Positions 1 to 64,000 of a DNA stretch of 64,000 nt are shown here, one piece after another. The stretch spans positions 4,271-68,270 of the forward strand of contig JBEPVA010000002.1 in the NCBI GenBank assembly GCA_041691295.1, written 5' to 3'. This stretch comes from Gemmatimonadota bacterium (GTDB taxonomy: Bacteria > Gemmatimonadota > Gemmatimonadetes > Gemmatimonadales > GWC2-71-9). A program made the translations under genes and the position numbers. The notes under the pieces were generated by a model that worked only from the letters and a program-made list of their open reading frames with translations, did no database searches and was not told the DNA's origin. The stretch's first letter is position 1, and every line of letters starts with the position of its first letter.

Positions 1-1490
1 ACGTAGGTCGAGGGATAGTCGGTGATCTGCTCCCGGATAATTCGACCGGTGTGTGGATCGATGCTCAGGGTCCGGCGGCCCGGCGTCGGTTCGGCCACCA
101 TCCGGAGGATTTCGCCGGAGCCAACGAACTCCACGTCGTAACTGTTCCGGATGGTATCGAGCGGCGCCGGATTCGACGCCAGCCCGCCCCGCCCCAGCAC
201 GCTCCAGATCGACGGATCTTCGCTGCCCAGCCGCCAGATCCCGACCCCCGCCACCCCGTTGGCCAGCGCGGTCCTGATCTGGTTGTACGCCGTGACCGCG
301 TCCAGATACCAGACGATGTGACGCGTGCCCGAATCGCTCCAGGCAAAGGTCGGGTTCCCGCTGACGGTATCGAGCGCCGGGTGAATGTTCCGGTCCCGTG
401 CGGCCTGGATCATCTCCTGAAAGTCGAGCAATTCGGCGGTTTCGGAGCTGTCGACCCAGTGATAGCCGTACTGTCCGACCGTGGCGATCACCTTTTCCCG
501 TGGCAGCGACCGCAGTGCCAGCGACAATGAGTGCTGGAACCACCCGTCACTGGCGATCGGGCCCGGCTCATCCGAGGCATCGTTCTCGTCATACAGCATG
601 ACGAAAACCCGGTCATTGAGCCTGGCGTACTCCGCAATCGGCCAGGTAGCATCATCCACCGGCAGGCACTGCGTGAGCAGCCGGCCACTGGGCGCCAGGG
701 CGGCCCTCAGCTCACCCAGAAACGCCAGGATCTTCGGGTGCATCCTGGCCGGGATCTGTTCGAAGTCGATCGTCACGCCGGCCAGGTTGTACTGGTCCAG
801 CATGGCCACCAGGTCGGCGATCGCCTTTTTGCGGATCCGCGGATTGTCCACCAGGTGGGCCACGGCCTTGGCCTCGAAGTCTTCGCCGGTGTAGTTGGTG
901 ATCATGGCAAAGACCTGCGGATGATTGGCCGCGCCAGCCGCCAGGGCCAGCACCCGGCGGTCCACCTGGTAGGTGAACGGCACCGTGTCGGCGCCCCGGC
1001 CCAGCAGCACCCATTCCGCCACTACCCAGTCGAGACTGTCGATCCGCTGGCGCAACGAGACCAGTGAGTTGTCGTCCCAGTTGACGTAGAACCCCGCCAC
1101 GATCGGATCGGCGGGAGACCGGGCCGCCAGGGCCGAGTCGTACCGGATCCGGGGCCGGACAATGGACATCTGCGAATAGTGCCGAGCCGGCGGGGCAGGA
1201 TGTTTCTCGAGTTCGGCGAACAGCCGCTGGCGGCTGAGCAGCCGTTCCCGTTCGGCCCGGGCCGAGATCACCCGGCGGGGTGCCACTCTCCCGCTCCGAG
1301 CGACCCGGCCGAGGGAGTCGTTTGCCGTCTGCAGCAGCGGAAGATCGGGAAGCAGTGGCGGGATCAGGACCGTGATGGCGGCGATCACGAACAGCAGCGT
1401 GGTCACCACGCCGGCCACGAGCGCGCCTCGACGCAATCGCCGCCAGCGCCGGCCGGATTCATCGTAGAAGATCGGTTCCTGCGCCTGCAT
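1..1490 (-). CDS. GH18-like (chitinase-fold) glycosyl hydrolase domain membrane protein, N-terminal part; gene runs off the window start
   Basis: Absent from the ORF track because it has no stop in the window. My reverse-complement read from ATG at 1490 stays open to position 3. It reads MQAQEPIFYDESGRRWRRLRRGALVAGVVTTLLFVIAAITVLI (TM anchor) and later LAGVTIDFEQIP, which fits the GH18 DxxDxDxE catalytic strand. Confidence 0.7.
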   Translation of the reverse strand, partial: MQAQEPIFYDESGRRWRRLRRGALVAGVVTTLLFVIAAITVLIPPLLPDLPLLQTANDSLGRVARSGRVAPRRVISARAERERLLSRQRLFAELEKHPAPPARHYSQMSIVRPRIRYDSALAARSPADPIVAGFYVNWDDNSLVSLRQRIDSLDWVVAEWVLLGRGADTVPFTYQVDRRVLALAAGAANHPQVFAMITNYTGEDFEAKAVAHLVDNPRIRKKAIADLVAMLDQYNLAGVTIDFEQIPARMHPKILAFLGELRAALAPSGRLLTQCLPVDDATWPIAEYARLNDRVFVMLYDENDASDEPGPIASDGWFQHSLSLALRSLPREKVIATVGQYGYHWVDSSETAELLDFQEMIQAARDRNIHPALDTVSGNPTFAWSDSGTRHIVWYLDAVTAYNQIRTALANGVAGVGIWRLGSEDPSIWSVLGRGGLASNPAPLDTIRNSYDVEFVGSGEILRMVAEPTPGRRTLSIDPHTGRIIREQITDYPSTY

Positions 1491-1492
1491 GT

Positions 1493-1885
1493 TCAGCCCT
1501 TCAGCAGTACGGCGACGGCGCCGGCGGATAGCTCGGAATGCGTGAGCGAAAGGTGCAGTGTGAGTGGCCCGTGACGCCGGACCAGTTCGGCCGCGGCCCC
1601 GTGCAGTTTCATGGTCGGCCGGCCACCGGAATCCCGCATGACCTCGAGTTGCAGCCAGGACACTCCGGCCGCGTCGGGCAGCGACTGCAGCGCCTTGAAC
1701 CCGGCCTCCTTGGCCGCGATCCGGGCCGCGAAGTGGGTAGCGGGGCGGGCCATCGAGGCCACGTACTCGATTTCCTCGACCGTGAGCATCCGGCGCATGG
1801 CGCGATCACCGAACCGGTGGAGCATTTCCTCCGCCCGCGCCACGTCGACCAGATCGATCCCGATGCCGATTACTTCGCCGGCCAT
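1493..1885 (-). CDS. acpS: holo-[acyl-carrier-protein] synthase (4'-phosphopantetheinyl transferase)
   Basis: ORF 1493..1951. The conserved AcpS N-terminus starts at the internal Met (MAGEVIGIGIDLVDVARAEEML...). ATG at 1885 directly abuts the upstream gene stop (1887-1889). Contains ...FAARIAAKEAGFKAL... Confidence 0.85.
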   Translation of the reverse strand: MAGEVIGIGIDLVDVARAEEMLHRFGDRAMRRMLTVEEIEYVASMARPATHFAARIAAKEAGFKALQSLPDAAGVSWLQLEVMRDSGGRPTMKLHGAAAELVRRHGPLTLHLSLTHSELSAGAVAVLLKG

Positions 1886-1886
1886 C

Positions 1887-2603
1887 TCAGAACCGATCCC
1901 AGAACCAGGACACCGCGCCGGTGAGCGGCGCGGGCGCCGCCACATATCCACCGAGTACCAGGCCGACCCAGATCGCCAGCAGGTACAGCACCACGGTCGT
2001 CAGCCAGAACGGCCAGCTCGGCCTGACCCAGTGGCGGATCGTGGCGATTTCGCCGGACCAGAGCGGCGCCTCCCGGGCCAGCGCCTCCTCGAGTTCGCGC
2101 CAGGCGCTCTCCTGCCGCCGAGCCGCGGCGGCCACCGCTTCGAGCCACTCAGTTCCGATTCCGCTGGACGCGGCCGGTGACGCGGACAGGAGGCGACGAA
2201 TGCGCTCGAGTTCCTCGAGTGCCGTCAGCAGACTGGCGCCGCCTTCGCCCAGCCGAGCGGTGAGCGCCCGGCGGTCCGCCTCGGTCATCAGGAACCGGTC
2301 AAGCCGCTGCTTCGGCAATCGGCTCGCGGTGGCGGCCTGGCGCAGTTGGCCTTCCACCACGGTGACCACGCGTGCCGCCACCGACTTCAGGGTCTCCTGC
2401 CATGCCTCTGACCACCCGGCCGCAGTCAGCACCTCCGGCGCGGAGTCTCCGGCCATCCGGGCCGAGCCGGCCAGCTTGAACAACCTGGTGGCGAGCGCCA
2501 GTCGGAGGTCATCCACCGCCAGCCACGCGGCCGGCCTGGCTCTGGGCGCTGCGGCCAGGCGGCCGAGGTAGGGCCCGAGCTCCGGTAGTGCGAGCGTCAT
2601 CAT
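1887..2603 (-). CDS. hypothetical helical protein with C-terminal transmembrane anchor
   Basis: 238 aa ORF with Ala/Leu/Arg/Glu-rich helical sequence and a C-terminal hydrophobic segment (WPFWLTTVVLYLLAIWVGLVLGG). Its start overlaps the stop of the HAD gene (2600-2603). No family recognised. Confidence 0.55.
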   Translation of the reverse strand: MMTLALPELGPYLGRLAAAPRARPAAWLAVDDLRLALATRLFKLAGSARMAGDSAPEVLTAAGWSEAWQETLKSVAARVVTVVEGQLRQAATASRLPKQRLDRFLMTEADRRALTARLGEGGASLLTALEELERIRRLLSASPAASSGIGTEWLEAVAAAARRQESAWRELEEALAREAPLWSGEIATIRHWVRPSWPFWLTTVVLYLLAIWVGLVLGGYVAAPAPLTGAVSWFWDRF

Positions 2604-3295
2604 TCCAGGATGGCTGTCATGACACGATCAGTCTGGCTCAGGTCTTCAAAGGCGGCGTAGGCGCCGGCCGCCAGCAGTTCGGCGGTGGAGTAGGATCCGG
2701 TGGCCACGGCGATAGCCCGGGCTCCCACGCTGCGGCCACAGGTCACATCCGCGGGCGTGTCACCGATGATCACGATCTCTTCCCCGGCCGGGCGGCGACC
2801 GAAATGCAGCTCGGCCCGTGCTACCGCGATCGGCGGCAATTCGGGTCGGGCGGCCGCGTCCGAGCCGTACGCGCCCAGCAGGAAGCGATTGTGTGCGATG
2901 CCAGCCGCTCGAAGCTTGAGTTCGGCACCGCGCGAGATATTGCCGGTGAGCAGCCCGAGGACCACGCTCGGTTCCGCCTCGAGGCGTTCGATCAGGTCGT
3001 GGATGCCGGGCAGGACCCGGGTCCGGTGGCCGTGGGTTTCCAGTTCCAGTTCGAGCAGACCGGCGTAGCGGGCGCAGAGCAGATCGATACGCTCGCGGGT
3101 GGGGGCAGGGCAACCGGCGCCGACCAGCATTTCGTGGACGATCTGCGGATCGGTTTTGCCATCGAACCGGATCCCGTCGAACCCCGCGACGTCAGCCACT
3201 TCGGGAGTCAGTGCCGCCACGATGGCCCGCTTTCCGGCTCCGGCGGAGAGCAGAATGGTGCCATCGATATCGAGCAGGACGAGTCGGCGCTTCAC
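2600..3295 (-). CDS. HAD-superfamily hydrolase (phosphoglycolate phosphatase-like)
   Basis: MKRRLVLLDIDGTIL (DxDGT motif I), later ...LLTGN... and ...IIGDTPADV (motif IV). Confidence 0.8.
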   Translation of the reverse strand: MKRRLVLLDIDGTILLSAGAGKRAIVAALTPEVADVAGFDGIRFDGKTDPQIVHEMLVGAGCPAPTRERIDLLCARYAGLLELELETHGHRTRVLPGIHDLIERLEAEPSVVLGLLTGNISRGAELKLRAAGIAHNRFLLGAYGSDAAARPELPPIAVARAELHFGRRPAGEEIVIIGDTPADVTCGRSVGARAIAVATGSYSTAELLAAGAYAAFEDLSQTDRVMTAILE

Positions 3296-4101
3296 GGGCG
3301 GGCCAGCCGCCGCCGGGCCACCTGGCGTTCTCGTAGCATGAAGGCTCGGCTGCCGGGTTGGGACGGTTCACGGACGAAGCCGCCGCAAGCCACGGAGCTG
3401 TGAATCAATTCCTCTTCCGGTCCGGCAATGGCAACGTGGGTGATTCGATCGGAGCCCTCCGTGAAGAAGAGCAGGTCATCGACCGCTTCGTTTCCCGGCT
3501 CGACGGGCACGCCTTCGGTGGCCTGGACCCGGGCGTCACGGCTGAGCTGGATCCCGCGGGCCAGGCAGAGCGTCTGCAGCAGCCCGGAGCAATCGACTCC
3601 CCAGGGAGTCACTCCGCCCCACTGATAGGGTGTGCCGGCGAAGACGGCCACTGCCGTGCGCCAGAGCGGCTCCGCCGAATGGCGCGCGGTGAGAACAGAC
3701 CGGGGAGTAATCTGTCCGGCGAGAATCGTGGCTTTGCGGCCATCGGGAAGGACCACCTTGGCATCCCGCAGTTCCAGTCGGGCACGGACCGGCAGCTTGA
3801 GGCGTACCGCAGGCGCGGAATCGGTCGCGGCCACTTCGACCACCGCACCCTCACTCCAGGCGCTGGCCCTGTGGCTCCAGTCCTCGACCGCTTCGACGTC
3901 AGCTTCGATCAGATAGCCCCGGTGGACCCAGCCTTCGTAGTGATCGCCGGCCAGCCGGACCCGGCGCCAGTCATCGCGCTGTTCGAGGACCCGGCCGGTT
4001 TCGCCCAGGACGAGCTGGGTGACCTGTTCGCTGCGAAGCGAGGGTGCAGCGGTGACCGGCGTCGTGGCGGCGCGGCCGATGATGGCGGTCGAGGCGGTCA
4101 T
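3292..4101 (-). CDS. NlpC/P60 (C40) peptidoglycan endopeptidase with N-terminal SH3-like region
   Basis: GTPYQWGGVTPWGVDCSGLLQTLCLARGI ... DRITHVAIA gives the catalytic Cys/His pattern of NlpC/P60. There is a 4-nt ATGA overlap with the upstream small gene. Confidence 0.85.
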   Translation of the reverse strand: MTASTAIIGRAATTPVTAAPSLRSEQVTQLVLGETGRVLEQRDDWRRVRLAGDHYEGWVHRGYLIEADVEAVEDWSHRASAWSEGAVVEVAATDSAPAVRLKLPVRARLELRDAKVVLPDGRKATILAGQITPRSVLTARHSAEPLWRTAVAVFAGTPYQWGGVTPWGVDCSGLLQTLCLARGIQLSRDARVQATEGVPVEPGNEAVDDLLFFTEGSDRITHVAIAGPEEELIHSSVACGGFVREPSQPGSRAFMLRERQVARRRLARP

Positions 4102-4298
4102 GTCCCGGGCGGCGGGGCACCCGAGCCGTCGCCGTCAGGATGGCTCGCGGCGCAGCTGCGGCAGCGAACGACTCCGCGGAAGGTGCAGACCAGACAGATG
4201 AAGGTGCCACAGCCGCGACAGGGATAGCCCTCGGACGCGCGCTCCTCGCGGCCGCAGGCCCGGCAGAGCATGGCGTCGTGTTCTTTCAGTTCTGCCAT
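4098..4298 (-). CDS. small cysteine-rich zinc-ribbon protein (four CxxC pairs)
   Basis: 66 aa: ...LCRACG...PCRGCG..ICLVCT...RCRSCA... GC-rich third codon positions. The stop overlaps the start of the NlpC/P60 gene (ATGA at 4098-4101). First gene of the operon. Confidence 0.6.
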   Translation of the reverse strand: MAELKEHDAMLCRACGREERASEGYPCRGCGTFICLVCTFRGVVRCRSCAASHPDGDGSGAPPPGT

Positions 4299-4312
4299 GG
4301 CCCCATGCCTCT

Positions 4313-4389
4313 GGAAGGTGAGAGGTGAGCGGTAAGAGGTGAGAGGGAACTGCCTCGGGCATCCCCTCTCCCATCTGCCATCTTCTCTC
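4313..4389. repeat. phased heptamer element: (GAGAGGT-like)x5, two spacer units, (TCCCNTC-like)x4
   Basis: GGAAGGT GAGAGGT GAGCGGT AAGAGGT GAGAGGG | AACTGCC TCGGGCA | TCCCCTC TCCCATC TGCCATC TTCTCTC, all in one 7-nt register. Fills the spacer between the zinc-ribbon gene start and the ntrC-like stop. Confidence 0.85.
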
Positions 4390-4391
4390 TC

Positions 4392-5738
4392 CTACAATGG
4401 AATCGCATACCGTTTGATCTTGTTGATCAGGGTCGCCCGGGAGATGGCCAGCTCCTGCGCCGCCCTGGTCCGGTTGCCATTGTGGTAGCGCAGGGTCCGT
4501 TCGATGTGGCCCCGCTCCAGCTCATCGACGGTCATCGGGGTGTGGCGCCGGTCACCGAAGCCGGGGCGGGCCCGGAACTCCGATGGCAAATGCTCTACTC
4601 CAACCGCCGCCTGGCCGTTGGCCAGGATCAGGGACCGTTCGATCACGTTGCGCATCTCGCGCACATTCCCCGGCCAGGCATAGCTCAGCAGCCGCTCCAG
4701 CGCCTCGGACCCGATCGCGGCCGGGCCGCCCGTGACGTGGCGTTGCAGGTCGTTGAGCAGGCGGTTGATCAGCAGCAGCTTGTCCTCACGGGTCCGGTCG
4801 CGGAGCGGCGGCAGCTCGATCGGCATCACGTTGAGCCGGTACTGCAGGTCTTCCCGGAACCGGCCGGCTTCGACGTCAGCCGCGAGGTTCCTGGTCGTGG
4901 CGGCGATCAGCCTGACATCGACCTCGACCTCACGGGTGCCACCGACCCGACGGAAGCTGCGGGTCTCGAGGGCCTTGAGCAGCTTGGGCTGCAGTTCCAG
5001 CGGTAGATCGCCAACCTCTTGCAGGTAGACCGTGCCGCCATCGGCAATCTCGAACAGCCCACGGCGCCGTTCCATGGCCCCTTCCACGGCTCCCTTTTCC
5101 GCGCCAAACAGCTCCGCATCAAGGGTACCAACCGGCAGTCCCCAGCAGGACAGCTGCACGAACGGATGGCCCGAACGCGGGCTCAGCCGGTGCAGCAGCG
5201 ATGCCAGCCAGCTTTTGCCGACACCCGGCTCACCGCGGAGCAGCACGGTGGTCCGTTCGTTCTGGGCCAGGAGCCCGAGCTGGCGCTGGAGATCCCGCAT
5301 CGCTGGTGAGGTGCCGAGCGCTTCGAGGCCATCGGTAGGCAGGGTGTTGAGCAGCAGCCGTTCGTTGAGCCGGCGGAGCCGGACCTTGTCGGCCACCCGG
5401 GCGGTCGCCGCCACCAGGTGCGCCATGTCCACCGGTTTGGAGAGGAAGTTCTCGGCACCAAGTTGCATCGCCTTGACGGCGGTGGCAACATCGGCGGCGC
5501 CGGTCAGCAGGATGACCGCGGCATTCCGTTCCTTCAACCGTTCCAGCACCTCGAGTCCGTCCATTCCCGGCAGCCGGAGATCCAGCACCACGACTTCCGG
5601 TCTGAGCCGGTCATAGGTGGCCAGTCCGTCCTCACCGCTCAGTTCGCGGGACACCTCGTAGCCCAGCTGCTCGAAATATCCTCCGAGCGAGCGCAGGACA
5701 TCCGCGTCATCATCGATCAGCAGTACCGAATCAGCCAT
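4392..5738 (-). CDS. sigma54-dependent response regulator (NtrC family: REC + AAA+ + HTH)
   Basis: N-terminal REC (LLIDDDADVL...VVLDLRLPGMDG), Walker A GEPGVGKSWLA, and a C-terminal Fis-type HTH (RTRAAQELAISRATLINKIKRY). Confidence 0.9.
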   Translation of the reverse strand: MADSVLLIDDDADVLRSLGGYFEQLGYEVSRELSGEDGLATYDRLRPEVVVLDLRLPGMDGLEVLERLKERNAAVILLTGAADVATAVKAMQLGAENFLSKPVDMAHLVAATARVADKVRLRRLNERLLLNTLPTDGLEALGTSPAMRDLQRQLGLLAQNERTTVLLRGEPGVGKSWLASLLHRLSPRSGHPFVQLSCWGLPVGTLDAELFGAEKGAVEGAMERRRGLFEIADGGTVYLQEVGDLPLELQPKLLKALETRSFRRVGGTREVEVDVRLIAATTRNLAADVEAGRFREDLQYRLNVMPIELPPLRDRTREDKLLLINRLLNDLQRHVTGGPAAIGSEALERLLSYAWPGNVREMRNVIERSLILANGQAAVGVEHLPSEFRARPGFGDRRHTPMTVDELERGHIERTLRYHNGNRTRAAQELAISRATLINKIKRYAIPL

Positions 5739-8007
5739 TGATCACCTTCCCCGGGGCGCCGGTGCGGGGCAGCTCAAACCAGAAAGCCGCTCCGCCGGTC
5801 GCGAGATTCTTGACCTGGATGTCGCCACCGTGCGCCCGGATGATACCGTGGGATATCGAAAGTCCCAAACCGGTGCCTTCACCCACGCCCTTGGTGGTAA
5901 AGAACGGTTCGAAAATCTTGGGCAGGACATCCGGCGCAATGCCGGTGCCCGAGTCGCACACCTCGCAACCCACCACCCGGTCGGTGGACCAGGTCCGGAT
6001 CACCCCTTCACCGCCGCCCCGTCCCGCCATCGACTGGGTGGCGTTGAGCAGCAAGTTGGTCAGCACCTGCTGCAGCTGTTCGGCATCACCCGGCACTTCG
6101 GGGAGCCGGTCGTCCAGATCGAGCGACCAGCGCGCCCCTTCGGTGGCCCGGGGTGTTCCGGCCAGGGCGTTGCGAATGACCTGGTTGAGATCGGTCTCGC
6201 TGCGCTTGAGTGGCCGCTGCCGGGCAAAGGTCAGCAACTCGGTGACGATGCGAGCGGCCCGGACCGCTTCCCGCCGGATCGAATCGGCCACGCTGGCGGT
6301 ATCCTGGCTGGCGGCCGGGTCGAGTGACAGCGCCTGGGCCAGGGCCGCGATCCCGGCCAGGGGGTTGTTCAACTCGTGAGCGACCCCGGAGACCAGCTGG
6401 CCCAGGGCCGCCAGCTTTTCGGAATGGGTGACCCGCTCCCGCAGCTTGACTTCGTCGGTCACATCCCGGGCGATCAGCAGCACCGAGCGGTCGTTGCCCG
6501 CTTCATCGTAGGCCACCGCTACCGCATCGGCTACCCGGCTGCTGCCGTCGAGCCGGGCGACGTGAAAGGTGAAGGCCCGGGTTTCGCCCCGGAAGCTGGC
6601 GGCCAGGTGAGCCTCGACCTGGAACAGCTCGTCGGGCTGGATGAAATCTCCCACCCGCCGGCCCCGATCCCGCCGGCCCAGCTCGGCCAATCCCACCGCG
6701 GCGTGATTGACCGACTGGAAGCGGTAATCGCGGCTGACCGTGAAGATGGCCAGTGGTGCGGCCGCGAACAGGGCCCGGAACCGGGCCTCGGAGCGGCGCA
6801 GCGCTTCGCTTGAATGCCGCTCGCGGGTGACATCCCGGATCACCGCGACGGTACCGGTCCGGGTGCCCCGCTCCTCGAGCGGCGCCTGTGAAACGGCAGC
6901 GTACCTGGGACCATCGGCGTGAGCCACCGTCGCGGTGTACCGCGCCAGCGGCGGTGATTCCTCGCTGGGACGGTCGTCCGGCGGCAGCAGGGTATCGAGC
7001 AGCTGGCCATGCAACTCAGCGCTGGTCCGGTCAAACAGTTCGCAGGCCGTCCGATTGGCAAAGACCAGGTGTCCGTCGGGATCCGCTATGACGATGGCGT
7101 CCTCGGCGGTCTGGACCAGCCGGGTGAACCGCTCCTCGAGCTGGACCAGCGCCGTGAGATCCTCGACTGCGACCACCAGTCCGCCCATCGGCCTTGGGGT
7201 GGCGGTGACCACCAGATGACGGCCATCCCGGCCCTCGAGCGGCTGGCTGACCCGCATGTTGGTCGCAATGGCCTGGAGCAGCGGATCGTCGGCCGGCGAG
7301 GGCCACGCCGGAAACAGGCTCCTGATATTGAGGCCCGGCAGCGCGGTGACCGGAACGCCGGCCAGGTCGGCCAGGAAGCGATTGCCCCGGCTGACGTGGC
7401 CAGTGGCCTCGACCAGGGCCAGGCCGCTGCCGGTCCCGTCAAAGGCCGACTGCCATTCCCGCTTGATCCTCGACACCTGGTCGAGCAGCCGGCTCTTGCC
7501 GATGGCCAGCGCCGCGATCTCCGCATAGGCCGAGGCGATGCCGCGTTCATCCGGCGGATAGGCGCGGGGCTGATCGTGATACAGTGCGATCGACCCGATC
7601 ACTTCGCCGGCGAAACGGAGCGGGAGTGCCGCCAGCGCCGCGATCCCTTCCCGGGCCGCCTCCAGCTTGAGCGGATGGTCGGGGTCGGCGGCGATATCGG
7701 TCACGAAATACGGCTCGCCGGCCTGGACCGCCGCAGCCACCGACGGATAATCGCGCAGCCGGCTTACTGCCGTCTGGATGTATCCCGACGAGAGCCCGAT
7801 CGAGAAGCGGCACTCGACCGCGCCGCGAGGCCGGTCGAAGATGAAGACCGCCGCCCGCTCCGCCTCGAACACTCGCAGCCCCTCGAGGGCGCTGGCCTGC
7901 ATCGCGCCTTCGGCGTCCTCGGATTCGGTGAAGCGGTGGGCCAGCCGCCCCAGCGCCTCGACCTGCGCCAGCCGGCGGGTCAGTTGTTCGGGGCTGGCGA
8001 CCGTCAT
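5731..8007 (-). CDS. sensor histidine kinase with GAF and PAS domains
   Basis: 758 aa. H-box VAHELNNPLAGI. HATPase N/G boxes (NLLLNATQSM, GTGLGLSISHGII). Upstream GAF/PAS-like segments. 8-nt overlap with the response regulator gene. Confidence 0.9.
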   Translation of the reverse strand: MTVASPEQLTRRLAQVEALGRLAHRFTESEDAEGAMQASALEGLRVFEAERAAVFIFDRPRGAVECRFSIGLSSGYIQTAVSRLRDYPSVAAAVQAGEPYFVTDIAADPDHPLKLEAAREGIAALAALPLRFAGEVIGSIALYHDQPRAYPPDERGIASAYAEIAALAIGKSRLLDQVSRIKREWQSAFDGTGSGLALVEATGHVSRGNRFLADLAGVPVTALPGLNIRSLFPAWPSPADDPLLQAIATNMRVSQPLEGRDGRHLVVTATPRPMGGLVVAVEDLTALVQLEERFTRLVQTAEDAIVIADPDGHLVFANRTACELFDRTSAELHGQLLDTLLPPDDRPSEESPPLARYTATVAHADGPRYAAVSQAPLEERGTRTGTVAVIRDVTRERHSSEALRRSEARFRALFAAAPLAIFTVSRDYRFQSVNHAAVGLAELGRRDRGRRVGDFIQPDELFQVEAHLAASFRGETRAFTFHVARLDGSSRVADAVAVAYDEAGNDRSVLLIARDVTDEVKLRERVTHSEKLAALGQLVSGVAHELNNPLAGIAALAQALSLDPAASQDTASVADSIRREAVRAARIVTELLTFARQRPLKRSETDLNQVIRNALAGTPRATEGARWSLDLDDRLPEVPGDAEQLQQVLTNLLLNATQSMAGRGGGEGVIRTWSTDRVVGCEVCDSGTGIAPDVLPKIFEPFFTTKGVGEGTGLGLSISHGIIRAHGGDIQVKNLATGGAAFWFELPRTGAPGKVING

Positions 8008-8906
8008 GGAATGCAGACGTCCAGCGCCAGGGGAACCACGGTGACCACCAGCGGAGTGCTGCCGGCCACGTCACCATCGATCTGGACCGGCTCGGGTACG
8101 GCCGCTTCGACCCGGATTTCCCGTCCCCGCGCGTGGGCCACGAAGCCGCCATCGGCATCGAGCGTATGGTGCTCGCGGAGCAGGTCCAGGATGGCGCGCA
8201 CGCCGCCGAAGAAGCCGTTGCCGCTCATCAGGATCAGGTCGAGCAGGCCATCATCGAAGGAAATGTCCCGCTTCAGCTTGACGATCGGCGGGATGATCTC
8301 CCTGCAGTTGGCGATCATCGCAATGGTGGCCGGCACTTCGAGCACCACCCCGTCCACGGTGATCCGGTGCGGCACCCGCTTGATCTTCGGAATCAGCCGG
8401 AACGTGGTGGCCACGTAGGCGCCGAACCCCCAGCGCCGCTTGAATTCCGGCGGAGTTCCTCCCATGACGCGGGCGTCGTACCCCGCCCCGCACGCCACCG
8501 CGAAGTAGTGCACGCCGTCGGGCCGTTCGACCCGGCCCAGGTCGATCCGCCGCTTCCTGCCCGCCAGCAGTACCCGGGCCGCTTTGACCGGATCCGAAGG
8601 GATCCGAAGGTTGCCGGCGAGCAGATTGCCGGTGCCACCCGGAATGGCACAGATCCGGGTATCCGATCCGACCGCGGCGCCGGCCGCCTGCATGATGGTA
8701 CCGTCCCCGCCGAGGACCACGATCGCCTCGACTCGTTCCCGCACCGCGGCCTCGGCCAGCAGGCTGGCGGCGCCCGGACCGGTGGTCCGTTCCAGATCCA
8801 CCGCCCAACCGCCACCAGTGAGGGTCTCGACCACCGCCCGCTCGGCGGACTCCTTCATGCGCGAGGCGGCGGGGTTGGCGATCAGCAGGGCCCGAGGCGC
8901 GCTCAA
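8004..8906 (-). CDS. diacylglycerol kinase family lipid kinase (YegS/DAGK-like)
   Basis: LLIANPAASR... and the VVLGGDGTIMQAA (GGDGT) motif. Overlaps both the TamB stop and the kinase start by 4 nt. Confidence 0.85.
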   Translation of the reverse strand: MSAPRALLIANPAASRMKESAERAVVETLTGGGWAVDLERTTGPGAASLLAEAAVRERVEAIVVLGGDGTIMQAAGAAVGSDTRICAIPGGTGNLLAGNLRIPSDPVKAARVLLAGRKRRIDLGRVERPDGVHYFAVACGAGYDARVMGGTPPEFKRRWGFGAYVATTFRLIPKIKRVPHRITVDGVVLEVPATIAMIANCREIIPPIVKLKRDISFDDGLLDLILMSGNGFFGGVRAILDLLREHHTLDADGGFVAHARGREIRVEAAVPEPVQIDGDVAGSTPLVVTVVPLALDVCIP

Positions 8907-11900
8907 TGCTCCCGCTCCCAGATCAGGTCGACACCGAACTGGTAGCGACCCCGGTCCTGAAGGCTCCGCAGCGTGAGCAGGTCGGTACAGCTGGCCACTG
9001 GCTCCAGGGTCGCGCTCAAACGGAATTCTCGGCTCAGTCGATACTCCACGTCAGGGTAGAAGCGGGTCTGGTTGGTGCAGACATCGGCGTGCACCGTCAC
9101 GAAGAACGAATGTCCGATCCGCCAGCCAGCCGCCAACTGGGCCACCTGGGAGGCGCCGTTCTGGGTGGCGGCGCCCGGACGAGAGATGCTGCCTGGCCGG
9201 ATTTCGATGTAGTCGATCGGCAGTCGCAGGTCGGTGACCAGGGTGCGCTGCAGCTCACTCGACAGCGCACTGGAAAGATACGACATCGCCGAGGTGACGG
9301 CGGTCTGGTCGGCGCTGGCCCCCGCCTCGCCGGAGGAGATCGAGCTCCGGCCGAACATCAGGTAGCTGACCAGTTCGGTCGTGCTCAGGGCGCCGCGGGA
9401 GGCGTCGGTGGTCAGCTCCAGCTTGGGTGCCAGCATCGTGCCGGTGATGTGAGCAATCACCGGCAGCTCCTCGTTGCCGCTGACATTGTCGGTGGTGTGG
9501 ACCACATGCCGGGCCGTAATGTCGAGGTCGGCATTGAGGCTGGGGTTGCCGTAGTACTGCACCGTGCCGTGTTCGACGCTGAAATCGCGGATCACCGGGC
9601 CGACCCGGAGCTGGTAGCTCCCCCGCACGGTGGACAGGGTGCCATCGACCCGGTAGTTGGCCCGCTGTTTGTTGACCAGCAGGCTGCCTTCAAGCTGGAC
9701 GTTGGCTTCGCTCGAGCGCAGCCAGAACGATTCGCCCATGGTCACCCGGAGATCCTGGATGGTCAGCGAATCGAGGAACCGCTTCATGAACGTGTTGCCC
9801 AGCCGGGCCGTGCGCAGCTGCTCGAGGTCGATCAGCGAGCTGTCGCCCGGGTTCTCGAGATCCACCACCCGCTTGTTGATCAGGTCCGCGAAGTAATAGG
9901 CCCCTTCATTGGCCGTGACCCGGCCGGAGATGGTGGGCAGCAGCGGCGAACCGGTGATCTTCAGGTCACCGGACGCGTTGAGGCTGGCCACGCCGCGGAT
10001 ATCCATCGCCTGAAAATTGTCGGGCTTGAGCGTCAGGTTGAGCAGCGGGTGCGTGAGCTTCTCCAGCCGCAGCCCGCCGGTGACTTCCAGGCTGCCCTTG
10101 CCGCCATTGAGCCGGAATGACTCCAGGCTGATCGAATCGCCGTGGAAAATCGCCTTGCCGGTGATGTTGTCGTAGCGGACTCCCAGCCCCGGCAGGTTGG
10201 CCCCGACTCCGCGCAGGGCCAGCGTCCCGGACAGTGCCGGCGCGTCCCAGGTGCCACCCAGTTCGGCATCGACCGCCAGCGAGCCGGTGACCTGACGGAC
10301 CGCGCGGGTGACCGCCTCGAGTATCGTCAGGTCCGTACTGTCGGAGTGGGCCCGGATCAGGATCGGACCCGGCAGCTGCCGCTTGGCCACCTTGTGCAGC
10401 GCCAGATCGAGTGGCAGCGCCGCCTCGAGCTGCATGATCGAGGCGCCGGTCTTCCAGACATCCAGGTTGGCCTTGAGCTTCTGGTCGGTGTAGAGCACCG
10501 ATCCCTGGATGAACGGAGTGGAGAAATCCCCCAGCCCGACATCAGCCAGGGCCAGCCCGCCGTGAATTTCCGGCTTGGCCGCCGTACCGGTGAGCTCGAG
10601 ATTGAGCGAGAAGGTGCCGTGGACCTGGGTGGTATCCCACTGCAGCATGGCGTACACATCCCGGATCGGGACGCTCGCCGCTGACAGCCGCAACTGACCA
10701 CCCGCCGCGCGCGGCAGCAGGCCGCCGATCCTGAGTTCGCCGGCGCCATCCTCGGCCTCGAACCGCATCGGGGATACGGCGACCACCGAATCGCCGACCA
10801 GCGCCCGGGACGGCGCGACCAGCCGCCAGCTGTGGTCGGGCAGCACCGCCCGCAGCGAGTCGAGCACCACGAGGTAGCCCAGTGGCAGGCGCTGCATGGT
10901 GCCGGTCGAACTGGCCCGGCCCAGCCGGCCGATGTCGACGCTGCCGCCCCAGCCCAGCGAGTCGGTGAACCCGGCTGCGTGGAGATCGGCGTTGTGCAGC
11001 GACCATTGCCCGATACTGAGTGAGTCGAACACCACCGCGACGGCGCTCCGGGGGCGGACCCCGCCAATCCACGCCAGGTCGATCGAATCGGCCGGCGACC
11101 GCAGGCTGCGCCAGGACAGGTCGCGGACTTCCAGCTGGGCACGGGCGTCCAGCGAATCGAACGAGCCACGGAGCCGCACCAGGCCGCTGGCCGTTCCGTC
11201 GAGCGGATGGGCCCTGGCCACGCTGTCGCTGGCCTCGCCGAGCAGCAGGGTGGCCACGGTATCGAACGGGGTGAGTCGCGCGGCGGCCAGTTGCAGCGTC
11301 AGTTCACCGTCCTGATCGCGGTGCCAGCCCAGTTCACCCCGGCCATCGAGCCGGCCATCCTGCCAGACGGCGGTGAGGGTGTCGAACACCAGCCGGCCGC
11401 CGGTGGCGTCCACCGCCACGGCCATGCTGTCGAAGGCAAAGGCATCGATGCTGCCGGGAGAGAGTCTGGCGTCGAGCCTTCCCTCCGGTGGGACCAGTGA
11501 ATCGATCACCCCATTGACCTTGAGCGTGCCCGCCAGCGCCGTGCTCGGTCCCTTGCCCAGCAATTGGGGCAGGTCGACATGATCGAAGACCACAGTCAGG
11601 CTCTCGGCGCCAAGCCGGGGCGGCAGCACCGTGAGGCCACCGTCCGCCTTGATGTGACCGACCTGGCCTTCGACCTCGGCGTGAGTCTGGAGGTGGGCCA
11701 GCGGTCCCTGCAGCTTAACCGGACCGTGGATTTCGCCGCGGGCGGTCATCCCGGGAAAGCTGCCGCGGATCCCGTCGAACGAGAGCGGATTCAGCAGGCC
11801 CTCGACGTCGAATACCACGTCATCCTTGCGAGTATCGAGCCCCAGCTTGCCCTCGACCGTGCTGACCGGCCGCTCGCCGTCCTGGTGATCCATGGTGCCG

Positions 11901-13339
11901 TTGAACATCACGTTGCGCAGGCTGCCGTTGACGCTGCCCGATGCGGCCACCCGTCCGTTGAGCGGCACCGCCGGCGCCAGCCGACGCACCGTGCGCAGGT
12001 CGATATCGCTGGAGTCGACCTCCACCTCGTCGAAGTACAGCCCGGCATCCCCGCCCAGCCGCACTCGGCCCTTCATGGCGATTTCGGTTTCGGCCGGCGC
12101 CGGCACCCTGGCATCCTCGAACAGCCAGTTGACGTCGATCGCCATGTCGGTGAGATAACCATCGCCACGGGTGGGGCCGGTCAGCTTTCCCTCGAACGGC
12201 AGGTCCGGCACGAATGGCTTCATCACCGACAGATCGAGATGGTCGAGATCCAGATCCATGCCCTTGAAGCCGAGTCCCCGCTTCTGGTCCACCAGCAGGG
12301 TGACCTTGCCCTTGAGCGCGCCGGGCGCACCGCTGAGCGCGAGGTCGCTGAGCTGGTAATCGGTTTTGGTATCACTTTCCGACTTGGCGACCACCTTGCC
12401 CTTGCCGGCCAGCGGCGGCAGCCCCGGATTGATCCAGAGCAGGTCGTTGAGATTGAGCCGCGCTGCGTTGAAGCGGAAGTCGAACAGGATCGGGCCACGC
12501 GGCCAGGTCACGGTGCCGCCACCCTGCACCCGGGTGTCAGGCAGCGCGGCGTGAGCGGCGGTGAACTGCAGGCTGTCTCCCGCGGTCCATCCGTGGGCCA
12601 CGAGATGCGTGATGGTCAGCGCTGGATCGCTGATCCGGGTGGCCAGCGTATCGATCTCGAACGCAAAGGGCTCGTGCTTCGGAGTGGTGAGCCGCAACTT
12701 CGGGAAGTGCGCGGTGAGCGGCACGAACCGGATCACCTTCTTCAAGCCGTCGGGGCTGGGATCGATTTCCCGGCCCGGATGCGCCCGGTCCGCCGCCAGC
12801 GCCGCCGCAATTCCCGACGGGGTGTGCACGCTATCAGGCGCCGACCACGGCATCGAGAGGACGAGATTGGCCTGGCGTACCCAAACGTCGTGAAATTCGA
12901 CCAGTGGGCCGGGCTTGCCGCTGGGCGGACCTTCGCTGAGCTTGAGCACCTCTTCGTAATTCATCCGACCGTTGGCCCGCTTGGTCAGGTGCACGGTGGG
13001 GCTGTCGAGCTCGACCCGGGTCAGCACCAGGTTCCTGGCCAGCAGGGTGGAGAGATTATAGGTCACCCGCAGCCGGGGAAACTGGGCCAGCAGCGCGCCT
13101 GAGGTGTCACGTACCACCACATTGCGCAGCGTCAGCGAGCGCAGGATCGAACCGGAGACCGCGCCGATCTGGAATTGGCCGCGAAGATTCCGGCTCAGCC
13201 GGTCGCCGATGACCCGGGCCAGCACGCCCCGGCCGGGCCCGCTGAACAACAGCACCATCACCACCGCCAGGACGATGGGCAGGCTGCTGATGAACAGCGC
13301 AAGGAAGAGGCGGCCAGTGTGCTTGAGGAATCGGCGCAT
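8903..13339 (-). CDS. tamB: TamB-like translocation and assembly module protein (AsmA-like/DUF490 family)
   Basis: 1478 aa. N-terminal TM anchor (LFLALFISSLPIVLAVVMVLLF), a very long beta-rich body, and a TamB-like C-terminal region. The start (13339) directly abuts the stop of the Omp85 gene (13340). Confidence 0.8.
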   Translation of the reverse strand: MRRFLKHTGRLFLALFISSLPIVLAVVMVLLFSGPGRGVLARVIGDRLSRNLRGQFQIGAVSGSILRSLTLRNVVVRDTSGALLAQFPRLRVTYNLSTLLARNLVLTRVELDSPTVHLTKRANGRMNYEEVLKLSEGPPSGKPGPLVEFHDVWVRQANLVLSMPWSAPDSVHTPSGIAAALAADRAHPGREIDPSPDGLKKVIRFVPLTAHFPKLRLTTPKHEPFAFEIDTLATRISDPALTITHLVAHGWTAGDSLQFTAAHAALPDTRVQGGGTVTWPRGPILFDFRFNAARLNLNDLLWINPGLPPLAGKGKVVAKSESDTKTDYQLSDLALSGAPGALKGKVTLLVDQKRGLGFKGMDLDLDHLDLSVMKPFVPDLPFEGKLTGPTRGDGYLTDMAIDVNWLFEDARVPAPAETEIAMKGRVRLGGDAGLYFDEVEVDSSDIDLRTVRRLAPAVPLNGRVAASGSVNGSLRNVMFNGTMDHQDGERPVSTVEGKLGLDTRKDDVVFDVEGLLNPLSFDGIRGSFPGMTARGEIHGPVKLQGPLAHLQTHAEVEGQVGHIKADGGLTVLPPRLGAESLTVVFDHVDLPQLLGKGPSTALAGTLKVNGVIDSLVPPEGRLDARLSPGSIDAFAFDSMAVAVDATGGRLVFDTLTAVWQDGRLDGRGELGWHRDQDGELTLQLAAARLTPFDTVATLLLGEASDSVARAHPLDGTASGLVRLRGSFDSLDARAQLEVRDLSWRSLRSPADSIDLAWIGGVRPRSAVAVVFDSLSIGQWSLHNADLHAAGFTDSLGWGGSVDIGRLGRASSTGTMQRLPLGYLVVLDSLRAVLPDHSWRLVAPSRALVGDSVVAVSPMRFEAEDGAGELRIGGLLPRAAGGQLRLSAASVPIRDVYAMLQWDTTQVHGTFSLNLELTGTAAKPEIHGGLALADVGLGDFSTPFIQGSVLYTDQKLKANLDVWKTGASIMQLEAALPLDLALHKVAKRQLPGPILIRAHSDSTDLTILEAVTRAVRQVTGSLAVDAELGGTWDAPALSGTLALRGVGANLPGLGVRYDNITGKAIFHGDSISLESFRLNGGKGSLEVTGGLRLEKLTHPLLNLTLKPDNFQAMDIRGVASLNASGDLKITGSPLLPTISGRVTANEGAYYFADLINKRVVDLENPGDSSLIDLEQLRTARLGNTFMKRFLDSLTIQDLRVTMGESFWLRSSEANVQLEGSLLVNKQRANYRVDGTLSTVRGSYQLRVGPVIRDFSVEHGTVQYYGNPSLNADLDITARHVVHTTDNVSGNEELPVIAHITGTMLAPKLELTTDASRGALSTTELVSYLMFGRSSISSGEAGASADQTAVTSAMSYLSSALSSELQRTLVTDLRLPIDYIEIRPGSISRPGAATQNGASQVAQLAAGWRIGHSFFVTVHADVCTNQTRFYPDVEYRLSREFRLSATLEPVASCTDLLTLRSLQDRGRYQFGVDLIWEREH

Positions 13340-15472
13340 CTAGAAGGGCTGCCCCACGGCAAAGTGCAGATTCCACCCGCTGCCGCGGGGCTTGGAGTAC
13401 GCCGATTTCACCAGCCGGATATTGCCCTGGCTGTCCTGCAGGTAGAGCGGGCCCGGCGTACCGGGATAGCTATTGTAGGCCAGGTCAAGACGGATCGGCC
13501 CGATCGGGGTGCCGAATCGGAGTCCGACCCCCGGCGTGATCCGGAACTGGGCGGGGGCCAGGTCGGTCTTACCGCGCTGGTACAGGATCCCGCCGTCGAC
13601 AAACCCCGCCAGCCGCAGCCGCGAGGAAAGCAGCGGCGACGGCACCCGGATCTCGACATTGGCAACCCCGAGCGTGTTCCCGCCCGTCGGCGAAAAGGTG
13701 CTCCGAATGGTGCCGTCGCTGATCTTCTGTTCCAGCGACGGAGTCAGCACGGCGCTGTCGGTGTAGGCCACGTAGACCAGCGGGCCCAGGCCGTTCACAT
13801 CGTAGCCCCGCACATCGTTGGGCCCGCCGGCATAGAACCGCTGCTCGGGCGGCACGAATTCCGTCGCGGTGCCGTTGACGTCGACCTTGGGTGAAAACAG
13901 CATCCCGCCCCGCAACCGCCAGCTGAGTGTCACGTCCCGGGTCAGCGCCCGGTACCACGCTGCATCGGCCTGCACCCGGACGAACTGCTGCAACTTGGAG
14001 GATCCGATGATCGGCGAGCTGTACCCGAGCTCGAGCGAATAGGCACGGCCGCGGCTGGGATCGACTGGATTGTTGGTCTGGATCGAGCTGATGACCCCGG
14101 TGAGCTCCGCCCCCAGCCGCCCCTGGGACAACAGCAGCCGGTCCTGCGGGGTGCAGGCGTTGAAGAAGGCGCAGTAGTTTCCCGGAGTCGCGTAGGTCCG
14201 GCCGAATGAGGCCCGGTAGGTCAGCGAGATCGGCAGCCGCGGCTCCGGCAGGTACGTGGCCCGGACCGCGGCACCGATTTCATCCCGGCGATAGACCTGA
14301 AACTGGCTGCGCCGCTCGCCGAAGAACGAGAAGGTCCCCTCGGTGCGGGACGAGAAGAACCGGGGCTGACCCACGGTGGCGGTGACGTTGTAGTTGGCCA
14401 CACTCGATCCGACCGAGTCGGCCTTAAGGGTGGAGCAGATCGAATTCTTCAGACCAAAATTGAACGGAGTCCCCACCCCGATCTTCGACAGGCTGGCGCT
14501 GAGATCGAACTGGCGGCCGCTGTGAAACAGGTTCCGGTCGGTGTAGCCGGCGCCCAGCCGGAAGCAGTCCTCGGTGGCGTACCCGATCTGGCCCCGGTAC
14601 TTGAACCGCCGCCCTTCGCTGACGGTCACCACCAGTGGCACCACCGAATCGTCGGGCTGGAACCCGGCTGAATCGATCTGCACCGACACGGTGCGGAACA
14701 ACTGGGTGCGGGCCAGCCGATGCTGGCTCTCGTCGAGATCCTGCTGGTCGAACGATTCGCCCCGGTCGACCACCAGCATCTGCCGGATGAAGGTGGTATC
14801 GACGTTGACCTTGCCGGCCACCGTAATCCCGCCGTACACCGCTCCCCGCCCCGGCAGTGCATCCAGCGACACCTGCACCGTCCTGGCCACCTTGTCGATC
14901 GAAAAGTTGCGCAGCACATCGGCCGACGGGTGACCGTGGTTCCGCAGCCGGGCCACCAGGGTGTCGGCACTGGCCTGGAACAGGAACCGGTCGAACGACC
15001 GGCCGATCCGGAGCGGCAGGTCCTGGGTCAGCTTCCTGGCGTCGGGCAGCGAGTCGAGTCCGGTGACGGCCAGCGAAGTGACCACGACCGGCGGACCCTC
15101 GGTAATCTTGAAGGTGACGCTGACTTCCTTCGGCTTGCGGATCACGACGGTGTCGACCTTCACCTCGAGAAATCCGCTCTGCTTGTACAGCAGCCCGATC
15201 CGCAGCACGTCTCGGCGGAACTCGGTTTCGTCGAACACCCGCTTTTGACCGAGGCCGATCCAGCGCACCAGCTTGCTGCGGGCAAACCAGGCCGAGTTGG
15301 TGGTGGCGATGGCGGAACTCAGGGCGTCGCTGGTGAGAGACTTGTTGCCGGTGAATTTGAGTCCCCTGACGATCCGATCGGGTTCCTGCGCCGAGGCGGA
15401 CCGGACCCCCGTCACGATCAGGAGGAGTCCGGCCAGCGCCGTGCTCAGATGGAGACGGCCGATCAGGGGCAT
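13340..15472 (-). CDS. Omp85-family outer membrane protein assembly factor (BamA/TamA-like) with POTRA domains
   Basis: Signal peptide MPLIGRLHLSTALAGLLLIVTGVRSASAQ. The track's TTG at 15505 is the maximal extension. POTRA-like IVRGLKFTGNKSLTSDAL. C-terminal beta-barrel ending ...HFAVGQPF (terminal Phe beta-signal). Confidence 0.85.
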   Translation of the reverse strand: MPLIGRLHLSTALAGLLLIVTGVRSASAQEPDRIVRGLKFTGNKSLTSDALSSAIATTNSAWFARSKLVRWIGLGQKRVFDETEFRRDVLRIGLLYKQSGFLEVKVDTVVIRKPKEVSVTFKITEGPPVVVTSLAVTGLDSLPDARKLTQDLPLRIGRSFDRFLFQASADTLVARLRNHGHPSADVLRNFSIDKVARTVQVSLDALPGRGAVYGGITVAGKVNVDTTFIRQMLVVDRGESFDQQDLDESQHRLARTQLFRTVSVQIDSAGFQPDDSVVPLVVTVSEGRRFKYRGQIGYATEDCFRLGAGYTDRNLFHSGRQFDLSASLSKIGVGTPFNFGLKNSICSTLKADSVGSSVANYNVTATVGQPRFFSSRTEGTFSFFGERRSQFQVYRRDEIGAAVRATYLPEPRLPISLTYRASFGRTYATPGNYCAFFNACTPQDRLLLSQGRLGAELTGVISSIQTNNPVDPSRGRAYSLELGYSSPIIGSSKLQQFVRVQADAAWYRALTRDVTLSWRLRGGMLFSPKVDVNGTATEFVPPEQRFYAGGPNDVRGYDVNGLGPLVYVAYTDSAVLTPSLEQKISDGTIRSTFSPTGGNTLGVANVEIRVPSPLLSSRLRLAGFVDGGILYQRGKTDLAPAQFRITPGVGLRFGTPIGPIRLDLAYNSYPGTPGPLYLQDSQGNIRLVKSAYSKPRGSGWNLHFAVGQPF

Positions 15473-15538
15473 GAGGGCAGCAGGCGAGACCTGAATTCCA
15501 GACAAGAGCGCCGGGCCGACAGAGCCCGGCGGCGTTGA

Positions 15539-15567
15539 TTGACGATGCGGTCCAAGTGACGTAGTTT
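15539..15567 (+). promoter_or_regulatory. sigma70-type promoter candidate for the ABC substrate-binding gene: TTGACG -17 nt- TAGTTT
   Basis: Read directly: TTGACG 15539-15544, a 17-nt spacer, TAGTTT 15562-15567. Lies in the divergent Omp85/SBP intergenic region. Confidence 0.35.
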
Positions 15568-15630
15568 CGCAGAGTTACGAGTCAGAGTCAACGAGGCGGA
15601 ACCGTATTCCCGCCGCCGCCCGCGCCCCCC

Positions 15631-17163
15631 TTGCCCCGCTTGCAGTATCTCGCCCTCCTGGGGCTCCTGGCCTGCACCGCTCCGGAAAATCCCCGGACGC
15701 TGAATTACTACTTCTACTACGATCCCAGATCGCTCGATCCGGCCCTCTCCACCGATGTCCCCACCGGCGAAGTCATCACGACCCTGTTCGATAATGTGAC
15801 GCAGTTCGACGCCGACGGGCATCTGCAGCCGGGCCTCGCCACCCGGTGGGAGAACGACCCCAGCGGGCTGCATTACACCTTTCATATCCGCTCGGGGGTC
15901 CAGTTTCACAACGGCCGGCCGCTCACCGCCGCTTCGATCCGTGACAGTTATCTCCGGGCCCTCGATCCAAAATTGAAAGGCGGACGGGCGTGGCCTCTAT
16001 TCCCGATTGCAGGCGCCAAAGCCCATTCAGCCGGGGATTCAACCGCCCGGGTCGGCATCGCGGTGCCGGATGACACCACGCTGGTCCTGACCCTCGAGGC
16101 GCCGCTCAACATCTTTCCCAAGCTGCTGGCCATGCCGGTCACGGCCATCGTGGCCACGCCGGCGGCCGCTGATTTCGATCAGCATCCGATTGGCAGCGGC
16201 CCGTGGCGGCTGGTTCGCTGGAATCACGACGACGCGCTGGTGCTGGCGCGGAACGAGCACTACTGGGGCAAGATCCCCGACGCCGATACGCTGCGGATCC
16301 GGATCATTCCCGAAGCCCTCACCCAGGCCGCCGAGTATGAATCGGGGCACCTCACGGTGGTCGAAGTTCCCTTCGGCGAGACCCGGCTCTGGGAAAAGCG
16401 CCGTCCAGCGGAGCTGCAGCGGAGGAGCGCCCTGAGACCGCTGTACGTCGCGATCAACACGACCCACGGTCCGCTCAAGGACGTACGGGTGCGGCAGGCG
16501 CTCAATCATGCCATCGACATCCCGACGATCCTGGCCAACCTGGCAGGCGGTCGGGGCAGTCTGGCGGCGGGCTCGGTCCCGCCGGGGATCGAGGGGTACG
16601 ATTCGACCCGGGTGCGCTACGCCTACGACTCGGCACTAGCCAGACGGATGCTGGCCGAGGCCGGCTATCCCAACGGCTTCTCGATCAAGCTGTGGCGGTC
16701 GGCGCGGCCGGAGTACGCGCGCATCGTCCAGGCCATGCAGCAGGACCTCGCAGCGGTCGGCATCAATGCCGAGATCGTCCAGCGCGATGCCTCGAGTGCC
16801 CGGTCGGCCGCCCGCAAGGGCGAAGCCGATCTTTTTCTAACCGACTGGTACGGCGATTACCCCGACGCCGAGAATTTCAATTACCCGTTGTTCTATTCGG
16901 GCAATCGGGGACCGGGCGGCAACCTGGCGTTTCTGGCCGACAGCGGCCTCGACAGCCTGATCCTCCGGGCCCGCAGCACCGTCGATTCCATCGAGAAGGT
17001 GCGTCTCGACCGGATCATTGATCAGCGGGTGTTTGACCTGGCGCCCTGGATCTTCTGCTGGTTTCCGGTCGATCTCTGGGCCCAGCGTCCCGAGTACACC
17101 GGTTGGCGCATCCCGGCGATCTTCAACGGCCAGCGCTGGCAGAACGCGCACCACACCCCATGA
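15631..17163 (+). CDS. ABC transporter substrate-binding lipoprotein (peptide/nickel family 5, DppA/OppA-like)
   Basis: 510 aa with N-terminal lipobox LLGLLAC and family-5 SBP-like sequence (..LDPALSTDVPTGEVITTLFDNV.., ..PWRLVRWNHDDALVLARNEHYWG..). The start codon is uncertain (TTG). Confidence 0.8.
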   Translation: MPRLQYLALLGLLACTAPENPRTLNYYFYYDPRSLDPALSTDVPTGEVITTLFDNVTQFDADGHLQPGLATRWENDPSGLHYTFHIRSGVQFHNGRPLTAASIRDSYLRALDPKLKGGRAWPLFPIAGAKAHSAGDSTARVGIAVPDDTTLVLTLEAPLNIFPKLLAMPVTAIVATPAAADFDQHPIGSGPWRLVRWNHDDALVLARNEHYWGKIPDADTLRIRIIPEALTQAAEYESGHLTVVEVPFGETRLWEKRRPAELQRRSALRPLYVAINTTHGPLKDVRVRQALNHAIDIPTILANLAGGRGSLAAGSVPPGIEGYDSTRVRYAYDSALARRMLAEAGYPNGFSIKLWRSARPEYARIVQAMQQDLAAVGINAEIVQRDASSARSAARKGEADLFLTDWYGDYPDAENFNYPLFYSGNRGPGGNLAFLADSGLDSLILRARSTVDSIEKVRLDRIIDQRVFDLAPWIFCWFPVDLWAQRPEYTGWRIPAIFNGQRWQNAHHTP

Positions 17164-18080
17164 TCCGCTGGCTGGTGATCCGGCTGCTGCTGCTGATCCC
17201 GACCTTGTTCGGGGTGCTGGTCGTGGCCTTCCTGCTGCTCTACGTGGCCCCCGGGGATCCGGTGCAGGCCATGGTCGGCGAGCGGGCCGACAGCGCCACG
17301 ATTGCCCAGCTCCGAGCCGATCTCCGGCTCGATGACCCTCTGCCACTACAATTCGGCCACTACCTCGGCGGGGTGCTCAAGGGAGACCTGGGCCGGTCCT
17401 ACATCACCAACCGGTCGATCCGCCAGGATCTGTTCGAGCGGTTTCCCGCCACCCTCAAGCTGGCGCTGGCGGCGATGCTGTTCGCTACCACGACCGGCGT
17501 GCTGGTCGGGGTGTACGGCGCCTGGCGGCCCGGTGGACTGGCGGACCGCCTGCTGACCTTCGGCGCCTATCTTGGGGTTTCGTTCCCGGTGTACTGGGTG
17601 GCGCTGGTACTGATCCTGGTCTTTGCGGTCACCCTGCGCTGGTTCCCGCCCTCGGGTTCAGCCACACTCGCCGCGCTGGTGCTGCCGGCGATTACCCTGG
17701 GGATGCGTTCGGTGGCCTTCATTGCCAGGACCACCCGGGCGGCCATGCAGGAGATCCTCAGCAGCGACTTCGTGCGGACCGCGCGGGCGCAGGGATTGTC
17801 CGAGTCCACGGTGGTACTGTCACGGGGACTCCGGAATGCCCTGCTGCCGATGATCACGGTGATCGGCCTCGACTTCGGCAGCTACCTCACGGGCTCGATC
17901 CTGACCGAGACGATCTTCGGCTGGCCGGGTGTCGGCCGCTACGTACTCACCGCCATCGACAAGCGTGACCTGCCAGCCGTCCAGGGCAGCATCCTGTTTC
18001 TCAGTCTGGTCTTCGTGCTGGTCAACCTCCTGACGGACCTGGCGTATGCAAAAGCGGATCCTCGAGTGTCTCTTGAGTAA
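17160..18080 (+). CDS. ABC transporter permease (DppB/OppB-like)
   Basis: MIRWLVIRLLLLIPTLFGVLVVAFLLLYVAPGDPV is the typical DppB N-terminus. ATG 17160 overlaps the SBP stop (ATGA). EAA-loop-like ...FVRTARAQGLSESTVV.. Confidence 0.85.
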   Translation: MIRWLVIRLLLLIPTLFGVLVVAFLLLYVAPGDPVQAMVGERADSATIAQLRADLRLDDPLPLQFGHYLGGVLKGDLGRSYITNRSIRQDLFERFPATLKLALAAMLFATTTGVLVGVYGAWRPGGLADRLLTFGAYLGVSFPVYWVALVLILVFAVTLRWFPPSGSATLAALVLPAITLGMRSVAFIARTTRAAMQEILSSDFVRTARAQGLSESTVVLSRGLRNALLPMITVIGLDFGSYLTGSILTETIFGWPGVGRYVLTAIDKRDLPAVQGSILFLSLVFVLVNLLTDLAYAKADPRVSLE

Positions 18081-19674
18081 GTCGCCGGAACGACGGACCG
18101 TCGGACCGACGGTAGGATTGTCAGGCAGGCAACGGATTCACTCGCCCGCCTTGCCCGCCTCGGCCGTCCTGCCCTTCTCATCCGTCCTATCCGTCCTGCC
18201 CGTCTTATCCGTCCTGTTCGTCCTGCTGGCCACCACACTCCAGGCCCAGTCCAGGACCCTCGCCAAGCGCCTCGATTCCATCCTCGACGCGCCTGGCTTC
18301 AATCACCAGATCTGGGGCATCGCGCTGGTCGACAAGGGCGGCAAGCTGCTCTACGGCCGCAATGCCGACCGGCTGTTCATTCCAGCCAGCAACACCAAGC
18401 TGGTCGTCACCAGCAATGCCGTCGCTCGTCTGTCTCCCGACTTCAAGGTCAAGACCAGCCTCTACGCCACCGGCCCCCTCTCGGCTGGCGTTCTGGCGGG
18501 CGACCTGGTCCTCTACGGCCGCGGCGACCCGACCTGGAGCCGCCGCTGCTACGGCCTCGACACCACGGTGGCCGGCAACTGCGACACCGATCAGTTCGCC
18601 AAATTCCGCCAGCTGGCCACCGACCTCCGCACCGCCGGTGTGCGCGAAGTGCTCGGTGACCTGGTCGGTGATGGCAGCTACTTCGAGCCCCAGCTGATCA
18701 GCGGAGAGTGGTCGGCCTACGACCTCAACTGGTGGTACGCCGCGCCGGTCTCGGGACTCGGATTCAACGACAACAGCGTTGACCTGCACTGGAAGCCGGG
18801 TGCCAGCGAGGGCCAGCCCGCCGAGGTCGTCATGGATCCCGACCTCGGCGACCTGACCCTGGAAAACCGCAGTCGTACAGTCTCGGTCGGCGGCCAGACC
18901 ACCCTCGACTTCTTCCGCACCGCCGGTACCCTCGGTCTCTGGGCGGAAGGAGATGTGGCGCTCGACAACCGCGGCGGCACCGAGTCGTTCGCACTGCCGG
19001 ACCCCGCCATCTTTGCCGCCCGCGCCCTCCGCCAGGTGCTGGGCCAGGCGGGCATCACGATTCGCGGCACGGTGCGCTCCACTACCGATTCACTGCGGTA
19101 CCGCGCGGCCCGGGGCACCCCGCCACTGGCGGAAGTCGAATCCCGCCCCCTCAAGGAGTGGATCTTTCCGATCCTCAACACCAGCCAAAACTGGTTTGCC
19201 GAAATGCTGCTCAAGCAGCTGGGGCGCCAGTTCGGGGCCGCCGGTTCGTGGCAGAGCGGTACCGCGGTTGAACGGCGCTTCCTGATCGATTCGATGGGGG
19301 TGGACTCGGCCCAGATCTCGCTGGCCGACGGCTCGGGCTTGTCGGCCGACAACCTGGTGTCACCGCTGGCCTTTACCAGGGTGCTCAACTACATCCGGCG
19401 CAATCCGCACTTCGAGGTCTTCACCGCCGGTTTACCGCGTGCCGGACAGCCAGGCAGCCTGCGCAACCGCTTCAAGGGCACGGCCCTCGAGGGCCGAGTG
19501 GCGGCCAAGACCGGCACCATCAGCCTGGCCAGTACGCTGTCGGGCTACATCTTCACCGCGACCGGCGATACCCTCGTCTTCTCGATCCAGGCCAATCACC
19601 ACACCGCCACCGACCATGATATGAGGGCCCAGATCGACAGTCTGGTCGTGGCCATGGCGCGCCCGGCGCAATGA
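18046..19674 (+). CDS. dacB: D-alanyl-D-alanine carboxypeptidase/endopeptidase (PBP4, peptidase S13)
   Basis: ...LFIPASNTKLVV (SxxK), ...ADGSGLS..., ...AKTGTISLASTLSGYIF (KTG). The start is uncertain: ATG 18046 overlaps the permease by 35 nt, and an in-frame TTG at 18118 is an alternative. The signal-peptide region is encoded by nonamer repeats. Confidence 0.8.
   Translation: MQKRILECLLSKSPERRTVGPTVGLSGRQRIHSPALPASAVLPFSSVLSVLPVLSVLFVLLATTLQAQSRTLAKRLDSILDAPGFNHQIWGIALVDKGGKLLYGRNADRLFIPASNTKLVVTSNAVARLSPDFKVKTSLYATGPLSAGVLAGDLVLYGRGDPTWSRRCYGLDTTVAGNCDTDQFAKFRQLATDLRTAGVREVLGDLVGDGSYFEPQLISGEWSAYDLNWWYAAPVSGLGFNDNSVDLHWKPGASEGQPAEVVMDPDLGDLTLENRSRTVSVGGQTTLDFFRTAGTLGLWAEGDVALDNRGGTESFALPDPAIFAARALRQVLGQAGITIRGTVRSTTDSLRYRAARGTPPLAEVESRPLKEWIFPILNTSQNWFAEMLLKQLGRQFGAAGSWQSGTAVERRFLIDSMGVDSAQISLADGSGLSADNLVSPLAFTRVLNYIRRNPHFEVFTAGLPRAGQPGSLRNRFKGTALEGRVAAKTGTISLASTLSGYIFTATGDTLVFSIQANHHTATDHDMRAQIDSLVVAMARPAQ
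18087..18226. repeat. bipartite element: (GGACCGNC)x4 octamers ... (CCGTCCTNN)x7 nonamers, overlapping the dacB 5' end
   Basis: GGAACGAC GGACCGTC GGACCGAC GGTAGGAT (18087-18118). CCGTCCTGC CCTTCTCAT CCGTCCTAT CCGTCCTGC CCGTCTTAT CCGTCCTGT TCGTCCTGC (18164-18226). Confidence 0.85.
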
Positions 19675-20996
19675 GTCAGCTTCACGCCCGGCTCGAACGG
19701 CTCCGGCGGCCGGCCCTGGCTGCCTACGGTGTCGTCATCCTCATCGCGACTCTCACTCCGTTCACGGTCGACACCGATCCGGCCCATATCCGTGGCCGCC
19801 TGGCCCGGGCGCTGGTGGTGAGCCTCAACCGGGCCGACATCATCGATGCCGCCCGCAACGTGGTGCTGTTCGCCGGGTGGGGTCTGGTCTGGATGGCGAC
19901 CAGCCCCCGCGGCGGCAACTGGCGCTCGGTCCGCCAGGCCACGATCTGGGGATTCCTGCTCAGCCTCAGTGTCGAACTGTGCCAGCTCGGGTCCAGCAAT
20001 CGGTTCGCGAGCATCAACGATGTTCTGACCAATACCGGCGGAAGCTTCCTCGGCGCCATCTGTTTCGCCGCGGTGGTCTACACCCTGTATGGCCACCGCG
20101 ACCGGAAATCCTACTTCGGGCTGCCCGCCATTCTGCTGGCGGCCAGCTATGGCGCCAGTGCCTTTCTCGAGGCACTGGTCCCGCTCTTCCGGGACGACCA
20201 CGGCACCGTGCATGGAGGGCTGCTGACCCGGACGGCGATCATCCTCGCCGGATTCCGGTGGGATTCGATCCGGGATATTCCATGGGAGGACCTGTTCCTG
20301 TTCGCGCCGGCCGGCGTGCTGGCCGTGGTCGCGCTGGTGGAATCGGGCCGGTCCCATCGGGACGCTGCCTATCGAAGTGGCATTGCGGGCGCCATGCTCT
20401 GTCTGATGGCAGAACTGCTCCACGCCCCGCTCGGCATCCCGATTCTGCTGGGCTCGCTCCTGGCCCACATCGCCGGAGTCGGGCTCGGAGCCTGGGCCAC
20501 CGGGCGCTGGCTGGGCAGCTTCTCGCAGAATGTGCGTGGAGTGGATCGCCCGCGAATTCTGCTGTCTTGCTATGCAATCGTCCTGACGCTCTGGGCCTGG
20601 CGGCCCTTTCTGCCGGAATTCGATCCGGCCCAGTATGCCCGGAAGCTCCACGACCCGTGGTGGATCCCGCTGGCTCTCACCGAGCGGTGGAACGACTTCT
20701 TCTCGGTCGTGGATGTCTCGGTGCCGTTCTTCCTCGCCGTGCCACTCGGCGCCTTGCTGGCCGTCTGGCCCCTGCATCGAGTAGGGGCGCTGCGCACCGC
20801 ACTGCCGGGGATCTATCTGGCGCTGGTGCTCGAGGCCGGCCAGCTCTTTGTAGTCGGTCGCGAGCCGGACATCACCGATTTCCTGGTGGCGGCCGCCGGT
20901 GTGGCCATGGGGTGGCTCTGCCTGAGGCGGGCGGGGTTCCAGCCCTACGGTGAATTACTCAAGGCCCCGGCTCCGGCGCCAGCCGCATCCCGATGA
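19671..20996 (+). CDS. polytopic membrane protein with two VanZ-like domains
   Basis: 441 aa. Two copies of a VanZ-like pattern (..ADIIDAARNVVLFAGWGLVW.. ..ELCQLGSSNRFASINDVLTNTGGSFLG.. and ..LEAGQLFVVGREPDITDFLVAAAGVAMGWL). ATGA overlap with dacB. Confidence 0.6.
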   Translation: MSQLHARLERLRRPALAAYGVVILIATLTPFTVDTDPAHIRGRLARALVVSLNRADIIDAARNVVLFAGWGLVWMATSPRGGNWRSVRQATIWGFLLSLSVELCQLGSSNRFASINDVLTNTGGSFLGAICFAAVVYTLYGHRDRKSYFGLPAILLAASYGASAFLEALVPLFRDDHGTVHGGLLTRTAIILAGFRWDSIRDIPWEDLFLFAPAGVLAVVALVESGRSHRDAAYRSGIAGAMLCLMAELLHAPLGIPILLGSLLAHIAGVGLGAWATGRWLGSFSQNVRGVDRPRILLSCYAIVLTLWAWRPFLPEFDPAQYARKLHDPWWIPLALTERWNDFFSVVDVSVPFFLAVPLGALLAVWPLHRVGALRTALPGIYLALVLEAGQLFVVGREPDITDFLVAAAGVAMGWLCLRRAGFQPYGELLKAPAPAPAASR

Positions 20997-21493
20997 TTCT
21001 GCTGCTGGTGCGGCACGCACACGCCGGCGAGCGCGACTCGATGCAGTGGCCCGACGACACCCAGCGGCCGCTGACCCGACGCGGGCGCGAGGGGGCTCGC
21101 CGGATGGCGCGGCGGCTGCGCGAACAACGATTGATCCCCACCCTGATCCTGGCCTCGCCGTGGTGCCGGGCCTGGCAATCGGCCGAACTGCTGGCCGCCT
21201 TCAGTGATGCCAAGGCGCTGCCGGTCGAACTCGGCGCACTGGCGATGACCCCCGCCATCGCCCCGATCGCCAGAGCCATCGGGCCGCAGGACACGGCAGC
21301 CATCGTCGCGCTGGTCGGACACGAACCGTGGCTGGGACAACTGGCGTCGCTGCTGCTGGTGGGGCGTCGGGAAGCGCTGGCGGTCGATTTTCCCAAGGCG
21401 GGAGTGCTCGGCCTCGAGATCGGGGAACTCAGCCGTGGCCAGGCGCAGCTGCGCTTCTTTCTGCGGCCGAAACAGGAAAAGCGCGGCGATTGA
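20993..21493 (+). CDS. sixA: phosphohistidine phosphatase SixA-like (histidine phosphatase superfamily)
   Basis: MILLLVRHAHAG (RHG-type motif), ..LASPWCRAWQSAE.., ..LVGHEPWLG.. ATGA overlap with the upstream gene. Confidence 0.75.
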   Translation: MILLLVRHAHAGERDSMQWPDDTQRPLTRRGREGARRMARRLREQRLIPTLILASPWCRAWQSAELLAAFSDAKALPVELGALAMTPAIAPIARAIGPQDTAAIVALVGHEPWLGQLASLLLVGRREALAVDFPKAGVLGLEIGELSRGQAQLRFFLRPKQEKRGD

Positions 21494-22391
21494 CCTGGAA
21501 GTCGAAGACGTCCGGCCTGCTGTAGTGGCCGCTGACGTCGAGCGTCATGGCCTGCTGGCGGATTGCGGTCAGGTCGATATCGGCCAGCAGGATTTTTTCT
21601 TCGTTGAAGCAGGGACCGGCCAGGATTTTCCCATCGGGCCCGATGATCGCGCTGCCCCCCGTGAGCAGCAGCTTCTCCGGCGGCCCCTGGTACTTGGCCG
21701 CAATCGTCAGATCCTTCGGCAGCTCGTCCAGCCGCAGCAGGCTCCCCACCGCCAGCACGAAGCAGCGACCTTCAAAGGCATAGTGACGGCTGGCGACCAG
21801 GTGCATGTCAGGCACGGCCGGCCACAGCGCCACGTGAATGTCCTCGTGCTCGTCATGCATGGCCTGGCGGGTCAGCGGCATCCAGTGTTCCCAGCAGATC
21901 AGGGCGCCCACCCGCCCAAGGGCCGTGATCGGCGCCCGCAAACCGGCGCCATCGCCCTGCCCCCAGATCAGTCGTTCCGAATAGGTGGGGATCAGCTTGC
22001 GGTGACGGTTGAGCAGGGCGCCGTCGGGTCCGAAGGTCAGCGCTGCATTGAATAGCGTGCGTCCGGCGCGTTCATGGGCCCCGACTACCAGCACCACACC
22101 GTGCGCACGGGCGATTTCCGCCATACGGGTGGCCGCGGGACTCGGAAACTCAACCGCGTTGTCCATCAGCCGGACGAAGACATCACGGGCGGCGGCATCT
22201 CCCCAGACTGCGGCCCCCTCACACATATCGAGCCAGGCCGGATACCCCGGCAGCCAGCTCTCGCCAAAGGCGACTAGCCGCGCCCCCTGACTCGCCGCCT
22301 CGGCGGTCAGTTCGGACAGCCGGTCCAGTGACGCATCGAGATTGAGGAAGACCGGCGCGGCCTGGACCGCGGCGACACGAACTGTGGACAT
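21429..22391 (-). CDS. nitrilase / carbon-nitrogen hydrolase family protein
   Basis: MSTVRVAAVQAAPVFL..., ..VAFGESWLPGYP.., catalytic Cys context ..GALICWEHWMP.. The 3' end overlaps the sixA 3' end convergently. Confidence 0.85.
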   Translation of the reverse strand: MSTVRVAAVQAAPVFLNLDASLDRLSELTAEAASQGARLVAFGESWLPGYPAWLDMCEGAAVWGDAAARDVFVRLMDNAVEFPSPAATRMAEIARAHGVVLVVGAHERAGRTLFNAALTFGPDGALLNRHRKLIPTYSERLIWGQGDGAGLRAPITALGRVGALICWEHWMPLTRQAMHDEHEDIHVALWPAVPDMHLVASRHYAFEGRCFVLAVGSLLRLDELPKDLTIAAKYQGPPEKLLLTGGSAIIGPDGKILAGPCFNEEKILLADIDLTAIRQQAMTLDVSGHYSRPDVFDFQVNRRAFPVSAAERSAAAPGHG

Positions 22392-22411
22392 GCGGGTCAC
22401 CTCCGAGTGCT

Positions 22412-22467
22412 GGTGGTTCCGGGTTTCAGGTTCCAGGTTCCAGGTTCCAGGTTCCAGGTTCCAAAGG
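22412..22467. repeat. tandem heptamer array (CCAGGTT)n, 4 perfect plus flanking degenerate units
   Basis: GGTGGTT CCGGGTT TCAGGTT CCAGGTT CCAGGTT CCAGGTT CCAGGTT CCAAAGG, in the divergent nitrilase/fprA region. Confidence 0.9.
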
Positions 22468-22531
22468 TTGTGCTGCTGGTCGATTGATCGCTAGTCTGAC
22501 GGATCATCCCGGCCTCCCTCCTCCGTTCACT

Positions 22532-22587
22532 TTTCGCCATTTGCCTTTCGCCGCTCCCCTCTCCCATCGCCCGTCTCCCTTCTATCT
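22532..22587. repeat. pyrimidine-rich phased heptamers immediately upstream of fprA
   Basis: TTTCGCC ATTTGCC TTTCGCC GCTCCCC TCTCCCA TCGCCCG TCTCCCT TCTATCT. Shares CCCCTCTCCCATC with the element at 4362. Confidence 0.75.
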
Positions 22588-22595
22588 TATGCCCC

Positions 22596-23990
22596 ATGTC
22601 CATTCCCAGTCCGGCCCCTCTCCGGGTCGCCATCGTCGGCTCCGGGCCGTCCGGCTTCTTTTCCATCGAGCACCTGCAGCGCAGGCTGCCCGGTGTGAGC
22701 ATCGACCTGTTCGACCGCCTGCCAACGCCGTTTGGCCTGGTCCGCGGCGGAGTGGCGCCCGACCACCAGAAGATCAAGGCGGTCACCCGGGTCTACGAAA
22801 AGCTGGCGGCCCAACCGGGCTTCCGATTCTTCGGCAATGTCGAGATCGGGCGCGACCTTTTCCGCGACGAACTGCTGGCCCGCTACCACGCTGTCATCTA
22901 CGCCTTTGGCGCCCGGTCCGATCGGGCACTCGGCATCCCCGGTGAAGCGCTGGCCGGCAGTCATGCCGCCACCGAGTTCGTGGCCTGGTACAACGGTCAC
23001 CCCGATTTCCGTGATCGCCTCTTCGACTTGAGCCAGCCGGCAGTGGCGGTCATCGGGATGGGCAACGTCGCGGTCGATGTGGTCCGGATCCTGGCTCGCA
23101 CGCCGGAGGAGCTGGCCAGGACGGATATCGCAACCTACGCCCTCGAGGCGCTGGCCGAGAGCAAGGTGCGGGACATCTACATGATCGGCCGGCGGGGCCC
23201 GGTGCAGGCGGCGTTCACCAATCCCGAGGTCAAGGAACTGGGTGAACTCCCGGGCGCCGACGCGATCGTGTACCCTGAGGAGCTCGAGCTCGATCCGACC
23301 AGCGCGGAGATGGCCGCGGCCGGCGATCACACCATCGACCGCAATCTCCAGACGCTCCGAGCCATGGCGGCCCATGGCATCACCGGCAAGCCGAAACGGT
23401 TGCATATCCGTTTTCTGTTGAGCCCGGTGGCACTTGAAGGGAATGGCCGAGTCGAGCGGATCCAACTGGCCCGGAACCGCCTGGTGAAAGTCGCCGGTCA
23501 CGAGGTGAAGGCCGAGTCCAGCGGCGAAACCGAGGCCATCGATGCAGGACTGGTGTTCCGCTCGGTTGGCTATCGCGGGACGGGAATTCCAGGAGTTCCG
23601 GTCGACCCCAGGCGCGGCATTGTCTCCAACGCCGAAGGCCGGGTACTCTCGTCGACCGGCACTCCGGCCCGCGGCGAATACGTGGTCGGGTGGATCAAGC
23701 GGGGACCCAGCGGAGTCATCGGCACCAACAAGCCCGATGCCGTCGAGACGGTCGATCACCTGCTTGACGATCATGCGGCAGGACTGCTGAAAGACCCTTC
23801 CGAGGGCGTCTCGATCGACGAGTTACTGACCGCACGCAATGTTCGCGTCGTCGATTGGGCCGACTGGCGGGCCCTCGATGAGATCGAGCGCAGCCGAGGC
23901 TCGGCACTGGGGCGGCCGAGGGTCAAGTTCACCCGAATTTCCGAGATGCTGGCCGCCCTGGATGGCGCCGGCACCCCGACACACGCCTGA
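22596..23990 (+). CDS. fprA: ferredoxin--NADP+ reductase, FprA/adrenodoxin-reductase type
   Basis: RVAIVGSGPSGFF (FAD GxGxxG), ..FGLVRGGVAPDH.., second dinucleotide fold ..VAVIGMGNVAVDV.., ..GWIKRGPSGVIGTNK.. Confidence 0.85.
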   Translation: MSIPSPAPLRVAIVGSGPSGFFSIEHLQRRLPGVSIDLFDRLPTPFGLVRGGVAPDHQKIKAVTRVYEKLAAQPGFRFFGNVEIGRDLFRDELLARYHAVIYAFGARSDRALGIPGEALAGSHAATEFVAWYNGHPDFRDRLFDLSQPAVAVIGMGNVAVDVVRILARTPEELARTDIATYALEALAESKVRDIYMIGRRGPVQAAFTNPEVKELGELPGADAIVYPEELELDPTSAEMAAAGDHTIDRNLQTLRAMAAHGITGKPKRLHIRFLLSPVALEGNGRVERIQLARNRLVKVAGHEVKAESSGETEAIDAGLVFRSVGYRGTGIPGVPVDPRRGIVSNAEGRVLSSTGTPARGEYVVGWIKRGPSGVIGTNKPDAVETVDHLLDDHAAGLLKDPSEGVSIDELLTARNVRVVDWADWRALDEIERSRGSALGRPRVKFTRISEMLAALDGAGTPTHA

Positions 23991-23993
23991 CTC

Positions 23994-25154
23994 ATGCCCG
24001 TGACCCTGATCGACACCGCCCGCCTGACCCTGGCGCCGTTTACCCCGGAAGCCATCGACGCCCTCCTTCGTGGCGACCAGGCCCTGCTCCGCCAGCTGAC
24101 CAATGCCAACTTCCCGCTGCCACTGCGGCCGCCGCCGCTGATGGAATCGCTGCTGCCCCAGGTCAGGGATCAGGTCAGGGCCCAGCCCGACACGGCAGGT
24201 TGGTGGACCTGGCTCGCCATCCGTCGGGACACCCGCGATGTCGTTGGCGCGCTCGGCTTCGGTGGTCCGCCCGACGCTGAGGGTGCGGTCCTCCTGGGAT
24301 ATGCCACCTATGCCGAAGCTGACGGCCGCGGCTTCGGGTCCGAAGCAGTCGGAGCGCTCATTGCCTGGGCACTGGTAGAACCTGGCTGCCGACGGGTCTG
24401 CGCCAATATTCCGCCCGATAACACCGGTGCCCGCCGGGTGGCCGAAAAGGTCGGGATGCGGCTGGTCGGCAAGTTGTGGGACGAGGACATCGATGAGGTG
24501 CTGGTATACGCGGCCGGCAGCGGCGAGCCGGCCGGAGAACCGCCGCATCCGATGCCTCTTCCCGCCGGCTCCCCGACCCCGGCTCTTTCCGTGCCCGACA
24601 CCACCCACAACCGGATCTACACCAAGACTGGCGATCGGGGGGAGACCGGGCTGTTCGGCGGCGGGCGGGTGCCCAAGGATCATCCGCGGGTCTCGGCCTA
24701 TGGTGATGTCGACGAGCTCAACAGCGCGATCGGCGTCGCCCGGGCGGCACCACCCGCAACCCTGCACGACGAGCTGCTCCAGTCCATTCAACGCGACCTC
24801 TTTTCCATCGGTGGCCACCTGGCCACTCCCGATCCTGACCGGGTGCGCAAGGCGCTGGAAAAAGCCGAGCTCTCGGCCAGCCGCATCGCGGAGTTCGAGG
24901 CCGCCATGGACGCCGCCGACCGCGAGCTGCCGCCGCTGAGGGCATTCGTCCTGCCCGCCGGCACCCAGAAGGCTGCCGCACTGCACCTGGCCCGCACCAT
25001 CTGCCGTCGGGCCGAAAGAAATCTGGTCCACCTGTCGCATGAGGCCGCGGTGCCGGAGCTGTTCATCGTTTATCTCAACCGGCTGTCGGACCTGCTCTTC
25101 ACTCTGGCCCGGTTGGCCAATCGACGCAACGGCACCGGCGATGTGACCTGGTAG
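23994..25154 (+). CDS. fusion protein: N-terminal GNAT-like acetyltransferase domain + C-terminal PduO-type ATP:cob(I)alamin adenosyltransferase
   Basis: Residues ~1-175 are RimJ/RimL-like GNAT (..LTLAPFTPEA.., ..GRGFGSEAVGALIAWAL.., ..NTGARRVAEKVGM..), followed by a Pro-rich linker. Then IYTKTGDRGETGLFGGGRVPKDHPRVSAYGDVDELNS, the canonical PduO/MMAB N-terminus. Single open frame. An in-frame GTG at 24591 could give a separate PduO product. Confidence 0.75.
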   Translation: MPVTLIDTARLTLAPFTPEAIDALLRGDQALLRQLTNANFPLPLRPPPLMESLLPQVRDQVRAQPDTAGWWTWLAIRRDTRDVVGALGFGGPPDAEGAVLLGYATYAEADGRGFGSEAVGALIAWALVEPGCRRVCANIPPDNTGARRVAEKVGMRLVGKLWDEDIDEVLVYAAGSGEPAGEPPHPMPLPAGSPTPALSVPDTTHNRIYTKTGDRGETGLFGGGRVPKDHPRVSAYGDVDELNSAIGVARAAPPATLHDELLQSIQRDLFSIGGHLATPDPDRVRKALEKAELSASRIAEFEAAMDAADRELPPLRAFVLPAGTQKAAALHLARTICRRAERNLVHLSHEAAVPELFIVYLNRLSDLLFTLARLANRRNGTGDVTW

Positions 25155-25220
25155 GAAGACGGCGCAAGGAGGAAGGCGGAAGCGTGACAAAATGTTTTGC
25201 TCTCCTCCTTCCTCCCTCCT
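25151..25220. repeat. phased heptamer element: (GAAGGCG-like)x5 ... (CCYTCCT)x3
   Basis: GTAGGAA GACGGCG CAAGGAG GAAGGCG GAAGCGT | GACAAAA TGTTTTG | CTCTCCT CCTTCCT CCCTCCT in one register. GGAGGAAGG (25168-25176) is complementary to CCTTCCTCC (25207-25215). Confidence 0.8.
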
Positions 25221-25244
25221 GGTTCTTCGTTAGGTTGGACCCCC

Positions 25245-26384
25245 ATGCCGCCGATCACCGTCAATCACTCCCAGGGTTCGTACCAGGTTCACGTTGAGCC
25301 GGGATTGCTGCTGTCACTGCATTCGCTGCTGGTCGAACCGCTGGCGGGGCGGCGGCTGGCACTGATCACCGACGACACGGTGGCGGCCAGGTACGATGAA
25401 TGGACCAGCGCCACCACCGCCCACCGTGAACTGGGGGCCCGGGCCAGCGATGCCGGGATCCGCCTCAAGCCCAAGTTGCGACTGACCTTCCCGCCCGGCG
25501 AAAAATCCAAGACCCGCGAAACCTGGAGCCGGCTGTCCGACCAACTGCTGGCCGAAGGCTTCGACCGCAACAGCGCGATCGTGGCCCTGGGCGGTGGCGT
25601 GGTGGGTGACCTGGCCGGTTTCGTGGCGGCAACGTATCTCCGCGGATTGCCCTACGCGCAAGTGCCGACCACGCTGCTGGCCATGCTGGATGCCTCGGTC
25701 GGTGGCAAGGTGGCGGTGGACACTGCCCAGGGAAAGAACCTGATCGGCGCCTTTCATCCGCCGGCCATCGTGGTGGCCGATCCGCTGACGCTCCTGACCC
25801 TGCCCGAGCGCGAATACCGGGGAGGACTGGCCGAAGCGGTGAAGCACGGACTGATCGCGGATGCCAGCTATTTCGGCTGGATCGAAACCAGTGTCCGGCA
25901 GATCGGTGCCCGGGACCTGCGGGCCCTTGAGCGGCTGATCATCCGCAGCGTCGAGATCAAGGCCGCGGTGGTTGAGGCAGACGAGCACGAGCGGGGCCGC
26001 CGGGCGATTCTCAACGCCGGTCACACCGTCGCCCATGCCATCGAACAGGTCAGCGGCTACATCGTTCCACATGGTGAAGCGGTCTCGATCGGGCTGGTCG
26101 CGGAGTGCCGGCTGGCCGAGCAGCTCAGCATCCTGGCTGGAGGCACCGCGGACCGGGTGGCGGCGCTGCTGGCCAGATTGTCCCTCCCGATCTCGCTCCC
26201 GATACCCATGGCAGTGGCTGATCTGCTGCCGGCCATGGCCAGCGACAAGAAGAACCGAGACGGCCATATTCGGCTGGCCCTGCCCGCCACATTGGGGACC
26301 ATGCACCTCGGGTCCGGGCACTGGACCGTTCCGGTCGGTCCTGAGGATCTGGGGCCGGCACTTCGATCAATTGGAGCAACCTAA
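25245..26384 (+). CDS. aroB: 3-dehydroquinate synthase
   Basis: ..ALGGGVVGDLAGFVAATYLRGLPYAQVPTTLLAMLDASVGGKVAVD.., ..LNAGHTVAHAIE.. Start taken at ATG 25245 (MPPITVNH). Confidence 0.9.
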   Translation: MPPITVNHSQGSYQVHVEPGLLLSLHSLLVEPLAGRRLALITDDTVAARYDEWTSATTAHRELGARASDAGIRLKPKLRLTFPPGEKSKTRETWSRLSDQLLAEGFDRNSAIVALGGGVVGDLAGFVAATYLRGLPYAQVPTTLLAMLDASVGGKVAVDTAQGKNLIGAFHPPAIVVADPLTLLTLPEREYRGGLAEAVKHGLIADASYFGWIETSVRQIGARDLRALERLIIRSVEIKAAVVEADEHERGRRAILNAGHTVAHAIEQVSGYIVPHGEAVSIGLVAECRLAEQLSILAGGTADRVAALLARLSLPISLPIPMAVADLLPAMASDKKNRDGHIRLALPATLGTMHLGSGHWTVPVGPEDLGPALRSIGAT

Positions 26385-26386
26385 AC

Positions 26387-26409
26387 CATTGCAGCGCAAT
26401 GCTTTGTGT
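26387..26409 (+). terminator. weak hairpin plus T-rich tail after aroB
   Basis: CATTGC-AGC-GCAATG followed by CTTTGTGT. The stem is short (6 bp) with a 3-nt loop. Confidence 0.3.
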
Positions 26410-26478
26410 CTAGTCCTTCCGGCAAACTTACCCACAATTCATGTGGAAGGTCGACAACCACTGGAACTGCATAGCCAG

Positions 26479-26506
26479 TAACAATTTGTGATGTTGATAA
26501 CAATTT
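26479..26506 (+). promoter_or_regulatory. A/T-rich direct repeat TAACAATTT x2 just upstream of the -35 (UP-element-like or activator site)
   Basis: TAACAATTT at 26479-26487 and 26498-26506 (19-nt offset), ending 5 nt before the -35 hexamer. Confidence 0.4.
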
Positions 26507-26510
26507 TCGC

Positions 26511-26539
26511 TTGACCGCTTTTCCCCCATTTCCTATATT
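26511..26539 (+). promoter_or_regulatory. sigma70-type promoter candidate for the sigma factor gene: TTGACC -17 nt- TATATT
   Basis: TTGACC at 26511-26516, a 17-nt spacer, TATATT at 26534-26539. Located in a visibly lower-GC intergenic island about 70 nt upstream of ATG 26612. Confidence 0.6.
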
Positions 26540-26611
26540 GGCTCTCCTCTTTGCGGCAACATTACGCCGCATTCCCAAGACAATTGAGTTGGCCCGATCT
26601 CCTTCGCAGGG

Positions 26612-27511
26612 GTGGACATGGCTGCTACACGCGTGAGCAAGACCAAGGCGTTCTTCCGCCCTGTCGCCTCTGGCTCGTTCGATCAATACCTCCTCGACAT
26701 CCAGAAATTGCCCATGATCACCGACATTCGGGAGGAACGCCGATTGGCGCGCCTGGCCCAGGACGGTGATCCCAAGGCCGCCGAACGCCTGGTCACCGCC
26801 AATCTCCGGTTCGTGATCTCATACGTGAAGAAATACCAGGGGCACGGACTCGAACTCTCGGAACTGGTCGCCATCGGCAATGAAGGGCTGCTCAAGGCCG
26901 TCAGAAAATTTGATCCGGACCACGGCGTGAAATTCATTTCGTACGCGGTCTGGTGGGTCCGACAGGCCGTCCTCAAGGCCCTCGCCGAGCAGACCCGCAG
27001 CGTCCGCATCCCGCTCAATCAGAACAGCGCCCTCATCAAGATGTCCAAGGCTGAGTCGTTTCTGTCCCAGGAACTGGGCCGGGAACCGACCGACGCCGAG
27101 ATTGCGGTGGCTCTCAACGACAGCGTGGAGAACATCCGCTCGGCTCGCCGAATGACCTCGGCGGAGATGTCGCTCGACGCGCCAGTGGAACGGTCCGATC
27201 GGAATAGCGGCAATCTCGGGGAGCGGGTGGCCGGCGTGGCCGGGCACGACATCGAGGACCGCACCGATGCCGGGCTGACCCGAGAGTTCATCGACCGGCT
27301 GTTCGAGCGCTACCTTACGCCCCGGGAACGCAAGATTCTGTATCTCTACTATGGGCTGGAGGAGGGTTCGGAGGCGCTGACTCTTGAGCGGATCGGTGAA
27401 CTGTTGGGCGTCACCCGGGAGCGGATTCGCCAGATCCGGGAGCGCGCCTTTGAGAAGTTGCGCCAGTCGCCCGACGTCAAGGGTCTCAACGGGTCCTGGA
27501 TCGCCGCCTGA
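26612..27511 (+). CDS. RNA polymerase sigma-70 family factor, short RpoD-like (resembles the ~32 kDa primary sigma of Bacteroidota/FCB group)
   Basis: Regions 1.2-4 are present: ..DQYLLDIQKLPMIT.., ..ANLRFVISYVKKYQGHGLELSELVAIGNEGLLKAVRKFDPDHGVKFISYAVWWVRQAVLKAL.., ..RIPLNQ.., and C-terminal ..LTLERIGELLGVTRERIRQIRERAFEKLR. Confidence 0.85.
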   Translation: MDMAATRVSKTKAFFRPVASGSFDQYLLDIQKLPMITDIREERRLARLAQDGDPKAAERLVTANLRFVISYVKKYQGHGLELSELVAIGNEGLLKAVRKFDPDHGVKFISYAVWWVRQAVLKALAEQTRSVRIPLNQNSALIKMSKAESFLSQELGREPTDAEIAVALNDSVENIRSARRMTSAEMSLDAPVERSDRNSGNLGERVAGVAGHDIEDRTDAGLTREFIDRLFERYLTPRERKILYLYYGLEEGSEALTLERIGELLGVTRERIRQIRERAFEKLRQSPDVKGLNGSWIAA

Positions 27512-27547
27512 CCCGGTGGGGCGGCCCGAGCGGGATATATTCCCCGC

Positions 27548-28213
27548 ATGGCCGCCCCGCTTGCCATTTTCCCCCTGGACGTCGTTCTCTTCCCCGGCGC
27601 CCTGCTTCCACTCCACATCTTCGAGCCGCGGTATCGCCAGCTGCTGGCGGACTGCCTCGAACGGCAACAGCCGTTCGGATTGATCCAGCCCGCCCCTGAC
27701 GGCCACCGCCCTGTTCCGGGCGGCGTCGGTGGCCTGGCCCGCGTCGAGCATCACGAGCAGCTCACCGATGGGCGCAGTCACATCCTGGTCCAGGGCACCG
27801 GACGATTCCGCCTCGATCATTACCTGGATTCCGACCGGCTCTATCCGGTGGCCCGGTTCACTGGCGTGGTCGATCGACAGGACTCGGCTCCCTCGGCCGC
27901 CAGCCTGGCCGAGCTCCGCCTGATCGGCGAGCGCTACCGCCAGGTCGCGGCGGCGCTGCACGACATCACCACCAGCTCGGGACCCTGGTCCGATGATGCC
28001 GAGCTGCTCTCCTTTCAGGTGGCGGCCGAACTGGAGCTCAGCGGCTCGACGCAGTGGCGGCTGCTGGCGCTCGACCGCACCGATGCCCGAGTCACGCAGC
28101 TGCTGGAAATCGCCCCCAGCCTGCTGGACGAACTGACCCTGCGGGCCGCGATTCACGTCGGAGCGCAGAGCAACGGCAAGGGCCACCGCCTGCCATCTTC
28201 GGGACCGCAATGA
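27548..28213 (+). CDS. LON N-terminal (substrate-binding) domain protein
   Basis: FPLDVVLFPGALLPLHIFEPRYRQLL is the hallmark start of the LON/PUA-like domain. 221 aa, with no AAA or protease domain. Confidence 0.8.
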   Translation: MAAPLAIFPLDVVLFPGALLPLHIFEPRYRQLLADCLERQQPFGLIQPAPDGHRPVPGGVGGLARVEHHEQLTDGRSHILVQGTGRFRLDHYLDSDRLYPVARFTGVVDRQDSAPSAASLAELRLIGERYRQVAAALHDITTSSGPWSDDAELLSFQVAAELELSGSTQWRLLALDRTDARVTQLLEIAPSLLDELTLRAAIHVGAQSNGKGHRLPSSGPQ

Positions 28214-29628
28214 ACGTCGACGCGGTGGCGCAATCCTTGTCCGGCATCGTGGGGCCGCGGTGGGTCCGGACCCGGCGAGCGGAGCTGGCCACCTTTCGCG
28301 CCGATGGCCTGCCAACCCATGAGTCGACTCCGGGACTGGTGGTACTGCCGGCCAGCCGGGCCGAGGTGATTGCCGTAATGCGCCAACTGGATCACGACGG
28401 GGTCTCGTTCGTGGCGCGGGGTGCTGGCACCGGGCTGTCCGGCGGGGCGCTGGCCGATCCCTCCACGGTCCTGCTCTCGCTGACCCGGCTCAACCGGATC
28501 CTGGGTATCGACGCGGTCAATCGCCGCGCCCGGGTCGAGCCCGGCGTTGTGAATGCCCGGCTTTCCGAAGCGGCTGCCCCGCATGGATTGTTCTACGCGC
28601 CGGATCCCTCCAGCCAGACCGCCTGCACGCTCGGCGGCAACGTGGCCGAGAATGCCGGCGGACCGCACTGCCTCAAGTACGGCGTCACCACCAACCATGT
28701 CGTGGCGCTCGAGGTCGTGCTGACCGACGGCAGCGTGGTCAGGCTCGGGTCGGCCCAGGGCGAATGCTGGGGCCCTGACCTGGTCGGCCTGCTGGTCGGC
28801 AGTGAGGGGATGTTTGGTGTCGTCACCGAGATCACGGTGCGGCTCGAGCCGATTCCGGTCAGCGTGCGCACCATTGCCGCCGACTTCATGGCATTGCGCG
28901 CGGCCGGTGAAGCGGTGTCGGCGATCATCGCCTCGGGCGTGGTACCCGCCGCGCTCGAGATGATGGATCAGTCGTGCCTCAAGGCGGTCGAGGCATCGAT
29001 CTACGCCACCGGCGCTCCGACCGACATCGCGGCGCTGTTATTGGTTGAGCTGGACGGGCCGACCGAATCGGTTGCGGCGGAGAGCGCGCTGGTAGAGGCC
29101 ATGCTCCGGCGGCACGGCGCCCGCGACATCCGCGTAGCGGTCCAGGCGTTGGACCGGGCCCGGCTCTGGCAGGGCCGCAAGAAGGCCTTCGGCGCGCTGG
29201 GCCGGCTGGCGCCCGATCTGGTGGTGCAGGACGCCGTGGTACCGCGCTCCGCACTGCCGGATATCCTCGACCGGATTGCGGCGATCCGTGACCGGCTCGG
29301 ACTGCAGATCAGCAATGTGTTCCATGCCGGCGACGGCAATCTCCATCCCTGTATCAGCTTCGACCGCCGTGACCCGGAGCTCAGCCAACGGGTCGAGCTG
29401 GCCAGCCGCGAAATCATGACGGCCTGCCTCGACGCCGGCGGCAGCCTGACTGGCGAGCACGGTGTCGGTGCCGACAAGATGGCCTACATGCCGGCTGCGT
29501 TTACCTCCGCCACCCTGCACGCGATGCTCGACGTGAAGCGGGTGTTCGATCCCGGCGGGCGGGCCAACCCCGGCAAGGTATTTCCTACTCACGTCTGCCG
29601 TGAATGGCGGCGAGGACACGCCGCATGA
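28210..29628 (+). CDS. glcD: glycolate oxidase subunit GlcD (FAD-linked oxidase)
   Basis: ATG 28210 overlaps the upstream stop (ATGA). ..FVARGAGTGLSGGA.. FAD-binding PCMH motif, ..GSLTGEHGVGADK.. C-terminal motif. Confidence 0.85.
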   Translation: MNVDAVAQSLSGIVGPRWVRTRRAELATFRADGLPTHESTPGLVVLPASRAEVIAVMRQLDHDGVSFVARGAGTGLSGGALADPSTVLLSLTRLNRILGIDAVNRRARVEPGVVNARLSEAAAPHGLFYAPDPSSQTACTLGGNVAENAGGPHCLKYGVTTNHVVALEVVLTDGSVVRLGSAQGECWGPDLVGLLVGSEGMFGVVTEITVRLEPIPVSVRTIAADFMALRAAGEAVSAIIASGVVPAALEMMDQSCLKAVEASIYATGAPTDIAALLLVELDGPTESVAAESALVEAMLRRHGARDIRVAVQALDRARLWQGRKKAFGALGRLAPDLVVQDAVVPRSALPDILDRIAAIRDRLGLQISNVFHAGDGNLHPCISFDRRDPELSQRVELASREIMTACLDAGGSLTGEHGVGADKMAYMPAAFTSATLHAMLDVKRVFDPGGRANPGKVFPTHVCREWRRGHAA

Positions 29629-30842
29629 GCGCCGCGCTGATCGCCCGGCTGGGAGAAATTGCGGGTCCGGCTTCGGTCGAGAAGGATCCGCGGGGGCTGC
29701 CGCGGGTGGCGCCGGATTCCGAGGAGGCGCTGGCGCTGGTCTGTCGTGAGGCGCATGCCCAGGGCTGGCGAATCCGGATCGAAGGCCGCGGCAGCTGGCT
29801 GCCGGCCGATGCCCCGGCCGACTTTGCACTGAGTACCCGATCGCTCGACCGGATCGTGGCGGTCAGCGCGGCCAATCTCGTGGCCACCATCCAGGCCGGT
29901 GCCAGTTTCGAGCGGGTGCGACGCGCGCTGCACGATGCGGGGCTCTGGCTGGCTATCGATCCGCCCGGCAATCCCGAGCGGACTCTCGGCTCGGTCGTGG
30001 CCACCAGTACCGCCGGTCCGCTGCGGCAGGGATTCGGTCCGGTGCGCGATCACGTGCTCGGGCTGAACGTGGTGACTGGTGATGGCCGGGTGCTGCAGGC
30101 CGGCGGCCGGGTGGTCAAGAATGTGGCGGGCTACGACCTCACCAAGCTGCAGGTCGGCGGCTTCGGCGCCTTTGGCATCGTGACCACCCTCCACCTTCGA
30201 TTGCGCGCCCTGCTGCCGGCCGATGCCACGCTGCTGCTGGCCGGGGCCCGCGACCGGCTCACCCTCGTCGCGCGCGAGCTGGTGGCCACCGGCATCCCAT
30301 ACGCGGCGCTGGAACTCTTTTCTCCCGCGCTGGCGGCCGGCGCCGAGTGGACGCTCGCGGTCCGGCTGATGGGAGCGCCCGCGGCGATCGAGCCGGAAGC
30401 GGCCCGGCTGATCGGCAGCACCAGCAATTCGTGGCATCGCCTGGCGCCCGATCGGGCCACCAGCTTCTGGAGCCAGGCTTCGCGAGGCATCCTGGCCGGC
30501 GCGGTCACCCTCCGACTCGGCACCGTGCTCGATGGGCTGGATGAACTGCTCGACCTGTTGCATCAACAGATCGGCGAGGGACTGGTGTCGGCCGGCGCCG
30601 GCAGCGGCAGCGTGCGCTGGTCGGGAACGGCGGGCGCGGAGCGGATTCGCGAACTGCGGCGGCTGACCGCGGCCCGGGAAATTCCCCTGACGCTCGAACG
30701 GGCGCCGTGGGAATTGCGCCGGCGCCTGGGGCACTTCGGCGCGTACCGCGAGGGGGTAGGTCGGCTGGTCGGCCGGCTGCGCGAAGCGTTCGACCCCACC
30801 GAGCGGCTGCAGGTCGCGATCGAAGGGTCCGATGGCGACTGA
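29625..30842 (+). CDS. glcE: glycolate oxidase FAD-binding subunit GlcE
   Basis: FAD_binding_4-like sequence (..IEGRGSWL.., ..VKNVAGYDLTKL..). Positioned between glcD and glcF. ATGA overlap with glcD. Confidence 0.8.
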   Translation: MSAALIARLGEIAGPASVEKDPRGLPRVAPDSEEALALVCREAHAQGWRIRIEGRGSWLPADAPADFALSTRSLDRIVAVSAANLVATIQAGASFERVRRALHDAGLWLAIDPPGNPERTLGSVVATSTAGPLRQGFGPVRDHVLGLNVVTGDGRVLQAGGRVVKNVAGYDLTKLQVGGFGAFGIVTTLHLRLRALLPADATLLLAGARDRLTLVARELVATGIPYAALELFSPALAAGAEWTLAVRLMGAPAAIEPEAARLIGSTSNSWHRLAPDRATSFWSQASRGILAGAVTLRLGTVLDGLDELLDLLHQQIGEGLVSAGAGSGSVRWSGTAGAERIRELRRLTAAREIPLTLERAPWELRRRLGHFGAYREGVGRLVGRLREAFDPTERLQVAIEGSDGD

Positions 30843-32145
30843 GATCGAGCCGGCCCGGGGCTTCCGGGCGCTCGATCCCTGTGTCCACTGCGGATTCTGT
30901 CTCCCCGCCTGTCCGACATACCTCGCCACCGGTGATGAAGCCGACAGCCCGCGCGGGCGCATCGTGCTGATGCGTGCCCTCGAGCGGGGCGAACTACCCG
31001 CTGACGATCCCGCCCTCAATGAACATCTCGATGCCTGCCTCGGCTGCCGAGGCTGCGAGCCGGTCTGCCCGGCCGGGGTCGGCTACGGCCAGGGCATCGA
31101 AGCCGCGCGCACCCTGCTCGCCGCCCGCCGAGGGCTGCCGGTCAAGGCCCGGGCCGTGCTCGCCGTATTCAGGTACCGGTGGCTGTGGCGGCCGCTGCTC
31201 ACGATGGCGCGGTGGTTTCGGGAGACCGGCCTGGCCCGGAGACTCTCCGGCAGAGACCGGCTCGGATTCAGCATGGCAATGCTGGCCAGCTCACGTGAAG
31301 GATCGTCGGGCCGTTGGACCGTCGGACCATCGGAGGGTTCGCACTCAGCGATCGACCCGCCCGTCTCGTCCGTCTCGCCCGCCACATCCGTCTTACCCGT
31401 CCTACCCGTCTCGGCTACCGTCGCGCTGTTTACCGGCTGCGTGATGAATGAGTTGTTCGGTCACGTCCATGCCGCCACCCGGCGCACACTGCAGGCCAAT
31501 GGATACCGGGTCATCGAAGTGTCGGGCCAGGTCTGCTGCGGAGCGCTGCATGCCCATGCCGGTGATCATTCAGCCGCCGCCGCCCTGGCGCAACGCAACC
31601 TGGCCGCCTTCGACGGACAGGCCGACTTCATCGTGATCAACAGCGCCGGATGCGGCGCGCTGCTCAAGGAGTACGGCCACCTGGTCGAAGGAGCGGCGGC
31701 GACCGACTTCGGATCCCGGGTCAAGGACGTCTCCGAGCTGCTGGCCGAGCGGGGGCCGAGGATCGGCGCGGCGCTGGACATCGATGTCGCCTACGACGCA
31801 CCCTGTCACCTGCAGCACGCCCAGCACATCCAGTTCCCGCCGCTGGCGGTGCTCGGCGCAATTCGTGGCACCCGAGTGCGTCTGCTGTCCGGTTCCGACC
31901 GGTGCTGCGGCAGCGCCGGGATCTACTCGATGCTCGAGCCGGGGATGTCCCGTGCGGTCCTGGCCGACAAGATCGCGACCATCGCAGAGGCCGTACCACG
32001 GCCCTCGGTCGTGGCCACCGGCAACCCCGGGTGCCTGATGCAAATCGGGGCCGGGCTGATGGTCGATGGCCTGCCGATCGAAGCGCGGCATCCGGTGGAG
32101 CTGCTTGACGAGTCGTATCGGAGGGCAGGATTTTACCGGGCGTGA
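30832..32145 (+). CDS. glcF: glycolate oxidase iron-sulfur subunit GlcF (carries an in-frame repeat-derived insertion)
   Basis: CVHCGFCLPACPTY and CLGCRGCEPVCPAGV (2x 4Fe-4S motifs). Two CCG-type Cys-rich domains (..QVCCGA.., ..DRCCGSAG..). The linker region ..SSREGSSGRWTVGPSEGSHSAIDPPVSSVSPATSVLPVLPVSA.. is encoded by the repeat element at 31300-31414. Confidence 0.85.
   Translation: MATEIEPARGFRALDPCVHCGFCLPACPTYLATGDEADSPRGRIVLMRALERGELPADDPALNEHLDACLGCRGCEPVCPAGVGYGQGIEAARTLLAARRGLPVKARAVLAVFRYRWLWRPLLTMARWFRETGLARRLSGRDRLGFSMAMLASSREGSSGRWTVGPSEGSHSAIDPPVSSVSPATSVLPVLPVSATVALFTGCVMNELFGHVHAATRRTLQANGYRVIEVSGQVCCGALHAHAGDHSAAAALAQRNLAAFDGQADFIVINSAGCGALLKEYGHLVEGAAATDFGSRVKDVSELLAERGPRIGAALDIDVAYDAPCHLQHAQHIQFPPLAVLGAIRGTRVRLLSGSDRCCGSAGIYSMLEPGMSRAVLADKIATIAEAVPRPSVVATGNPGCLMQIGAGLMVDGLPIEARHPVELLDESYRRAGFYRA
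31300..31414. repeat. bipartite element inside glcF: (GGNCCNTC)x5 octamers ... (CCGTCYNNN)x6 nonamers
   Basis: GGATCGTC GGGCCGTT GGACCGTC GGACCATC GGAGGGTT (31300-31339). CCGTCTCGT CCGTCTCGC CCGCCACAT CCGTCTTAC CCGTCCTAC CCGTCTCGG (31361-31414). Confidence 0.85.
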
Positions 32146-32218
32146 GACGTGACAGGTGAGGGGTGACAGGGAACAACCCCCTCTTACTTTTTACCTCTCA
32201 CGCTCTGCTGGTTCCCCT
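32142..32218. repeat. phased heptamer element: (GTGASAS)x4 ... pyrimidine-rich heptamers
   Basis: GTGAGAC GTGACAG GTGAGGG GTGACAG GGAACAA CCCCCTC TTACTTT TTACCTC TCACGCT CTGCTGG TTCCCCT. Begins on the glcF TGA and runs to the next ATG. Confidence 0.8.
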
Positions 32219-32230
32219 TATGTTTCCCCC

Positions 32231-32893
32231 ATGCCTCAATCGATCCTGTTCGACTTCAACGGCGTCATCGCCGATGACGAGCGGCTGCACTGCGATGCCC
32301 TGATCGCGACCCTCGACACCCTCGGCTTTCCGCTCGACCGCGACACCTACTACCGGGATTATCTCGGATTCGATGACCGGGCGTGCTTCCGGCATGCCTT
32401 TGAGCGGATGGGTCGCCGGGTCGACGACCGATCGATCGAAGCGGTGATTGCGGCCAAGGGTGCCCGCTACGAGGCAGCCATGTCGGCCTCGATGGCGCTG
32501 GTCCCTGGTGCCATCGATTTTGTTCGGCGGGCCCACGCTGATGGGATCAGGCTGGCCATCGTCTCCGGTGCGCTGCGCCGGGAAATCGAGCTGGTGCTGG
32601 CGCATACCGGGCTGACGCCGTGCTTCTCGGCCATCGTGGCCGCCGAAGATGTGCCGGCGTGCAAACCGGATCCGGCGGGGTTCTGCCTCGGCCTGGTCCG
32701 TCTGGCGGCCGACCCGCGTCACACGGTCGTGATCGAGGATTCGCTGCCCGGGCTCAAGGCCGCTCGCGCCGCCGGACTGCGGTGCGCCATGCTGACCACG
32801 TCCCACCCGGTCAGCGAGCTGACCGGGGCCGACCTGATCTGGGACAACCTGTCCGGCCGCACCCCCTCGGAACTGCCGTGGGCCACAGCATGA
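32231..32893 (+). CDS. HAD-superfamily hydrolase (beta-phosphoglucomutase / phosphoglycolate phosphatase-like)
   Basis: MPQSILFDFNGVIADDE (DxN/DG motif I), ..IVSGALRREI.., ..KPDPAGF.., ..VVIEDSLPGLKAARAAG.. (motif IV). Confidence 0.8.
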   Translation: MPQSILFDFNGVIADDERLHCDALIATLDTLGFPLDRDTYYRDYLGFDDRACFRHAFERMGRRVDDRSIEAVIAAKGARYEAAMSASMALVPGAIDFVRRAHADGIRLAIVSGALRREIELVLAHTGLTPCFSAIVAAEDVPACKPDPAGFCLGLVRLAADPRHTVVIEDSLPGLKAARAAGLRCAMLTTSHPVSELTGADLIWDNLSGRTPSELPWATA

Positions 32894-33876
32894 TCTCCGG
32901 TCCGACCCTCGGCCGCGAGCACCTGCGCCGGCTGCGCCAGGACGCGGTGATGGTCGCCGCGCCGCTGTCGGTGCTGGGTATTGCCGGACCCAAGGCACTG
33001 GAGTGCCTGCAGGGATTGCTGACCAACGACCTGGCCAAGCCCGGTGCCGGCAGCATCACCTATGGCGCATTGTTGACCCCGAAGGGAATGCTGGTGGTCG
33101 ATGCCTGGGTCATTCGGCTCGCCGAGCAATTTGTCTGGCTCACTCCCTCAGCCAGGAAAGACCCCACCCTGGGCATTTTCCGGAAAAGCCTGCCGCCACG
33201 ATTGGCGTCGGCCGAGGACCAGAGTGCCGGTCGAACGGTCCTGGCCCTCTACGGCGCCCGGGCCATTGCGATGCTCGCTGACGCCGGGATCTCACCCGCG
33301 CCTGAGCCCGGAAGGGTGATCGAGACCGTGTTCGGTGGCTGGCCCCTGATCCTGGCCCGGCCTGCCATCGCCCCGTTTGCGGTCCTGATGATCGTGGGCA
33401 GTGAAGTGGTTGAATCGCTGACCAATCATCTGACCCGTTCCGGCATCAGCCTGGGCGATGAGACCGACGTCGAGGCGGCCCGCATCCTGGCCGGATGGCC
33501 GGCCCTCGGCAGCGAGGTCGATGAAAAGACGCTGCCGCAGGAAGTCCGCTACGACGAGAACGAGGGAGTGTCCTACACCAAGGGATGTTACGTCGGCCAG
33601 GAAACCGTGGCCCGGCTCCACTTTCGAGGCCACGCCAACCGCGAGTTGCGCGGACTGGTCTGGCAAGGTGGGCCGCCGCCTGCCTCCAGTGTGATCAGGC
33701 CGGATGGCAAGCCGGCCGGCGAAATTTCCTCAGTGCTCCAGCTGCCTGACCGCACCCTTGGCCTGATCAAGATCCGTCGTGAGGTCCTCGAGCAGGGTGT
33801 CACTGAGCTCGATGCGGGCGGCGCCACCGCTCGCCTGGTGTCACTACCATTCGCCACCAGCGACCTGACGGAATGA
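32890..33876 (+). CDS. ygfZ: YgfZ/GcvT-like folate-binding protein
   Basis: ATG 32890 overlaps the upstream stop. ..GPKALECLQGLLTNDL.. and the signature ..SYTKGCYVGQETVARLHFRGHANRELRGL.. Confidence 0.75.
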   Translation: MISGPTLGREHLRRLRQDAVMVAAPLSVLGIAGPKALECLQGLLTNDLAKPGAGSITYGALLTPKGMLVVDAWVIRLAEQFVWLTPSARKDPTLGIFRKSLPPRLASAEDQSAGRTVLALYGARAIAMLADAGISPAPEPGRVIETVFGGWPLILARPAIAPFAVLMIVGSEVVESLTNHLTRSGISLGDETDVEAARILAGWPALGSEVDEKTLPQEVRYDENEGVSYTKGCYVGQETVARLHFRGHANRELRGLVWQGGPPPASSVIRPDGKPAGEISSVLQLPDRTLGLIKIRREVLEQGVTELDAGGATARLVSLPFATSDLTE

Positions 33877-34862
33877 TCTTCGTCACCGGCGGCACCGGGC
33901 TGGTCGGCCGCCACCTGCTCGAAGCGCTCCGCTCTCGCGGCCTCCCCGTGCGGGCACTGGTCCGCAATTCCGCCTCCGCCGCACAGGTCCGAGCCCTCGG
34001 CGCCGTTCCCATGGAGGGAGAGGTCGAAGACCCCGCACTGTGGGCCAGGATCGGGGATTGCTCCGCAATCATTCATGCGGCCGCGCTGGTCACCACCGGA
34101 GCCACCTGGAGCCGGTACCAGGCGGTCAACGTCGACGCGACGAGAAGGGCCGCCGAGCGGGCCCGCCAGCTGGGCATCCCGATCGTGCTGATCTCGTCGG
34201 TCGCAGTGTATGGTCCGGCCGGGGATGGCGGAGGAGCCGAGTCGCTGGATGAAAATTATCCGTTCGGGCCGCTGGATGATCCGAACATCTACGCCCGGTC
34301 CAAGCGGCTGGGCGAGCTGGCGTTCTGGGAAGGAGCGGCGGGGAGCCGCGCGGTGGCGTTCCGGCCCTGCGTGATCTACGGCGAAGGGGATCGCCAGTTC
34401 CTGCCGCGGGTCATTCGAATGGCGCGATCGGGCGTTCTCCCGGTATTCGGCCACGACCCGCAGCCACTGGCGCTGGTCCATGCACGGCACATTGCCCAGG
34501 CCATCCTGCTCGGTCTCGACAGCAACAAGGGGTGGGGTCGCTCGTACAACCTGGTCGATCCGTGGCGGATGGTGGCGCCGGAGTTCATCGCCGCCATCGG
34601 ACGGGGCCTGAACCGGAAAGTGACCCCGGTCCGGATTCCGATGCCGCTGGCCCGGTTTGCCGCCCGGGCCGCCGATCTCGCAGTGGGACTGCTCCCGGGC
34701 AGCCTGCCTTCGAAGCCCTCCGGCATCGTTCGATACTGGCGCGGCACCAACCCCTACTCGGCGCGAGCTGTGGTCGCCGAGCTCGGCTGGAAGCCGGACA
34801 TTCCCCCCGAGCAGGGCATTCCCGCTGCCGTGAAGGCCATCGTGATGGCATCAGGGCACTGA
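33873..34862 (+). CDS. NAD-dependent epimerase/dehydratase (extended SDR)
   Basis: MIFVTGGTGLVGRHLL (GxxGxxG), ..YARSK.. (YxxxK). ATGA overlap with ygfZ. Confidence 0.8.
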   Translation: MIFVTGGTGLVGRHLLEALRSRGLPVRALVRNSASAAQVRALGAVPMEGEVEDPALWARIGDCSAIIHAAALVTTGATWSRYQAVNVDATRRAAERARQLGIPIVLISSVAVYGPAGDGGGAESLDENYPFGPLDDPNIYARSKRLGELAFWEGAAGSRAVAFRPCVIYGEGDRQFLPRVIRMARSGVLPVFGHDPQPLALVHARHIAQAILLGLDSNKGWGRSYNLVDPWRMVAPEFIAAIGRGLNRKVTPVRIPMPLARFAARAADLAVGLLPGSLPSKPSGIVRYWRGTNPYSARAVVAELGWKPDIPPEQGIPAAVKAIVMASGH

Positions 34863-34872
34863 CAATAGAAAG

Positions 34873-34892
34873 GCCCCGGGAAACCGGGGCCG
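34873..34892. terminator. bidirectional hairpin terminator between convergent SDR and lipoprotein genes
   Basis: GGCCCCGG-GAAA-CCGGGGCC, a perfect 8-bp GC stem. On the minus strand it is followed by TTTCTATT. Confidence 0.7.
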
Positions 34893-34915
34893 TTCGTGAC
34901 TGACCCCGCAGTGGA

Positions 34916-35110
34916 CTACATCTTCTTGGCGGTATCCCGGGCCATGGTCGAATCGGTCTTCTGCATGCCCTGCATGCCGCTATCATGCTTCATCATGCTC
35001 GCGGTGTCGGGCTTCATCATGGCAGTCGAGTCGACGGCGGGCACGGCCGCCTTTTTTTCGCCGCAGGCAGTCAGCGCCAGCACGGCACAGAACGTCACGA
35101 ACTTCTTCAT
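34916..35110 (-). CDS. small Met-rich lipoprotein
   Basis: MKKFVTFCAVLALTACGEKK (lipobox LTAC) preceded by a GAGGAG Shine-Dalgarno. The mature part contains 8 Met (..AMMKPDTASMMKHDSGMQGMQKTDSTM..). Confidence 0.6.
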   Translation of the reverse strand: MKKFVTFCAVLALTACGEKKAAVPAVDSTAMMKPDTASMMKHDSGMQGMQKTDSTMARDTAKKM

Positions 35111-35223
35111 CGTAGCTCCTCGAGGGTAGTGGGGTATCAACCTGCCGAGCGTCCGGCCAGAACTGGTTTCGGCTGGCGGCGAAATTACCCCAAAGTCCAT
35201 TGAAGTCAAGGAGTTGGCAATAG

Positions 35224-36660
35224 ATGACGCAGCCTAGAACGCTGGGAGAATTGAAGCAGAGCCGGTGGGCCGAGCCCGAGTTGCGCGGGCGGTCGGTGCG
35301 GGATGAACTCCGGGCCAACCTGCTGATCCGCCTGGAGCAGGGAAAGACGCTGTTCCCGGGCATCGTCGGGTACGAAGACAGCATCGTTCCGCAGCTGACC
35401 AATGCCCTGCTGGCCCGGCACCATTTCATCCTGCTCGGATTGCGTGGCCAGGCCAAGACCCGGCTGCTGCGCCAGCTGACCACACTGCTGGATGACGCGA
35501 TTCCAGCCATCGCCGGCAGTGAGGTCAACGACGACCCGTTTGCCCCGGTGTCCAAATTCGGCCGGGAGCGGATCGAGGAATGCGGCGATGCCACCGCCAT
35601 CACCTGGCTGCCCAGGCAGCAGCGGTATGTCGAGAAGCTGGCCACGCCTGACGTGACCATCGCCGACCTGATCGGCGATCTCGACCCGATCAAGGCCGCC
35701 CGCGGCGGTCATGTGCTGGCCGACGAGCTGACCATGCACTTCGGCCTGCTGCCCCGGGCCAATCGCGGAATTTTCGCGGTCAACGAGCTGCCTGACCTGA
35801 GCGGCAAGGTGCAGGTCGGCCTGTTCAACATCATGCAGGAGGGAGACGTCCAGATCAAAGGCTATCCCGTCCGGCTGCAGCTCGACGTCCTGCTGGCCTT
35901 TACCGCCAACCCCGAGGACTACACCGCGCGGGGCAAGATCATCACTCCGCTCAAGGACCGAATCGGGTCCGAGATTGTCACCCACTACCCCCGCACCGTT
36001 GACCTCGGCATGGCCATCACGGCGCAGGAGGCCTGGGTCAAGCGCGGCACCCGCAGCATCCTGGTGCCCGAAATTGTCCGGGAGACGGTGGAACGCATTG
36101 CCTTTGAGGCACGGGAAGACAAGCGGATCGATCGCCGGTCCGGGGTCAGCCAGCGGCTGCCGATTTCGGTGCTGGAACACGCCGTGTCGAGCGCCGAGCG
36201 CCGCAGCATCCTGTTCAAGGAGCCGGACGCCGTGGTCAGGATCGCGGATATTTACGCGGCGGTGCCGTCGATGACCGGCAAGCTCGAACTGGAATACGAG
36301 GGAGAGCTGCAGGGCGCCGACCCGATCGCGCGGGACCTGATCCGGCGGGCTGCCGGCGGAACGCTGTCGGAGCGGGTGGACGATCACCAGCTCGACGGAA
36401 TCGTGGCCTTTTTCGACCAGGGCGGCGCACTCAAGATCGCGGGAGATGAGCGGACCGAGCTCTGCCTGCGAGGCTTTACCGTGATCCCGGGGCTGCTCGA
36501 CGTGGTGCGGAAGAACAATCTGGCGCCGGGCGGATCACCGGGCGAAACCGTGGCAGGGGCGGAGCTGGTGCTTGAGGGATTGGCAGCCCAGAAACGGATT
36601 ACCCGGTCCGATGACCTCGGCTATACCAAGCTCAGGCGCGGCAGGGGGATGGAAAACTAG
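35224..36660 (+). CDS. ChlI/BchI-like AAA+ ATPase (Mg-chelatase subunit I family, non-chelatase context)
   Basis: ..FPGIVGYEDSIVPQLTNALLARHHFILLGLRGQAKTRLLRQL.. (Walker A GLRGQAKT), ..GIFAVNELPDL.. (Walker B-like). AAGGAG Shine-Dalgarno 10 nt upstream. Confidence 0.75.
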   Translation: MTQPRTLGELKQSRWAEPELRGRSVRDELRANLLIRLEQGKTLFPGIVGYEDSIVPQLTNALLARHHFILLGLRGQAKTRLLRQLTTLLDDAIPAIAGSEVNDDPFAPVSKFGRERIEECGDATAITWLPRQQRYVEKLATPDVTIADLIGDLDPIKAARGGHVLADELTMHFGLLPRANRGIFAVNELPDLSGKVQVGLFNIMQEGDVQIKGYPVRLQLDVLLAFTANPEDYTARGKIITPLKDRIGSEIVTHYPRTVDLGMAITAQEAWVKRGTRSILVPEIVRETVERIAFEAREDKRIDRRSGVSQRLPISVLEHAVSSAERRSILFKEPDAVVRIADIYAAVPSMTGKLELEYEGELQGADPIARDLIRRAAGGTLSERVDDHQLDGIVAFFDQGGALKIAGDERTELCLRGFTVIPGLLDVVRKNNLAPGGSPGETVAGAELVLEGLAAQKRITRSDDLGYTKLRRGRGMEN

Positions 36661-36778
36661 GAGAGAGGAGAGAGGAGAGAGGAGAGAGGATCGTGGCGGA
36701 ACAAAATCACCGGGAGTTCGACACGGCAAGTCGAGCTCCCTTTTGGTGTGCAGCGACCCCTCTCCTCTCTGCTCTCTG
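36660..36778. repeat. (GGAGAGA)x4 perfect heptamers, loop containing a terminator, then complementary CT-rich arm
   Basis: GGAGAGA x4 at 36660-36687. CCCCTCTCCTCTCTGCTCTCTG at 36757-36778. Confidence 0.85.
36712..36744 (+). terminator. rho-independent terminator after the ChlI-like ATPase gene
   Basis: GGGAGTTCGAC-ACGGCAA-GTCGAGCTCCC (one mismatch) followed by TTTT at 36741-36744. Confidence 0.7.
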
Positions 36779-36888
36779 CGCGGTTGCGATGGTCCGTCCC
36801 CAAGCATTCCTCTTGACTTCCGACAAAAGCCGCCGCATCCTCCTCTCGATATCCGACACTAGTCATCACTTCCGATCCGGTCTCGCCG

Positions 36889-37221
36889 ATGCCCCCGGTT
36901 CCAGCCGACGTCCTGCGCGGCACGCTTGATCTCCTGGTGCTCCGCACCCTGAGTCTCGGCCCGATGCACGGCTGGGGCATCAACCAGCGGATCCAGCAGA
37001 TCTCGAAAGGCGTCCTCGAGGCCAACCAGGGCTCGCTCTACCCCGCCCTGCAGCGCCTGGAGCAAAAGGGGTGGATCGACAGCGACTGGCAGACCACCGA
37101 GAACAATCGGCGGGCCCGCTACTACGAACTCACCAGCTCGGGGCGGAAGGCACTGCACCAGGAAACCGGTGAGTGGCGCCGGTATGTCGCGGCGGTCGAA
37201 CTGATTCTCGGAAACGGCTGA
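36889..37221 (+). CDS. PadR family transcriptional regulator
   Basis: ..LRGTLDLLVLRTLSLGPMHGWGINQRIQQISKGVLEANQGSLYPALQRLEQKGWI..RRARYYELTSSGRKAL.. is a canonical PadR winged helix. It sits directly upstream of the duplicated-FtsX permease, as in the acidobacterial PadR/ADOP pairing. Confidence 0.9.
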   Translation: MPPVPADVLRGTLDLLVLRTLSLGPMHGWGINQRIQQISKGVLEANQGSLYPALQRLEQKGWIDSDWQTTENNRRARYYELTSSGRKALHQETGEWRRYVAAVELILGNG

Positions 37222-37232
37222 CCGGAGGAACG

Positions 37233-39881
37233 ATGGGACGATTCCATGGCTGGCTCCGGAGGCTGGAGGCGCTGCTCCGTCCAGCCGCCGCCGACCGCCG
37301 GCTTCACGAAGAGATGCAATTCCACCTGGCCCGTGAAATCGAGAAGCACCTGGCGGCTGGCCTCTCCCCCGATGAGGCTCGCCGCCGGGCGCTGATCGAT
37401 TTCGGCGGAGTCACCCAGACCCTCGAGGCCCATCGTGGGGTGCGTCGAGGTATCTGGCTCGAGGAAATCCCGGGAGATGTCCGCCAGGCACTCCGGGCCC
37501 TGCGGCGGAGTCCCGTCTTTGCCGCCACGGCCATCCTCACGCTGGCCGTCGGAATCGGTGCCAACACCGCCATCTTCTCGGTGGTCCGCGCGGTCATTCT
37601 CCGCCCGCTGCCATTCCCTCATGCCGAACGCCTCGTCATGCTGTCGGAGGACAATCCCGAGAAGGGGTGGCACCGCGAGAGTGTGGCCCCGGCCAACTAT
37701 TTCGACTGGAAAGAGCGGGTCGCGGCCTTTGAGGATGCGGCCGCTTACACCCAGGGAGGGGGCTCGACGCTGAGCAGCAACGGCCAGGCCACCCAGATCC
37801 AGGTGCGCGGCGTCACTGGCAATTACTTCTCGGTGCTGGGCGTCGATGTTGAACGTGGCCGGACCCTCCACGAGGCCGAGACCTGGCAGCAGGGTCCCGG
37901 TGTCGCGGTGATCAGCCACCGGCTGTGGGCCGAAGCGCTCGGCGCTGATCCGTCAGTCATCGGACGAACCGTCACACTCGATGGCAGTCCGGTGCAGATC
38001 GTTGGGGTCATGCCGAGCAGCTTCGGCTTCGCGGCCGACTCGGTGGATCTCTGGCAGGCGATGGGCTGGGATCCTTCGGTCAGGAGCCAGGCGTTCTTCC
38101 GCCGGGCCCACTGGGTCAGGGTCATCGCGCGCCTGAAGCCCGGAGTCATGCCGGCCGCGGCGGACGCGCAATTCCAGACCGTCGTGCGCCAGCTGCAGGT
38201 CGAGAACCCCGTGATCAACCGAGCAATGGGGGCCGACCTGGTACCGCTCCAGGAATTCCTGATCGGGGACCTCAAGGCGCCGCTCCTGATCCTGCAGGGC
38301 GCGGTGGGGCTCCTGCTGCTCATCGCCTGTGCGAATGTGGCCAACCTGCTGCTGGCGCAGGCCGTCGGTCGGGAACGGGAGATGTCGCTTCGGCTTACCC
38401 TCGGCGCCCGCACCGGCCGACTGGTACGGCAGGCACTCACCGAGAGCGTGGTCCTCGCCTCGCTCGGCGGACTGGCCGGCCTGGCGCTCGGATGGTTGGG
38501 CACTCGGGCACTGGCCGCGCTGCAGCCTGGTGGCATGCTTCCGGTACGCTCGGTGCCAATGGATCTGGCGGTGCTGGCGTGGGTCATGATCCTGACCACA
38601 CTGACCGGGCTGACTTTCGGAATTGCGCCGGCGGTCTGGAGCGCCAGCCGGTTGCCCGCCGAGGTCCTCAAGGAGGGCGGCAAAGGCAGTACCGGGTCAC
38701 GCAGCAAGCGCTGGTCCGCCGCGCTGGTGGTGGCTGAGCTGGCGCTGGCACTGGTGCTCACGGCGGGGGCAGGGCTGCTGGTGCGGAGCTTCTGGCGGCT
38801 GCAGGGAATGGCGCCCGGGATTGATCCCGCCGGGGTGACCGCGATAGGCATTCGCCTGCCCTCAGGGTACGAAACCGCCGACAAGCAGATCGCTTTCTTC
38901 AACACCGTCATCGAGCGGGCTGGCGCGCTGCCGGGAGTGACCAATGCGGCTGCCGGCCTGGTGGCCCCACTCGGCGGCAACAGCTATACCAGCGATTTTC
39001 ATATCGGGGGACGCCCGCCTGAGGAGTACGGAACGGAAGTGGTCCGGGAAACCATCACATCGGACTACTTTCGGACCCTCGGCATTCCGCTTCGCGGCGG
39101 TCGATTCTTCACGCCCGCCGATCGGAAGGGATCGGCGCCAGTCACGATCATCAACCAGACTCTGGCCCGGCAGTATTTCCGCGGTCAGAATCCCGTCGGG
39201 CAGCTGATCACCTTCGACAAGACCCCGGATTCTTCTTCGGTCTGGCGCACGATTGTCGGCGTGGTGGGCGATGTCCGTCAGCGAGGACTGGCCCTCGAGC
39301 CCCAGGTCGAGGCCTACGAACCGATCGGCCAGCAGAGCAACAGTTACATGACCCTGCTGGTCCGCGCGCCGGGCTCCGCTGCGGAGGTGGTGCCAAATGT
39401 GCGCAAGCTGCTGGCCTCGCTCGACGCGTCGCTGGCGCCGGCACTCGTCGCGACACTGCCTGCTCTGGTCAGCCGCTCAATCGCGCGGCAGCGGTTCCTG
39501 ATGACCGTGTTGCTGGTCTTCGCGGCGACCGGACTGCTCCTGGCCATTGTGGGGGTCTACGGGGTCATGGCCCAGCTCGCGGCCCGGCGGACCAGGGAGA
39601 TGGGAATCCGGCTGGCGCTCGGCGCCCGGGCCACCCAGGTCCGCTGGCTGGTGCTGCGCCATGCGTTGGGGCTCCTGGCCGGCGGGTTGGGAGTCGGACT
39701 GGTGACCGCACTGATGGCCGCTCGTGCGATGAAGGCGCTGCTATATGGCGTGACACCGGCGGACCCGGGGACGTTCGGCGTCGTGACGGTGATGCTGGTG
39801 CTCACCGGTCTGCTCGCGTCATGGCTGCCGGCGCTGAAAGCCAGCCGGGCCGATCCGGCGACGACGCTTCGAGTGGAGTAG
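37233..39881 (+). CDS. duplicated FtsX/MacB-type permease without adjacent ATPase (ADOP-like orphan permease)
   Basis: N-terminus MGRFHGWLRRLEALLRPAAADRRLHEEMQFHLAREIE... is typical of ADOP proteins. Two MacB_PCD + FtsX modules. C-terminus ..SWLPALKASRADPATTLRVE. Confidence 0.85.
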   Translation: MGRFHGWLRRLEALLRPAAADRRLHEEMQFHLAREIEKHLAAGLSPDEARRRALIDFGGVTQTLEAHRGVRRGIWLEEIPGDVRQALRALRRSPVFAATAILTLAVGIGANTAIFSVVRAVILRPLPFPHAERLVMLSEDNPEKGWHRESVAPANYFDWKERVAAFEDAAAYTQGGGSTLSSNGQATQIQVRGVTGNYFSVLGVDVERGRTLHEAETWQQGPGVAVISHRLWAEALGADPSVIGRTVTLDGSPVQIVGVMPSSFGFAADSVDLWQAMGWDPSVRSQAFFRRAHWVRVIARLKPGVMPAAADAQFQTVVRQLQVENPVINRAMGADLVPLQEFLIGDLKAPLLILQGAVGLLLLIACANVANLLLAQAVGREREMSLRLTLGARTGRLVRQALTESVVLASLGGLAGLALGWLGTRALAALQPGGMLPVRSVPMDLAVLAWVMILTTLTGLTFGIAPAVWSASRLPAEVLKEGGKGSTGSRSKRWSAALVVAELALALVLTAGAGLLVRSFWRLQGMAPGIDPAGVTAIGIRLPSGYETADKQIAFFNTVIERAGALPGVTNAAAGLVAPLGGNSYTSDFHIGGRPPEEYGTEVVRETITSDYFRTLGIPLRGGRFFTPADRKGSAPVTIINQTLARQYFRGQNPVGQLITFDKTPDSSSVWRTIVGVVGDVRQRGLALEPQVEAYEPIGQQSNSYMTLLVRAPGSAAEVVPNVRKLLASLDASLAPALVATLPALVSRSIARQRFLMTVLLVFAATGLLLAIVGVYGVMAQLAARRTREMGIRLALGARATQVRWLVLRHALGLLAGGLGVGLVTALMAARAMKALLYGVTPADPGTFGVVTVMLVLTGLLASWLPALKASRADPATTLRVE

Positions 39882-39907
39882 GCGGGCGGGCCGAAGCGAC
39901 TGCGGCA

Positions 39908-40002
39908 CCTCATCCCGAGCGAAGCGAGGGACCTTGCCCGTCAAACCGGTACCAGGTTTGACCAGTCAGGTCCCTCACTCGCTTTGCTCGCTCGGGATGA
40001 GG
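39908..40002. repeat. REP-like nested palindromic element between convergent ADOP permease and cytidylate-kinase-like genes
   Basis: Outer arms CCTCATCCCGAGCGAAGCGAGGGACC (39908-39933) and GGTCCCTCACTCGCTTTGCTCGCTCGGGATGAGG (39969-40002). Inner perfect hairpin GTCAAACC-GGTACCA-GGTTTGAC (39940-39962). Confidence 0.75.
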
Positions 40003-40024
40003 TATCGAAGTCTCTCGTCTCACC

Positions 40025-40645
40025 TCACCACCCCATCGTCCGTGACCGCTGTACAATCACCTCGGCCGCGCCGCCGAAGCCGAGCAGTTCGGTGTTGAGC
40101 ACCATGTGATAGTGGATCGGATCGGCCCAGTCGCGGTTGTAGTACTCCCGGTGGTAACGGGATCGCTGATGGTCGACCTCATCGACCCGTTTGTCGGCGG
40201 CCGCCTGCTCGAGCTTTTCCCGCTCCATGATCTGGACCACGCGCCAGCTTTTCGGGGCCACTACGCGAACATGCAATCCGTCATGCCGCCGGGCCAGGAC
40301 CGCTGAGGCGGCCCGTCCAACCAGGACTACCCTGCCCTGTGAGGCGATCTCCCGGACCACCGCCTCCGTCACCTTCACAATTTCCGGCTCCGGCATCAGA
40401 GCCGCCTGATCGGGAGCGGGCAGGGCAAACTCCTGTGAGCTCACCGCCAGGGTCCGGGCCAGCCGCTCCACAAAACTCGGCACCCGCTCATCCCGGCTGG
40501 CCACCTCGGCGTGGGATAGCCCCGCCCGTTCCGCCACCAGGCTGATCAGTTCGTTGTCCACCAGGGACCACGCCAGCGCGTCCGCTACCCGCCGGGCGAT
40601 CTGGGCGCCACCGGCGCCGAACTGTCGGGAGATGGTGATTAACAT
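40025..40645 (-). CDS. cytidylate kinase-like family protein (P-loop NTPase)
   Basis: MLITISRQFGAGGAQIARRVADAL.. is the typical Cytidylate_kin2 N-terminus. Confidence 0.7.
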   Translation of the reverse strand: MLITISRQFGAGGAQIARRVADALAWSLVDNELISLVAERAGLSHAEVASRDERVPSFVERLARTLAVSSQEFALPAPDQAALMPEPEIVKVTEAVVREIASQGRVVLVGRAASAVLARRHDGLHVRVVAPKSWRVVQIMEREKLEQAAADKRVDEVDHQRSRYHREYYNRDWADPIHYHMVLNTELLGFGGAAEVIVQRSRTMGW

Positions 40646-40688
40646 GCCTTGACGATACCGGTGATAGGAGGAGTTCGTAAGAGTCGGA

Positions 40689-40806
40689 GATGGAAGACCG
40701 GAGATAGGAGACAGGAAATCGGAGGCAGAAAATATCGGCTGGGCGCCTGCAGCGTGGTGCCTGCCCCGCTGCCCCCAGCCCCCCAGCCCCCCAGCCCCCC
40801 TGCCCC
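40689..40806. repeat. (GAYNGGA)x7 purine heptamers followed by (CCCCCCAG)n octamers
   Basis: GATGGAA GACCGGA GATAGGA GACAGGA AATCGGA GGCAGAA AATATCG (40689-40737). GCCCCCAG CCCCCCAG CCCCCCAG CCCCCCTG CCCCC (40771-40806), ending at the MFS stop codon. Confidence 0.85.
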
Positions 40807-42021
40807 CTATCTCGCCAGTTCCACAATCCGCCTGGTCCCCACCAGCGTCACGACGATACAGATCACGCCGCCAAGGCCGACTGCCGTCGCGACGCCGAGG
40901 GTTTCGGCCACCCAGCCGACGAGGAGATTACCGATCGGTGCCAGGCCCAGGACCACCAGCGAGTAGAAGCCCATGACCCGGCCGCGCAGATGGTCGGGTG
41001 TCCTGGTCTGCAGCAGGGTATTGGTCATCACGTTATTGAGGATCATTCCGGCCCCGGCGGCGGCGAGCAGCACGACCGCCGACGGGAAATGCGCCACCAG
41101 ACCCAGGCAGGCCAGCGCCGCCCCGAACGCGAAGCCTGCCCAGCGAATGATCCCGGCGTTCTTCTTGTCGCCGGAGAGCGCGGCCATCGAGAGCGCGCCG
41201 CACGCCGCGCCGACACCAAGTGCCGACATCAGGCCGCTGTAGCCTGTAGCGCTGGCGTGGAGGACATCGCGGGCGTAGACCGGCAGCATGGTGACGAACG
41301 AAAAGCCGAAGATGCTGAAGGCGCCGGTCACGATCAGCAATGTCCGGGGCAATTCGGCCTGCCTGAGGTAGGTCAGGCCGCCGAGCAGGTCACGGTCCTG
41401 CTTCACTTCACGCGCCCCGGGCGCCACCGGCCGCATCTTGAACAGCGCTACCACCACGGCCAGGTAACTCAGGGAGTTGGCGAAGAAACAGGCCTTGAGT
41501 CCGACCCCCGCGATCAGCGCTGCCGCGATCAGCGGCCCCACGATCCGGGAGCTGTTGAACACCAGCGAGTTGAGCGCGATGGCATTCATGACGTCCGGCC
41601 GGTCGACCATTTCCATCAGGAAGGCCTGGCGGATCGGCACCTCGAAGGCGGTCAGGGTCCCCAGCGAAAAGGCCAGGACCATGAGCCAGTGCAGCGTGAT
41701 GATATTGAAGGCGGTGAGGGTGGCGAGGATCAGCGACTCGATCAGCATCAGGCTCTGCAGCAGGATCAGTGCCTTGCGCCTCGGCACCCGGTCGGCCAGG
41801 ACCCCGCCGTAGAGTGTGAACAGCAGAATCGGCAGCGACTCGAGAAAGGCCACCACCCCGACCAGCAGGGGGCGCGGTGAGAGCTGCACCACCAGCCACC
41901 CCTGCGCCACCACCTGCATCCAGGTGCCGCACAGCGACAGGAACTGGCCGGTCAGGAACAGCCGGAAGCTGGGAGAGCGAAGCGCGCCAAAGGCAGGGGG
42001 CCGGAGCGGGAGGGAGGACAC
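40807..42021 (-). CDS. MFS transporter (EntS/MFS_3-like)
   Basis: 404 aa, ~12 predicted hydrophobic helices. ..LTGQFLSLCGTWMQVVAQGWLV.. and ..GGVLADRVPRRK.. (MFS motif A-like). GTG start. Confidence 0.8.
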   Translation of the reverse strand: MSSLPLRPPAFGALRSPSFRLFLTGQFLSLCGTWMQVVAQGWLVVQLSPRPLLVGVVAFLESLPILLFTLYGGVLADRVPRRKALILLQSLMLIESLILATLTAFNIITLHWLMVLAFSLGTLTAFEVPIRQAFLMEMVDRPDVMNAIALNSLVFNSSRIVGPLIAAALIAGVGLKACFFANSLSYLAVVVALFKMRPVAPGAREVKQDRDLLGGLTYLRQAELPRTLLIVTGAFSIFGFSFVTMLPVYARDVLHASATGYSGLMSALGVGAACGALSMAALSGDKKNAGIIRWAGFAFGAALACLGLVAHFPSAVVLLAAAGAGMILNNVMTNTLLQTRTPDHLRGRVMGFYSLVVLGLAPIGNLLVGWVAETLGVATAVGLGGVICIVVTLVGTRRIVELAR

Positions 42022-42059
42022 GGGACAATGCTAGACGAGCGGTGGCACCGGGGGAAGTT

Positions 42060-42212
42060 GGGATGGCGGGATGGGGAGAAGTCGGGATGGGGGGAATGCT
42101 TGCGAAAAGACGCCGCACGGACGGCAATCCGAACCGGCTTCGGATCCTGGTGTATAGTTAGGAGAGTGGGATCGGGACGGAACGATTCCCCCCATCCCCT
42201 CATCCCCACATC
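42060..42212. repeat. octamer-phased G-rich arm / C-rich arm with a 14-bp perfect inverted repeat
   Basis: GGGATGG at 42060, 42068 and 42084. GGGATGGGGGGAAT (42084-42097) is the exact reverse complement of ATTCCCCCCATCCC (42185-42198). The right arm reads CCCCCCAT CCCCTCAT CCCCACAT. Confidence 0.85.
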
Positions 42213-42224
42213 CGAAATCGAAGC

Positions 42225-43496
42225 ATGCGATTTACCACCTACTCCAAATTCGTCCCCGGCTCCGCCGACGCGGTCAACCTCCAGTCGCTGCTCGACCAGC
42301 TGGGGGACTTTCTGCTGCAGTCCGGCTTCCAGGGCGGCGACCCCTACGGCGAGGACGACAGTCAGTCACTCGACAACCTGCGCGAGGCAATCCTCCAGGC
42401 CCTGATCGATTCCAAGCAGCTCACCCCCGAGATGCTGGCCTTCCTCCGCGGCGATTCCACCGGTGACCCGGCCCGCGACGAGGCCATCGGGCGAGCGCTG
42501 GCCAAGCTGCTCGATGAGCTGATTCAGCGGATGGTCGAGGAGGGGTTCCTCAACCTCACCGAGTCACAGGCTGCTCCGTCTCACCAGCCGATGTTCGGTC
42601 CCGGCGGTCAGGCCCGCTCCGCAGCCCGCGACGTCCAGTTCCAGTTGACCGACAAGGGAATCGATTTCCTCGGCTACCGCACCCTGAAACAGCTGCTCGG
42701 CAGCCTTGGCAAGTCGAGCTTCGGGGCCCACGACACTCCGCACCTGGCCACCGGGGTGGAGGCGGAAGCGGCCAGCCGCCCCTACGAGTTCGGCGACACC
42801 ATGAATCTCGATGCACCCGGCACACTGGGTCGGGCCCTGGCGCGGCAGGGGCTCAAGACTCCGCTCGAACTCGAGTATGGCGACCTGCTGGTCCACCAGG
42901 CGGACTACCGCTCGTCGGCGGCCACCGTCCTGATGCTCGACTGCTCCCACTCAATGATCCTCTACGGCGAGGACCGGTTCACCCCGGCCAAGAAGGTGGC
43001 GCTGGCCCTGACTCACCTGATCCACACCCAGTACCCCGGCGATTCGATCCGGGTAGTCCTGTTTCATGACGACGCCGAGGAGATTCCGCTCCGGGCCCTG
43101 GCCAAGGCCCAAGTGGGGCCGTTCCATACCAACACCGCGGCAGGCCTCAGGCTGGCCCGCAAGATCCTGCTGTCCCAGAGCAAGGACATGCGACAGATCA
43201 TCATGATCACCGATGGCAAGCCGTCAGCCATGCCACTGCCCGACGGCCGAGTCTACATCAACTCGGTGGGGCTCGACCCGGCCATCCTGAAAGTGACCTA
43301 CAATGAAGTGGCCGAATGCCGCCGCTCCGGCATCCAGATCAATACCTTCATGCTGGCGCGAGATCGGAGCCTGGTGGAGTTCGTGCGGAAGGTCAGCGAG
43401 ATCTGCCGGGGCAAGGCCTACTTCACCAGCCCCGTGACTCTGGGCCAGTTCATCCTGACTGATTTCATGAAGCGGCGGACGCGGAAGGTGAGTTAG
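42225..43496 (+). CDS. von Willebrand factor type A (vWA) domain protein with MIDAS motif
   Basis: C-terminal vWA: ..TVLMLDCSHSMI.. (DxSxS MIDAS), ..IIMITDGKPSA.. N-terminal acidic/helical region. Likely partner of the ChlI-like ATPase at 35224. Confidence 0.75.
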   Translation: MRFTTYSKFVPGSADAVNLQSLLDQLGDFLLQSGFQGGDPYGEDDSQSLDNLREAILQALIDSKQLTPEMLAFLRGDSTGDPARDEAIGRALAKLLDELIQRMVEEGFLNLTESQAAPSHQPMFGPGGQARSAARDVQFQLTDKGIDFLGYRTLKQLLGSLGKSSFGAHDTPHLATGVEAEAASRPYEFGDTMNLDAPGTLGRALARQGLKTPLELEYGDLLVHQADYRSSAATVLMLDCSHSMILYGEDRFTPAKKVALALTHLIHTQYPGDSIRVVLFHDDAEEIPLRALAKAQVGPFHTNTAAGLRLARKILLSQSKDMRQIIMITDGKPSAMPLPDGRVYINSVGLDPAILKVTYNEVAECRRSGIQINTFMLARDRSLVEFVRKVSEICRGKAYFTSPVTLGQFILTDFMKRRTRKVS

Positions 43497-43503
43497 GAAT
43501 CCA

Positions 43504-43620
43504 GAGGTCGGAGTTGGGGGTGGGAATCACACCGGATCCTTGGTCCCGGAAGCCAATTCTCCTTCGAGGACCTGACTCCTGACTCCCAACTCACGACTCC
43601 CGACTAACGACTAACGACCC
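43504..43620. repeat. (GAGKTSG)x3 ... (CTGACTC/ACGACTM)x7 heptamer element between convergent vWA and M48 genes
   Basis: GAGGTCG GAGTTGG GGGTGGG (43504-43524). CTGACTC CTGACTC CCAACTC ACGACTC CCGACTA ACGACTA ACGACCC (43572-43620). The arms are imperfectly complementary (shared GAGTTGGG). Confidence 0.85.
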
Positions 43621-45040
43621 GCTTGACCATCCGCCCCGCCGGCATCGTGGTCGAGCTGTCCACCCGGTTGATCAGGCTGAGCTCGGCCAGCGACACCACA
43701 CTGGGCGAGGACCGCTGCAACTCGCTCAGGGTGGTCGGCCGGGTCAGCTTCTCGATCTTGAGCCGCTTGGGCTGGATGTTGAGGACTGCGGGGTCAGTCA
43801 CCGGCCGGAAACTCCCCAGCGCGGACCGCAGCAGGTTCTGGTACTGGGGCCACTTGTCGGCCGTAGTGTATCCCACCAGCGCGTAGGTCTTCCCGTCATA
43901 GGACACGAATGATGCCCGCCCGCGGACCACTCCTTGTTCGCTGGTCTGCTGGAAGTCGCCCGAGACTGCCGGCTGCCCGCCGATCGACTCACGGGTCAGT
44001 GGCGTGGCGGTGATGCCCTGCCCCGCAAAGGCGGCCCGGGCGGCGGAATCCGGAGTGCCCTGCGCCAGGCTGATCTGCACCATGGCATCCTGGCCACTGC
44101 TGATGCCCATGACGCCGCTGGCCTGGTTCTGGGTCGGCCAGCCATCGGGAAAGGTGAACTGGAACCTGAAGTCGGGATGATAGAACACCGGGCCGACAAA
44201 ATATCCATCGCGGGGGTTTTCACCGTAAATCATTCCGTCGATGATCTTGAGATACACCTCCCGGCCGGCATACAGCGAATCGAAATTGACCTTGGTCTCG
44301 GCCAGTCGCTGTTCGGTAGCCTGGATGCGGTCCGCCGGCGCCGGATGGGTTGATTGCCAGTCCGGTACCTTGCTGCCGCCCGCCGCCTGGGTCACTCCAT
44401 CGAGGGTAATGAACACATCCTTCATGGCGCGGACATCGTATTTCGTCTTCAATGCGTACCTGAATCCCAGCATATCGGCTTGCGACTCATCCCCTCGGCT
44501 GTAACTGAGGAACAGCAGCTGGAGCCCCTGTTGTGCCACACCGGCATACTGTGAAAACGTCTTCGAGGCCAGGCTGCCGGCCACCAGTCCCACCTGGGCA
44601 ATCTCCTGCCGGGTGATCTGGCGGGCCGAATGGCGGGCGGTGACGTGGCCGGTCTCGTGGCCGATGACCGTGGCCAGCTCGGCCTCGGAATTCATGTCGG
44701 TCAGCAGGCCGCGGGTGACGAAGATGTAGCCGCCCGGCAGCGCAAAGGCGTTGACGCCCGGATCGTCGACCACGTGAAATTCCCATGGCAGCCCCGGCCG
44801 CTCGCCGGCGGCGGCCAGCTTGTGGCCGATCTGGCTGACGTAGCGCTGCACCGCATCGTCGGGATAGTAGGGCGTGGCCAGCGGCACCTGGGCGGCGGCG
44901 GCCTTCCCCATCTCGATTTCCTGCGACTCGGAAACCAGGCTTATCTCGTTCTGCCCGGTCGCCGGATTGGTGGCACACGATTCTATCAGGCACAGTCCGG
45001 CGACCAGGGTCGCGCGGCTGACAAATGTTTTCAGTTCCAT
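43604..45040 (-). CDS. M48 family zinc metallopeptidase (secreted/periplasmic)
   Basis: ..ELATVIGHETGHVTARH.. (HExxH) and an N-terminal hydrophobic signal-like segment from Met at 45040 (MELKTFVSRATLVAGLCLIESC). The last codons and stop lie inside a heptamer repeat. Confidence 0.8.
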   Translation of the reverse strand: MELKTFVSRATLVAGLCLIESCATNPATGQNEISLVSESQEIEMGKAAAAQVPLATPYYPDDAVQRYVSQIGHKLAAAGERPGLPWEFHVVDDPGVNAFALPGGYIFVTRGLLTDMNSEAELATVIGHETGHVTARHSARQITRQEIAQVGLVAGSLASKTFSQYAGVAQQGLQLLFLSYSRGDESQADMLGFRYALKTKYDVRAMKDVFITLDGVTQAAGGSKVPDWQSTHPAPADRIQATEQRLAETKVNFDSLYAGREVYLKIIDGMIYGENPRDGYFVGPVFYHPDFRFQFTFPDGWPTQNQASGVMGISSGQDAMVQISLAQGTPDSAARAAFAGQGITATPLTRESIGGQPAVSGDFQQTSEQGVVRGRASFVSYDGKTYALVGYTTADKWPQYQNLLRSALGSFRPVTDPAVLNIQPKRLKIEKLTRPTTLSELQRSSPSVVSLAELSLINRVDSSTTMPAGRMVKRVVSR

Positions 45041-45053
45041 CGGTACGCTCCCG

Positions 45054-45617
45054 CTATGCGTGAGGCCAGCGCCATCCGAACATGCCGGCTGTGAGGCAAC
45101 CATAGATCACGGCACCCAGCAGATCCTTCATGGCAACCGACCAGGGCCGTGCAAACCAGACCGAATGAGCAAAATTCCCGAAACCGTACGCCATCGAGCC
45201 CGCGATGGCGATCGGACAGAACACGGTCATGTACGCCGAACCGACCGGAAGCAGGCCGCAGGCCATCCATGCCAGGCCGAGCGAGGTGACCAGGCAGACC
45301 ACGAACCACTGTCCGAGCACCGGACCCATCGCGAATACACCGGGCGACCGCAGGATCAGCAGAGCGTTGGGCCCCTGGTTGTACTTGGCCACCATCTCGG
45401 CGCTCCCCATCAGCTTCATGTCGGCGCAGTACGGCACGACGTACTGCCCCGCCGGAGGCAAGTTCTTGAGCATTGCCGCCCTGAATCCCTCTTCGTCGGG
45501 CAGCTTGCCGAAATCATTCTTGTGCAGCGGAGTGACCATGTGGATCAGGGCGCTGGCAAAAAAGACCAGGACCGCCGACCCGATGATCGGAATCCAGAGC
45601 ATGCCGAGGGTTACCAT
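45054..45617 (-). CDS. hypothetical polytopic membrane protein
   Basis: 187 aa with several hydrophobic helices (MLWIPIIGSAVLVFFASALI.., ..VLGQWFVVCLVTSLGLAWMACGLL..). No family recognised. Confidence 0.55.
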   Translation of the reverse strand: MVTLGMLWIPIIGSAVLVFFASALIHMVTPLHKNDFGKLPDEEGFRAAMLKNLPPAGQYVVPYCADMKLMGSAEMVAKYNQGPNALLILRSPGVFAMGPVLGQWFVVCLVTSLGLAWMACGLLPVGSAYMTVFCPIAIAGSMAYGFGNFAHSVWFARPWSVAMKDLLGAVIYGCLTAGMFGWRWPHA

Positions 45618-45886
45618 GGGGTCAGGCCTCGAGGCTGAAGGGAAGAAAACGGAAGGGCAACGAACGAACGGAGAGACACCGATTGTCCCGTGGAACTGCC
45701 AGCATCACTGCATGGCGGCAGGACGGCTTGAAGCCGTGGCCACGGCGCGGATCGGTCCGCGATTTTCCGCGTCGTACCTGCGTACGCGGTCATCCGCGAT
45801 CAGTTCGGAGAGCGAGTGCGGAAACAGAGCAGAGCGGCGGCCATGGCCGGAAATTGGGCCCGGACCGGAATCACTGCAAGTGGCGC

Positions 45887-46438
45887 TTACGATTGAGTCC
45901 GCCGGGACAGCCACATCTGCCAGCAAAGCCAGAACCCGAGCCAGACACTGGCGAGGAAGACGATCATGCCGCCTGCTTTGACCAGCGCCGCGATCCTGGT
46001 ATCGCTCGACAGGGCGTTGAAGTGGTCGAGCAGCCAGTTCCAGTCATGCTCGGGGTCATCGCTGAATCCGACTAGCGGGAGCTCCTCGGCCCGTGCGTCC
46101 CCGATATAGACCGCCAGGTTGGCCATGCTCGACGCCAGCCAGGTCCCGCCGACGGCCACGCCGTAGAAATCGCCCTGGCGGTAGAGCATGACGGCCACAA
46201 GAATCGGAATGGCGAGTTGGGTAATGCTGCCGCCGGCGATCGTCAGTGTCTCCCCGAACGGCGAGAACAGGATGTGACCCATTTCATGGAAGCCGAGGGT
46301 CAGGCCGGAGTAGATGTGGTAGAACTCATAGTCCTGGAACTGCCGCCAGCCGGCCCAGGCCAAAAACAGCAGGAGCAGCAGCCGCAGTTCCGGCCGCCGC
46401 CCCTGACACCACGCCCTGGCTTCATTGAAACAGCTCAT
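45887..46438 (-). CDS. hypothetical membrane protein with HExxH motif (putative membrane-embedded metalloprotease-like)
   Basis: Start taken at the internal Met (MSCFNEARAW..) to avoid overlap with the S41 gene. ..LTLGFHEMGHILFSPFGE.. lies within or adjacent to hydrophobic helices. Confidence 0.5.
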   Translation of the reverse strand: MSCFNEARAWCQGRRPELRLLLLLFLAWAGWRQFQDYEFYHIYSGLTLGFHEMGHILFSPFGETLTIAGGSITQLAIPILVAVMLYRQGDFYGVAVGGTWLASSMANLAVYIGDARAEELPLVGFSDDPEHDWNWLLDHFNALSSDTRIAALVKAGGMIVFLASVWLGFWLCWQMWLSRRTQS

Positions 46439-46490
46439 CCAGTGATCATCCGCAGATTGCGCAGATTCCACCGATTGATCATGCCCGCGA

Positions 46491-46513
46491 GCGCCGATCG
46501 CCGAAATCGGCGC
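46491..46513 (-). terminator. hairpin downstream of ctpA (no U-tract)
   Basis: GCGCCGAT-7 nt-ATCGGCGC, a perfect 8-bp stem, 17 nt after the ctpA stop on the minus strand. Confidence 0.35.
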
Positions 46514-46529
46514 ACTCTGCGGATGGTTC

Positions 46530-48086
46530 CTAGGATCCCATCGCCAGAGCAAACAGCTCCGGCTGGGTATGCCCCCGCTGCGCCAGCGTCAGCGCCTCGC
46601 GCAGCTGGCGATCCTTGACCATGGCGTGGCGCGTTGCGGTTGAATCGCCAAACGCCACCCGCGCCACCCGCCATTCAATCAGCCGGTCGAGATAGCTGGC
46701 CCCAGCGTCATACACCGCCCGATCGACGGTGATCCCCTTGGCGGTCAGCCGCTTCCAGTAGTCCTCACGCCAGGCCGGCTGGTATGTAAAGTTCGGGGTC
46801 AATGAGGGCCGGAGCTGCGTGGCCATGTCGTACAGCACCAGGTACGCCTCCTGGCCGTGCGGCGCCAGGGCCAGCTGCAGCTTTCGCTCCGCATCAGTCA
46901 GGGTGTCGCCGCGGACGACCCGATCTGGAGTAATGCCACCACCGCCGTAGACCGGCCGGCCCGACTCTGAACGAAAGACTGGCCGAATACTGTCCGCCTT
47001 GGTGGAGTCGGCCGGGATTTCTTCGAGGCGCCCGTCTGCGCCCCGCCGCCGCGGACGCTGAATCGAGCGGCCACTCGGCGTGAGCCAGCGTCCGCTGGTC
47101 AGCTTGAGCAACCAGCCGCCCGACAATGGCATTGCGGTCTGGACCAGTCCCTTGCCATAGGAAATCGTCCCCAGCACCAGCGCCCGGTCATGATCTTGCA
47201 AGGCGCCCGCCACAATTTCCGTGGCTGAGGCGGACCCGCCGTCGACCAGTACAATGAGCGGAAGGTTGGGGGCCAGCGGCTGCTTTGGGGCCCGGTAGAT
47301 CTCGGGTGCCGGATCCCGGCTCTTCACTCGATAGATCTCTTCACCAGCGGGCAGGAAGAGGTTGGCCACCTGCACCGCCTGGTCGGTGTAGCCCCCGCCA
47401 TTGCCACGCATATCCAGGATCAGCGCCTTGGCGCCGGCTGCCAGCACCTTGCGCACCGCCGCCTCGGTCTCGTCGCCCGACTTCTCGGTGAACTGCTGCA
47501 GCGGCAGGTAGCCGACCCCGCCGTCGAGGACGATGGCGTACGGTGCTCCCGGAATCCGGACCACCGCACGCTCGAACTTGAGTTCCATCGGCTTGACCAT
47601 ACCAGCCCGATGGAAGGTGACTCTGACCGGAGTGCCGGGCGGTCCCTTCATGGCGGTGGTCACGTCCAGGAACTTCATCCCCGCGGTCGGCTTGCTGTCG
47701 ACGGCCATGATCTCGTCGCCCTCGAGCACCCCGCCCCGCTCACCGGGCGAATTGGGGAAGACTCGCATCACGGTGAAATGGGTCTCATGATCCTCAAGCA
47801 GCAATCCCACGCCGGCGTATCGTCCCGCGATCTGGACATTGAAATCGGCCAGATCCTTGGGGCTCACCAGTTCAGCGTAGGGATCACCGAGGCGATCGAC
47901 CAATCCGTAGGCCGCCTCCTGGTACAGCGAGTCGACGCTGGCGGAATCGACGTAGCGGCCGGCGACGGCGCCGAGCACCTGGCCGAACAGCCTGGCGCCA
48001 TCGGTGCTGGTCTGCTGGCCCGCCAGAACAGTGGCGGTGGCGAATGTCAGGAAAAGCGTCGACAGGGTCAGGCGGCGCGAAGGCAT
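46530..48086 (-). CDS. ctpA: S41 family C-terminal processing (tail-specific) peptidase with PDZ domain
   Basis: Signal peptide from MPSRRLTLSTLFLTFATATVLAGQ. PDZ-like ..VMRVFPNSPGERGGVLEGDEIMAVD.. Catalytic ..LVDGGSASATEIVAGALQDH.. (Ser) and ..GKGLVQT.. (Lys). Confidence 0.85.
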   Translation of the reverse strand: MPSRRLTLSTLFLTFATATVLAGQQTSTDGARLFGQVLGAVAGRYVDSASVDSLYQEAAYGLVDRLGDPYAELVSPKDLADFNVQIAGRYAGVGLLLEDHETHFTVMRVFPNSPGERGGVLEGDEIMAVDSKPTAGMKFLDVTTAMKGPPGTPVRVTFHRAGMVKPMELKFERAVVRIPGAPYAIVLDGGVGYLPLQQFTEKSGDETEAAVRKVLAAGAKALILDMRGNGGGYTDQAVQVANLFLPAGEEIYRVKSRDPAPEIYRAPKQPLAPNLPLIVLVDGGSASATEIVAGALQDHDRALVLGTISYGKGLVQTAMPLSGGWLLKLTSGRWLTPSGRSIQRPRRRGADGRLEEIPADSTKADSIRPVFRSESGRPVYGGGGITPDRVVRGDTLTDAERKLQLALAPHGQEAYLVLYDMATQLRPSLTPNFTYQPAWREDYWKRLTAKGITVDRAVYDAGASYLDRLIEWRVARVAFGDSTATRHAMVKDRQLREALTLAQRGHTQPELFALAMGS

Positions 48087-48095
48087 TGGCTCTGG

Positions 48096-48238
48096 TCCGG
48101 GATGAACGGGATTCGGGGGTCCAGCCTGCATGGCAATCTACGCAGAGCCGAGGCTCGATGTTCCAGCCGGGCAACGTCGGGAATTTCCGCAGTGCGCCTG
48201 GTGTCGCTGGTCACAGCCGGAACGCCGTTCATCCCGGA
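48096..48238. promoter_or_regulatory. 14-bp perfect inverted repeat pair TCCGGGATGAACGG / CCGTTCATCCCGGA separated by 115 nt in the divergent ctpA / hydrolase promoter region
   Basis: 48096-48109 is the exact reverse complement of 48225-48238. Confidence 0.5.
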
Positions 48239-48313
48239 TCGCTGGCCGGGGCGGGCCTTCTTCCCGACAATGGTGCCGGAACGGTGGTAGGGTCATCAAT
48301 CCGGGGAGGTCCC

Positions 48314-49384
48314 ATGTCGCGCCAGCAATCCTTCAGTGTCTTTGCCCTGCTTAGTCTCCTGCTGGCCGCTGGCTGTGCCAGGTTTGCCCGGGACACCCCG
48401 GCCTATCTCGACCGGGTCGAGGCGCCAACACCGCTGGCCGGCCGGATCGACTCGGCCATGACCGCGCTGGAGCGACAGGGCTTTGCCGGCACCGTGCTCG
48501 TCGCCCAGGGCACTCACATGGTCCTGTATCGGGGCTACGGCATTGCCGACGCCACCACTGGCACCCGGGCCTCCGCCCTGACGCGCTATCCGCTCGGCGC
48601 GGTGGCCAATCAGTTCACCGCGGCGGCGGTGCTGCAGCTGCAGTCGGCCGGCCGGCTCCGCGCCGGCGATCGGGTGGGTCAATTTGATCGTGAGGCCAGC
48701 GCCGAGTTGAGCGGTGCGACGCTGCATGAACTGCTCACCCGGAGCCGGGAGCCGCTCGAATACGCCACCACAACCGGACTGGCCGCTCCCGCCGCCTTCC
48801 GGGACAATGCTCCGCTGCTGGCACTGCCGCTGCAGGAGCAGTTCCGCGCTTCGGGAATGAGCTACGCCGAGCTCGAAAAGGTCGTGGCTGCCGCATCGGG
48901 TCAACCGTATGCCGACTATCGCCAGCAGCGGATCCTGGCGCCCAGCCGAATGGACCGGACGCTCGACGCGGCGTGGACCGGCCCCGCCGACCAGGTGGCG
49001 CTCGGCAACAGCTTCGGTCGGGAGACCACAATCAAGGCCTCAGGGTTGGTAGGCCCACTCTCCGATCTCTATCGCTGGCATCTGGCGCTCGAGGGAGAGG
49101 CACCGCTTGACGCCCGGGCCCGCGACGGGCTGATCACCCCGGGCAGCAATGGCTATGCACCGGGCTGGGTGGTCGGTGAGACCGCCGGTGGAGACGTGCT
49201 GCTGCAGCATGTGGGAGACACCGAAGGGTTCCAACTCTGGACAGCGTGGCTCCCCGAGAGCGACACCGTAATCCTTCTGGGCATCAACAGCGATATCGGC
49301 TGGCGCAACCTGGCCAGCGAGATGCTGCTCGGGCTGGTAGCGGGCAACCGCGGAGGGCCACCTCAACGGAGTGCCTCGCGGTAG
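48314..49384 (+). CDS. beta-lactamase-fold serine-hydrolase homologue, probable lipoprotein, catalytic SxxK apparently lost
   Basis: MSRQQSFSVFALLSLLLAAGC (lipobox-like), GGGAGG Shine-Dalgarno. Family-typical ..GYGIAD...YPLGAVANQFTAAAVLQLQSAGRL.. but with A-V-A-N where S-x-x-K is expected. Confidence 0.65.
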   Translation: MSRQQSFSVFALLSLLLAAGCARFARDTPAYLDRVEAPTPLAGRIDSAMTALERQGFAGTVLVAQGTHMVLYRGYGIADATTGTRASALTRYPLGAVANQFTAAAVLQLQSAGRLRAGDRVGQFDREASAELSGATLHELLTRSREPLEYATTTGLAAPAAFRDNAPLLALPLQEQFRASGMSYAELEKVVAAASGQPYADYRQQRILAPSRMDRTLDAAWTGPADQVALGNSFGRETTIKASGLVGPLSDLYRWHLALEGEAPLDARARDGLITPGSNGYAPGWVVGETAGGDVLLQHVGDTEGFQLWTAWLPESDTVILLGINSDIGWRNLASEMLLGLVAGNRGGPPQRSASR

Positions 49385-49414
49385 GTACCGCAAGCCGGGC
49401 AGCACGGCAGGCTT

Positions 49415-49440
49415 CGAAGGGGTGTCAACACGCCCCTTCG
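49415..49440 (+). terminator. hairpin downstream of the hydrolase gene (no U-tract)
   Basis: CGAAGGGGTGT-CAAC-ACGCCCCTTCG, an 11-bp stem including one G-U, 30 nt after the stop. Confidence 0.45.
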
Positions 49441-49479
49441 TCGCATGTGTGAATGATCTTCGGCTCGGGCGTCCTTAGC

Positions 49480-49488
49480 ACGCCGTTC
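49480..49488 (+). promoter_or_regulatory. ACGCCGTTC box (AlgR/LytTR-like core CCGTTC)
   Basis: The exact 9-mer also occurs at 48222-48230 and 49661-49669, all in intergenic DNA on the plus strand. Confidence 0.35.
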
Positions 49489-49550
49489 GGAAAGGGGCGG
49501 CATCGCCTGGTGGGAACCGGTTCCTCTCTTGCGGAACCCCCAGGAGGCTT

Positions 49551-49591
49551 CGGGGAGGCGGCACTTGCCGTCTCCCCGTTGCATTTGTGTG
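49551..49591 (+). terminator. strong rho-independent terminator-like hairpin inside the 370-nt intergenic region
   Basis: CGGGGAGGCGGC-ACTT-GCCGTCTCCCCG (12-bp stem, one G-U) followed by TTGCATTTGTGTG. Confidence 0.6.
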
Positions 49592-49660
49592 CACCCGGGC
49601 GCGCTCGCTCGTCATCGGTCGGACAGCATGCACATTCACGGCCGACTGGTCCCCGAAATG

Positions 49661-49669
49661 ACGCCGTTC
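49661..49669 (+). promoter_or_regulatory. ACGCCGTTC box (AlgR/LytTR-like core CCGTTC), 85 nt upstream of the LytS-type kinase start
   Basis: Exact 9-mer repeat of 49480-49488 and 48222-48230. Reads ACGCCGTTCGCC. Confidence 0.35.
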
Positions 49670-49753
49670 GCCCCTTCGAGACCCGGTGGCGCCCAGCCAC
49701 GAAACGCCGCCGCGCATCGGGGCGTATCGTTCTATCTCAGTCTCGTCGAGCCA

Positions 49754-50926
49754 ATGAACTCATTCAGCCGATGGATCGAAGGGCCCGGACCTTCGAGCGA
49801 GCACTGGCGCCGGGCCGGTATCACCGCGGCAATCATTGCGGGTGGTTGGACCACCTTTGGCGTGGTGTCATTCGGACAGGCGTGGCTGTACTACACCCTG
49901 CCCGGCGCCGGTCGGGAACCGCCCATCCACCTGTTCATGCTGGCCATGGGCAGTGCCTGGATCTGGGCGCTGCTCACCCCGCTGGCACTCTGGTGGTCTG
50001 CACGCGTGGTCAGGAGTCCAGCTCGCTGGGCCCGTATTCTTGGCCTCCACATACTGGCGGGAGTCGCCTTCATCGTGGTGTCGACCGGCCTGGAGCGCAG
50101 CCTTGCCACGCTGCTGCTCGGGACGCCGGGACCATCCTTTGCCCGCAGCCTGCTCTATCGGTTCGACAGCCGGTTCCTGGCGTATCTCATCATCGTGACC
50201 CTGGCCCAGGTCAGCCGCATCCTGACGCTGTCTCGCGACCGCCAGCTGGAATCGGCCCAGCTCGCCACTCAGCTGGCCCGGGCCGAGTTGCAGGTGCTCA
50301 AGATGCAACTGCAGCCGCACTTCCTGTTCAATGCCCTGAATGCTATTTCGGAGCTGGTGCACCAGGATCCCGGTACCGCCGATCGGCTGATCGGGCGACT
50401 GGGTCACCTGCTGAGGCTGTCGCTGGACCAGGCCGCTGGCCACCAGATGGTGCCGCTGCGACAGGAGCTCGAATTTCTGTGGGCTTACCTCGAGATCGAA
50501 CAGACCCGGTTCGGCACTCGGCTGGCCGTGGAAATCGTGGCCGGGCTCGAAGTGCTCGATGCCGCGGTGCCAACTTTGCTGCTACAGCCGCTAGTCGAGA
50601 ACGCCATCCGCCACGGCGCCGCCCAGCGTTCCGAGGGCGGCCGCGTCAGCCTGCGGGCTCGCCGGGACGAGGAGCGGCTGCGGATCGTGGTCGAGGACAA
50701 CGGTCCAGGGTTTCCCGAAGCCGAGTCGAGTTTGCCGGCCGGACTCGGACTGCGCAATACCCGTGAACGGCTGCGCCAGCTGTACGGCGCCGATCATCGC
50801 TTCCGCCTGGCCAACGCCCCAGAAGGCGGGGCGCGCCTGCTGCTTGAGGTACCGTTCCGCGAAATCAGCCAGGCCAATACCCCACTTCACCTCCGGGCGG
50901 TCCCGCGCCCGCCGGTCCGGCGATGA
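49754..50926 (+). CDS. LytS/YehU-type sensor histidine kinase
   Basis: N-terminal multi-TM region, then ..AELQVLKMQLQPHFLFNALNAISELV.. (His_kinase PF06580-type H-box) and HATPase (..NAIRHGA.., ..DNGPGF.., ..GLGLRNTRERL..). Confidence 0.85.
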   Translation: MNSFSRWIEGPGPSSEHWRRAGITAAIIAGGWTTFGVVSFGQAWLYYTLPGAGREPPIHLFMLAMGSAWIWALLTPLALWWSARVVRSPARWARILGLHILAGVAFIVVSTGLERSLATLLLGTPGPSFARSLLYRFDSRFLAYLIIVTLAQVSRILTLSRDRQLESAQLATQLARAELQVLKMQLQPHFLFNALNAISELVHQDPGTADRLIGRLGHLLRLSLDQAAGHQMVPLRQELEFLWAYLEIEQTRFGTRLAVEIVAGLEVLDAAVPTLLLQPLVENAIRHGAAQRSEGGRVSLRARRDEERLRIVVEDNGPGFPEAESSLPAGLGLRNTRERLRQLYGADHRFRLANAPEGGARLLLEVPFREISQANTPLHLRAVPRPPVRR

Positions 50927-51666
50927 ATCCGGTCAGTGTCATCGTCGCCGACGACGAGCCACTGGGGCGCCAGCGCATCGTCCGGCTCCTGGCCCGCGAA
51001 CCCGACGCCCAGATCGTGGCGGTTTGCGCCGACGGTCCCACCGCGCTCGCCGCGGTGCGCCGCTACAACCCGGACCTGCTCTTTCTCGATGTCCAGATGC
51101 CATCGCTGGACGGCTTCAGTGTGATTAAGCAGGCCAGCGCCGGCGGCCGCCCCGCGGTGGTCTTCGTCACGGCCCATGACCAGTATGCCCTGCAGGCCTT
51201 TGACGCCGATGCACTCGATTACCTCCTCAAGCCGTTTGACGAGGAGCGGTTTCACCGAGCCTACCTCCGGGCCCGCGAGCGGCTCAATCGGCCTCCGGAA
51301 AAGGAACCCACCCCGATCACGGAAGGAATGCATCCTGACCGGCTGGCCGTGAAGCGGGAGGGGGCGGTTTATTTCGTGAAGATCGCGGACGTCGACTGGG
51401 TCGAGGCGGCCAGCAACTATGTCCGCCTGCATACCGGGCAGGAAACGCACCTGCTGCGTGAATCGATGACCGGGATCGGAGCCCGGCTCGACCCCCGCCG
51501 CTTCCTGCGAATCCATCGGACCGCGATCGTCAACGTCGACCGGATCCGCGAACTGCAGCCGTGGTTCTCCGGCGAGTACATTGTGATTCTGCAAGACGGT
51601 ACCAAGTTGAAAGTGAGCCGAGGCTACCGGAATGTGGTCACCCAGTGGCTGGGCAAGGCATGCTGA
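50923..51666 (+). CDS. LytTR/AlgR-family response regulator
   Basis: REC (..VIVADDEPLGR.., ..LLFLDVQMPSLDG..) plus a C-terminal LytTR DNA-binding domain (..YFVKIADVDWVEAASNYVRLHTGQETHLLRESM..RIHRTAIVNVDRI..). Confidence 0.9.
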   Translation: MNPVSVIVADDEPLGRQRIVRLLAREPDAQIVAVCADGPTALAAVRRYNPDLLFLDVQMPSLDGFSVIKQASAGGRPAVVFVTAHDQYALQAFDADALDYLLKPFDEERFHRAYLRARERLNRPPEKEPTPITEGMHPDRLAVKREGAVYFVKIADVDWVEAASNYVRLHTGQETHLLRESMTGIGARLDPRRFLRIHRTAIVNVDRIRELQPWFSGEYIVILQDGTKLKVSRGYRNVVTQWLGKAC

Positions 51667-51688
51667 ACCCTCTGACGGAACAGGACCC

Positions 51689-52138
51689 ATGAACCGCCTT
51701 CGATTGTTCGTCATCGTCGCCCTCCTGGCCATGACCGGCCGGGCCACTCTCAACGCCCAGTCAGCTGCGCCACAACTGATGAAGGCTGACCGCGATTTTG
51801 CCACAGCCGTGGCGGCGCATGGCGTCGATGCCTGGGTGGCCGCCTTTGCGCCGGATGGGATCCAGATCGATGAGGCAGGAATTACCAGGGGCTCGGATGC
51901 CATCCGGCAGCTGATGGCCGGCGCCCTGGCCGACCCCAAGACCCTGCTCGACTGGCAGCCGGTGTCGGCCATCGCGGCGGGGTCGAATGATCTGGGGTAC
52001 ACCATCGGCAAGTGGCAGGTCCGGCTGCGCGCCAAGCGCGACAGCGTGCTGGCGCACGGGAACTATCTGACGGTCTGGAAGAAACAGCCCGACGGAAGCT
52101 GGAAGGCGGCGGTGGATATCGGGAATCCGGAGAAATAG
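51689..52138 (+). CDS. secreted DUF4440/SnoaL-like (NTF2-fold) protein
   Basis: Signal peptide MNRLRLFVIVALLAMTGRATLNA, then ..DRDFATAVAAHGVDAWVAAFAPDG.. ..YLTVWKKQPDGSWKAAVDIGN.. typical of DUF4440. Confidence 0.65.
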   Translation: MNRLRLFVIVALLAMTGRATLNAQSAAPQLMKADRDFATAVAAHGVDAWVAAFAPDGIQIDEAGITRGSDAIRQLMAGALADPKTLLDWQPVSAIAAGSNDLGYTIGKWQVRLRAKRDSVLAHGNYLTVWKKQPDGSWKAAVDIGNPEK

Positions 52139-52140
52139 AC

Positions 52141-52265
52141 GGACAGGCGGACAGGCGGACAGGCGGACAGGCGGACAGGCGGACAGGCGGACCGAAACTA
52201 ATTAACGGTTCGCCATCTCGTCGCTCGTCGCTCGTCGCTCGTCTCTCGTCTCTAGTCTCTCGTCT
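52141..52265. repeat. (GGACAGGC)x5 perfect octamers ... (TCGTCKC/TAGTCTS)x8 heptamers
   Basis: GGACAGGC x5 at 52141-52180. TCGTCGC x3, TCGTCTC x2, TAGTCTC, TCGTCTG, TAGTCTG at 52210-52265. Central AACGGTTCGCCATC. Confidence 0.9.
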
Positions 52266-52288
52266 GTAGTCTGCCTACCTTCTCACCC

Positions 52289-54055
52289 ATGCTCCCGTCC
52301 GACTCCGCTGTCCCGCTGGCCGGCAGCGGTGAGCCCGCCGCCGCTCTGCTGCAAGCCGCCATCACGGTCGGCCTGGCCGTTCTTTGTGCCCAGCTTTATC
52401 GCCGCTATCAGAAGCCCTACCTCCGCTGGTGGGCCGTGGCCTGGTCGCTGTACGCGCTGCGGTTGGCAGCCATCATCACCTTCCTCCGCACCGGTGGCAG
52501 GGGCTGGCTGTACTGGCACCAGGCCATCACCGGCTGGACGGCGCTGGTGCTGCTCTGGACGGCGCTGGTCTTCTCCCGACAGCCCCGCTGGCGATCATGG
52601 TATCTCATCCTCGTACTGTTCCCGCCGGCCTGGGCCTTCGTGGCGATCTACGGTCTCGATCGCTTCATGCTGGTCGCGGTGCCCGCGGTGGTCTTTCTCA
52701 GCATCGCCACCCTCTGGACCGGCTGGGTTTTCTATCGCGATCACCGCGATACCGGTTCCACCGGTTCAGCGATCCTGGCCGGCGCATTCTGTCTGTGGGG
52801 CTTGCACCATCTCGACTATCCGCTGCTCCGGGCCCGCGGGGCGCTCAATCCCTGGAGCTATTACCTCGATATCTGTTTCCTGCTCGCGGTCGCCACCGGT
52901 CTGCTGACCCTGGTGATCGAAGACGCCAGGCGCGGGCTGGCGGCGCTGTCGGCGCTGTCGGATGGATTGGCCGAGGCGGCCGATGGCAATCCGGTCGATG
53001 CGCTGCTGGCGGGTGCGGCTTCGTTGCGCGGGGTCCGCGGCAGCGCCATGTACAGCGGCGAGGAGCGGCGATTCGTGCGCGGCACCGGCGCCTGCGCCAG
53101 CTGGGTGGGGCAGGTTCCGGCCGGCGCCGCCGCCGATGCGGTCGACGAAGCGCTGGCGTCCGGGCGGCCCAAGCTGTCAGCCGGCTGGAGTGCCGCCGAT
53201 GCCCCGGGCGGCCCCTACCCCTGGGCCGCTGTACTGCCGGTACTCCAGGGGCAGGCTCCGGCTGGAGCACTGGTGATCGTGAGCGCGGCCCGCGATCCCT
53301 TCACCGCGGTGGATGAGCGGTTCCTCCGCGCCTTTGGCCGCCAGGCCGGCGCTGCGCTGGAGCGGGCCGATCTGGCCCTCCGTCTCCGCCAGCGCACCGC
53401 CGATCTCGAGCGCCTCTCGGCCCGGATGGTCCGCCAGCACGAGGAGGAACGGCGGCGGCTTTCCCTCGAACTCCACGACGAAACGGCCCAGGTCTTTGCG
53501 GCCGTGAAGATGCAACTTGGTGTGGCCCGCGAGCAGGCTGGACCGGAACTGGCCAGCCGGCTTGACCGCTCCCTCGAACTGGTCGATACCGGCCTGCACA
53601 GCATCCGACGGGTGACCGACAGCCTGCGGCCCGCCCTGCTCGATGACATCGGGCTGGTGCCAGCCCTGCGTTCCCTGGTGGCGGACTTCCGGGAGCAGAG
53701 CGGTCTCAGCATCGTGGTGCAGGTGCCCGACCACGCCCCTATCCTCAATGCCGATGCGGACGTCGCCCTGTTCAGGGCCCTGCAGGAAGGGCTGGCTAAC
53801 GTGGCCCGCCACGCCGCGGCCGAAGAAGTCCGGGTTGAACTCACGACCGATGGTACCGACGTGACCCTGCGCATCCGGGACGATGGCGTGGGTCTCGATC
53901 TCGGCGTCCTCGCCGGCAAGGCGCGGCAGGGACACGCCGGGTTGGTCGGGATGCGGGAACGGGTCGAGACGCTCGGTGGCGCCGTGGATATCGTCAGTGT
54001 GCCGGGCGGCGGGTTGCAACTCTCGATCCGGCTGCCGGAAGTGAGCGCCGCATGA
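52289..54055 (+). CDS. sensor histidine kinase, HisKA_3 (NarX/LiaS-type) with N-terminal multi-TM sensor and GAF-like domain
   Basis: Six or so N-terminal helices, then ..RRRLSLELHDETAQVF.. (HisKA_3 H-box), ..ALQEGLANVARHA.., ..DDGVGL.., ..GLVGMRERVETLGG.. Confidence 0.85.
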   Translation: MLPSDSAVPLAGSGEPAAALLQAAITVGLAVLCAQLYRRYQKPYLRWWAVAWSLYALRLAAIITFLRTGGRGWLYWHQAITGWTALVLLWTALVFSRQPRWRSWYLILVLFPPAWAFVAIYGLDRFMLVAVPAVVFLSIATLWTGWVFYRDHRDTGSTGSAILAGAFCLWGLHHLDYPLLRARGALNPWSYYLDICFLLAVATGLLTLVIEDARRGLAALSALSDGLAEAADGNPVDALLAGAASLRGVRGSAMYSGEERRFVRGTGACASWVGQVPAGAAADAVDEALASGRPKLSAGWSAADAPGGPYPWAAVLPVLQGQAPAGALVIVSAARDPFTAVDERFLRAFGRQAGAALERADLALRLRQRTADLERLSARMVRQHEEERRRLSLELHDETAQVFAAVKMQLGVAREQAGPELASRLDRSLELVDTGLHSIRRVTDSLRPALLDDIGLVPALRSLVADFREQSGLSIVVQVPDHAPILNADADVALFRALQEGLANVARHAAAEEVRVELTTDGTDVTLRIRDDGVGLDLGVLAGKARQGHAGLVGMRERVETLGGAVDIVSVPGGGLQLSIRLPEVSAA

Positions 54056-54705
54056 CCGCAGTCATTCGGGTGCTGGTGGCCGATGATCACAGCGTGGTGC
54101 GCGAGGGATTGCGCCATGTGCTGGCCGGCGCGCCGGGATTCGAAGTCGTGGCAGAAGCAGCCACCGCGGCCGAGGCCATTGCCCTGGCCGAACGACATAC
54201 GCCCGATGTGCTGGTATTGGATATTTCGATGCCCGGCGGGTCGGGGCTGGGCGTGGTCGAGGAGATTCGGCGACGACTGCCCGATGTCCGGATCCTGATG
54301 CTCAGTATTCATGACCAGCGCGAATACGTGGTCGAGAGTGTCCGGGCCGGCGCCCACGGGTACCTGCGCAAGGATTCCACCCCGGCCGAACTGCGGGCCG
54401 CGATCACGGCGGTGCATCGTGAGGGCGCCTACTTCAGTCCCTCCGTGGCCCGACACCTCGGCGCCGCCCTCCGGGGCGATGCCGGCACCGCAATCGAGAA
54501 CGCCGGGCCCACCCTGACCCCCCGCGAGCGCGAGGTCCTGGTCCGGGTCGCCCGCGGCCTGACCAACAAGGAAACCGCCGCCGAACTCGGCATCAGCACC
54601 CGCACTGTCGAAGCCCACCGCGACAGTCTGTCCCGCAAACTTGGCATCAAGACCGTGGCGGGGCTTACCCGTTACGTCATGGAACAGGAGATGGGGCAAT
54701 CGTAG
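54052..54705 (+). CDS. NarL/LuxR-family response regulator
   Basis: REC (..VLVADDHSVVREGL.., ..VLVLDISMPGGSG..) plus a LuxR HTH (..LTPREREVLVRVARGLTNKETAAELGISTRTVEAHR..). ATGA overlap with the kinase. Confidence 0.9.
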   Translation: MTAVIRVLVADDHSVVREGLRHVLAGAPGFEVVAEAATAAEAIALAERHTPDVLVLDISMPGGSGLGVVEEIRRRLPDVRILMLSIHDQREYVVESVRAGAHGYLRKDSTPAELRAAITAVHREGAYFSPSVARHLGAALRGDAGTAIENAGPTLTPREREVLVRVARGLTNKETAAELGISTRTVEAHRDSLSRKLGIKTVAGLTRYVMEQEMGQS

Positions 54706-54722
54706 TCCGCAGTCCGTAGTCC
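54702..54722. repeat. short heptamer array (GYAGTCC)x3 starting on the response-regulator stop codon
   Basis: GTAGTCC GCAGTCC GTAGTCC. The TAG stop is at 54703-54705. Confidence 0.7.
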
Positions 54723-54779
54723 TCCGATCTACCTACGTAGCACCCGCAATGGCGTCGCATGAATCGAATGCTAGAATCT

Positions 54780-54826
54780 GTCACTGGTCACGGCTCACGG
54801 GGGTCGGATGATTGAGGACCAGTGAC
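54780..54826. promoter_or_regulatory. 10-bp perfect inverted repeat GTCACTGGTC / GACCAGTGAC (27-nt spacer) upstream of membrane protein gene
   Basis: 54780-54789 and 54817-54826 are exact reverse complements. Additional GTCAC/GTGAC copies are adjacent. A TAGAAT -10-like hexamer lies just upstream (54771-54776). Confidence 0.4.
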
Positions 54827-54828
54827 TC

Positions 54829-55587
54829 GTGACCGCTGGCTCTCGGCACACCCTCCCATCACCTCGAAAAATGATGCCCGGCTTCATCTCCTACATCCCG
54901 ATCGCCACAACGATCCTCGCCCTGACGTTTTCGACACTGCTGTTCCGGCGGTTCCGGGAGCGCGGCGGGCTGCACCTGCTCTGGTGGGGAATCGGGACGT
55001 TGACCTACGCGATGGGGACGGTCGCCGAATCGCTGGTGACGCTGACCGGCTGGAGCGAGGCATTGTTCCGGACCTGGTACATCACGGGGGCGCTGCTGGG
55101 CGGCGCCCCGCTGGCCCAGGGCACGGTCTACCTCCTGCTGCCGAAACGGACGGCCCACGCCCTCGCCGCCATCCTGGTCACCACGGTCGGCGTGGCATCC
55201 CTCTGTGTGCTCCTGGCGCCGCTCAGATTCGACCTGGTCGAGCAGCACCGGCTGTCTGGTCAGGTGCTCGGGTGGCAATGGGTGCGGTGGTTCAGTCCGT
55301 TCATCAATACCTACGCCTTTTTCTTCCTGGTCGGGGGCGCCCTGACCTCGGCCGTGCGCTACGCCGACCGGCCCGACACCCGTCAGCGGTTCATTGGCAA
55401 TCTGCTGATCGCGCTGGGGGCACTGCTCCCCGGTATTGGCGGGACCTTCACCCGGTTCGGTCATACCGAGGTGCTGTACGTGACGGAGTTCGTGGGACTG
55501 TGGCTGATCTTTCTGGGATATCGCGCGGTCATCTACGACCCTGCCACACGGTCCGTCACTTCGCTCGGCCGCTCCGCCGCGGCCTGA
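54829..55587 (+). CDS. hypothetical polytopic membrane protein
   Basis: 252 aa with repeated hydrophobic helices (..ISYIPIATTILALTFSTLLF.., ..LLWWGIGTLTYAMGTV..). The start is uncertain (GTG 54829, or Met-Met at about 54871). No family recognised. Confidence 0.5.
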   Translation: MTAGSRHTLPSPRKMMPGFISYIPIATTILALTFSTLLFRRFRERGGLHLLWWGIGTLTYAMGTVAESLVTLTGWSEALFRTWYITGALLGGAPLAQGTVYLLLPKRTAHALAAILVTTVGVASLCVLLAPLRFDLVEQHRLSGQVLGWQWVRWFSPFINTYAFFFLVGGALTSAVRYADRPDTRQRFIGNLLIALGALLPGIGGTFTRFGHTEVLYVTEFVGLWLIFLGYRAVIYDPATRSVTSLGRSAAA

Positions 55588-57086
55588 TCGGCGGGGCTTG
55601 CCAGCCCGCCTCTGACCCCGCCGCCCTTCAGGCCGATTGCGTCCGACAATCGGCTTGCCAGCCACTCCGCTGACCGCAGGTCACGCAGCCCGCTCGCGGC
55701 ACTCCGGCTGCTGCCGTCAGCCAGTGTCAGTTGCAGATCGTAGTAGGCCTTGTTGCCGGCGGTCATTCCCACCTTCGGGCTGATCTGGCGGATCTCCCTC
55801 GGCGTGTAACGACTGGTTCCGGCCCAGGGACCGACTCCCGATACCACTGTCAGTCCGCTCGAATCCGCACTGAGGGTGGCGTGCCCGAGCCATGCCCACA
55901 GCACCATCCAGAGCAGCAGTAGTTCGAAGCCTCCAAACACAATGCGAAAGAGCACTGGTGCGTGCGCCGAGAAGAGCGCGGCGACCACCCCACTCCAGAT
56001 CAGGGTGAACCCGGTGATACCGGCTGCCACCCCGATGTTGCGGGCCATCGGAAAATCCACTTCGATCGCGGTCAGCCGCTCGACGATACGGAACGGCGCA
56101 TTGGCGGGCGGCCGGTACTCCGCGATTTCCTGCTGTTCCCTGACCACCAGCTCGGCGGGCGCGGTCTGATCGCTCTCGGCGGTGCGAAAGACCGGCACCT
56201 CGAAGCTGGCGTCATAGTCCACGCCGGGCAGGGCCGCGGAGGCTTCGAGCTGCCAGACCACCTTGTTGCGGGAATCCGATTCGTCGGTGGCAAGCGCGTC
56301 GGCGGGAATGCTGATCACGAACGGGATCGTGGCGGAGTCGGAATCCCGGCCAACTCCGGGAATCTGTTGTTCGTCCTGCCAGAGGATCGTGGTGGTGGTC
56401 GACGTGTTCTTTCCATTGCGACGGACCACCACCCGCGAACAGGTCAGCGTCAGCGTGACCCCTTCGGTCGCCTCAAAGGCGTGAGGCACCCGGATCCGGC
56501 CGGCGATTTCCCGCCCGATCGACGCCGGCACCGCCACCAGCTCGAGCACCGAGCGGCCGAACCGATGGGCCCGCATCGAGGCGTGAATGGCGCCCGCCAG
56601 CAGACCCAGTCCGATCAGCGGGAACAGCAGAATCAGCCACGCCGCCTTCTGCTCAGAGTGAATGCCCTGGCTGACGAACGCGATCGAGACCGGCAATGCG
56701 ATCAGGTTCCACAACAGGGCGAATATCCAGAGCCCCATCGAGGCGTAACGGTTGCGGTCTTCGACCCGGCGGCTGGCCCAGTCTTCACGCCAGAGCCAGG
56801 GCTGACCGGGAGCGGCCGCAACCCTGGCGGCTTTTTGATCAGCGAGCTTGCGGGCCTTGCTGCTCGCGATGATCAGCCCGACCCCGACTGTGGTGAACAT
56901 CAGCCCCGCGATTCCAGGACCGATGGACTCGGTCAGTCGGCCCTGCGCGGCCAGGCGGATGCCCTGAACCAGGGCAATGATTCCGCCTGCCGCGAATGGC
57001 AGCGCAAACAGGAGCATGCACCCCTGGGTCAGTAGCGGCGAGGCACCGTTCGTCGCGGCCGAGCGGGTCTGGGTCGGAAAGGTCAT
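55533..57086 (-). CDS. hypothetical membrane protein (517 aa) translationally coupled to rhodanese
   Basis: True start taken at ATG 57086 (MTFPTQTRS..), which overlaps the rhodanese stop (ATGA). The upstream 181 codons of track ORF 55533..57629 overlap sseA in another frame. Several TM pairs flank a soluble beta-rich middle part. Confidence 0.55.
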   Translation of the reverse strand: MTFPTQTRSAATNGASPLLTQGCMLLFALPFAAGGIIALVQGIRLAAQGRLTESIGPGIAGLMFTTVGVGLIIASSKARKLADQKAARVAAAPGQPWLWREDWASRRVEDRNRYASMGLWIFALLWNLIALPVSIAFVSQGIHSEQKAAWLILLFPLIGLGLLAGAIHASMRAHRFGRSVLELVAVPASIGREIAGRIRVPHAFEATEGVTLTLTCSRVVVRRNGKNTSTTTTILWQDEQQIPGVGRDSDSATIPFVISIPADALATDESDSRNKVVWQLEASAALPGVDYDASFEVPVFRTAESDQTAPAELVVREQQEIAEYRPPANAPFRIVERLTAIEVDFPMARNIGVAAGITGFTLIWSGVVAALFSAHAPVLFRIVFGGFELLLLWMVLWAWLGHATLSADSSGLTVVSGVGPWAGTSRYTPREIRQISPKVGMTAGNKAYYDLQLTLADGSSRSAASGLRDLRSAEWLASRLSDAIGLKGGGVRGGLASPADQAAAERPSEVTDRVAGS

Positions 57087-57955
57087 GGCGGCGAGGCCGG
57101 CCCGGTTTCGACCGGCGTATCCTCGCGGGCGCCCCACTCCGACCAACTCCCATCGTATACTGATACCGATTCGGCGCCGAGCTGCTCCAGGGCCAGCGCC
57201 AGGGCGCAGGCGCTCACGCCCGAGCCGCAACTGAGAATGACGGGCCGTCCCACATCGATCCCGGCGGCCGAGAAGCGCCGTCGCAGTTCCGCTGCGGGCA
57301 GCAGGCGGCCGTCGGGGCCAACCAGTTCCTGGTGTGGCAGGTTCCGGCTGCCTGGCAGGTGACCGCCTCGCAGTCCGGGCCGAGGTTCGGGCGCTGTGCC
57401 TTCGAACCGCCCTTGCGAGCGAGCGTCGACGATCTGGACCGCGCCGGAATGAACCGCCTGCCGGATAGCCGCAAGGTCCCGCACCGCGCAACCGTTGCGC
57501 TGGGCGCGGAACCGTCCCGGCGGGAGTGTCTGTGGTCCTGATTCGACAGGACGGCCTTCGCGCAGCCAGCGCTGGAATCCGCCATCCAGCACCGTGGTCC
57601 GTTCGTGCCCGAAGGTTCGCAGCATCCACCAGGCTCGTCCGGCGCTCACGTTGGTGCCTGAGCTGTCGTAGACCACAATAAGATCGTCGTCCGACACCCC
57701 GAGCGCTTCCATCCTGGCGCTGAACTGCCGTGCTGACGGCAGCATGTGAGGCAGCGGCGTGTCCGGATCGCTGCTGGCGTCATGATCGAAGAACAATGCG
57801 CCGGGGATATGCGCCGCCAGGAATTCGGCGCCGGGATCACGTCCAGCCTGGGGGAGGTACCACGACGCGTCGAGGACCCGAACGCCAGGCTCGGTGAGCC
57901 AGCTGGCAAGACGGTCCGGATCGGTCAATGTGGGGATGGAGGATGGCAGGGCCAT
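57083..57955 (-). CDS. sseA: 3-mercaptopyruvate/thiosulfate sulfurtransferase (tandem rhodanese)
   Basis: ..VRVLDASWYLP...HIPGALFFD.. and the active-site loop ..VILSCGSGVSAC.. (CG[ST]GV[ST]A). Confidence 0.85.
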   Translation of the reverse strand: MALPSSIPTLTDPDRLASWLTEPGVRVLDASWYLPQAGRDPGAEFLAAHIPGALFFDHDASSDPDTPLPHMLPSARQFSARMEALGVSDDDLIVVYDSSGTNVSAGRAWWMLRTFGHERTTVLDGGFQRWLREGRPVESGPQTLPPGRFRAQRNGCAVRDLAAIRQAVHSGAVQIVDARSQGRFEGTAPEPRPGLRGGHLPGSRNLPHQELVGPDGRLLPAAELRRRFSAAGIDVGRPVILSCGSGVSACALALALEQLGAESVSVYDGSWSEWGAREDTPVETGPASPP

Positions 57956-57970
57956 CCCCTATTCTACTGT

Positions 57971-59596
57971 GTGCCCACCGCCGCGCCCAGCCGTCTGACC
58001 CATCTGCTGCTCCTGATTCTCGCCGTCGGCGCCCTGGCGGTGGTGCTGGCTGTGCTGCCGTATCGCACCTTCGAGCTCGATCGTTTCTTCATTCCGAAGG
58101 AAGTGGTGCTACACAACACTGCGTTGCTGGCCGGGCTGGTCGCCTGTATCGGGCTGCGCCAGCTAAGGTTGTCCGCGGCGGATGATGTGCTGCTCGCCTT
58201 TTTTGCCCTCTCGCTATTGTCCGGATTGCTCGCCGGCAACGGCTGGCTCGCCTTTCGTGGCATCAGCATCACCCTCTCCAGCCTCGTCGTGTTCTGGACC
58301 TGCCGCCGCCTTGCCTCGAACGGGCTGGGTCGGCCGATGGTGGCCATCCTGGTCATCGGCACCCTGGTCGGCGCCGGCACCGCGCTGCTGCAGGCCTACG
58401 GGCTCAGCAGCGACATGTTCAGCCTCAGTCGAGCGCCGGGCGGCACCTTCGGCAACCGGAATTTCATGGCGCACCTGGCCGCCATCGGCCTGCCGCTGGT
58501 CGTGGCCCTCACGCTCCAGACCCGCAATCGAATCGCGGGGCTCGCCGGGGCGGCCGCGGTGCTGGTCCTCACCGGTGCCGTGGTCATCACCCGGAGCCGG
58601 GCCGCCTGGCTCGGCATGGCCTCCTCGATGGTGTTCTTCGCGATCGCGGGACTGTGGATCGGCGGGTTGGCCCGGGATCCACAGATTCGGCGGCGGCTCG
58701 GGATGCTGGGGGCCGGTGCGTTCCTCGGGGCGGCGCTCGCGCTGGCCCTGCCCAACAGCCTCAACTGGCGCTCCGATTCGCCCTACCTCGAAACCCTGCA
58801 TGACGTGGCCAACTATAAGGAAGGGAGTGGCAAGGGACGACTGCTGCAGTATGAGAACACCCTGCGGATGTCACTGGCCCATCCGATCCTCGGTGTGGGC
58901 CCGGGCAACTGGGCGGTGAGCTACCCGCGCTATGCGCCAAAGCGCGATCCATCACTCGATCAGGATGACGGGATGGCGTCGAATCCATGGCCCAGCAGTG
59001 ACTGGATGACTTTCCTGTCGGAACGCGGGATATTCGCCACGGCGTGCCTGCTGCTGGCGCTGCTCGGCCTGGGCATCCGCAGCTGGCGCCGGTGGCAGAG
59101 CAGTCCGCTCAAGGTCGACAATCTGCAGATCCTGGCCCTGCCCGCAGTGCTGCTCGCGGCCGTGACCTGCGGCGCCTTTGACGCGGTACTGGTTCTCCCG
59201 ATTCCGGCGCTGTATGTCTGGGCCGCGGCCGGAGTGCTCTCGCCAGTGGAGCCAGGGGCCGGCCGGGTGGTCGAGCTGTCGGGGCGGCGGCGAGTCTGGC
59301 TGGTGGGAAGCTTCGCGGTGTTCGGCGTGGCGGCAGCGGTGCGGAGCGGAATGCAGGCCGCCGCCATGGGTGCCTACGAGCAGGCCTGGAAGATCGGTGA
59401 TGCGGAACGGGCGGCCAGGCTCGATCCCGGCAGCTACCGGATCCGGATGTTTCTGGCCCAGCGCTACTACAGCCGCGGTGACTGCGTCCGCACCCGGCTG
59501 CACGCCAGCAGGGCCCACGACCTCTTCCCGGAGGCGCCTCGGCCCAAGCGGCTGCTGGCCGCCTGCGGCGCGCCCCGATCGTCAGGCGACCACTGA
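57971..59596 (+). CDS. O-antigen ligase (Wzy_C)-like polytopic membrane protein with C-terminal TPR-like tail
   Basis: Many TM helices and the Wzy_C-like ..VITRSRAAWLGMASSMVFFAIAGL.. The start is uncertain: an in-frame GTG at 57971 is chosen because upstream codons overlap sseA. Confidence 0.65.
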   Translation: MPTAAPSRLTHLLLLILAVGALAVVLAVLPYRTFELDRFFIPKEVVLHNTALLAGLVACIGLRQLRLSAADDVLLAFFALSLLSGLLAGNGWLAFRGISITLSSLVVFWTCRRLASNGLGRPMVAILVIGTLVGAGTALLQAYGLSSDMFSLSRAPGGTFGNRNFMAHLAAIGLPLVVALTLQTRNRIAGLAGAAAVLVLTGAVVITRSRAAWLGMASSMVFFAIAGLWIGGLARDPQIRRRLGMLGAGAFLGAALALALPNSLNWRSDSPYLETLHDVANYKEGSGKGRLLQYENTLRMSLAHPILGVGPGNWAVSYPRYAPKRDPSLDQDDGMASNPWPSSDWMTFLSERGIFATACLLLALLGLGIRSWRRWQSSPLKVDNLQILALPAVLLAAVTCGAFDAVLVLPIPALYVWAAAGVLSPVEPGAGRVVELSGRRRVWLVGSFAVFGVAAAVRSGMQAAAMGAYEQAWKIGDAERAARLDPGSYRIRMFLAQRYYSRGDCVRTRLHASRAHDLFPEAPRPKRLLAACGAPRSSGDH

Positions 59597-59613
59597 TGCG
59601 GTCGATGCGAAGA

Positions 59614-59643
59614 GGGCCGGATTCGCGTTCGCGATACCGGCCC
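59614..59643. terminator. hairpin between convergent O-antigen-ligase-like and yceI genes
   Basis: GGGCCGG..TCGCG-TT-CGCGA..CCGGCCC: a 7-bp outer stem plus a 5-bp inner stem with a 2x2 internal loop. Confidence 0.5.
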
Positions 59644-59686
59644 CCGAGCACCGCTTCGTCGGTCCCCCCGCCCGCTGCCCCTCTCG

Positions 59687-60271
59687 TTACTGACGATTCT
59701 CCTCGATCGAAATACTGACCTCGACATCATCCCCCAGCATCACGCCCCCGCCTTCGACCGCCCGATTCCAGGTGATGCCAAAATCGATCCGATTGATCGT
59801 GGTCGCCGCCTCGAATCCGACCTTGCCGCCGGCGGCGCCGAGGTAGCTGCCTGTGAGCACTACCGGCTTGGTCACACCACGCATGGTGAGATCACCGGTG
59901 ATGGTGACGGTTGGGCCACTGACTTCGACCCTGGTGCTCTTGAAGGTGATCTCGGGAAAGCTGTCCACCGCGAAGAACCGGGCCGAGCGCAGATCGGCAT
60001 CGCGCCGATCGTTGGCCGTCGTGATGCTGGCTGACTTGATCACAACCGCCACGCTGCCGGTTGACCAGTCTCCGGGATCACCGGTGATGGTGCCGCTCCA
60101 TTCGCCAAACCGGCCCCGCACCTTGGTCACGAAGTGACGGATCCGGAAGCTCACCTCGGAGTGGTTCATGTCGATCGACCACGCTGCGGGGTCCGTTTGA
60201 ACCGTGCGCCGGGCGGCAACGGGGCGAACCGGTGCCGTGCCCAGTACCACCGCCAGCAATACTGCCAGCAT
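59687..60271 (-). CDS. yceI: YceI family (polyisoprenoid-binding) periplasmic protein
   Basis: ..DMNHSEVSFRIRHFVTKVRGRFGEWSGTI.. and ..VTITGDLTMRGVTKPVVL.. are classic YceI motifs. N-terminal signal peptide. Confidence 0.85.
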   Translation of the reverse strand: MLAVLLAVVLGTAPVRPVAARRTVQTDPAAWSIDMNHSEVSFRIRHFVTKVRGRFGEWSGTITGDPGDWSTGSVAVVIKSASITTANDRRDADLRSARFFAVDSFPEITFKSTRVEVSGPTVTITGDLTMRGVTKPVVLTGSYLGAAGGKVGFEAATTINRIDFGITWNRAVEGGGVMLGDDVEVSISIEENRQ

Positions 60272-60549
60272 CAGGTATCCTCCGAGAGAAATCGTTCAGC
60301 CAGCTGTTCCATTCGATCGTTGTGCCGGGCCCGGGCCTGCTCCAGCAGCCGCTGGACGTGGGGCCACAGCCGCGGTTCACCCCAGCGGTATCCCGTCGCC
60401 GCCTCGGCGCTGGGGGAATCGCCCTGGTTGGCCCCCTCGAGCAGGGCCAGCGCCGCCGCATCGTCGTAGGCCGGATCATCTCGGTCAGGCAGCGAATACC
60501 GCGGCGCAGGGCCGTCGGCGGCGTCTTCGTTGACGAAGGCTCGGGACAT
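60271..60549 (-). CDS. hypothetical small acidic protein
   Basis: 92 aa, MSRAFVNEDAADGPAPRYSLPDRDDP... Its stop abuts the yceI start. No family confidently recognised. Confidence 0.45.
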   Translation of the reverse strand: MSRAFVNEDAADGPAPRYSLPDRDDPAYDDAAALALLEGANQGDSPSAEAATGYRWGEPRLWPHVQRLLEQARARHNDRMEQLAERFLSEDT

Positions 60550-60565
60550 GGTGCGCCTTGCGCAC

Positions 60566-60628
60566 AGCCATCAGCTGTCAGCCTCTAGCCGTTAGCTAAC
60601 GGCCAACGACTAACGGCTAACGACTGCC
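60566..60628. repeat. nine phased heptamers (AGCNNNC / GRCTAAC) with a central 16-nt perfect palindrome
   Basis: AGCCATC AGCTGTC AGCCTCT AGCCGTT AGCTAAC GGCCAAC GACTAAC GGCTAAC GACTGCC. GCCGTTAGCTAACGGC is a perfect palindrome. The array overlaps the serC stop. Confidence 0.85.
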
Positions 60629-61705
60629 TTTCTCGAATTCCCGGATGAAACCCACCAACGCCTCCACCCCCGCACTCGGCATCGCGTTGTAGAGACTCGC
60701 CCGCATCCCGCCAGCATTGCGATGACCCTTGAGGCCGTCCAGCCCGCGCTTGGTGGCTTCGGCGATGAACCGGTTCTCGGTCGCTTCGTCCGGGCCCCGG
60801 AAGCAGACATTCATCAGCGACCGGCTGCCCGCATCGGCCGGCGCGCTGAACATCCTGCTTTCATCCAGCGCGTCATACAGCAGCTTGGCCTTGGCCTCAT
60901 TCCGGTCGGCCATAGCGGCCAGTCCACCAGTTTCCTTGATCCACGTGAGCACCAGTCCGATGACATAGATCGCGAAGGTCGGCGGGGTGTTGTACATCGA
61001 GCGGTCGGCCGCAAAGGTCCGGTACTGCAGCATCGTCGGCAACGTCTTGGGTGCCCGCTCGACCAGGTCCTTCCGGATAATGACCAGCACCACTCCCGCG
61101 GGCCCGAGATTCTTCTGGGAGCCGGCGTAGATCAGGCCGTACTTCCGGATAGCCAGGGGGCGGCTGTAGATGTCGCTCGAGGCGTCGCAGATCAGCGGCA
61201 CGCCCGACGGCGGGGCCGGTTCATTCCGCCACTGGGTGCCGTAGATCGTGTTGTTGCTGGTGTAATGGACATAGGCCGGATCGGCCGAGTAGCGAATCTC
61301 CGAGGCGGCCGGAATCCGGGTGAACTTGGAGCCCTTGCCGGTGGCCGCCTCGTGGGTGGCGCCGAGCAGCTGGGCTTCCTTGATCGCCTTTTCGGACCAG
61401 ACGCCAGTGTTGATGTAGTCGGCGGTCCGGCCGGCCGGCAGGATATTCATCGGCACCATCGAGAACTGCAGCGAGGCGCCTCCCTGCACGAACAGCACCT
61501 CGTAGTTATCGGGAATGCCGGACAATTCTCGGCAGCTGGCGATGGTCTCGTCCAGGATCCGGTCGAACACCTTGCCGCGATGGCTGTGCTCGAGGATGCC
61601 AATGCCGCTGCCGGCGATGTTCCAGATATCCTGCCGGGCCTGCGTGAGCACCGGCTCCGGAAGGACGGCGGGGCCGGCGCAGAAATTGAAAATGCGATCT
61701 GCCAT
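60617..61705 (-). CDS. serC: phosphoserine aminotransferase
   Basis: MADRIFNFCAGPAVLPEPVL.., ..FVQGGASLQF.., ..YAGSQKNLGPAG.. (PLP Lys context). Confidence 0.9.
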   Translation of the reverse strand: MADRIFNFCAGPAVLPEPVLTQARQDIWNIAGSGIGILEHSHRGKVFDRILDETIASCRELSGIPDNYEVLFVQGGASLQFSMVPMNILPAGRTADYINTGVWSEKAIKEAQLLGATHEAATGKGSKFTRIPAASEIRYSADPAYVHYTSNNTIYGTQWRNEPAPPSGVPLICDASSDIYSRPLAIRKYGLIYAGSQKNLGPAGVVLVIIRKDLVERAPKTLPTMLQYRTFAADRSMYNTPPTFAIYVIGLVLTWIKETGGLAAMADRNEAKAKLLYDALDESRMFSAPADAGSRSLMNVCFRGPDEATENRFIAEATKRGLDGLKGHRNAGGMRASLYNAMPSAGVEALVGFIREFEKGSR

Positions 61706-61741
61706 GGATGGTTCGCTGGTTAGGGTAGTAACGCGACCGAG

Positions 61742-62953
61742 CTACGTCTGGATGGCGGTCAACTCGACCGAGATGACGTTGGGATTGCCGTTGCGGATGG
61801 CGGCCATCGCGGCCTCGGTGGGCGCGCCGTCGAGGTGGACCCGCACGATGGTGGCCTGGGCACCGTGATACAGGATGCTCTCGACTTCCTCGACGTTGAT
61901 GCTCGAATCGGCCAGCACCCGGAACACGTCGGCCAGCACGCCCGGCTTGTTCTGGTGCCGGATCGAGAGGATGTGACTGGCGGCGCTCCGGGCCAGGCGG
62001 TTGACGCAGTTGGGGACCTCGCCGCGCTCGCGGTACGCCTGCACGATCCGGAGGACTTCGTGCGCGATGGCCACCTGTGCCTGCTCGGTGCTGGCCCCGA
62101 CATGGTGCGACCCGTACACCCCTGGCGCCCTGGCAACGGCACTGTCGAAGTCGGCCTTGCTGCCGGCCGGCTCATTCTGGAAGACGTCGAGCCCGGCCCT
62201 GATGCCCCTCGATTGAAGGGCCGCCAGCAGCGCAGCCTCATCGACCACCGAGCCGCGGCTGGTGTTGATCAGGTAGGCCCCCGGCTTGAGGGCCGCCAGG
62301 AATTCGGCGTTGACCATGTTCCTGGTCTCGGCCGTCGAGGCCACGTGAATCGAGACCGCATCGCTGACCCGGGCGACATCGATCGGGGTTTGGGCATAGC
62401 TGATGCCCAGCCGTTCCGCTTCCGCCACCGTCAGATTCCGCGACCAGGCCACCACGCGCATCCCGAATGACCTGGCCCGCACGGCCACTTCCCGCCCGAT
62501 CTGCCCCAGCCCGACGATGCCGAGGGTCCGGCCGGCCAGGCCGCGAGCCTTGGAGTACTCGCCCTTGTTCCACTTTCCGGCCCGCAGCTCGATCGTCTGA
62601 TCGGCCACCCGGCGGTCACATTCCAGCAGCAGCGCCATCACCAGCTCCGCCACCGCAATCGAATTCTTGCCGGGGCAGTTGGTCACGAAGATCCCGCGGG
62701 CCGAGGCCGCAGCCACATCGATCGTGTCGATCCCGGCGCCTGCCCGGATGACCATGGCCAGCCCCATTCCTGCCGCCAGCGCATCGGCCGTGACTTTCTT
62801 GCCCCGCACGATCAGGATCGCGGGATCGACCTCCCGGATAAGGGCCGGCAGGTCCTCCGCCTTCACGTCGGGATTGAGGGTGACGGTGCAGCCCAGTTCC
62901 TTGAGCCCGTCGAGGCCGACCTTCTCGAATTTGTCAGCGATGAGAACGTTCAT
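61742..62953 (-). CDS. serA: D-3-phosphoglycerate dehydrogenase with C-terminal ACT domain
   Basis: ..LGIVGLGQIGREVA.. (NAD GxGxxG), ..NTSRGSVVDEAAL.., ..HVGASTEQAQ.., ACT-like ..HILSIRHQNKPGVLADVFRVLADSSINVEEV.. Confidence 0.9.
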   Translation of the reverse strand: MNVLIADKFEKVGLDGLKELGCTVTLNPDVKAEDLPALIREVDPAILIVRGKKVTADALAAGMGLAMVIRAGAGIDTIDVAAASARGIFVTNCPGKNSIAVAELVMALLLECDRRVADQTIELRAGKWNKGEYSKARGLAGRTLGIVGLGQIGREVAVRARSFGMRVVAWSRNLTVAEAERLGISYAQTPIDVARVSDAVSIHVASTAETRNMVNAEFLAALKPGAYLINTSRGSVVDEAALLAALQSRGIRAGLDVFQNEPAGSKADFDSAVARAPGVYGSHHVGASTEQAQVAIAHEVLRIVQAYRERGEVPNCVNRLARSAASHILSIRHQNKPGVLADVFRVLADSSINVEEVESILYHGAQATIVRVHLDGAPTEAAMAAIRNGNPNVISVELTAIQT

Positions 62954-62989
62954 TGGAGATTCATTGGGAGTTCGTGGCTATGGGGCCAA

Positions 62990-63053
62990 AGGTCGAGGGT
63001 CGAAGGTCGAGAACAGCTCGGAGTGTGTGCGGAGGCCACTCGACCCTCGACCT
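62990..63053. repeat. (GGTCGAR)x3 ... (TCGACCY)x2 heptamer element with a 14-bp perfect inverted repeat
   Basis: AGGTCGAGGGTCGA (62990-63003) is the exact reverse complement of TCGACCCTCGACCT (63040-63053). Both arms are in one 7-nt register (offset 49 nt). The right arm overlaps the DUF1015 stop. Confidence 0.9.
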
Positions 63054-64000
63054 ACATCGTATGTACAAACAGTCCACTCTTCAGCTTCGGCTCGAACCAG
63101 GTGCTCTTGGGCGGCATGATCGCGCCCGCATCAGAGACCGCCATCAACTGCTCCAGCGAGGTCGGGTAGAGCGAGATCCCGACCGCCATCTCACCCGAGT
63201 CAACCCGCCGCTCCAGCTCGGCGGTGCCCCGGATTCCACCCACGAAATCGAGCCGGGCATCGGTCCGAGGATCGCCGACGCCGAGAATCGGGGTCAGCAC
63301 CAGATTCTGCAGCAGCGACACGTCAAGCGACCCGATCGGGTCGGTCGGTTCGACCCTGGCCGGATCAATGGTCAACCGGTGCCAACAGCGGGCAAGATAA
63401 AAGGCCATCGAGCCGGATGTCGGGGGAACTGGTTGGCGGGTCTCGGTCAACTGGCCCAGGCTGGACAGCCGCGCCAGAAACGCCTCCGGCGTCTGGCCGT
63501 TCAGGTCCTTGACTACCCGGTTGTAGGCCAGGATCCTGAGTTCCGACGCGGGAAAGAGCACCGCCAGGAACCAGTTGTATTCCTCGTTTCCGGTGTGGTG
63601 AGGATTGCTGGCCCGACGCTCCTGCCCGGTTCGCCATGCGCTGGCCGAACGGTGATGCCCGTCAGCCACGTAGGCCAGCGGAATGGCGCTGAACGCCGAG
63701 ACCCAGGCGGCCGGATCCGGCACCCGCCAAACGGTGTGGGTCACCCCGTCATCCGAAGTGAAATCAACCAGCGGTTCCGAACTCATTCCGACGCTGGTTA
63801 GTCGCGCCACCGCCGCCTGATCGCGGTAGGTGAGAAAGACCGGCTCCGCATGCGCGTTCAGGGTAAGGACGTGGCGGGTACGGTCGTCTTCCTTGTCCTG
63901 CCTGGTCTTTTCATGTTTCCGAATGATGTCATGCTCATAGTCGTCGATGTGGACGCACCCGACGACCCCCGTCTGGGCCCGTCCCCGCCACACCTGGCGG
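63052..64000 (-). CDS. DUF1015 family protein, C-terminal part (gene runs off window end)
   Basis: ..HEKTRQDKEDDRTRHV.., ..VADGHHRSASAW.. are typical of DUF1015. The frame remains open to position 64000, so the listed Met is not the real start. Confidence 0.75.
   Translation of the reverse strand, partial: RQVWRGRAQTGVVGCVHIDDYEHDIIRKHEKTRQDKEDDRTRHVLTLNAHAEPVFLTYRDQAAVARLTSVGMSSEPLVDFTSDDGVTHTVWRVPDPAAWVSAFSAIPLAYVADGHHRSASAWRTGQERRASNPHHTGNEEYNWFLAVLFPASELRILAYNRVVKDLNGQTPEAFLARLSSLGQLTETRQPVPPTSGSMAFYLARCWHRLTIDPARVEPTDPIGSLDVSLLQNLVLTPILGVGDPRTDARLDFVGGIRGTAELERRVDSGEMAVGISLYPTSLEQLMAVSDAGAIMPPKSTWFEPKLKSGLFVHTM

What the first reader, a model, noticed from the sequence alone, without database searches (positions are those of the whole stretch)
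48222..49669. Three exact ACGCCGTTC boxes (plus an inverted CCGTTC copy) flank the hydrolase gene upstream of the LytS/LytTR operon, resembling the AlgR core CCGTTCGTC
- The 9-mer ACGCCGTTC occurs on the plus strand at 48222-48230, 49480-49488 and 49661-49669. All three are in intergenic DNA.
- The first is part of the 14-bp inverted repeat whose partner (48096-48109) adds a fourth, inverted CCGTTC.
- The extended reads are CCGTTCATC, CCGTTCGGA and CCGTTCGCC.
- From memory, the binding core reported for Pseudomonas aeruginosa AlgR, a LytTR-family regulator, is CCGTTCGTC.
- A LytTR response regulator (50923-51666) and its LytS-type kinase lie immediately downstream.
- Autoregulation of that operon, and control of the inactive beta-lactamase-fold lipoprotein and ctpA, is therefore a testable hypothesis.
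Basis: partly seen in the sequence, partly recalled or inferred. Interest (0 to 1): 0.6.

Follow-up and report, generated by a model that had tools for sequence, protein, structure and literature searches.

The report
LytTR operator repeats, not three boxes
Two of the three identical 9-letter boxes overlap a conserved pair of repeats spaced 21 bp apart, which is very probably where the neighbouring LytTR regulator binds; the third box and the exact 9-letter identity look incidental, so this is a solid but conventional regulator site.

Summary
The three ACGCCGTTC copies are real and intergenic. As a triple they are not evidence of function:
- About one such all-intergenic 9-mer triple occurs per 64 kb in this Gemmatimonadota genome.
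- The 9-mer, CCGTTC and the AlgR core CCGTTCGTC show no intergenic enrichment genome-wide.
- The exact 9-mer is not conserved even in the sister species.

Comparative analysis found a different, 3'-shifted motif. It is a direct repeat of nTTCRYCCC (extended form CnnTTCGTCCC) with an exact 21-bp period, the canonical 9-12-9 layout of LytTR operators.
- In 10 orthologous lineages it peaks only at 21 bp.
- In 151 held-out LytS-homologue loci from several phyla it again peaks only at 21 bp (18 hits against 0-4 at other spacings, p about 7e-15).

Boxes 1 and 3 are the 5' part of the promoter-proximal half-sites of two such repeats, at 48206-48235 and 49645-49674. These end 78 and 79 nt before the start codons of the hydrolase-fold gene and lytS.

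Box 2 has no partner and no RYCCC tail. It lies in a conserved hairpin and terminator module.

lytS also has a conserved ECF-type promoter, GAAAC-N17-CGTA. The AlgR resemblance holds at motif level.

The parts
48206..48235 (+). DR-1, the candidate LytTR operator upstream of the hydrolase-fold gene. Distal half is GCTGGTCAC (48206-48214), the spacer is 12 nt, and the proximal half is GTTCATCCC (48227-48235). Box 1 (48222-48230) covers the last 5 nt of the spacer and the first 4 nt of the proximal half.
   Evidence: - Coordinates were checked.
- The proximal half matches TTCRYCCC exactly. The distal half matches 5 of 8 positions.
- DR-1 and DR-2 share 21 of 30 positions, counted by eye from the sequence, including CTGGTC and ACGCCGTTC.
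- The repeat ends 78 nt before the ATG at 48314.
- G002 keeps the element as GTCCGTCCC.
- G003 has TTCGTCCC and TTCGTCAC 42 bp apart in the homologous spacer.
- G017, L028 and G014 carry full 21-bp repeats in the spacer upstream of the orthologous gene.
48096..48109 (-). Inverted copy CCGTTCATCCCGGA, holding the half-site GTTCATCCC at 48099-48107 on the minus strand. It lies in the inferred 5' UTR of ctpA and has no 21-bp partner.
   Evidence: It is conserved in G002 but not in G001 or G003. Its function is uncertain.
48139..48165 (-). ECF-type promoter of ctpA: TGGAAC-N17-CGTA(GATT).
   Evidence: It is invariant in all four members of the genus. The words GCGTAGAT and CGTAGATT rank among the top 8-mers shared by lineages. 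Assignment to a sigma factor is inferred.
48314..49384 (+). Beta-lactamase-fold (PF00144) lipoprotein with the SxxK motif replaced by AVAN. It is a pseudo-enzyme and the likely target gene of DR-1.
   Evidence: Synteny with lytS/lytT is kept in G001, G002, G003, G014, G017, L028, L030, L031 and L107.
49412..49443 (+). Hairpin 1, terminator-like, just after the hydrolase-fold gene.
   Evidence: The RNA model gives a weak second match at the homologous place in G001.
49480..49488 (+). Box 2. It forms the 5' arm of a small hairpin (49482-49501) inside a conserved non-coding module. It is not an operator half-site.
   Evidence: - The downstream read is TTCGGAAA, with 4 mismatches to TTCRYCCC, and there is no partner at 21 bp.
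- It is kept in G002 and in close metagenomic variants but not in G001.
- The fold is shown.
49519..49591 (+). Conserved stem-loop GGUUCC-UCUCUUGC-GGAACC (49519-49538), followed by a terminator hairpin (49551-49578) and a U-rich tail. It could be a 3'-UTR or leader element, or a small RNA.
   Evidence: - A 14-nt word is identical in G000, G002, G003 and L107, with one change in G001. The stem and the terminator show compensatory changes.
- CTCTCTTG is the top-ranked shared 8-mer.
- There is one copy per genome, restricted to this genus.
- A soil metatranscriptome contig covers 49436-49591 and runs on beyond it.
- Rfam finds nothing here.
49645..49674 (+). DR-2, the candidate LytTR operator upstream of lytS/lytT. 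Distal half is ACTGGTCCC (49645-49653), the spacer is 12 nt, and the proximal half is GTTCGCCCC (49666-49674). Box 3 (49661-49669) covers the spacer end and the first 4 nt of the proximal half.
   Evidence: - The homologous position carries 9-12-9 repeats in three relatives: G001 (GTTCATCCC/TTTCGTCCC), G003 (ATTGGTCCC/ATTCGTCCC) and L107 (TTTCGTCCC/GTTTGTCCC).
- The repeat ends 79 nt before the lytS ATG and 26 nt before the -35 element.
49700..49726 (+). ECF-type promoter of lytS/lytT: CGAAAC-N17-CGTA.
   Evidence: It is present at the same place in every orthologue found, including other genera, as TGAAAC-N17/18-CGTAG. Genome-wide, 33 of 45 GAAAC-N16-18-CGTA matches are intergenic (p = 1.5e-20), and all 7 TGAAAC-N17-CGTA matches are intergenic.
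49754..51666 (+). lytS-type histidine kinase (49754-50926) and LytTR response regulator (50923-51666), with overlapping stop and start codons.
   Evidence: The regulator is closest to the BtsR and LytR models in NCBIfam but scores below their cut-offs.

Best explanation
What it is:
- Boxes 1 and 3 are the 5' edges of the promoter-proximal half-sites of two LytTR-type operators.
- Each operator is a pair of 9-bp direct repeats (consensus nTTCRYCCC, extended CnnTTCGTCCC) separated by 12 bp, giving a 21-bp period.
- DR-1 (48206-48235) lies upstream of the inactive beta-lactamase-fold lipoprotein gene. DR-2 (49645-49674) lies upstream of lytS/lytT.

How it probably works (inferred):
- The phosphorylated LytTR response regulator encoded at 50923-51666 binds as a dimer to each pair.
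- It thereby controls its own operon and the adjacent lipoprotein gene.
- In G000 the centre of the DR-2 proximal half-site lies about 63 bp upstream of the inferred start site of a conserved ECF-type promoter (GAAAC-N17-CGTA). This resembles the position of AgrA sites and suggests activation. The sign of regulation is not shown.

What is incidental:
- The identity of the full 9-mer ACGCCGTTC is incidental, because its ACG part is not conserved.
- Box 2 is not an operator. It is one arm of a hairpin in a conserved non-coding module between the two genes.
For: - **Spacing scan in orthologues.** In the spacers of 10 orthologous lineages (6.25 kb), TTCRYCCC pairs with at most 1 mismatch occur 6 times at 21 bp and never at 15-20 or 22-24 bp. 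With at most 2 mismatches the counts are 14 at 21 bp against 0-2 at other spacings. The remaining 498 kb of intergenic DNA in G000 has only 1 hit at the stricter cut-off.
- **Held-out test.** Among 151 LytS-homologue loci not used to define the motif (788 kb, several phyla), there are 18 hits at 21 bp against 0-4 at each other spacing from 12 to 35 bp (p = 6.7e-15). With at most 2 mismatches the counts are 53 against 5-22 (p = 3e-18). Some loci carry perfect 12-nt repeats (L036) or three in-phase repeats (L056).
- **Unbiased ranking.** TTCGTCCC ranks in the top 10 of 4533 8-mers shared across lineages.
- **Consensus.** CnnTTCGTCCC-N10-CnnTTCRTCCCA contains the AlgR core CCGTTCGTC (PMC4064291).
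- **Published LytTR sites.** The 9-12-9 layout matches known LytTR sites (PMC4847170; PMC6193735; PMC11347149).
- **Geometry in G000.** DR-1 and DR-2 end 78 and 79 nt before their start codons. They share the variant distal half CTGGTC, which G003 also has.
- **Paralogue.** The LytS/LytTR pair on contig C169 has a perfect CGTTCGTCC-N11-CGTTCGTCC directly after its regulator gene.
- **Small regulon.** Few sites exist in G000 outside this locus, as expected for a dedicated two-component system.
Against: - The distal half-sites in G000 are degenerate, matching 6 of 8 positions in DR-2 and 5 of 8 in DR-1. DR-1 would not pass the scan threshold on its own.
- The distance from the repeat to the ECF-type -35 element is not conserved: 26 nt in G000, about 62 in G001 and about 46 in G009.
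- In G003 and L107 the repeat ends only 16 nt before the ATG of an inserted DUF4397 lipoprotein gene. That leaves no room for a downstream promoter and fits repression, or a different arrangement, better than class-I activation.
- G000 encodes six LytTR regulators, so the assignment to this one rests on adjacency alone.
- No binding or expression data exist.
- The motif was first noticed by eye in these same sequences. Only the held-out test is free of that bias.
Confidence: 0.65

Rival explanations
1. Pure coincidence in G000. The three 9-mers and the degenerate repeats here have no function. The conserved TTCRYCCC operator exists in relatives but has decayed in this genome.
For: - Triples of this kind occur about once per window.
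- The 9-mer shows no intergenic enrichment.
- Box 1 already differs at 3 positions in the sister species.
- The distal halves in G000 match only 5-6 of 8 positions.
Against: - The proximal halves match the consensus exactly, and both end 78-79 nt before their start codons.
- The variant distal half CTGGTC recurs in DR-1, in DR-2 and in G002. G003 has the close variant TTGGTC.
- The substitutions in G002 keep the motif, as TCCGTCCC.
- A weak distal site paired with a strong proximal site is usual for such operators (general knowledge; not checked in a paper here).
Confidence: 0.18
2. ACGCCGTTC (core CCGTTC) is the recognition box, and all three copies plus the inverted copy are separate AlgR-style single sites. 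Together they control ctpA, the hydrolase-fold gene and lytS/lytT.
For: - AlgR binds single 9-bp sites scattered over hundreds of bp (PMC4064291).
- Given boxes 1 and 3, a third exact copy within about 600 bp of spacer is expected only about 0.008 times at the genome-wide frequency of the 9-mer (my own arithmetic from the count).
- Box 2 is unchanged in close metagenomic variants.
Against: - The positions ACG and the tail of box 2 are not conserved.
- CCGTTC, CCGTTCRNN and CCGTTCGTC are not enriched in intergenic DNA.
- Box 2 lacks RYCCC and is absent from G001. It lies in a structured module that explains its conservation in close relatives.
- The conserved signal across lineages is the paired, 21-bp-spaced TTCRYCCC.
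Confidence: 0.08
3. The 21-bp-spaced pair is not a regulator site. It is the -35 and -10 pair of a promoter read by an alternative (ECF-type) sigma factor, with CGTC as the -10 element.
For: - The spacing of about 21 bp start to start is compatible with ECF promoters (inferred).
- In G003 and L107 the pair ends 16 nt before a start codon, as a promoter with a short leader would.
- The genome encodes about 30 proteins with Sigma70_r4_2.
Against: - The two elements have the same sequence. Some held-out loci carry perfect 12-nt repeats or three in-phase copies, which a -35/-10 pair would not.
- There is no AAC motif in the upstream element.
- The element travels with LytS/LytTR pairs across phyla.
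- It is not found in front of sigma-factor genes in G000.
- A separate, well-supported ECF-type promoter already lies downstream of it.
Confidence: 0.05

Closest known systems
AgrA operators at the Staphylococcus aureus agr P2/P3 promoters, and the 9-12-9 operators of LytTR regulatory systems (HdrR, BrsR)
   Same: - Two 9-bp direct repeats separated by 12 bp, lying upstream of the promoter of the regulator's own operon and of a neighbouring target gene.
- The proximal repeat is centred near -60 (PMC4227749; PMC6193735).
   Different: - The half-site sequence differs: TTCRYCCC here against ACAGTTAAG-like or ACCNCTTA-like sequences there.
- The downstream promoter is an ECF-type GAAAC-N17-CGTA promoter, not a sigma-70 promoter.
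- The gap to the -35 element is 26 nt, against 4-11 nt in LytTR regulatory systems.
- The host is an uncultured Gemmatimonadota bacterium, and no binding data exist.
AlgR (AlgZ/FimS-AlgR) of Pseudomonas aeruginosa, core site CCGTTCGTC
   Same: - The consensus half-site found here, CnnTTCGTCCC, contains the AlgR 9-mer. Several relatives carry CCGTTCGTC exactly: G009, the hydrolase-upstream spacer of G003 and the C169 paralogue.
- Both are LytTR response regulators paired with a PF06580-type kinase.
   Different: - AlgR sites are described as single 9-mers at variable and often distant positions (PMC4064291). Here the unit is a strictly 21-bp-spaced pair.
- In G000 the boxes read CCGTTCATC, CCGTTCGCC and CCGTTCGGA, none of them the exact AlgR core.
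- Orthology to AlgR was not tested. NCBIfam places the regulator nearest BtsR and LytR, below their cut-offs.
BtsS/BtsR and YpdA/YpdB of Escherichia coli (LytS/LytTR nutrient sensors)
   Same: These are the nearest named protein family models. Their binding sites are direct repeats separated by 11-13 nt, in front of a small local regulon (PMC4847170).
   Different: - The repeat sequence differs (GGCATTTCAT for YpdB).
- The membrane sensor domain of the kinase here has no Pfam match.
- The conserved neighbour here is an inactive beta-lactamase-fold lipoprotein, not a transporter.

Membership tests
LytS/LytTR two-component system (proteins) | Response regulator with a receiver domain plus a LytTR DNA-binding domain (PF04397) | tested here: met
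   PF00072 scores E = 6.6e-23 and PF04397 scores E = 1.1e-25, both above their cut-offs.
LytS/LytTR two-component system (proteins) | Kinase with the LytS/YehU-type His_kinase domain (PF06580) plus HATPase_c, encoded next to the regulator | tested here: met
   PF06580 scores E = 9e-25 and PF02518 scores E = 2e-11. The stop codon of the kinase gene overlaps the start codon of the regulator gene. No 5TM-LytS sensor domain was detected.
LytTR operator (DNA site) | Two direct repeats of 9-11 nt | tested here: met
   The nTTCRYCCC pairs are seen across lineages. In G000 the proximal halves are exact and the distal halves match 5-6 of 8 positions.
LytTR operator (DNA site) | Spacer of 11-13 nt, giving a period of about 21 bp | tested here: met
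   The spacing scans show a single sharp peak at 21 bp in the orthologues and in the held-out loci. One paralogue has a 20-bp period.
LytTR operator (DNA site) | Location upstream of a promoter next to the regulator's own genes | tested here: met
   DR-2 ends 26 nt upstream of a conserved ECF-type -35 element before lytS. DR-1 ends 78 nt before the ATG of the neighbouring gene. The geometry varies among relatives.
LytTR operator (DNA site) | Specific binding by the cognate LytTR protein | not testable with these tools
   This needs EMSA, footprinting, DAP-seq or ChIP.
AlgR box (CCGTTCGTC) | Match to the 9-bp core | tested here: inconclusive
   The G000 boxes match 8, 7 and 8 of 9 positions. 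The family consensus CnnTTCGTCCC contains the core. CCGTTCGTC itself is not enriched in intergenic DNA of G000, with 10 of 73 copies intergenic.
AlgR box (CCGTTCGTC) | The regulator is an AlgR orthologue | not tested
   Only family-model scans were run. The best models are BtsR and LytR, both below their cut-offs.
ECF sigma-dependent promoter | A -35 element containing AAC and a -10 element CGT(A/C), 16-18 nt apart, enriched upstream of genes | tested here: met
   Of 45 GAAAC-N16-18-CGTA matches, 33 are intergenic (p = 1.5e-20), mostly 10-130 nt before gene starts. The promoter is conserved before lytS in all orthologues. Which sigma factor reads it is unknown.

The most novel reading that the evidence does not exclude
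Four elements may form one conserved envelope-sensing module: the catalytically dead beta-lactamase/PBP-fold lipoprotein, the LytS-type kinase that lacks a recognisable sensor domain, the LytTR regulator and the TTCGTCCC 21-bp operator. In this reading the pseudo-enzyme acts as the periplasmic ligand receptor, for example for cell-wall fragments or beta-lactam-like compounds. An ECF sigma factor sets basal expression, and the regulator feeds back through the operator. The same AlgR-like operator recurs beside related kinase and regulator pairs in Gemmatimonadota, Acidobacteriota and Ignavibacteria/Bacteroidota. It could therefore be used to read out the regulons of a large, wholly uncharacterised family of two-component systems directly from genomes.
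Probability: 0.2. Interest if true: 0.6.

Novelty: new member of a known kind. Interest (0 to 1): 0.4.

Why it matters
- It gives a concrete, testable operator (CnnTTCGTCCC-N10-CnnTTCRTCCC) and a two-promoter local regulon for a LytS/LytTR system in uncultured soil Gemmatimonadota.
- The same motif recurs beside related systems in several phyla, so regulons of an unstudied family can be predicted from sequence.
- It shows that the AlgR-type core is shared well beyond Pseudomonas.
- It is a caution about method. The eye-catching exact 9-mer triple was not the signal. The real signal was a shifted, degenerate, strictly phased repeat.

Tried and rejected
- **Rfam scan** of 47500-50500 at E up to 1 found nothing.
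- **Sigma-70 promoter scan** of the region found nothing.
- **Small protein genes.** I looked for a small gene in the 370-bp spacer, including a 73-aa minus-strand ORF at 49363-49584. I rejected it because the region is absent from G003 and L107 and the indels are not multiples of three.
- **C-terminal coding hypothesis.** I first read the conserved word TTCCTCTCTTGCGGAA as C-terminal coding sequence of the hydrolase-fold gene in G003 and L107. Re-framing from the L107 sequence placed the stop codon before it, so this was rejected.
- **Internal duplication.** I tested whether box 2 is a relic of a duplication of the box-3 region. The local alignment score is 20, which 46 of 500 shuffles reach, so this is not supported.
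- **Repeat family.** I tested whether the stem-loop and terminator module is a dispersed RNA family. The covariance model finds one copy per genome in this genus only. The exact-pattern scan of 185,000 species gave only genus members plus two chance coding hits.
- **TTCGYCCC as a general promoter element.** The intergenic copies share no common extended context.
- **Nearby ECF sigma gene.** None is present in the neighbouring ORFs.
- **Metagenome scan** for more orthologues added only L107 and three near-duplicates of L028.
Full report
**1. The observation**

ACGCCGTTC occurs three times in the window, all on the + strand, at 48222, 49480 and 49661.

The genes are also as described:
- an S41 peptidase, ctpA, at 46530-48086 on the minus strand
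- a beta-lactamase-fold protein at 48314-49384
- a PF06580 histidine kinase at 49754-50926
- a receiver plus LytTR regulator at 50923-51666

The beta-lactamase-fold protein has a lipobox (LAAGC). Its SxxK motif reads A-V-A-N, so it is catalytically dead. The assembly is a 3.93-Mb Gemmatimonadota MAG with 65.6% G+C.

**2. Is the triple more than chance?**

No, not on its own.
- Shuffles of the window reach three copies in 3 of 100 trials.
- About 50 different 9-mers per strand in this window have three or more copies within 1.5 kb.
- With a home-made gene caller (3500 genes, 87% coding), 66 loci in the genome carry an all-intergenic 9-mer triple. Resampled intergenic DNA gives 11-20. That is roughly one per 64-kb window.
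- The 9-mer has 54 copies genome-wide, of which 6 are intergenic: 11% against 12.7% expected.
- CCGTTC (419 of 3365 intergenic), CCGTTCRNN (229 of 1894) and the AlgR core CCGTTCGTC (10 of 73) are likewise not enriched.

**3. Conservation of the boxes**

Syntenic loci were fetched from three congeners, G002, G001 and G003. Their regulators are 98%, 84% and 72% identical to the one here. Further loci came from other genera.
- Box 1 is CGCCGTCCG in G002 and is unrecognisable in G001.
- Box 2 is kept only in G002.
- Box 3 is ATGCCGTTC in G002, GTGCGTTTC in G001 and GTGCCATTC in G003.

The exact boxes are therefore not conserved.

**4. What is conserved: an ECF-type promoter**

A promoter of the form [TC]GAAAC-N17/18-CGTA(G) lies 25-40 nt before lytS in every orthologue, including those from other genera. 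In the window it is at 49700-49726.

ctpA has TGGAAC-N17-CGTAGATT at 48139-48165 on the minus strand, invariant within the genus.

Genome-wide, 33 of 45 GAAAC-N16-18-CGTA matches are intergenic (p = 1.5e-20). All 7 TGAAAC-N17-CGTA matches are intergenic. The genome encodes about 30 proteins with Sigma70_r4_2. Which sigma factor reads this promoter is an inference.

**5. What is conserved: a phased direct repeat**

The word TTC[GA][TC]CCC recurs in the spacers as pairs exactly 21 bp apart:
- G001: GTTCATCCC-N12-TTTCGTCCC
- G003: ATTGGTCCC-N12-ATTCGTCCC
- L107: TTTCGTCCC-N12-GTTTGTCCC
- G017 and L028: one pair on each strand of the spacer between a TonB-dependent receptor gene and the hydrolase-fold gene (the neighbour was identified in G017)
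- G014: GTTCGCCCC-N12-GTCCGTCCC

A spacing scan from 15 to 33 bp over 6.25 kb of spacers from 10 lineages gave these counts:

| Mismatches allowed | Hits at 21 bp | Hits at other spacings |
|---|---|---|
| at most 1 | 6 | 0 at 15-20 and 22-24; 0-2 at 25-33 |
| at most 2 | 14 | 0-2 at each |

All other intergenic DNA of G000 has a single hit at the stricter cut-off.

An unbiased ranking of 8-mers shared by lineages puts TTCGTCCC in the top 10 of 4533. The promoter words and CTCTCTTG also rank there.

**6. Held-out test**

The motif had been noticed by eye, so I scanned 151 LytS-homologue loci that had not been examined. They total 788 kb and come from Gemmatimonadota, Acidobacteriota, Ignavibacteria/Bacteroidota and other groups.

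| Mismatches allowed | Hits at 21 bp | Hits at each other spacing (12-35 bp) | Binomial p |
|---|---|---|---|
| at most 1 | 18 | 0-4 | 6.7e-15 |
| at most 2 | 53 | 5-22 | 3e-18 |

Some sites are perfect 12-nt repeats, such as CCGCTTCGTCCCAA twice in L036. Others are three in-phase copies, as in L056. Many lie 44-93 nt before the kinase gene itself.

The consensus is CnnTTCGTCCC-N10-CnnTTCRTCCCA.

**7. Placing the boxes**

In G000 there are two copies of the element (coordinates verified):
- DR-2 is ACTGGTCCC-N12-GTTCGCCCC at 49645-49674.
- DR-1 is GCTGGTCAC-N12-GTTCATCCC at 48206-48235.

Boxes 3 and 1 each cover the last five spacer bases and the first four bases of the proximal half-site. The two elements share 21 of 30 positions, counted by eye, including the variant distal half CTGGTC. 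G003 has the close variant TTGGTC. They end 79 and 78 nt before the start codons of lytS and the hydrolase-fold gene. The substitutions in G002 box 1 keep the motif, as TCCGTCCC.

Box 2 reads TTCGGAAA after the shared part. That is 4 mismatches, and it has no partner at 21 bp.

**8. Comparison with known systems**

LytTR sites are two repeats of 9-11 nt separated by 10-13 nt (PMC4847170; PMC6193735; PMC11347149). The proximal AgrA repeat is centred near -60 (PMC4227749).

The proximal half of DR-2 is centred at 49670. That is about 63 bp upstream of a start site inferred 6-8 nt after the CGTA.

The AlgR core is CCGTTCGTC (PMC4064291). It equals the first nine positions of the consensus half-site.

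A paralogous pair on contig C169 has a perfect CGTTCGTCC-N11-CGTTCGTCC right after its regulator gene.

NCBIfam places the regulator nearest BtsR and LytR, below their cut-offs.

The held literature library has no paper that links TTCGTCCC to a LytTR regulator. The single paper holding both terms has the word only inside a primer.

**9. Caveats on mechanism**

- The gap from the repeat to the ECF-type -35 element varies: 26 nt in G000, about 62 in G001 and about 46 in G009.
- In G003 and L107 an extra DUF4397 lipoprotein gene lies between the repeat and lytS, and its ATG is only 16 nt after the repeat.
- Activation of the ECF-type promoter is therefore only one possibility. The repeat may serve its own promoter, or act negatively in some lineages.
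- G000 has six LytS/LytTR pairs. Assignment to this regulator rests on conserved adjacency.

**10. What box 2 sits in**

Between the two genes lies a module conserved within the genus:
- a stem-loop GGUUCC-UCUCUUGC-GGAACC at 49519-49538, which reads CUUCC...GGAAG in G003 and L107, a compensatory change
- a terminator hairpin at 49551-49578, with several compensatory pairs
- a U-rich tail

In G003 and L107 the module starts a few bases after the stop codon of the hydrolase-fold gene.

G000, G002 and G001 also have a second, diverged hairpin at 49412-49443, plus an extra stretch of about 75 nt. In that stretch box 2 forms the 5' arm of a small hairpin at 49482-49501.

Further observations on the module:
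- The RNA model finds one copy per genome, in this genus only.
- Related metagenomic contigs keep 49469-49591 at 91-93% identity while their flanks diverge.
- One low-depth soil metatranscriptome contig starts at 49436 and runs through the hairpin towards lytS.
- The CU-rich loop is complementary to a Shine-Dalgarno sequence.

Whether this is a 3' UTR element, a leader or a small RNA remains open.

**11. Earlier notes of this scan**

The abundant intergenic heptamer arrays of this genome have already been reported by others in the scan. I counted 609 period-7 arrays. One array unit is GCCGTTC, but I found no link to the boxes.

Other follow-ups describe 21-bp LytTR operators in other genomes. 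One Gemmatimonadota case has a CCGTTCGC... core. These agree with my reading but are not independent evidence.

**12. Verdict**

- The triple is not significant on its own.
- This is a new member of a known kind and of moderate interest.

Noticed in passing
window 49519-49591: A non-coding module restricted to this genus. It consists of a stem-loop with the invariant loop UCUCUUGC (complementary to a Shine-Dalgarno sequence) and a terminator hairpin with compensatory changes. There is one copy per genome and no Rfam match. A soil metatranscriptome contig covers it.
   Followed up: partly
window 49700-49726 (+) and 48139-48165 (-): ECF-type promoters of the form GAAAC/GGAAC-N17-CGTA lie before lytS and ctpA. 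This promoter class has about 33 intergenic members in the genome (p = 1.5e-20) and is conserved before lytS across genera.
   Followed up: partly
window 48314-49384: The beta-lactamase-fold lipoprotein has AVAN in place of SxxK. The same holds in G003 and L107 (AIAN). This conserved pseudo-enzyme always lies next to the kinase, so it may be a ligand-binding partner.
   Followed up: partly
window 52141-52290; also about 60590-60630 and 22520: Intergenic tandem arrays of 7-8-nt units, for example (GGACAGGC)n and (CTCGTCG)n flanking the spacer between the DUF4440 gene and the GAF kinase gene. Genome-wide there are 609 intergenic period-7 arrays, including (GCCGTTC)n, and some lie at contig ends. 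Earlier findings of this scan already cover this.
   Followed up: partly
genome contig C169:6449-6477 (-) and 8393-8421 (-): A paralogous LytS/LytTR pair has a perfect CGTTCGTCC-N11-CGTTCGTCC (20-bp period) just after its regulator gene and a weaker pair before its kinase gene. A long (ACCCGGA/ACCCGAA)n heptamer array lies further upstream.
   Followed up: partly
L023 (G003) and L107:994-1650: Two congeners carry an extra DUF4397 lipoprotein gene between the operator and lytS. Its start codon is 16 nt after the repeat.
   Followed up: partly
genome contig C144:512 (-): A perfect GTGTTCATCCGTG repeat with a 20-bp period lies 24 nt before a gene at a contig end. It may be another LytTR-type site.
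   Followed up: no
window 52289-54705: A second two-component pair, a GAF-HisKA_3 kinase and a LuxR-type regulator, follows lytT. It is syntenic with lytT in G002, G001, G017, G014, L028 and L030.
   Followed up: no
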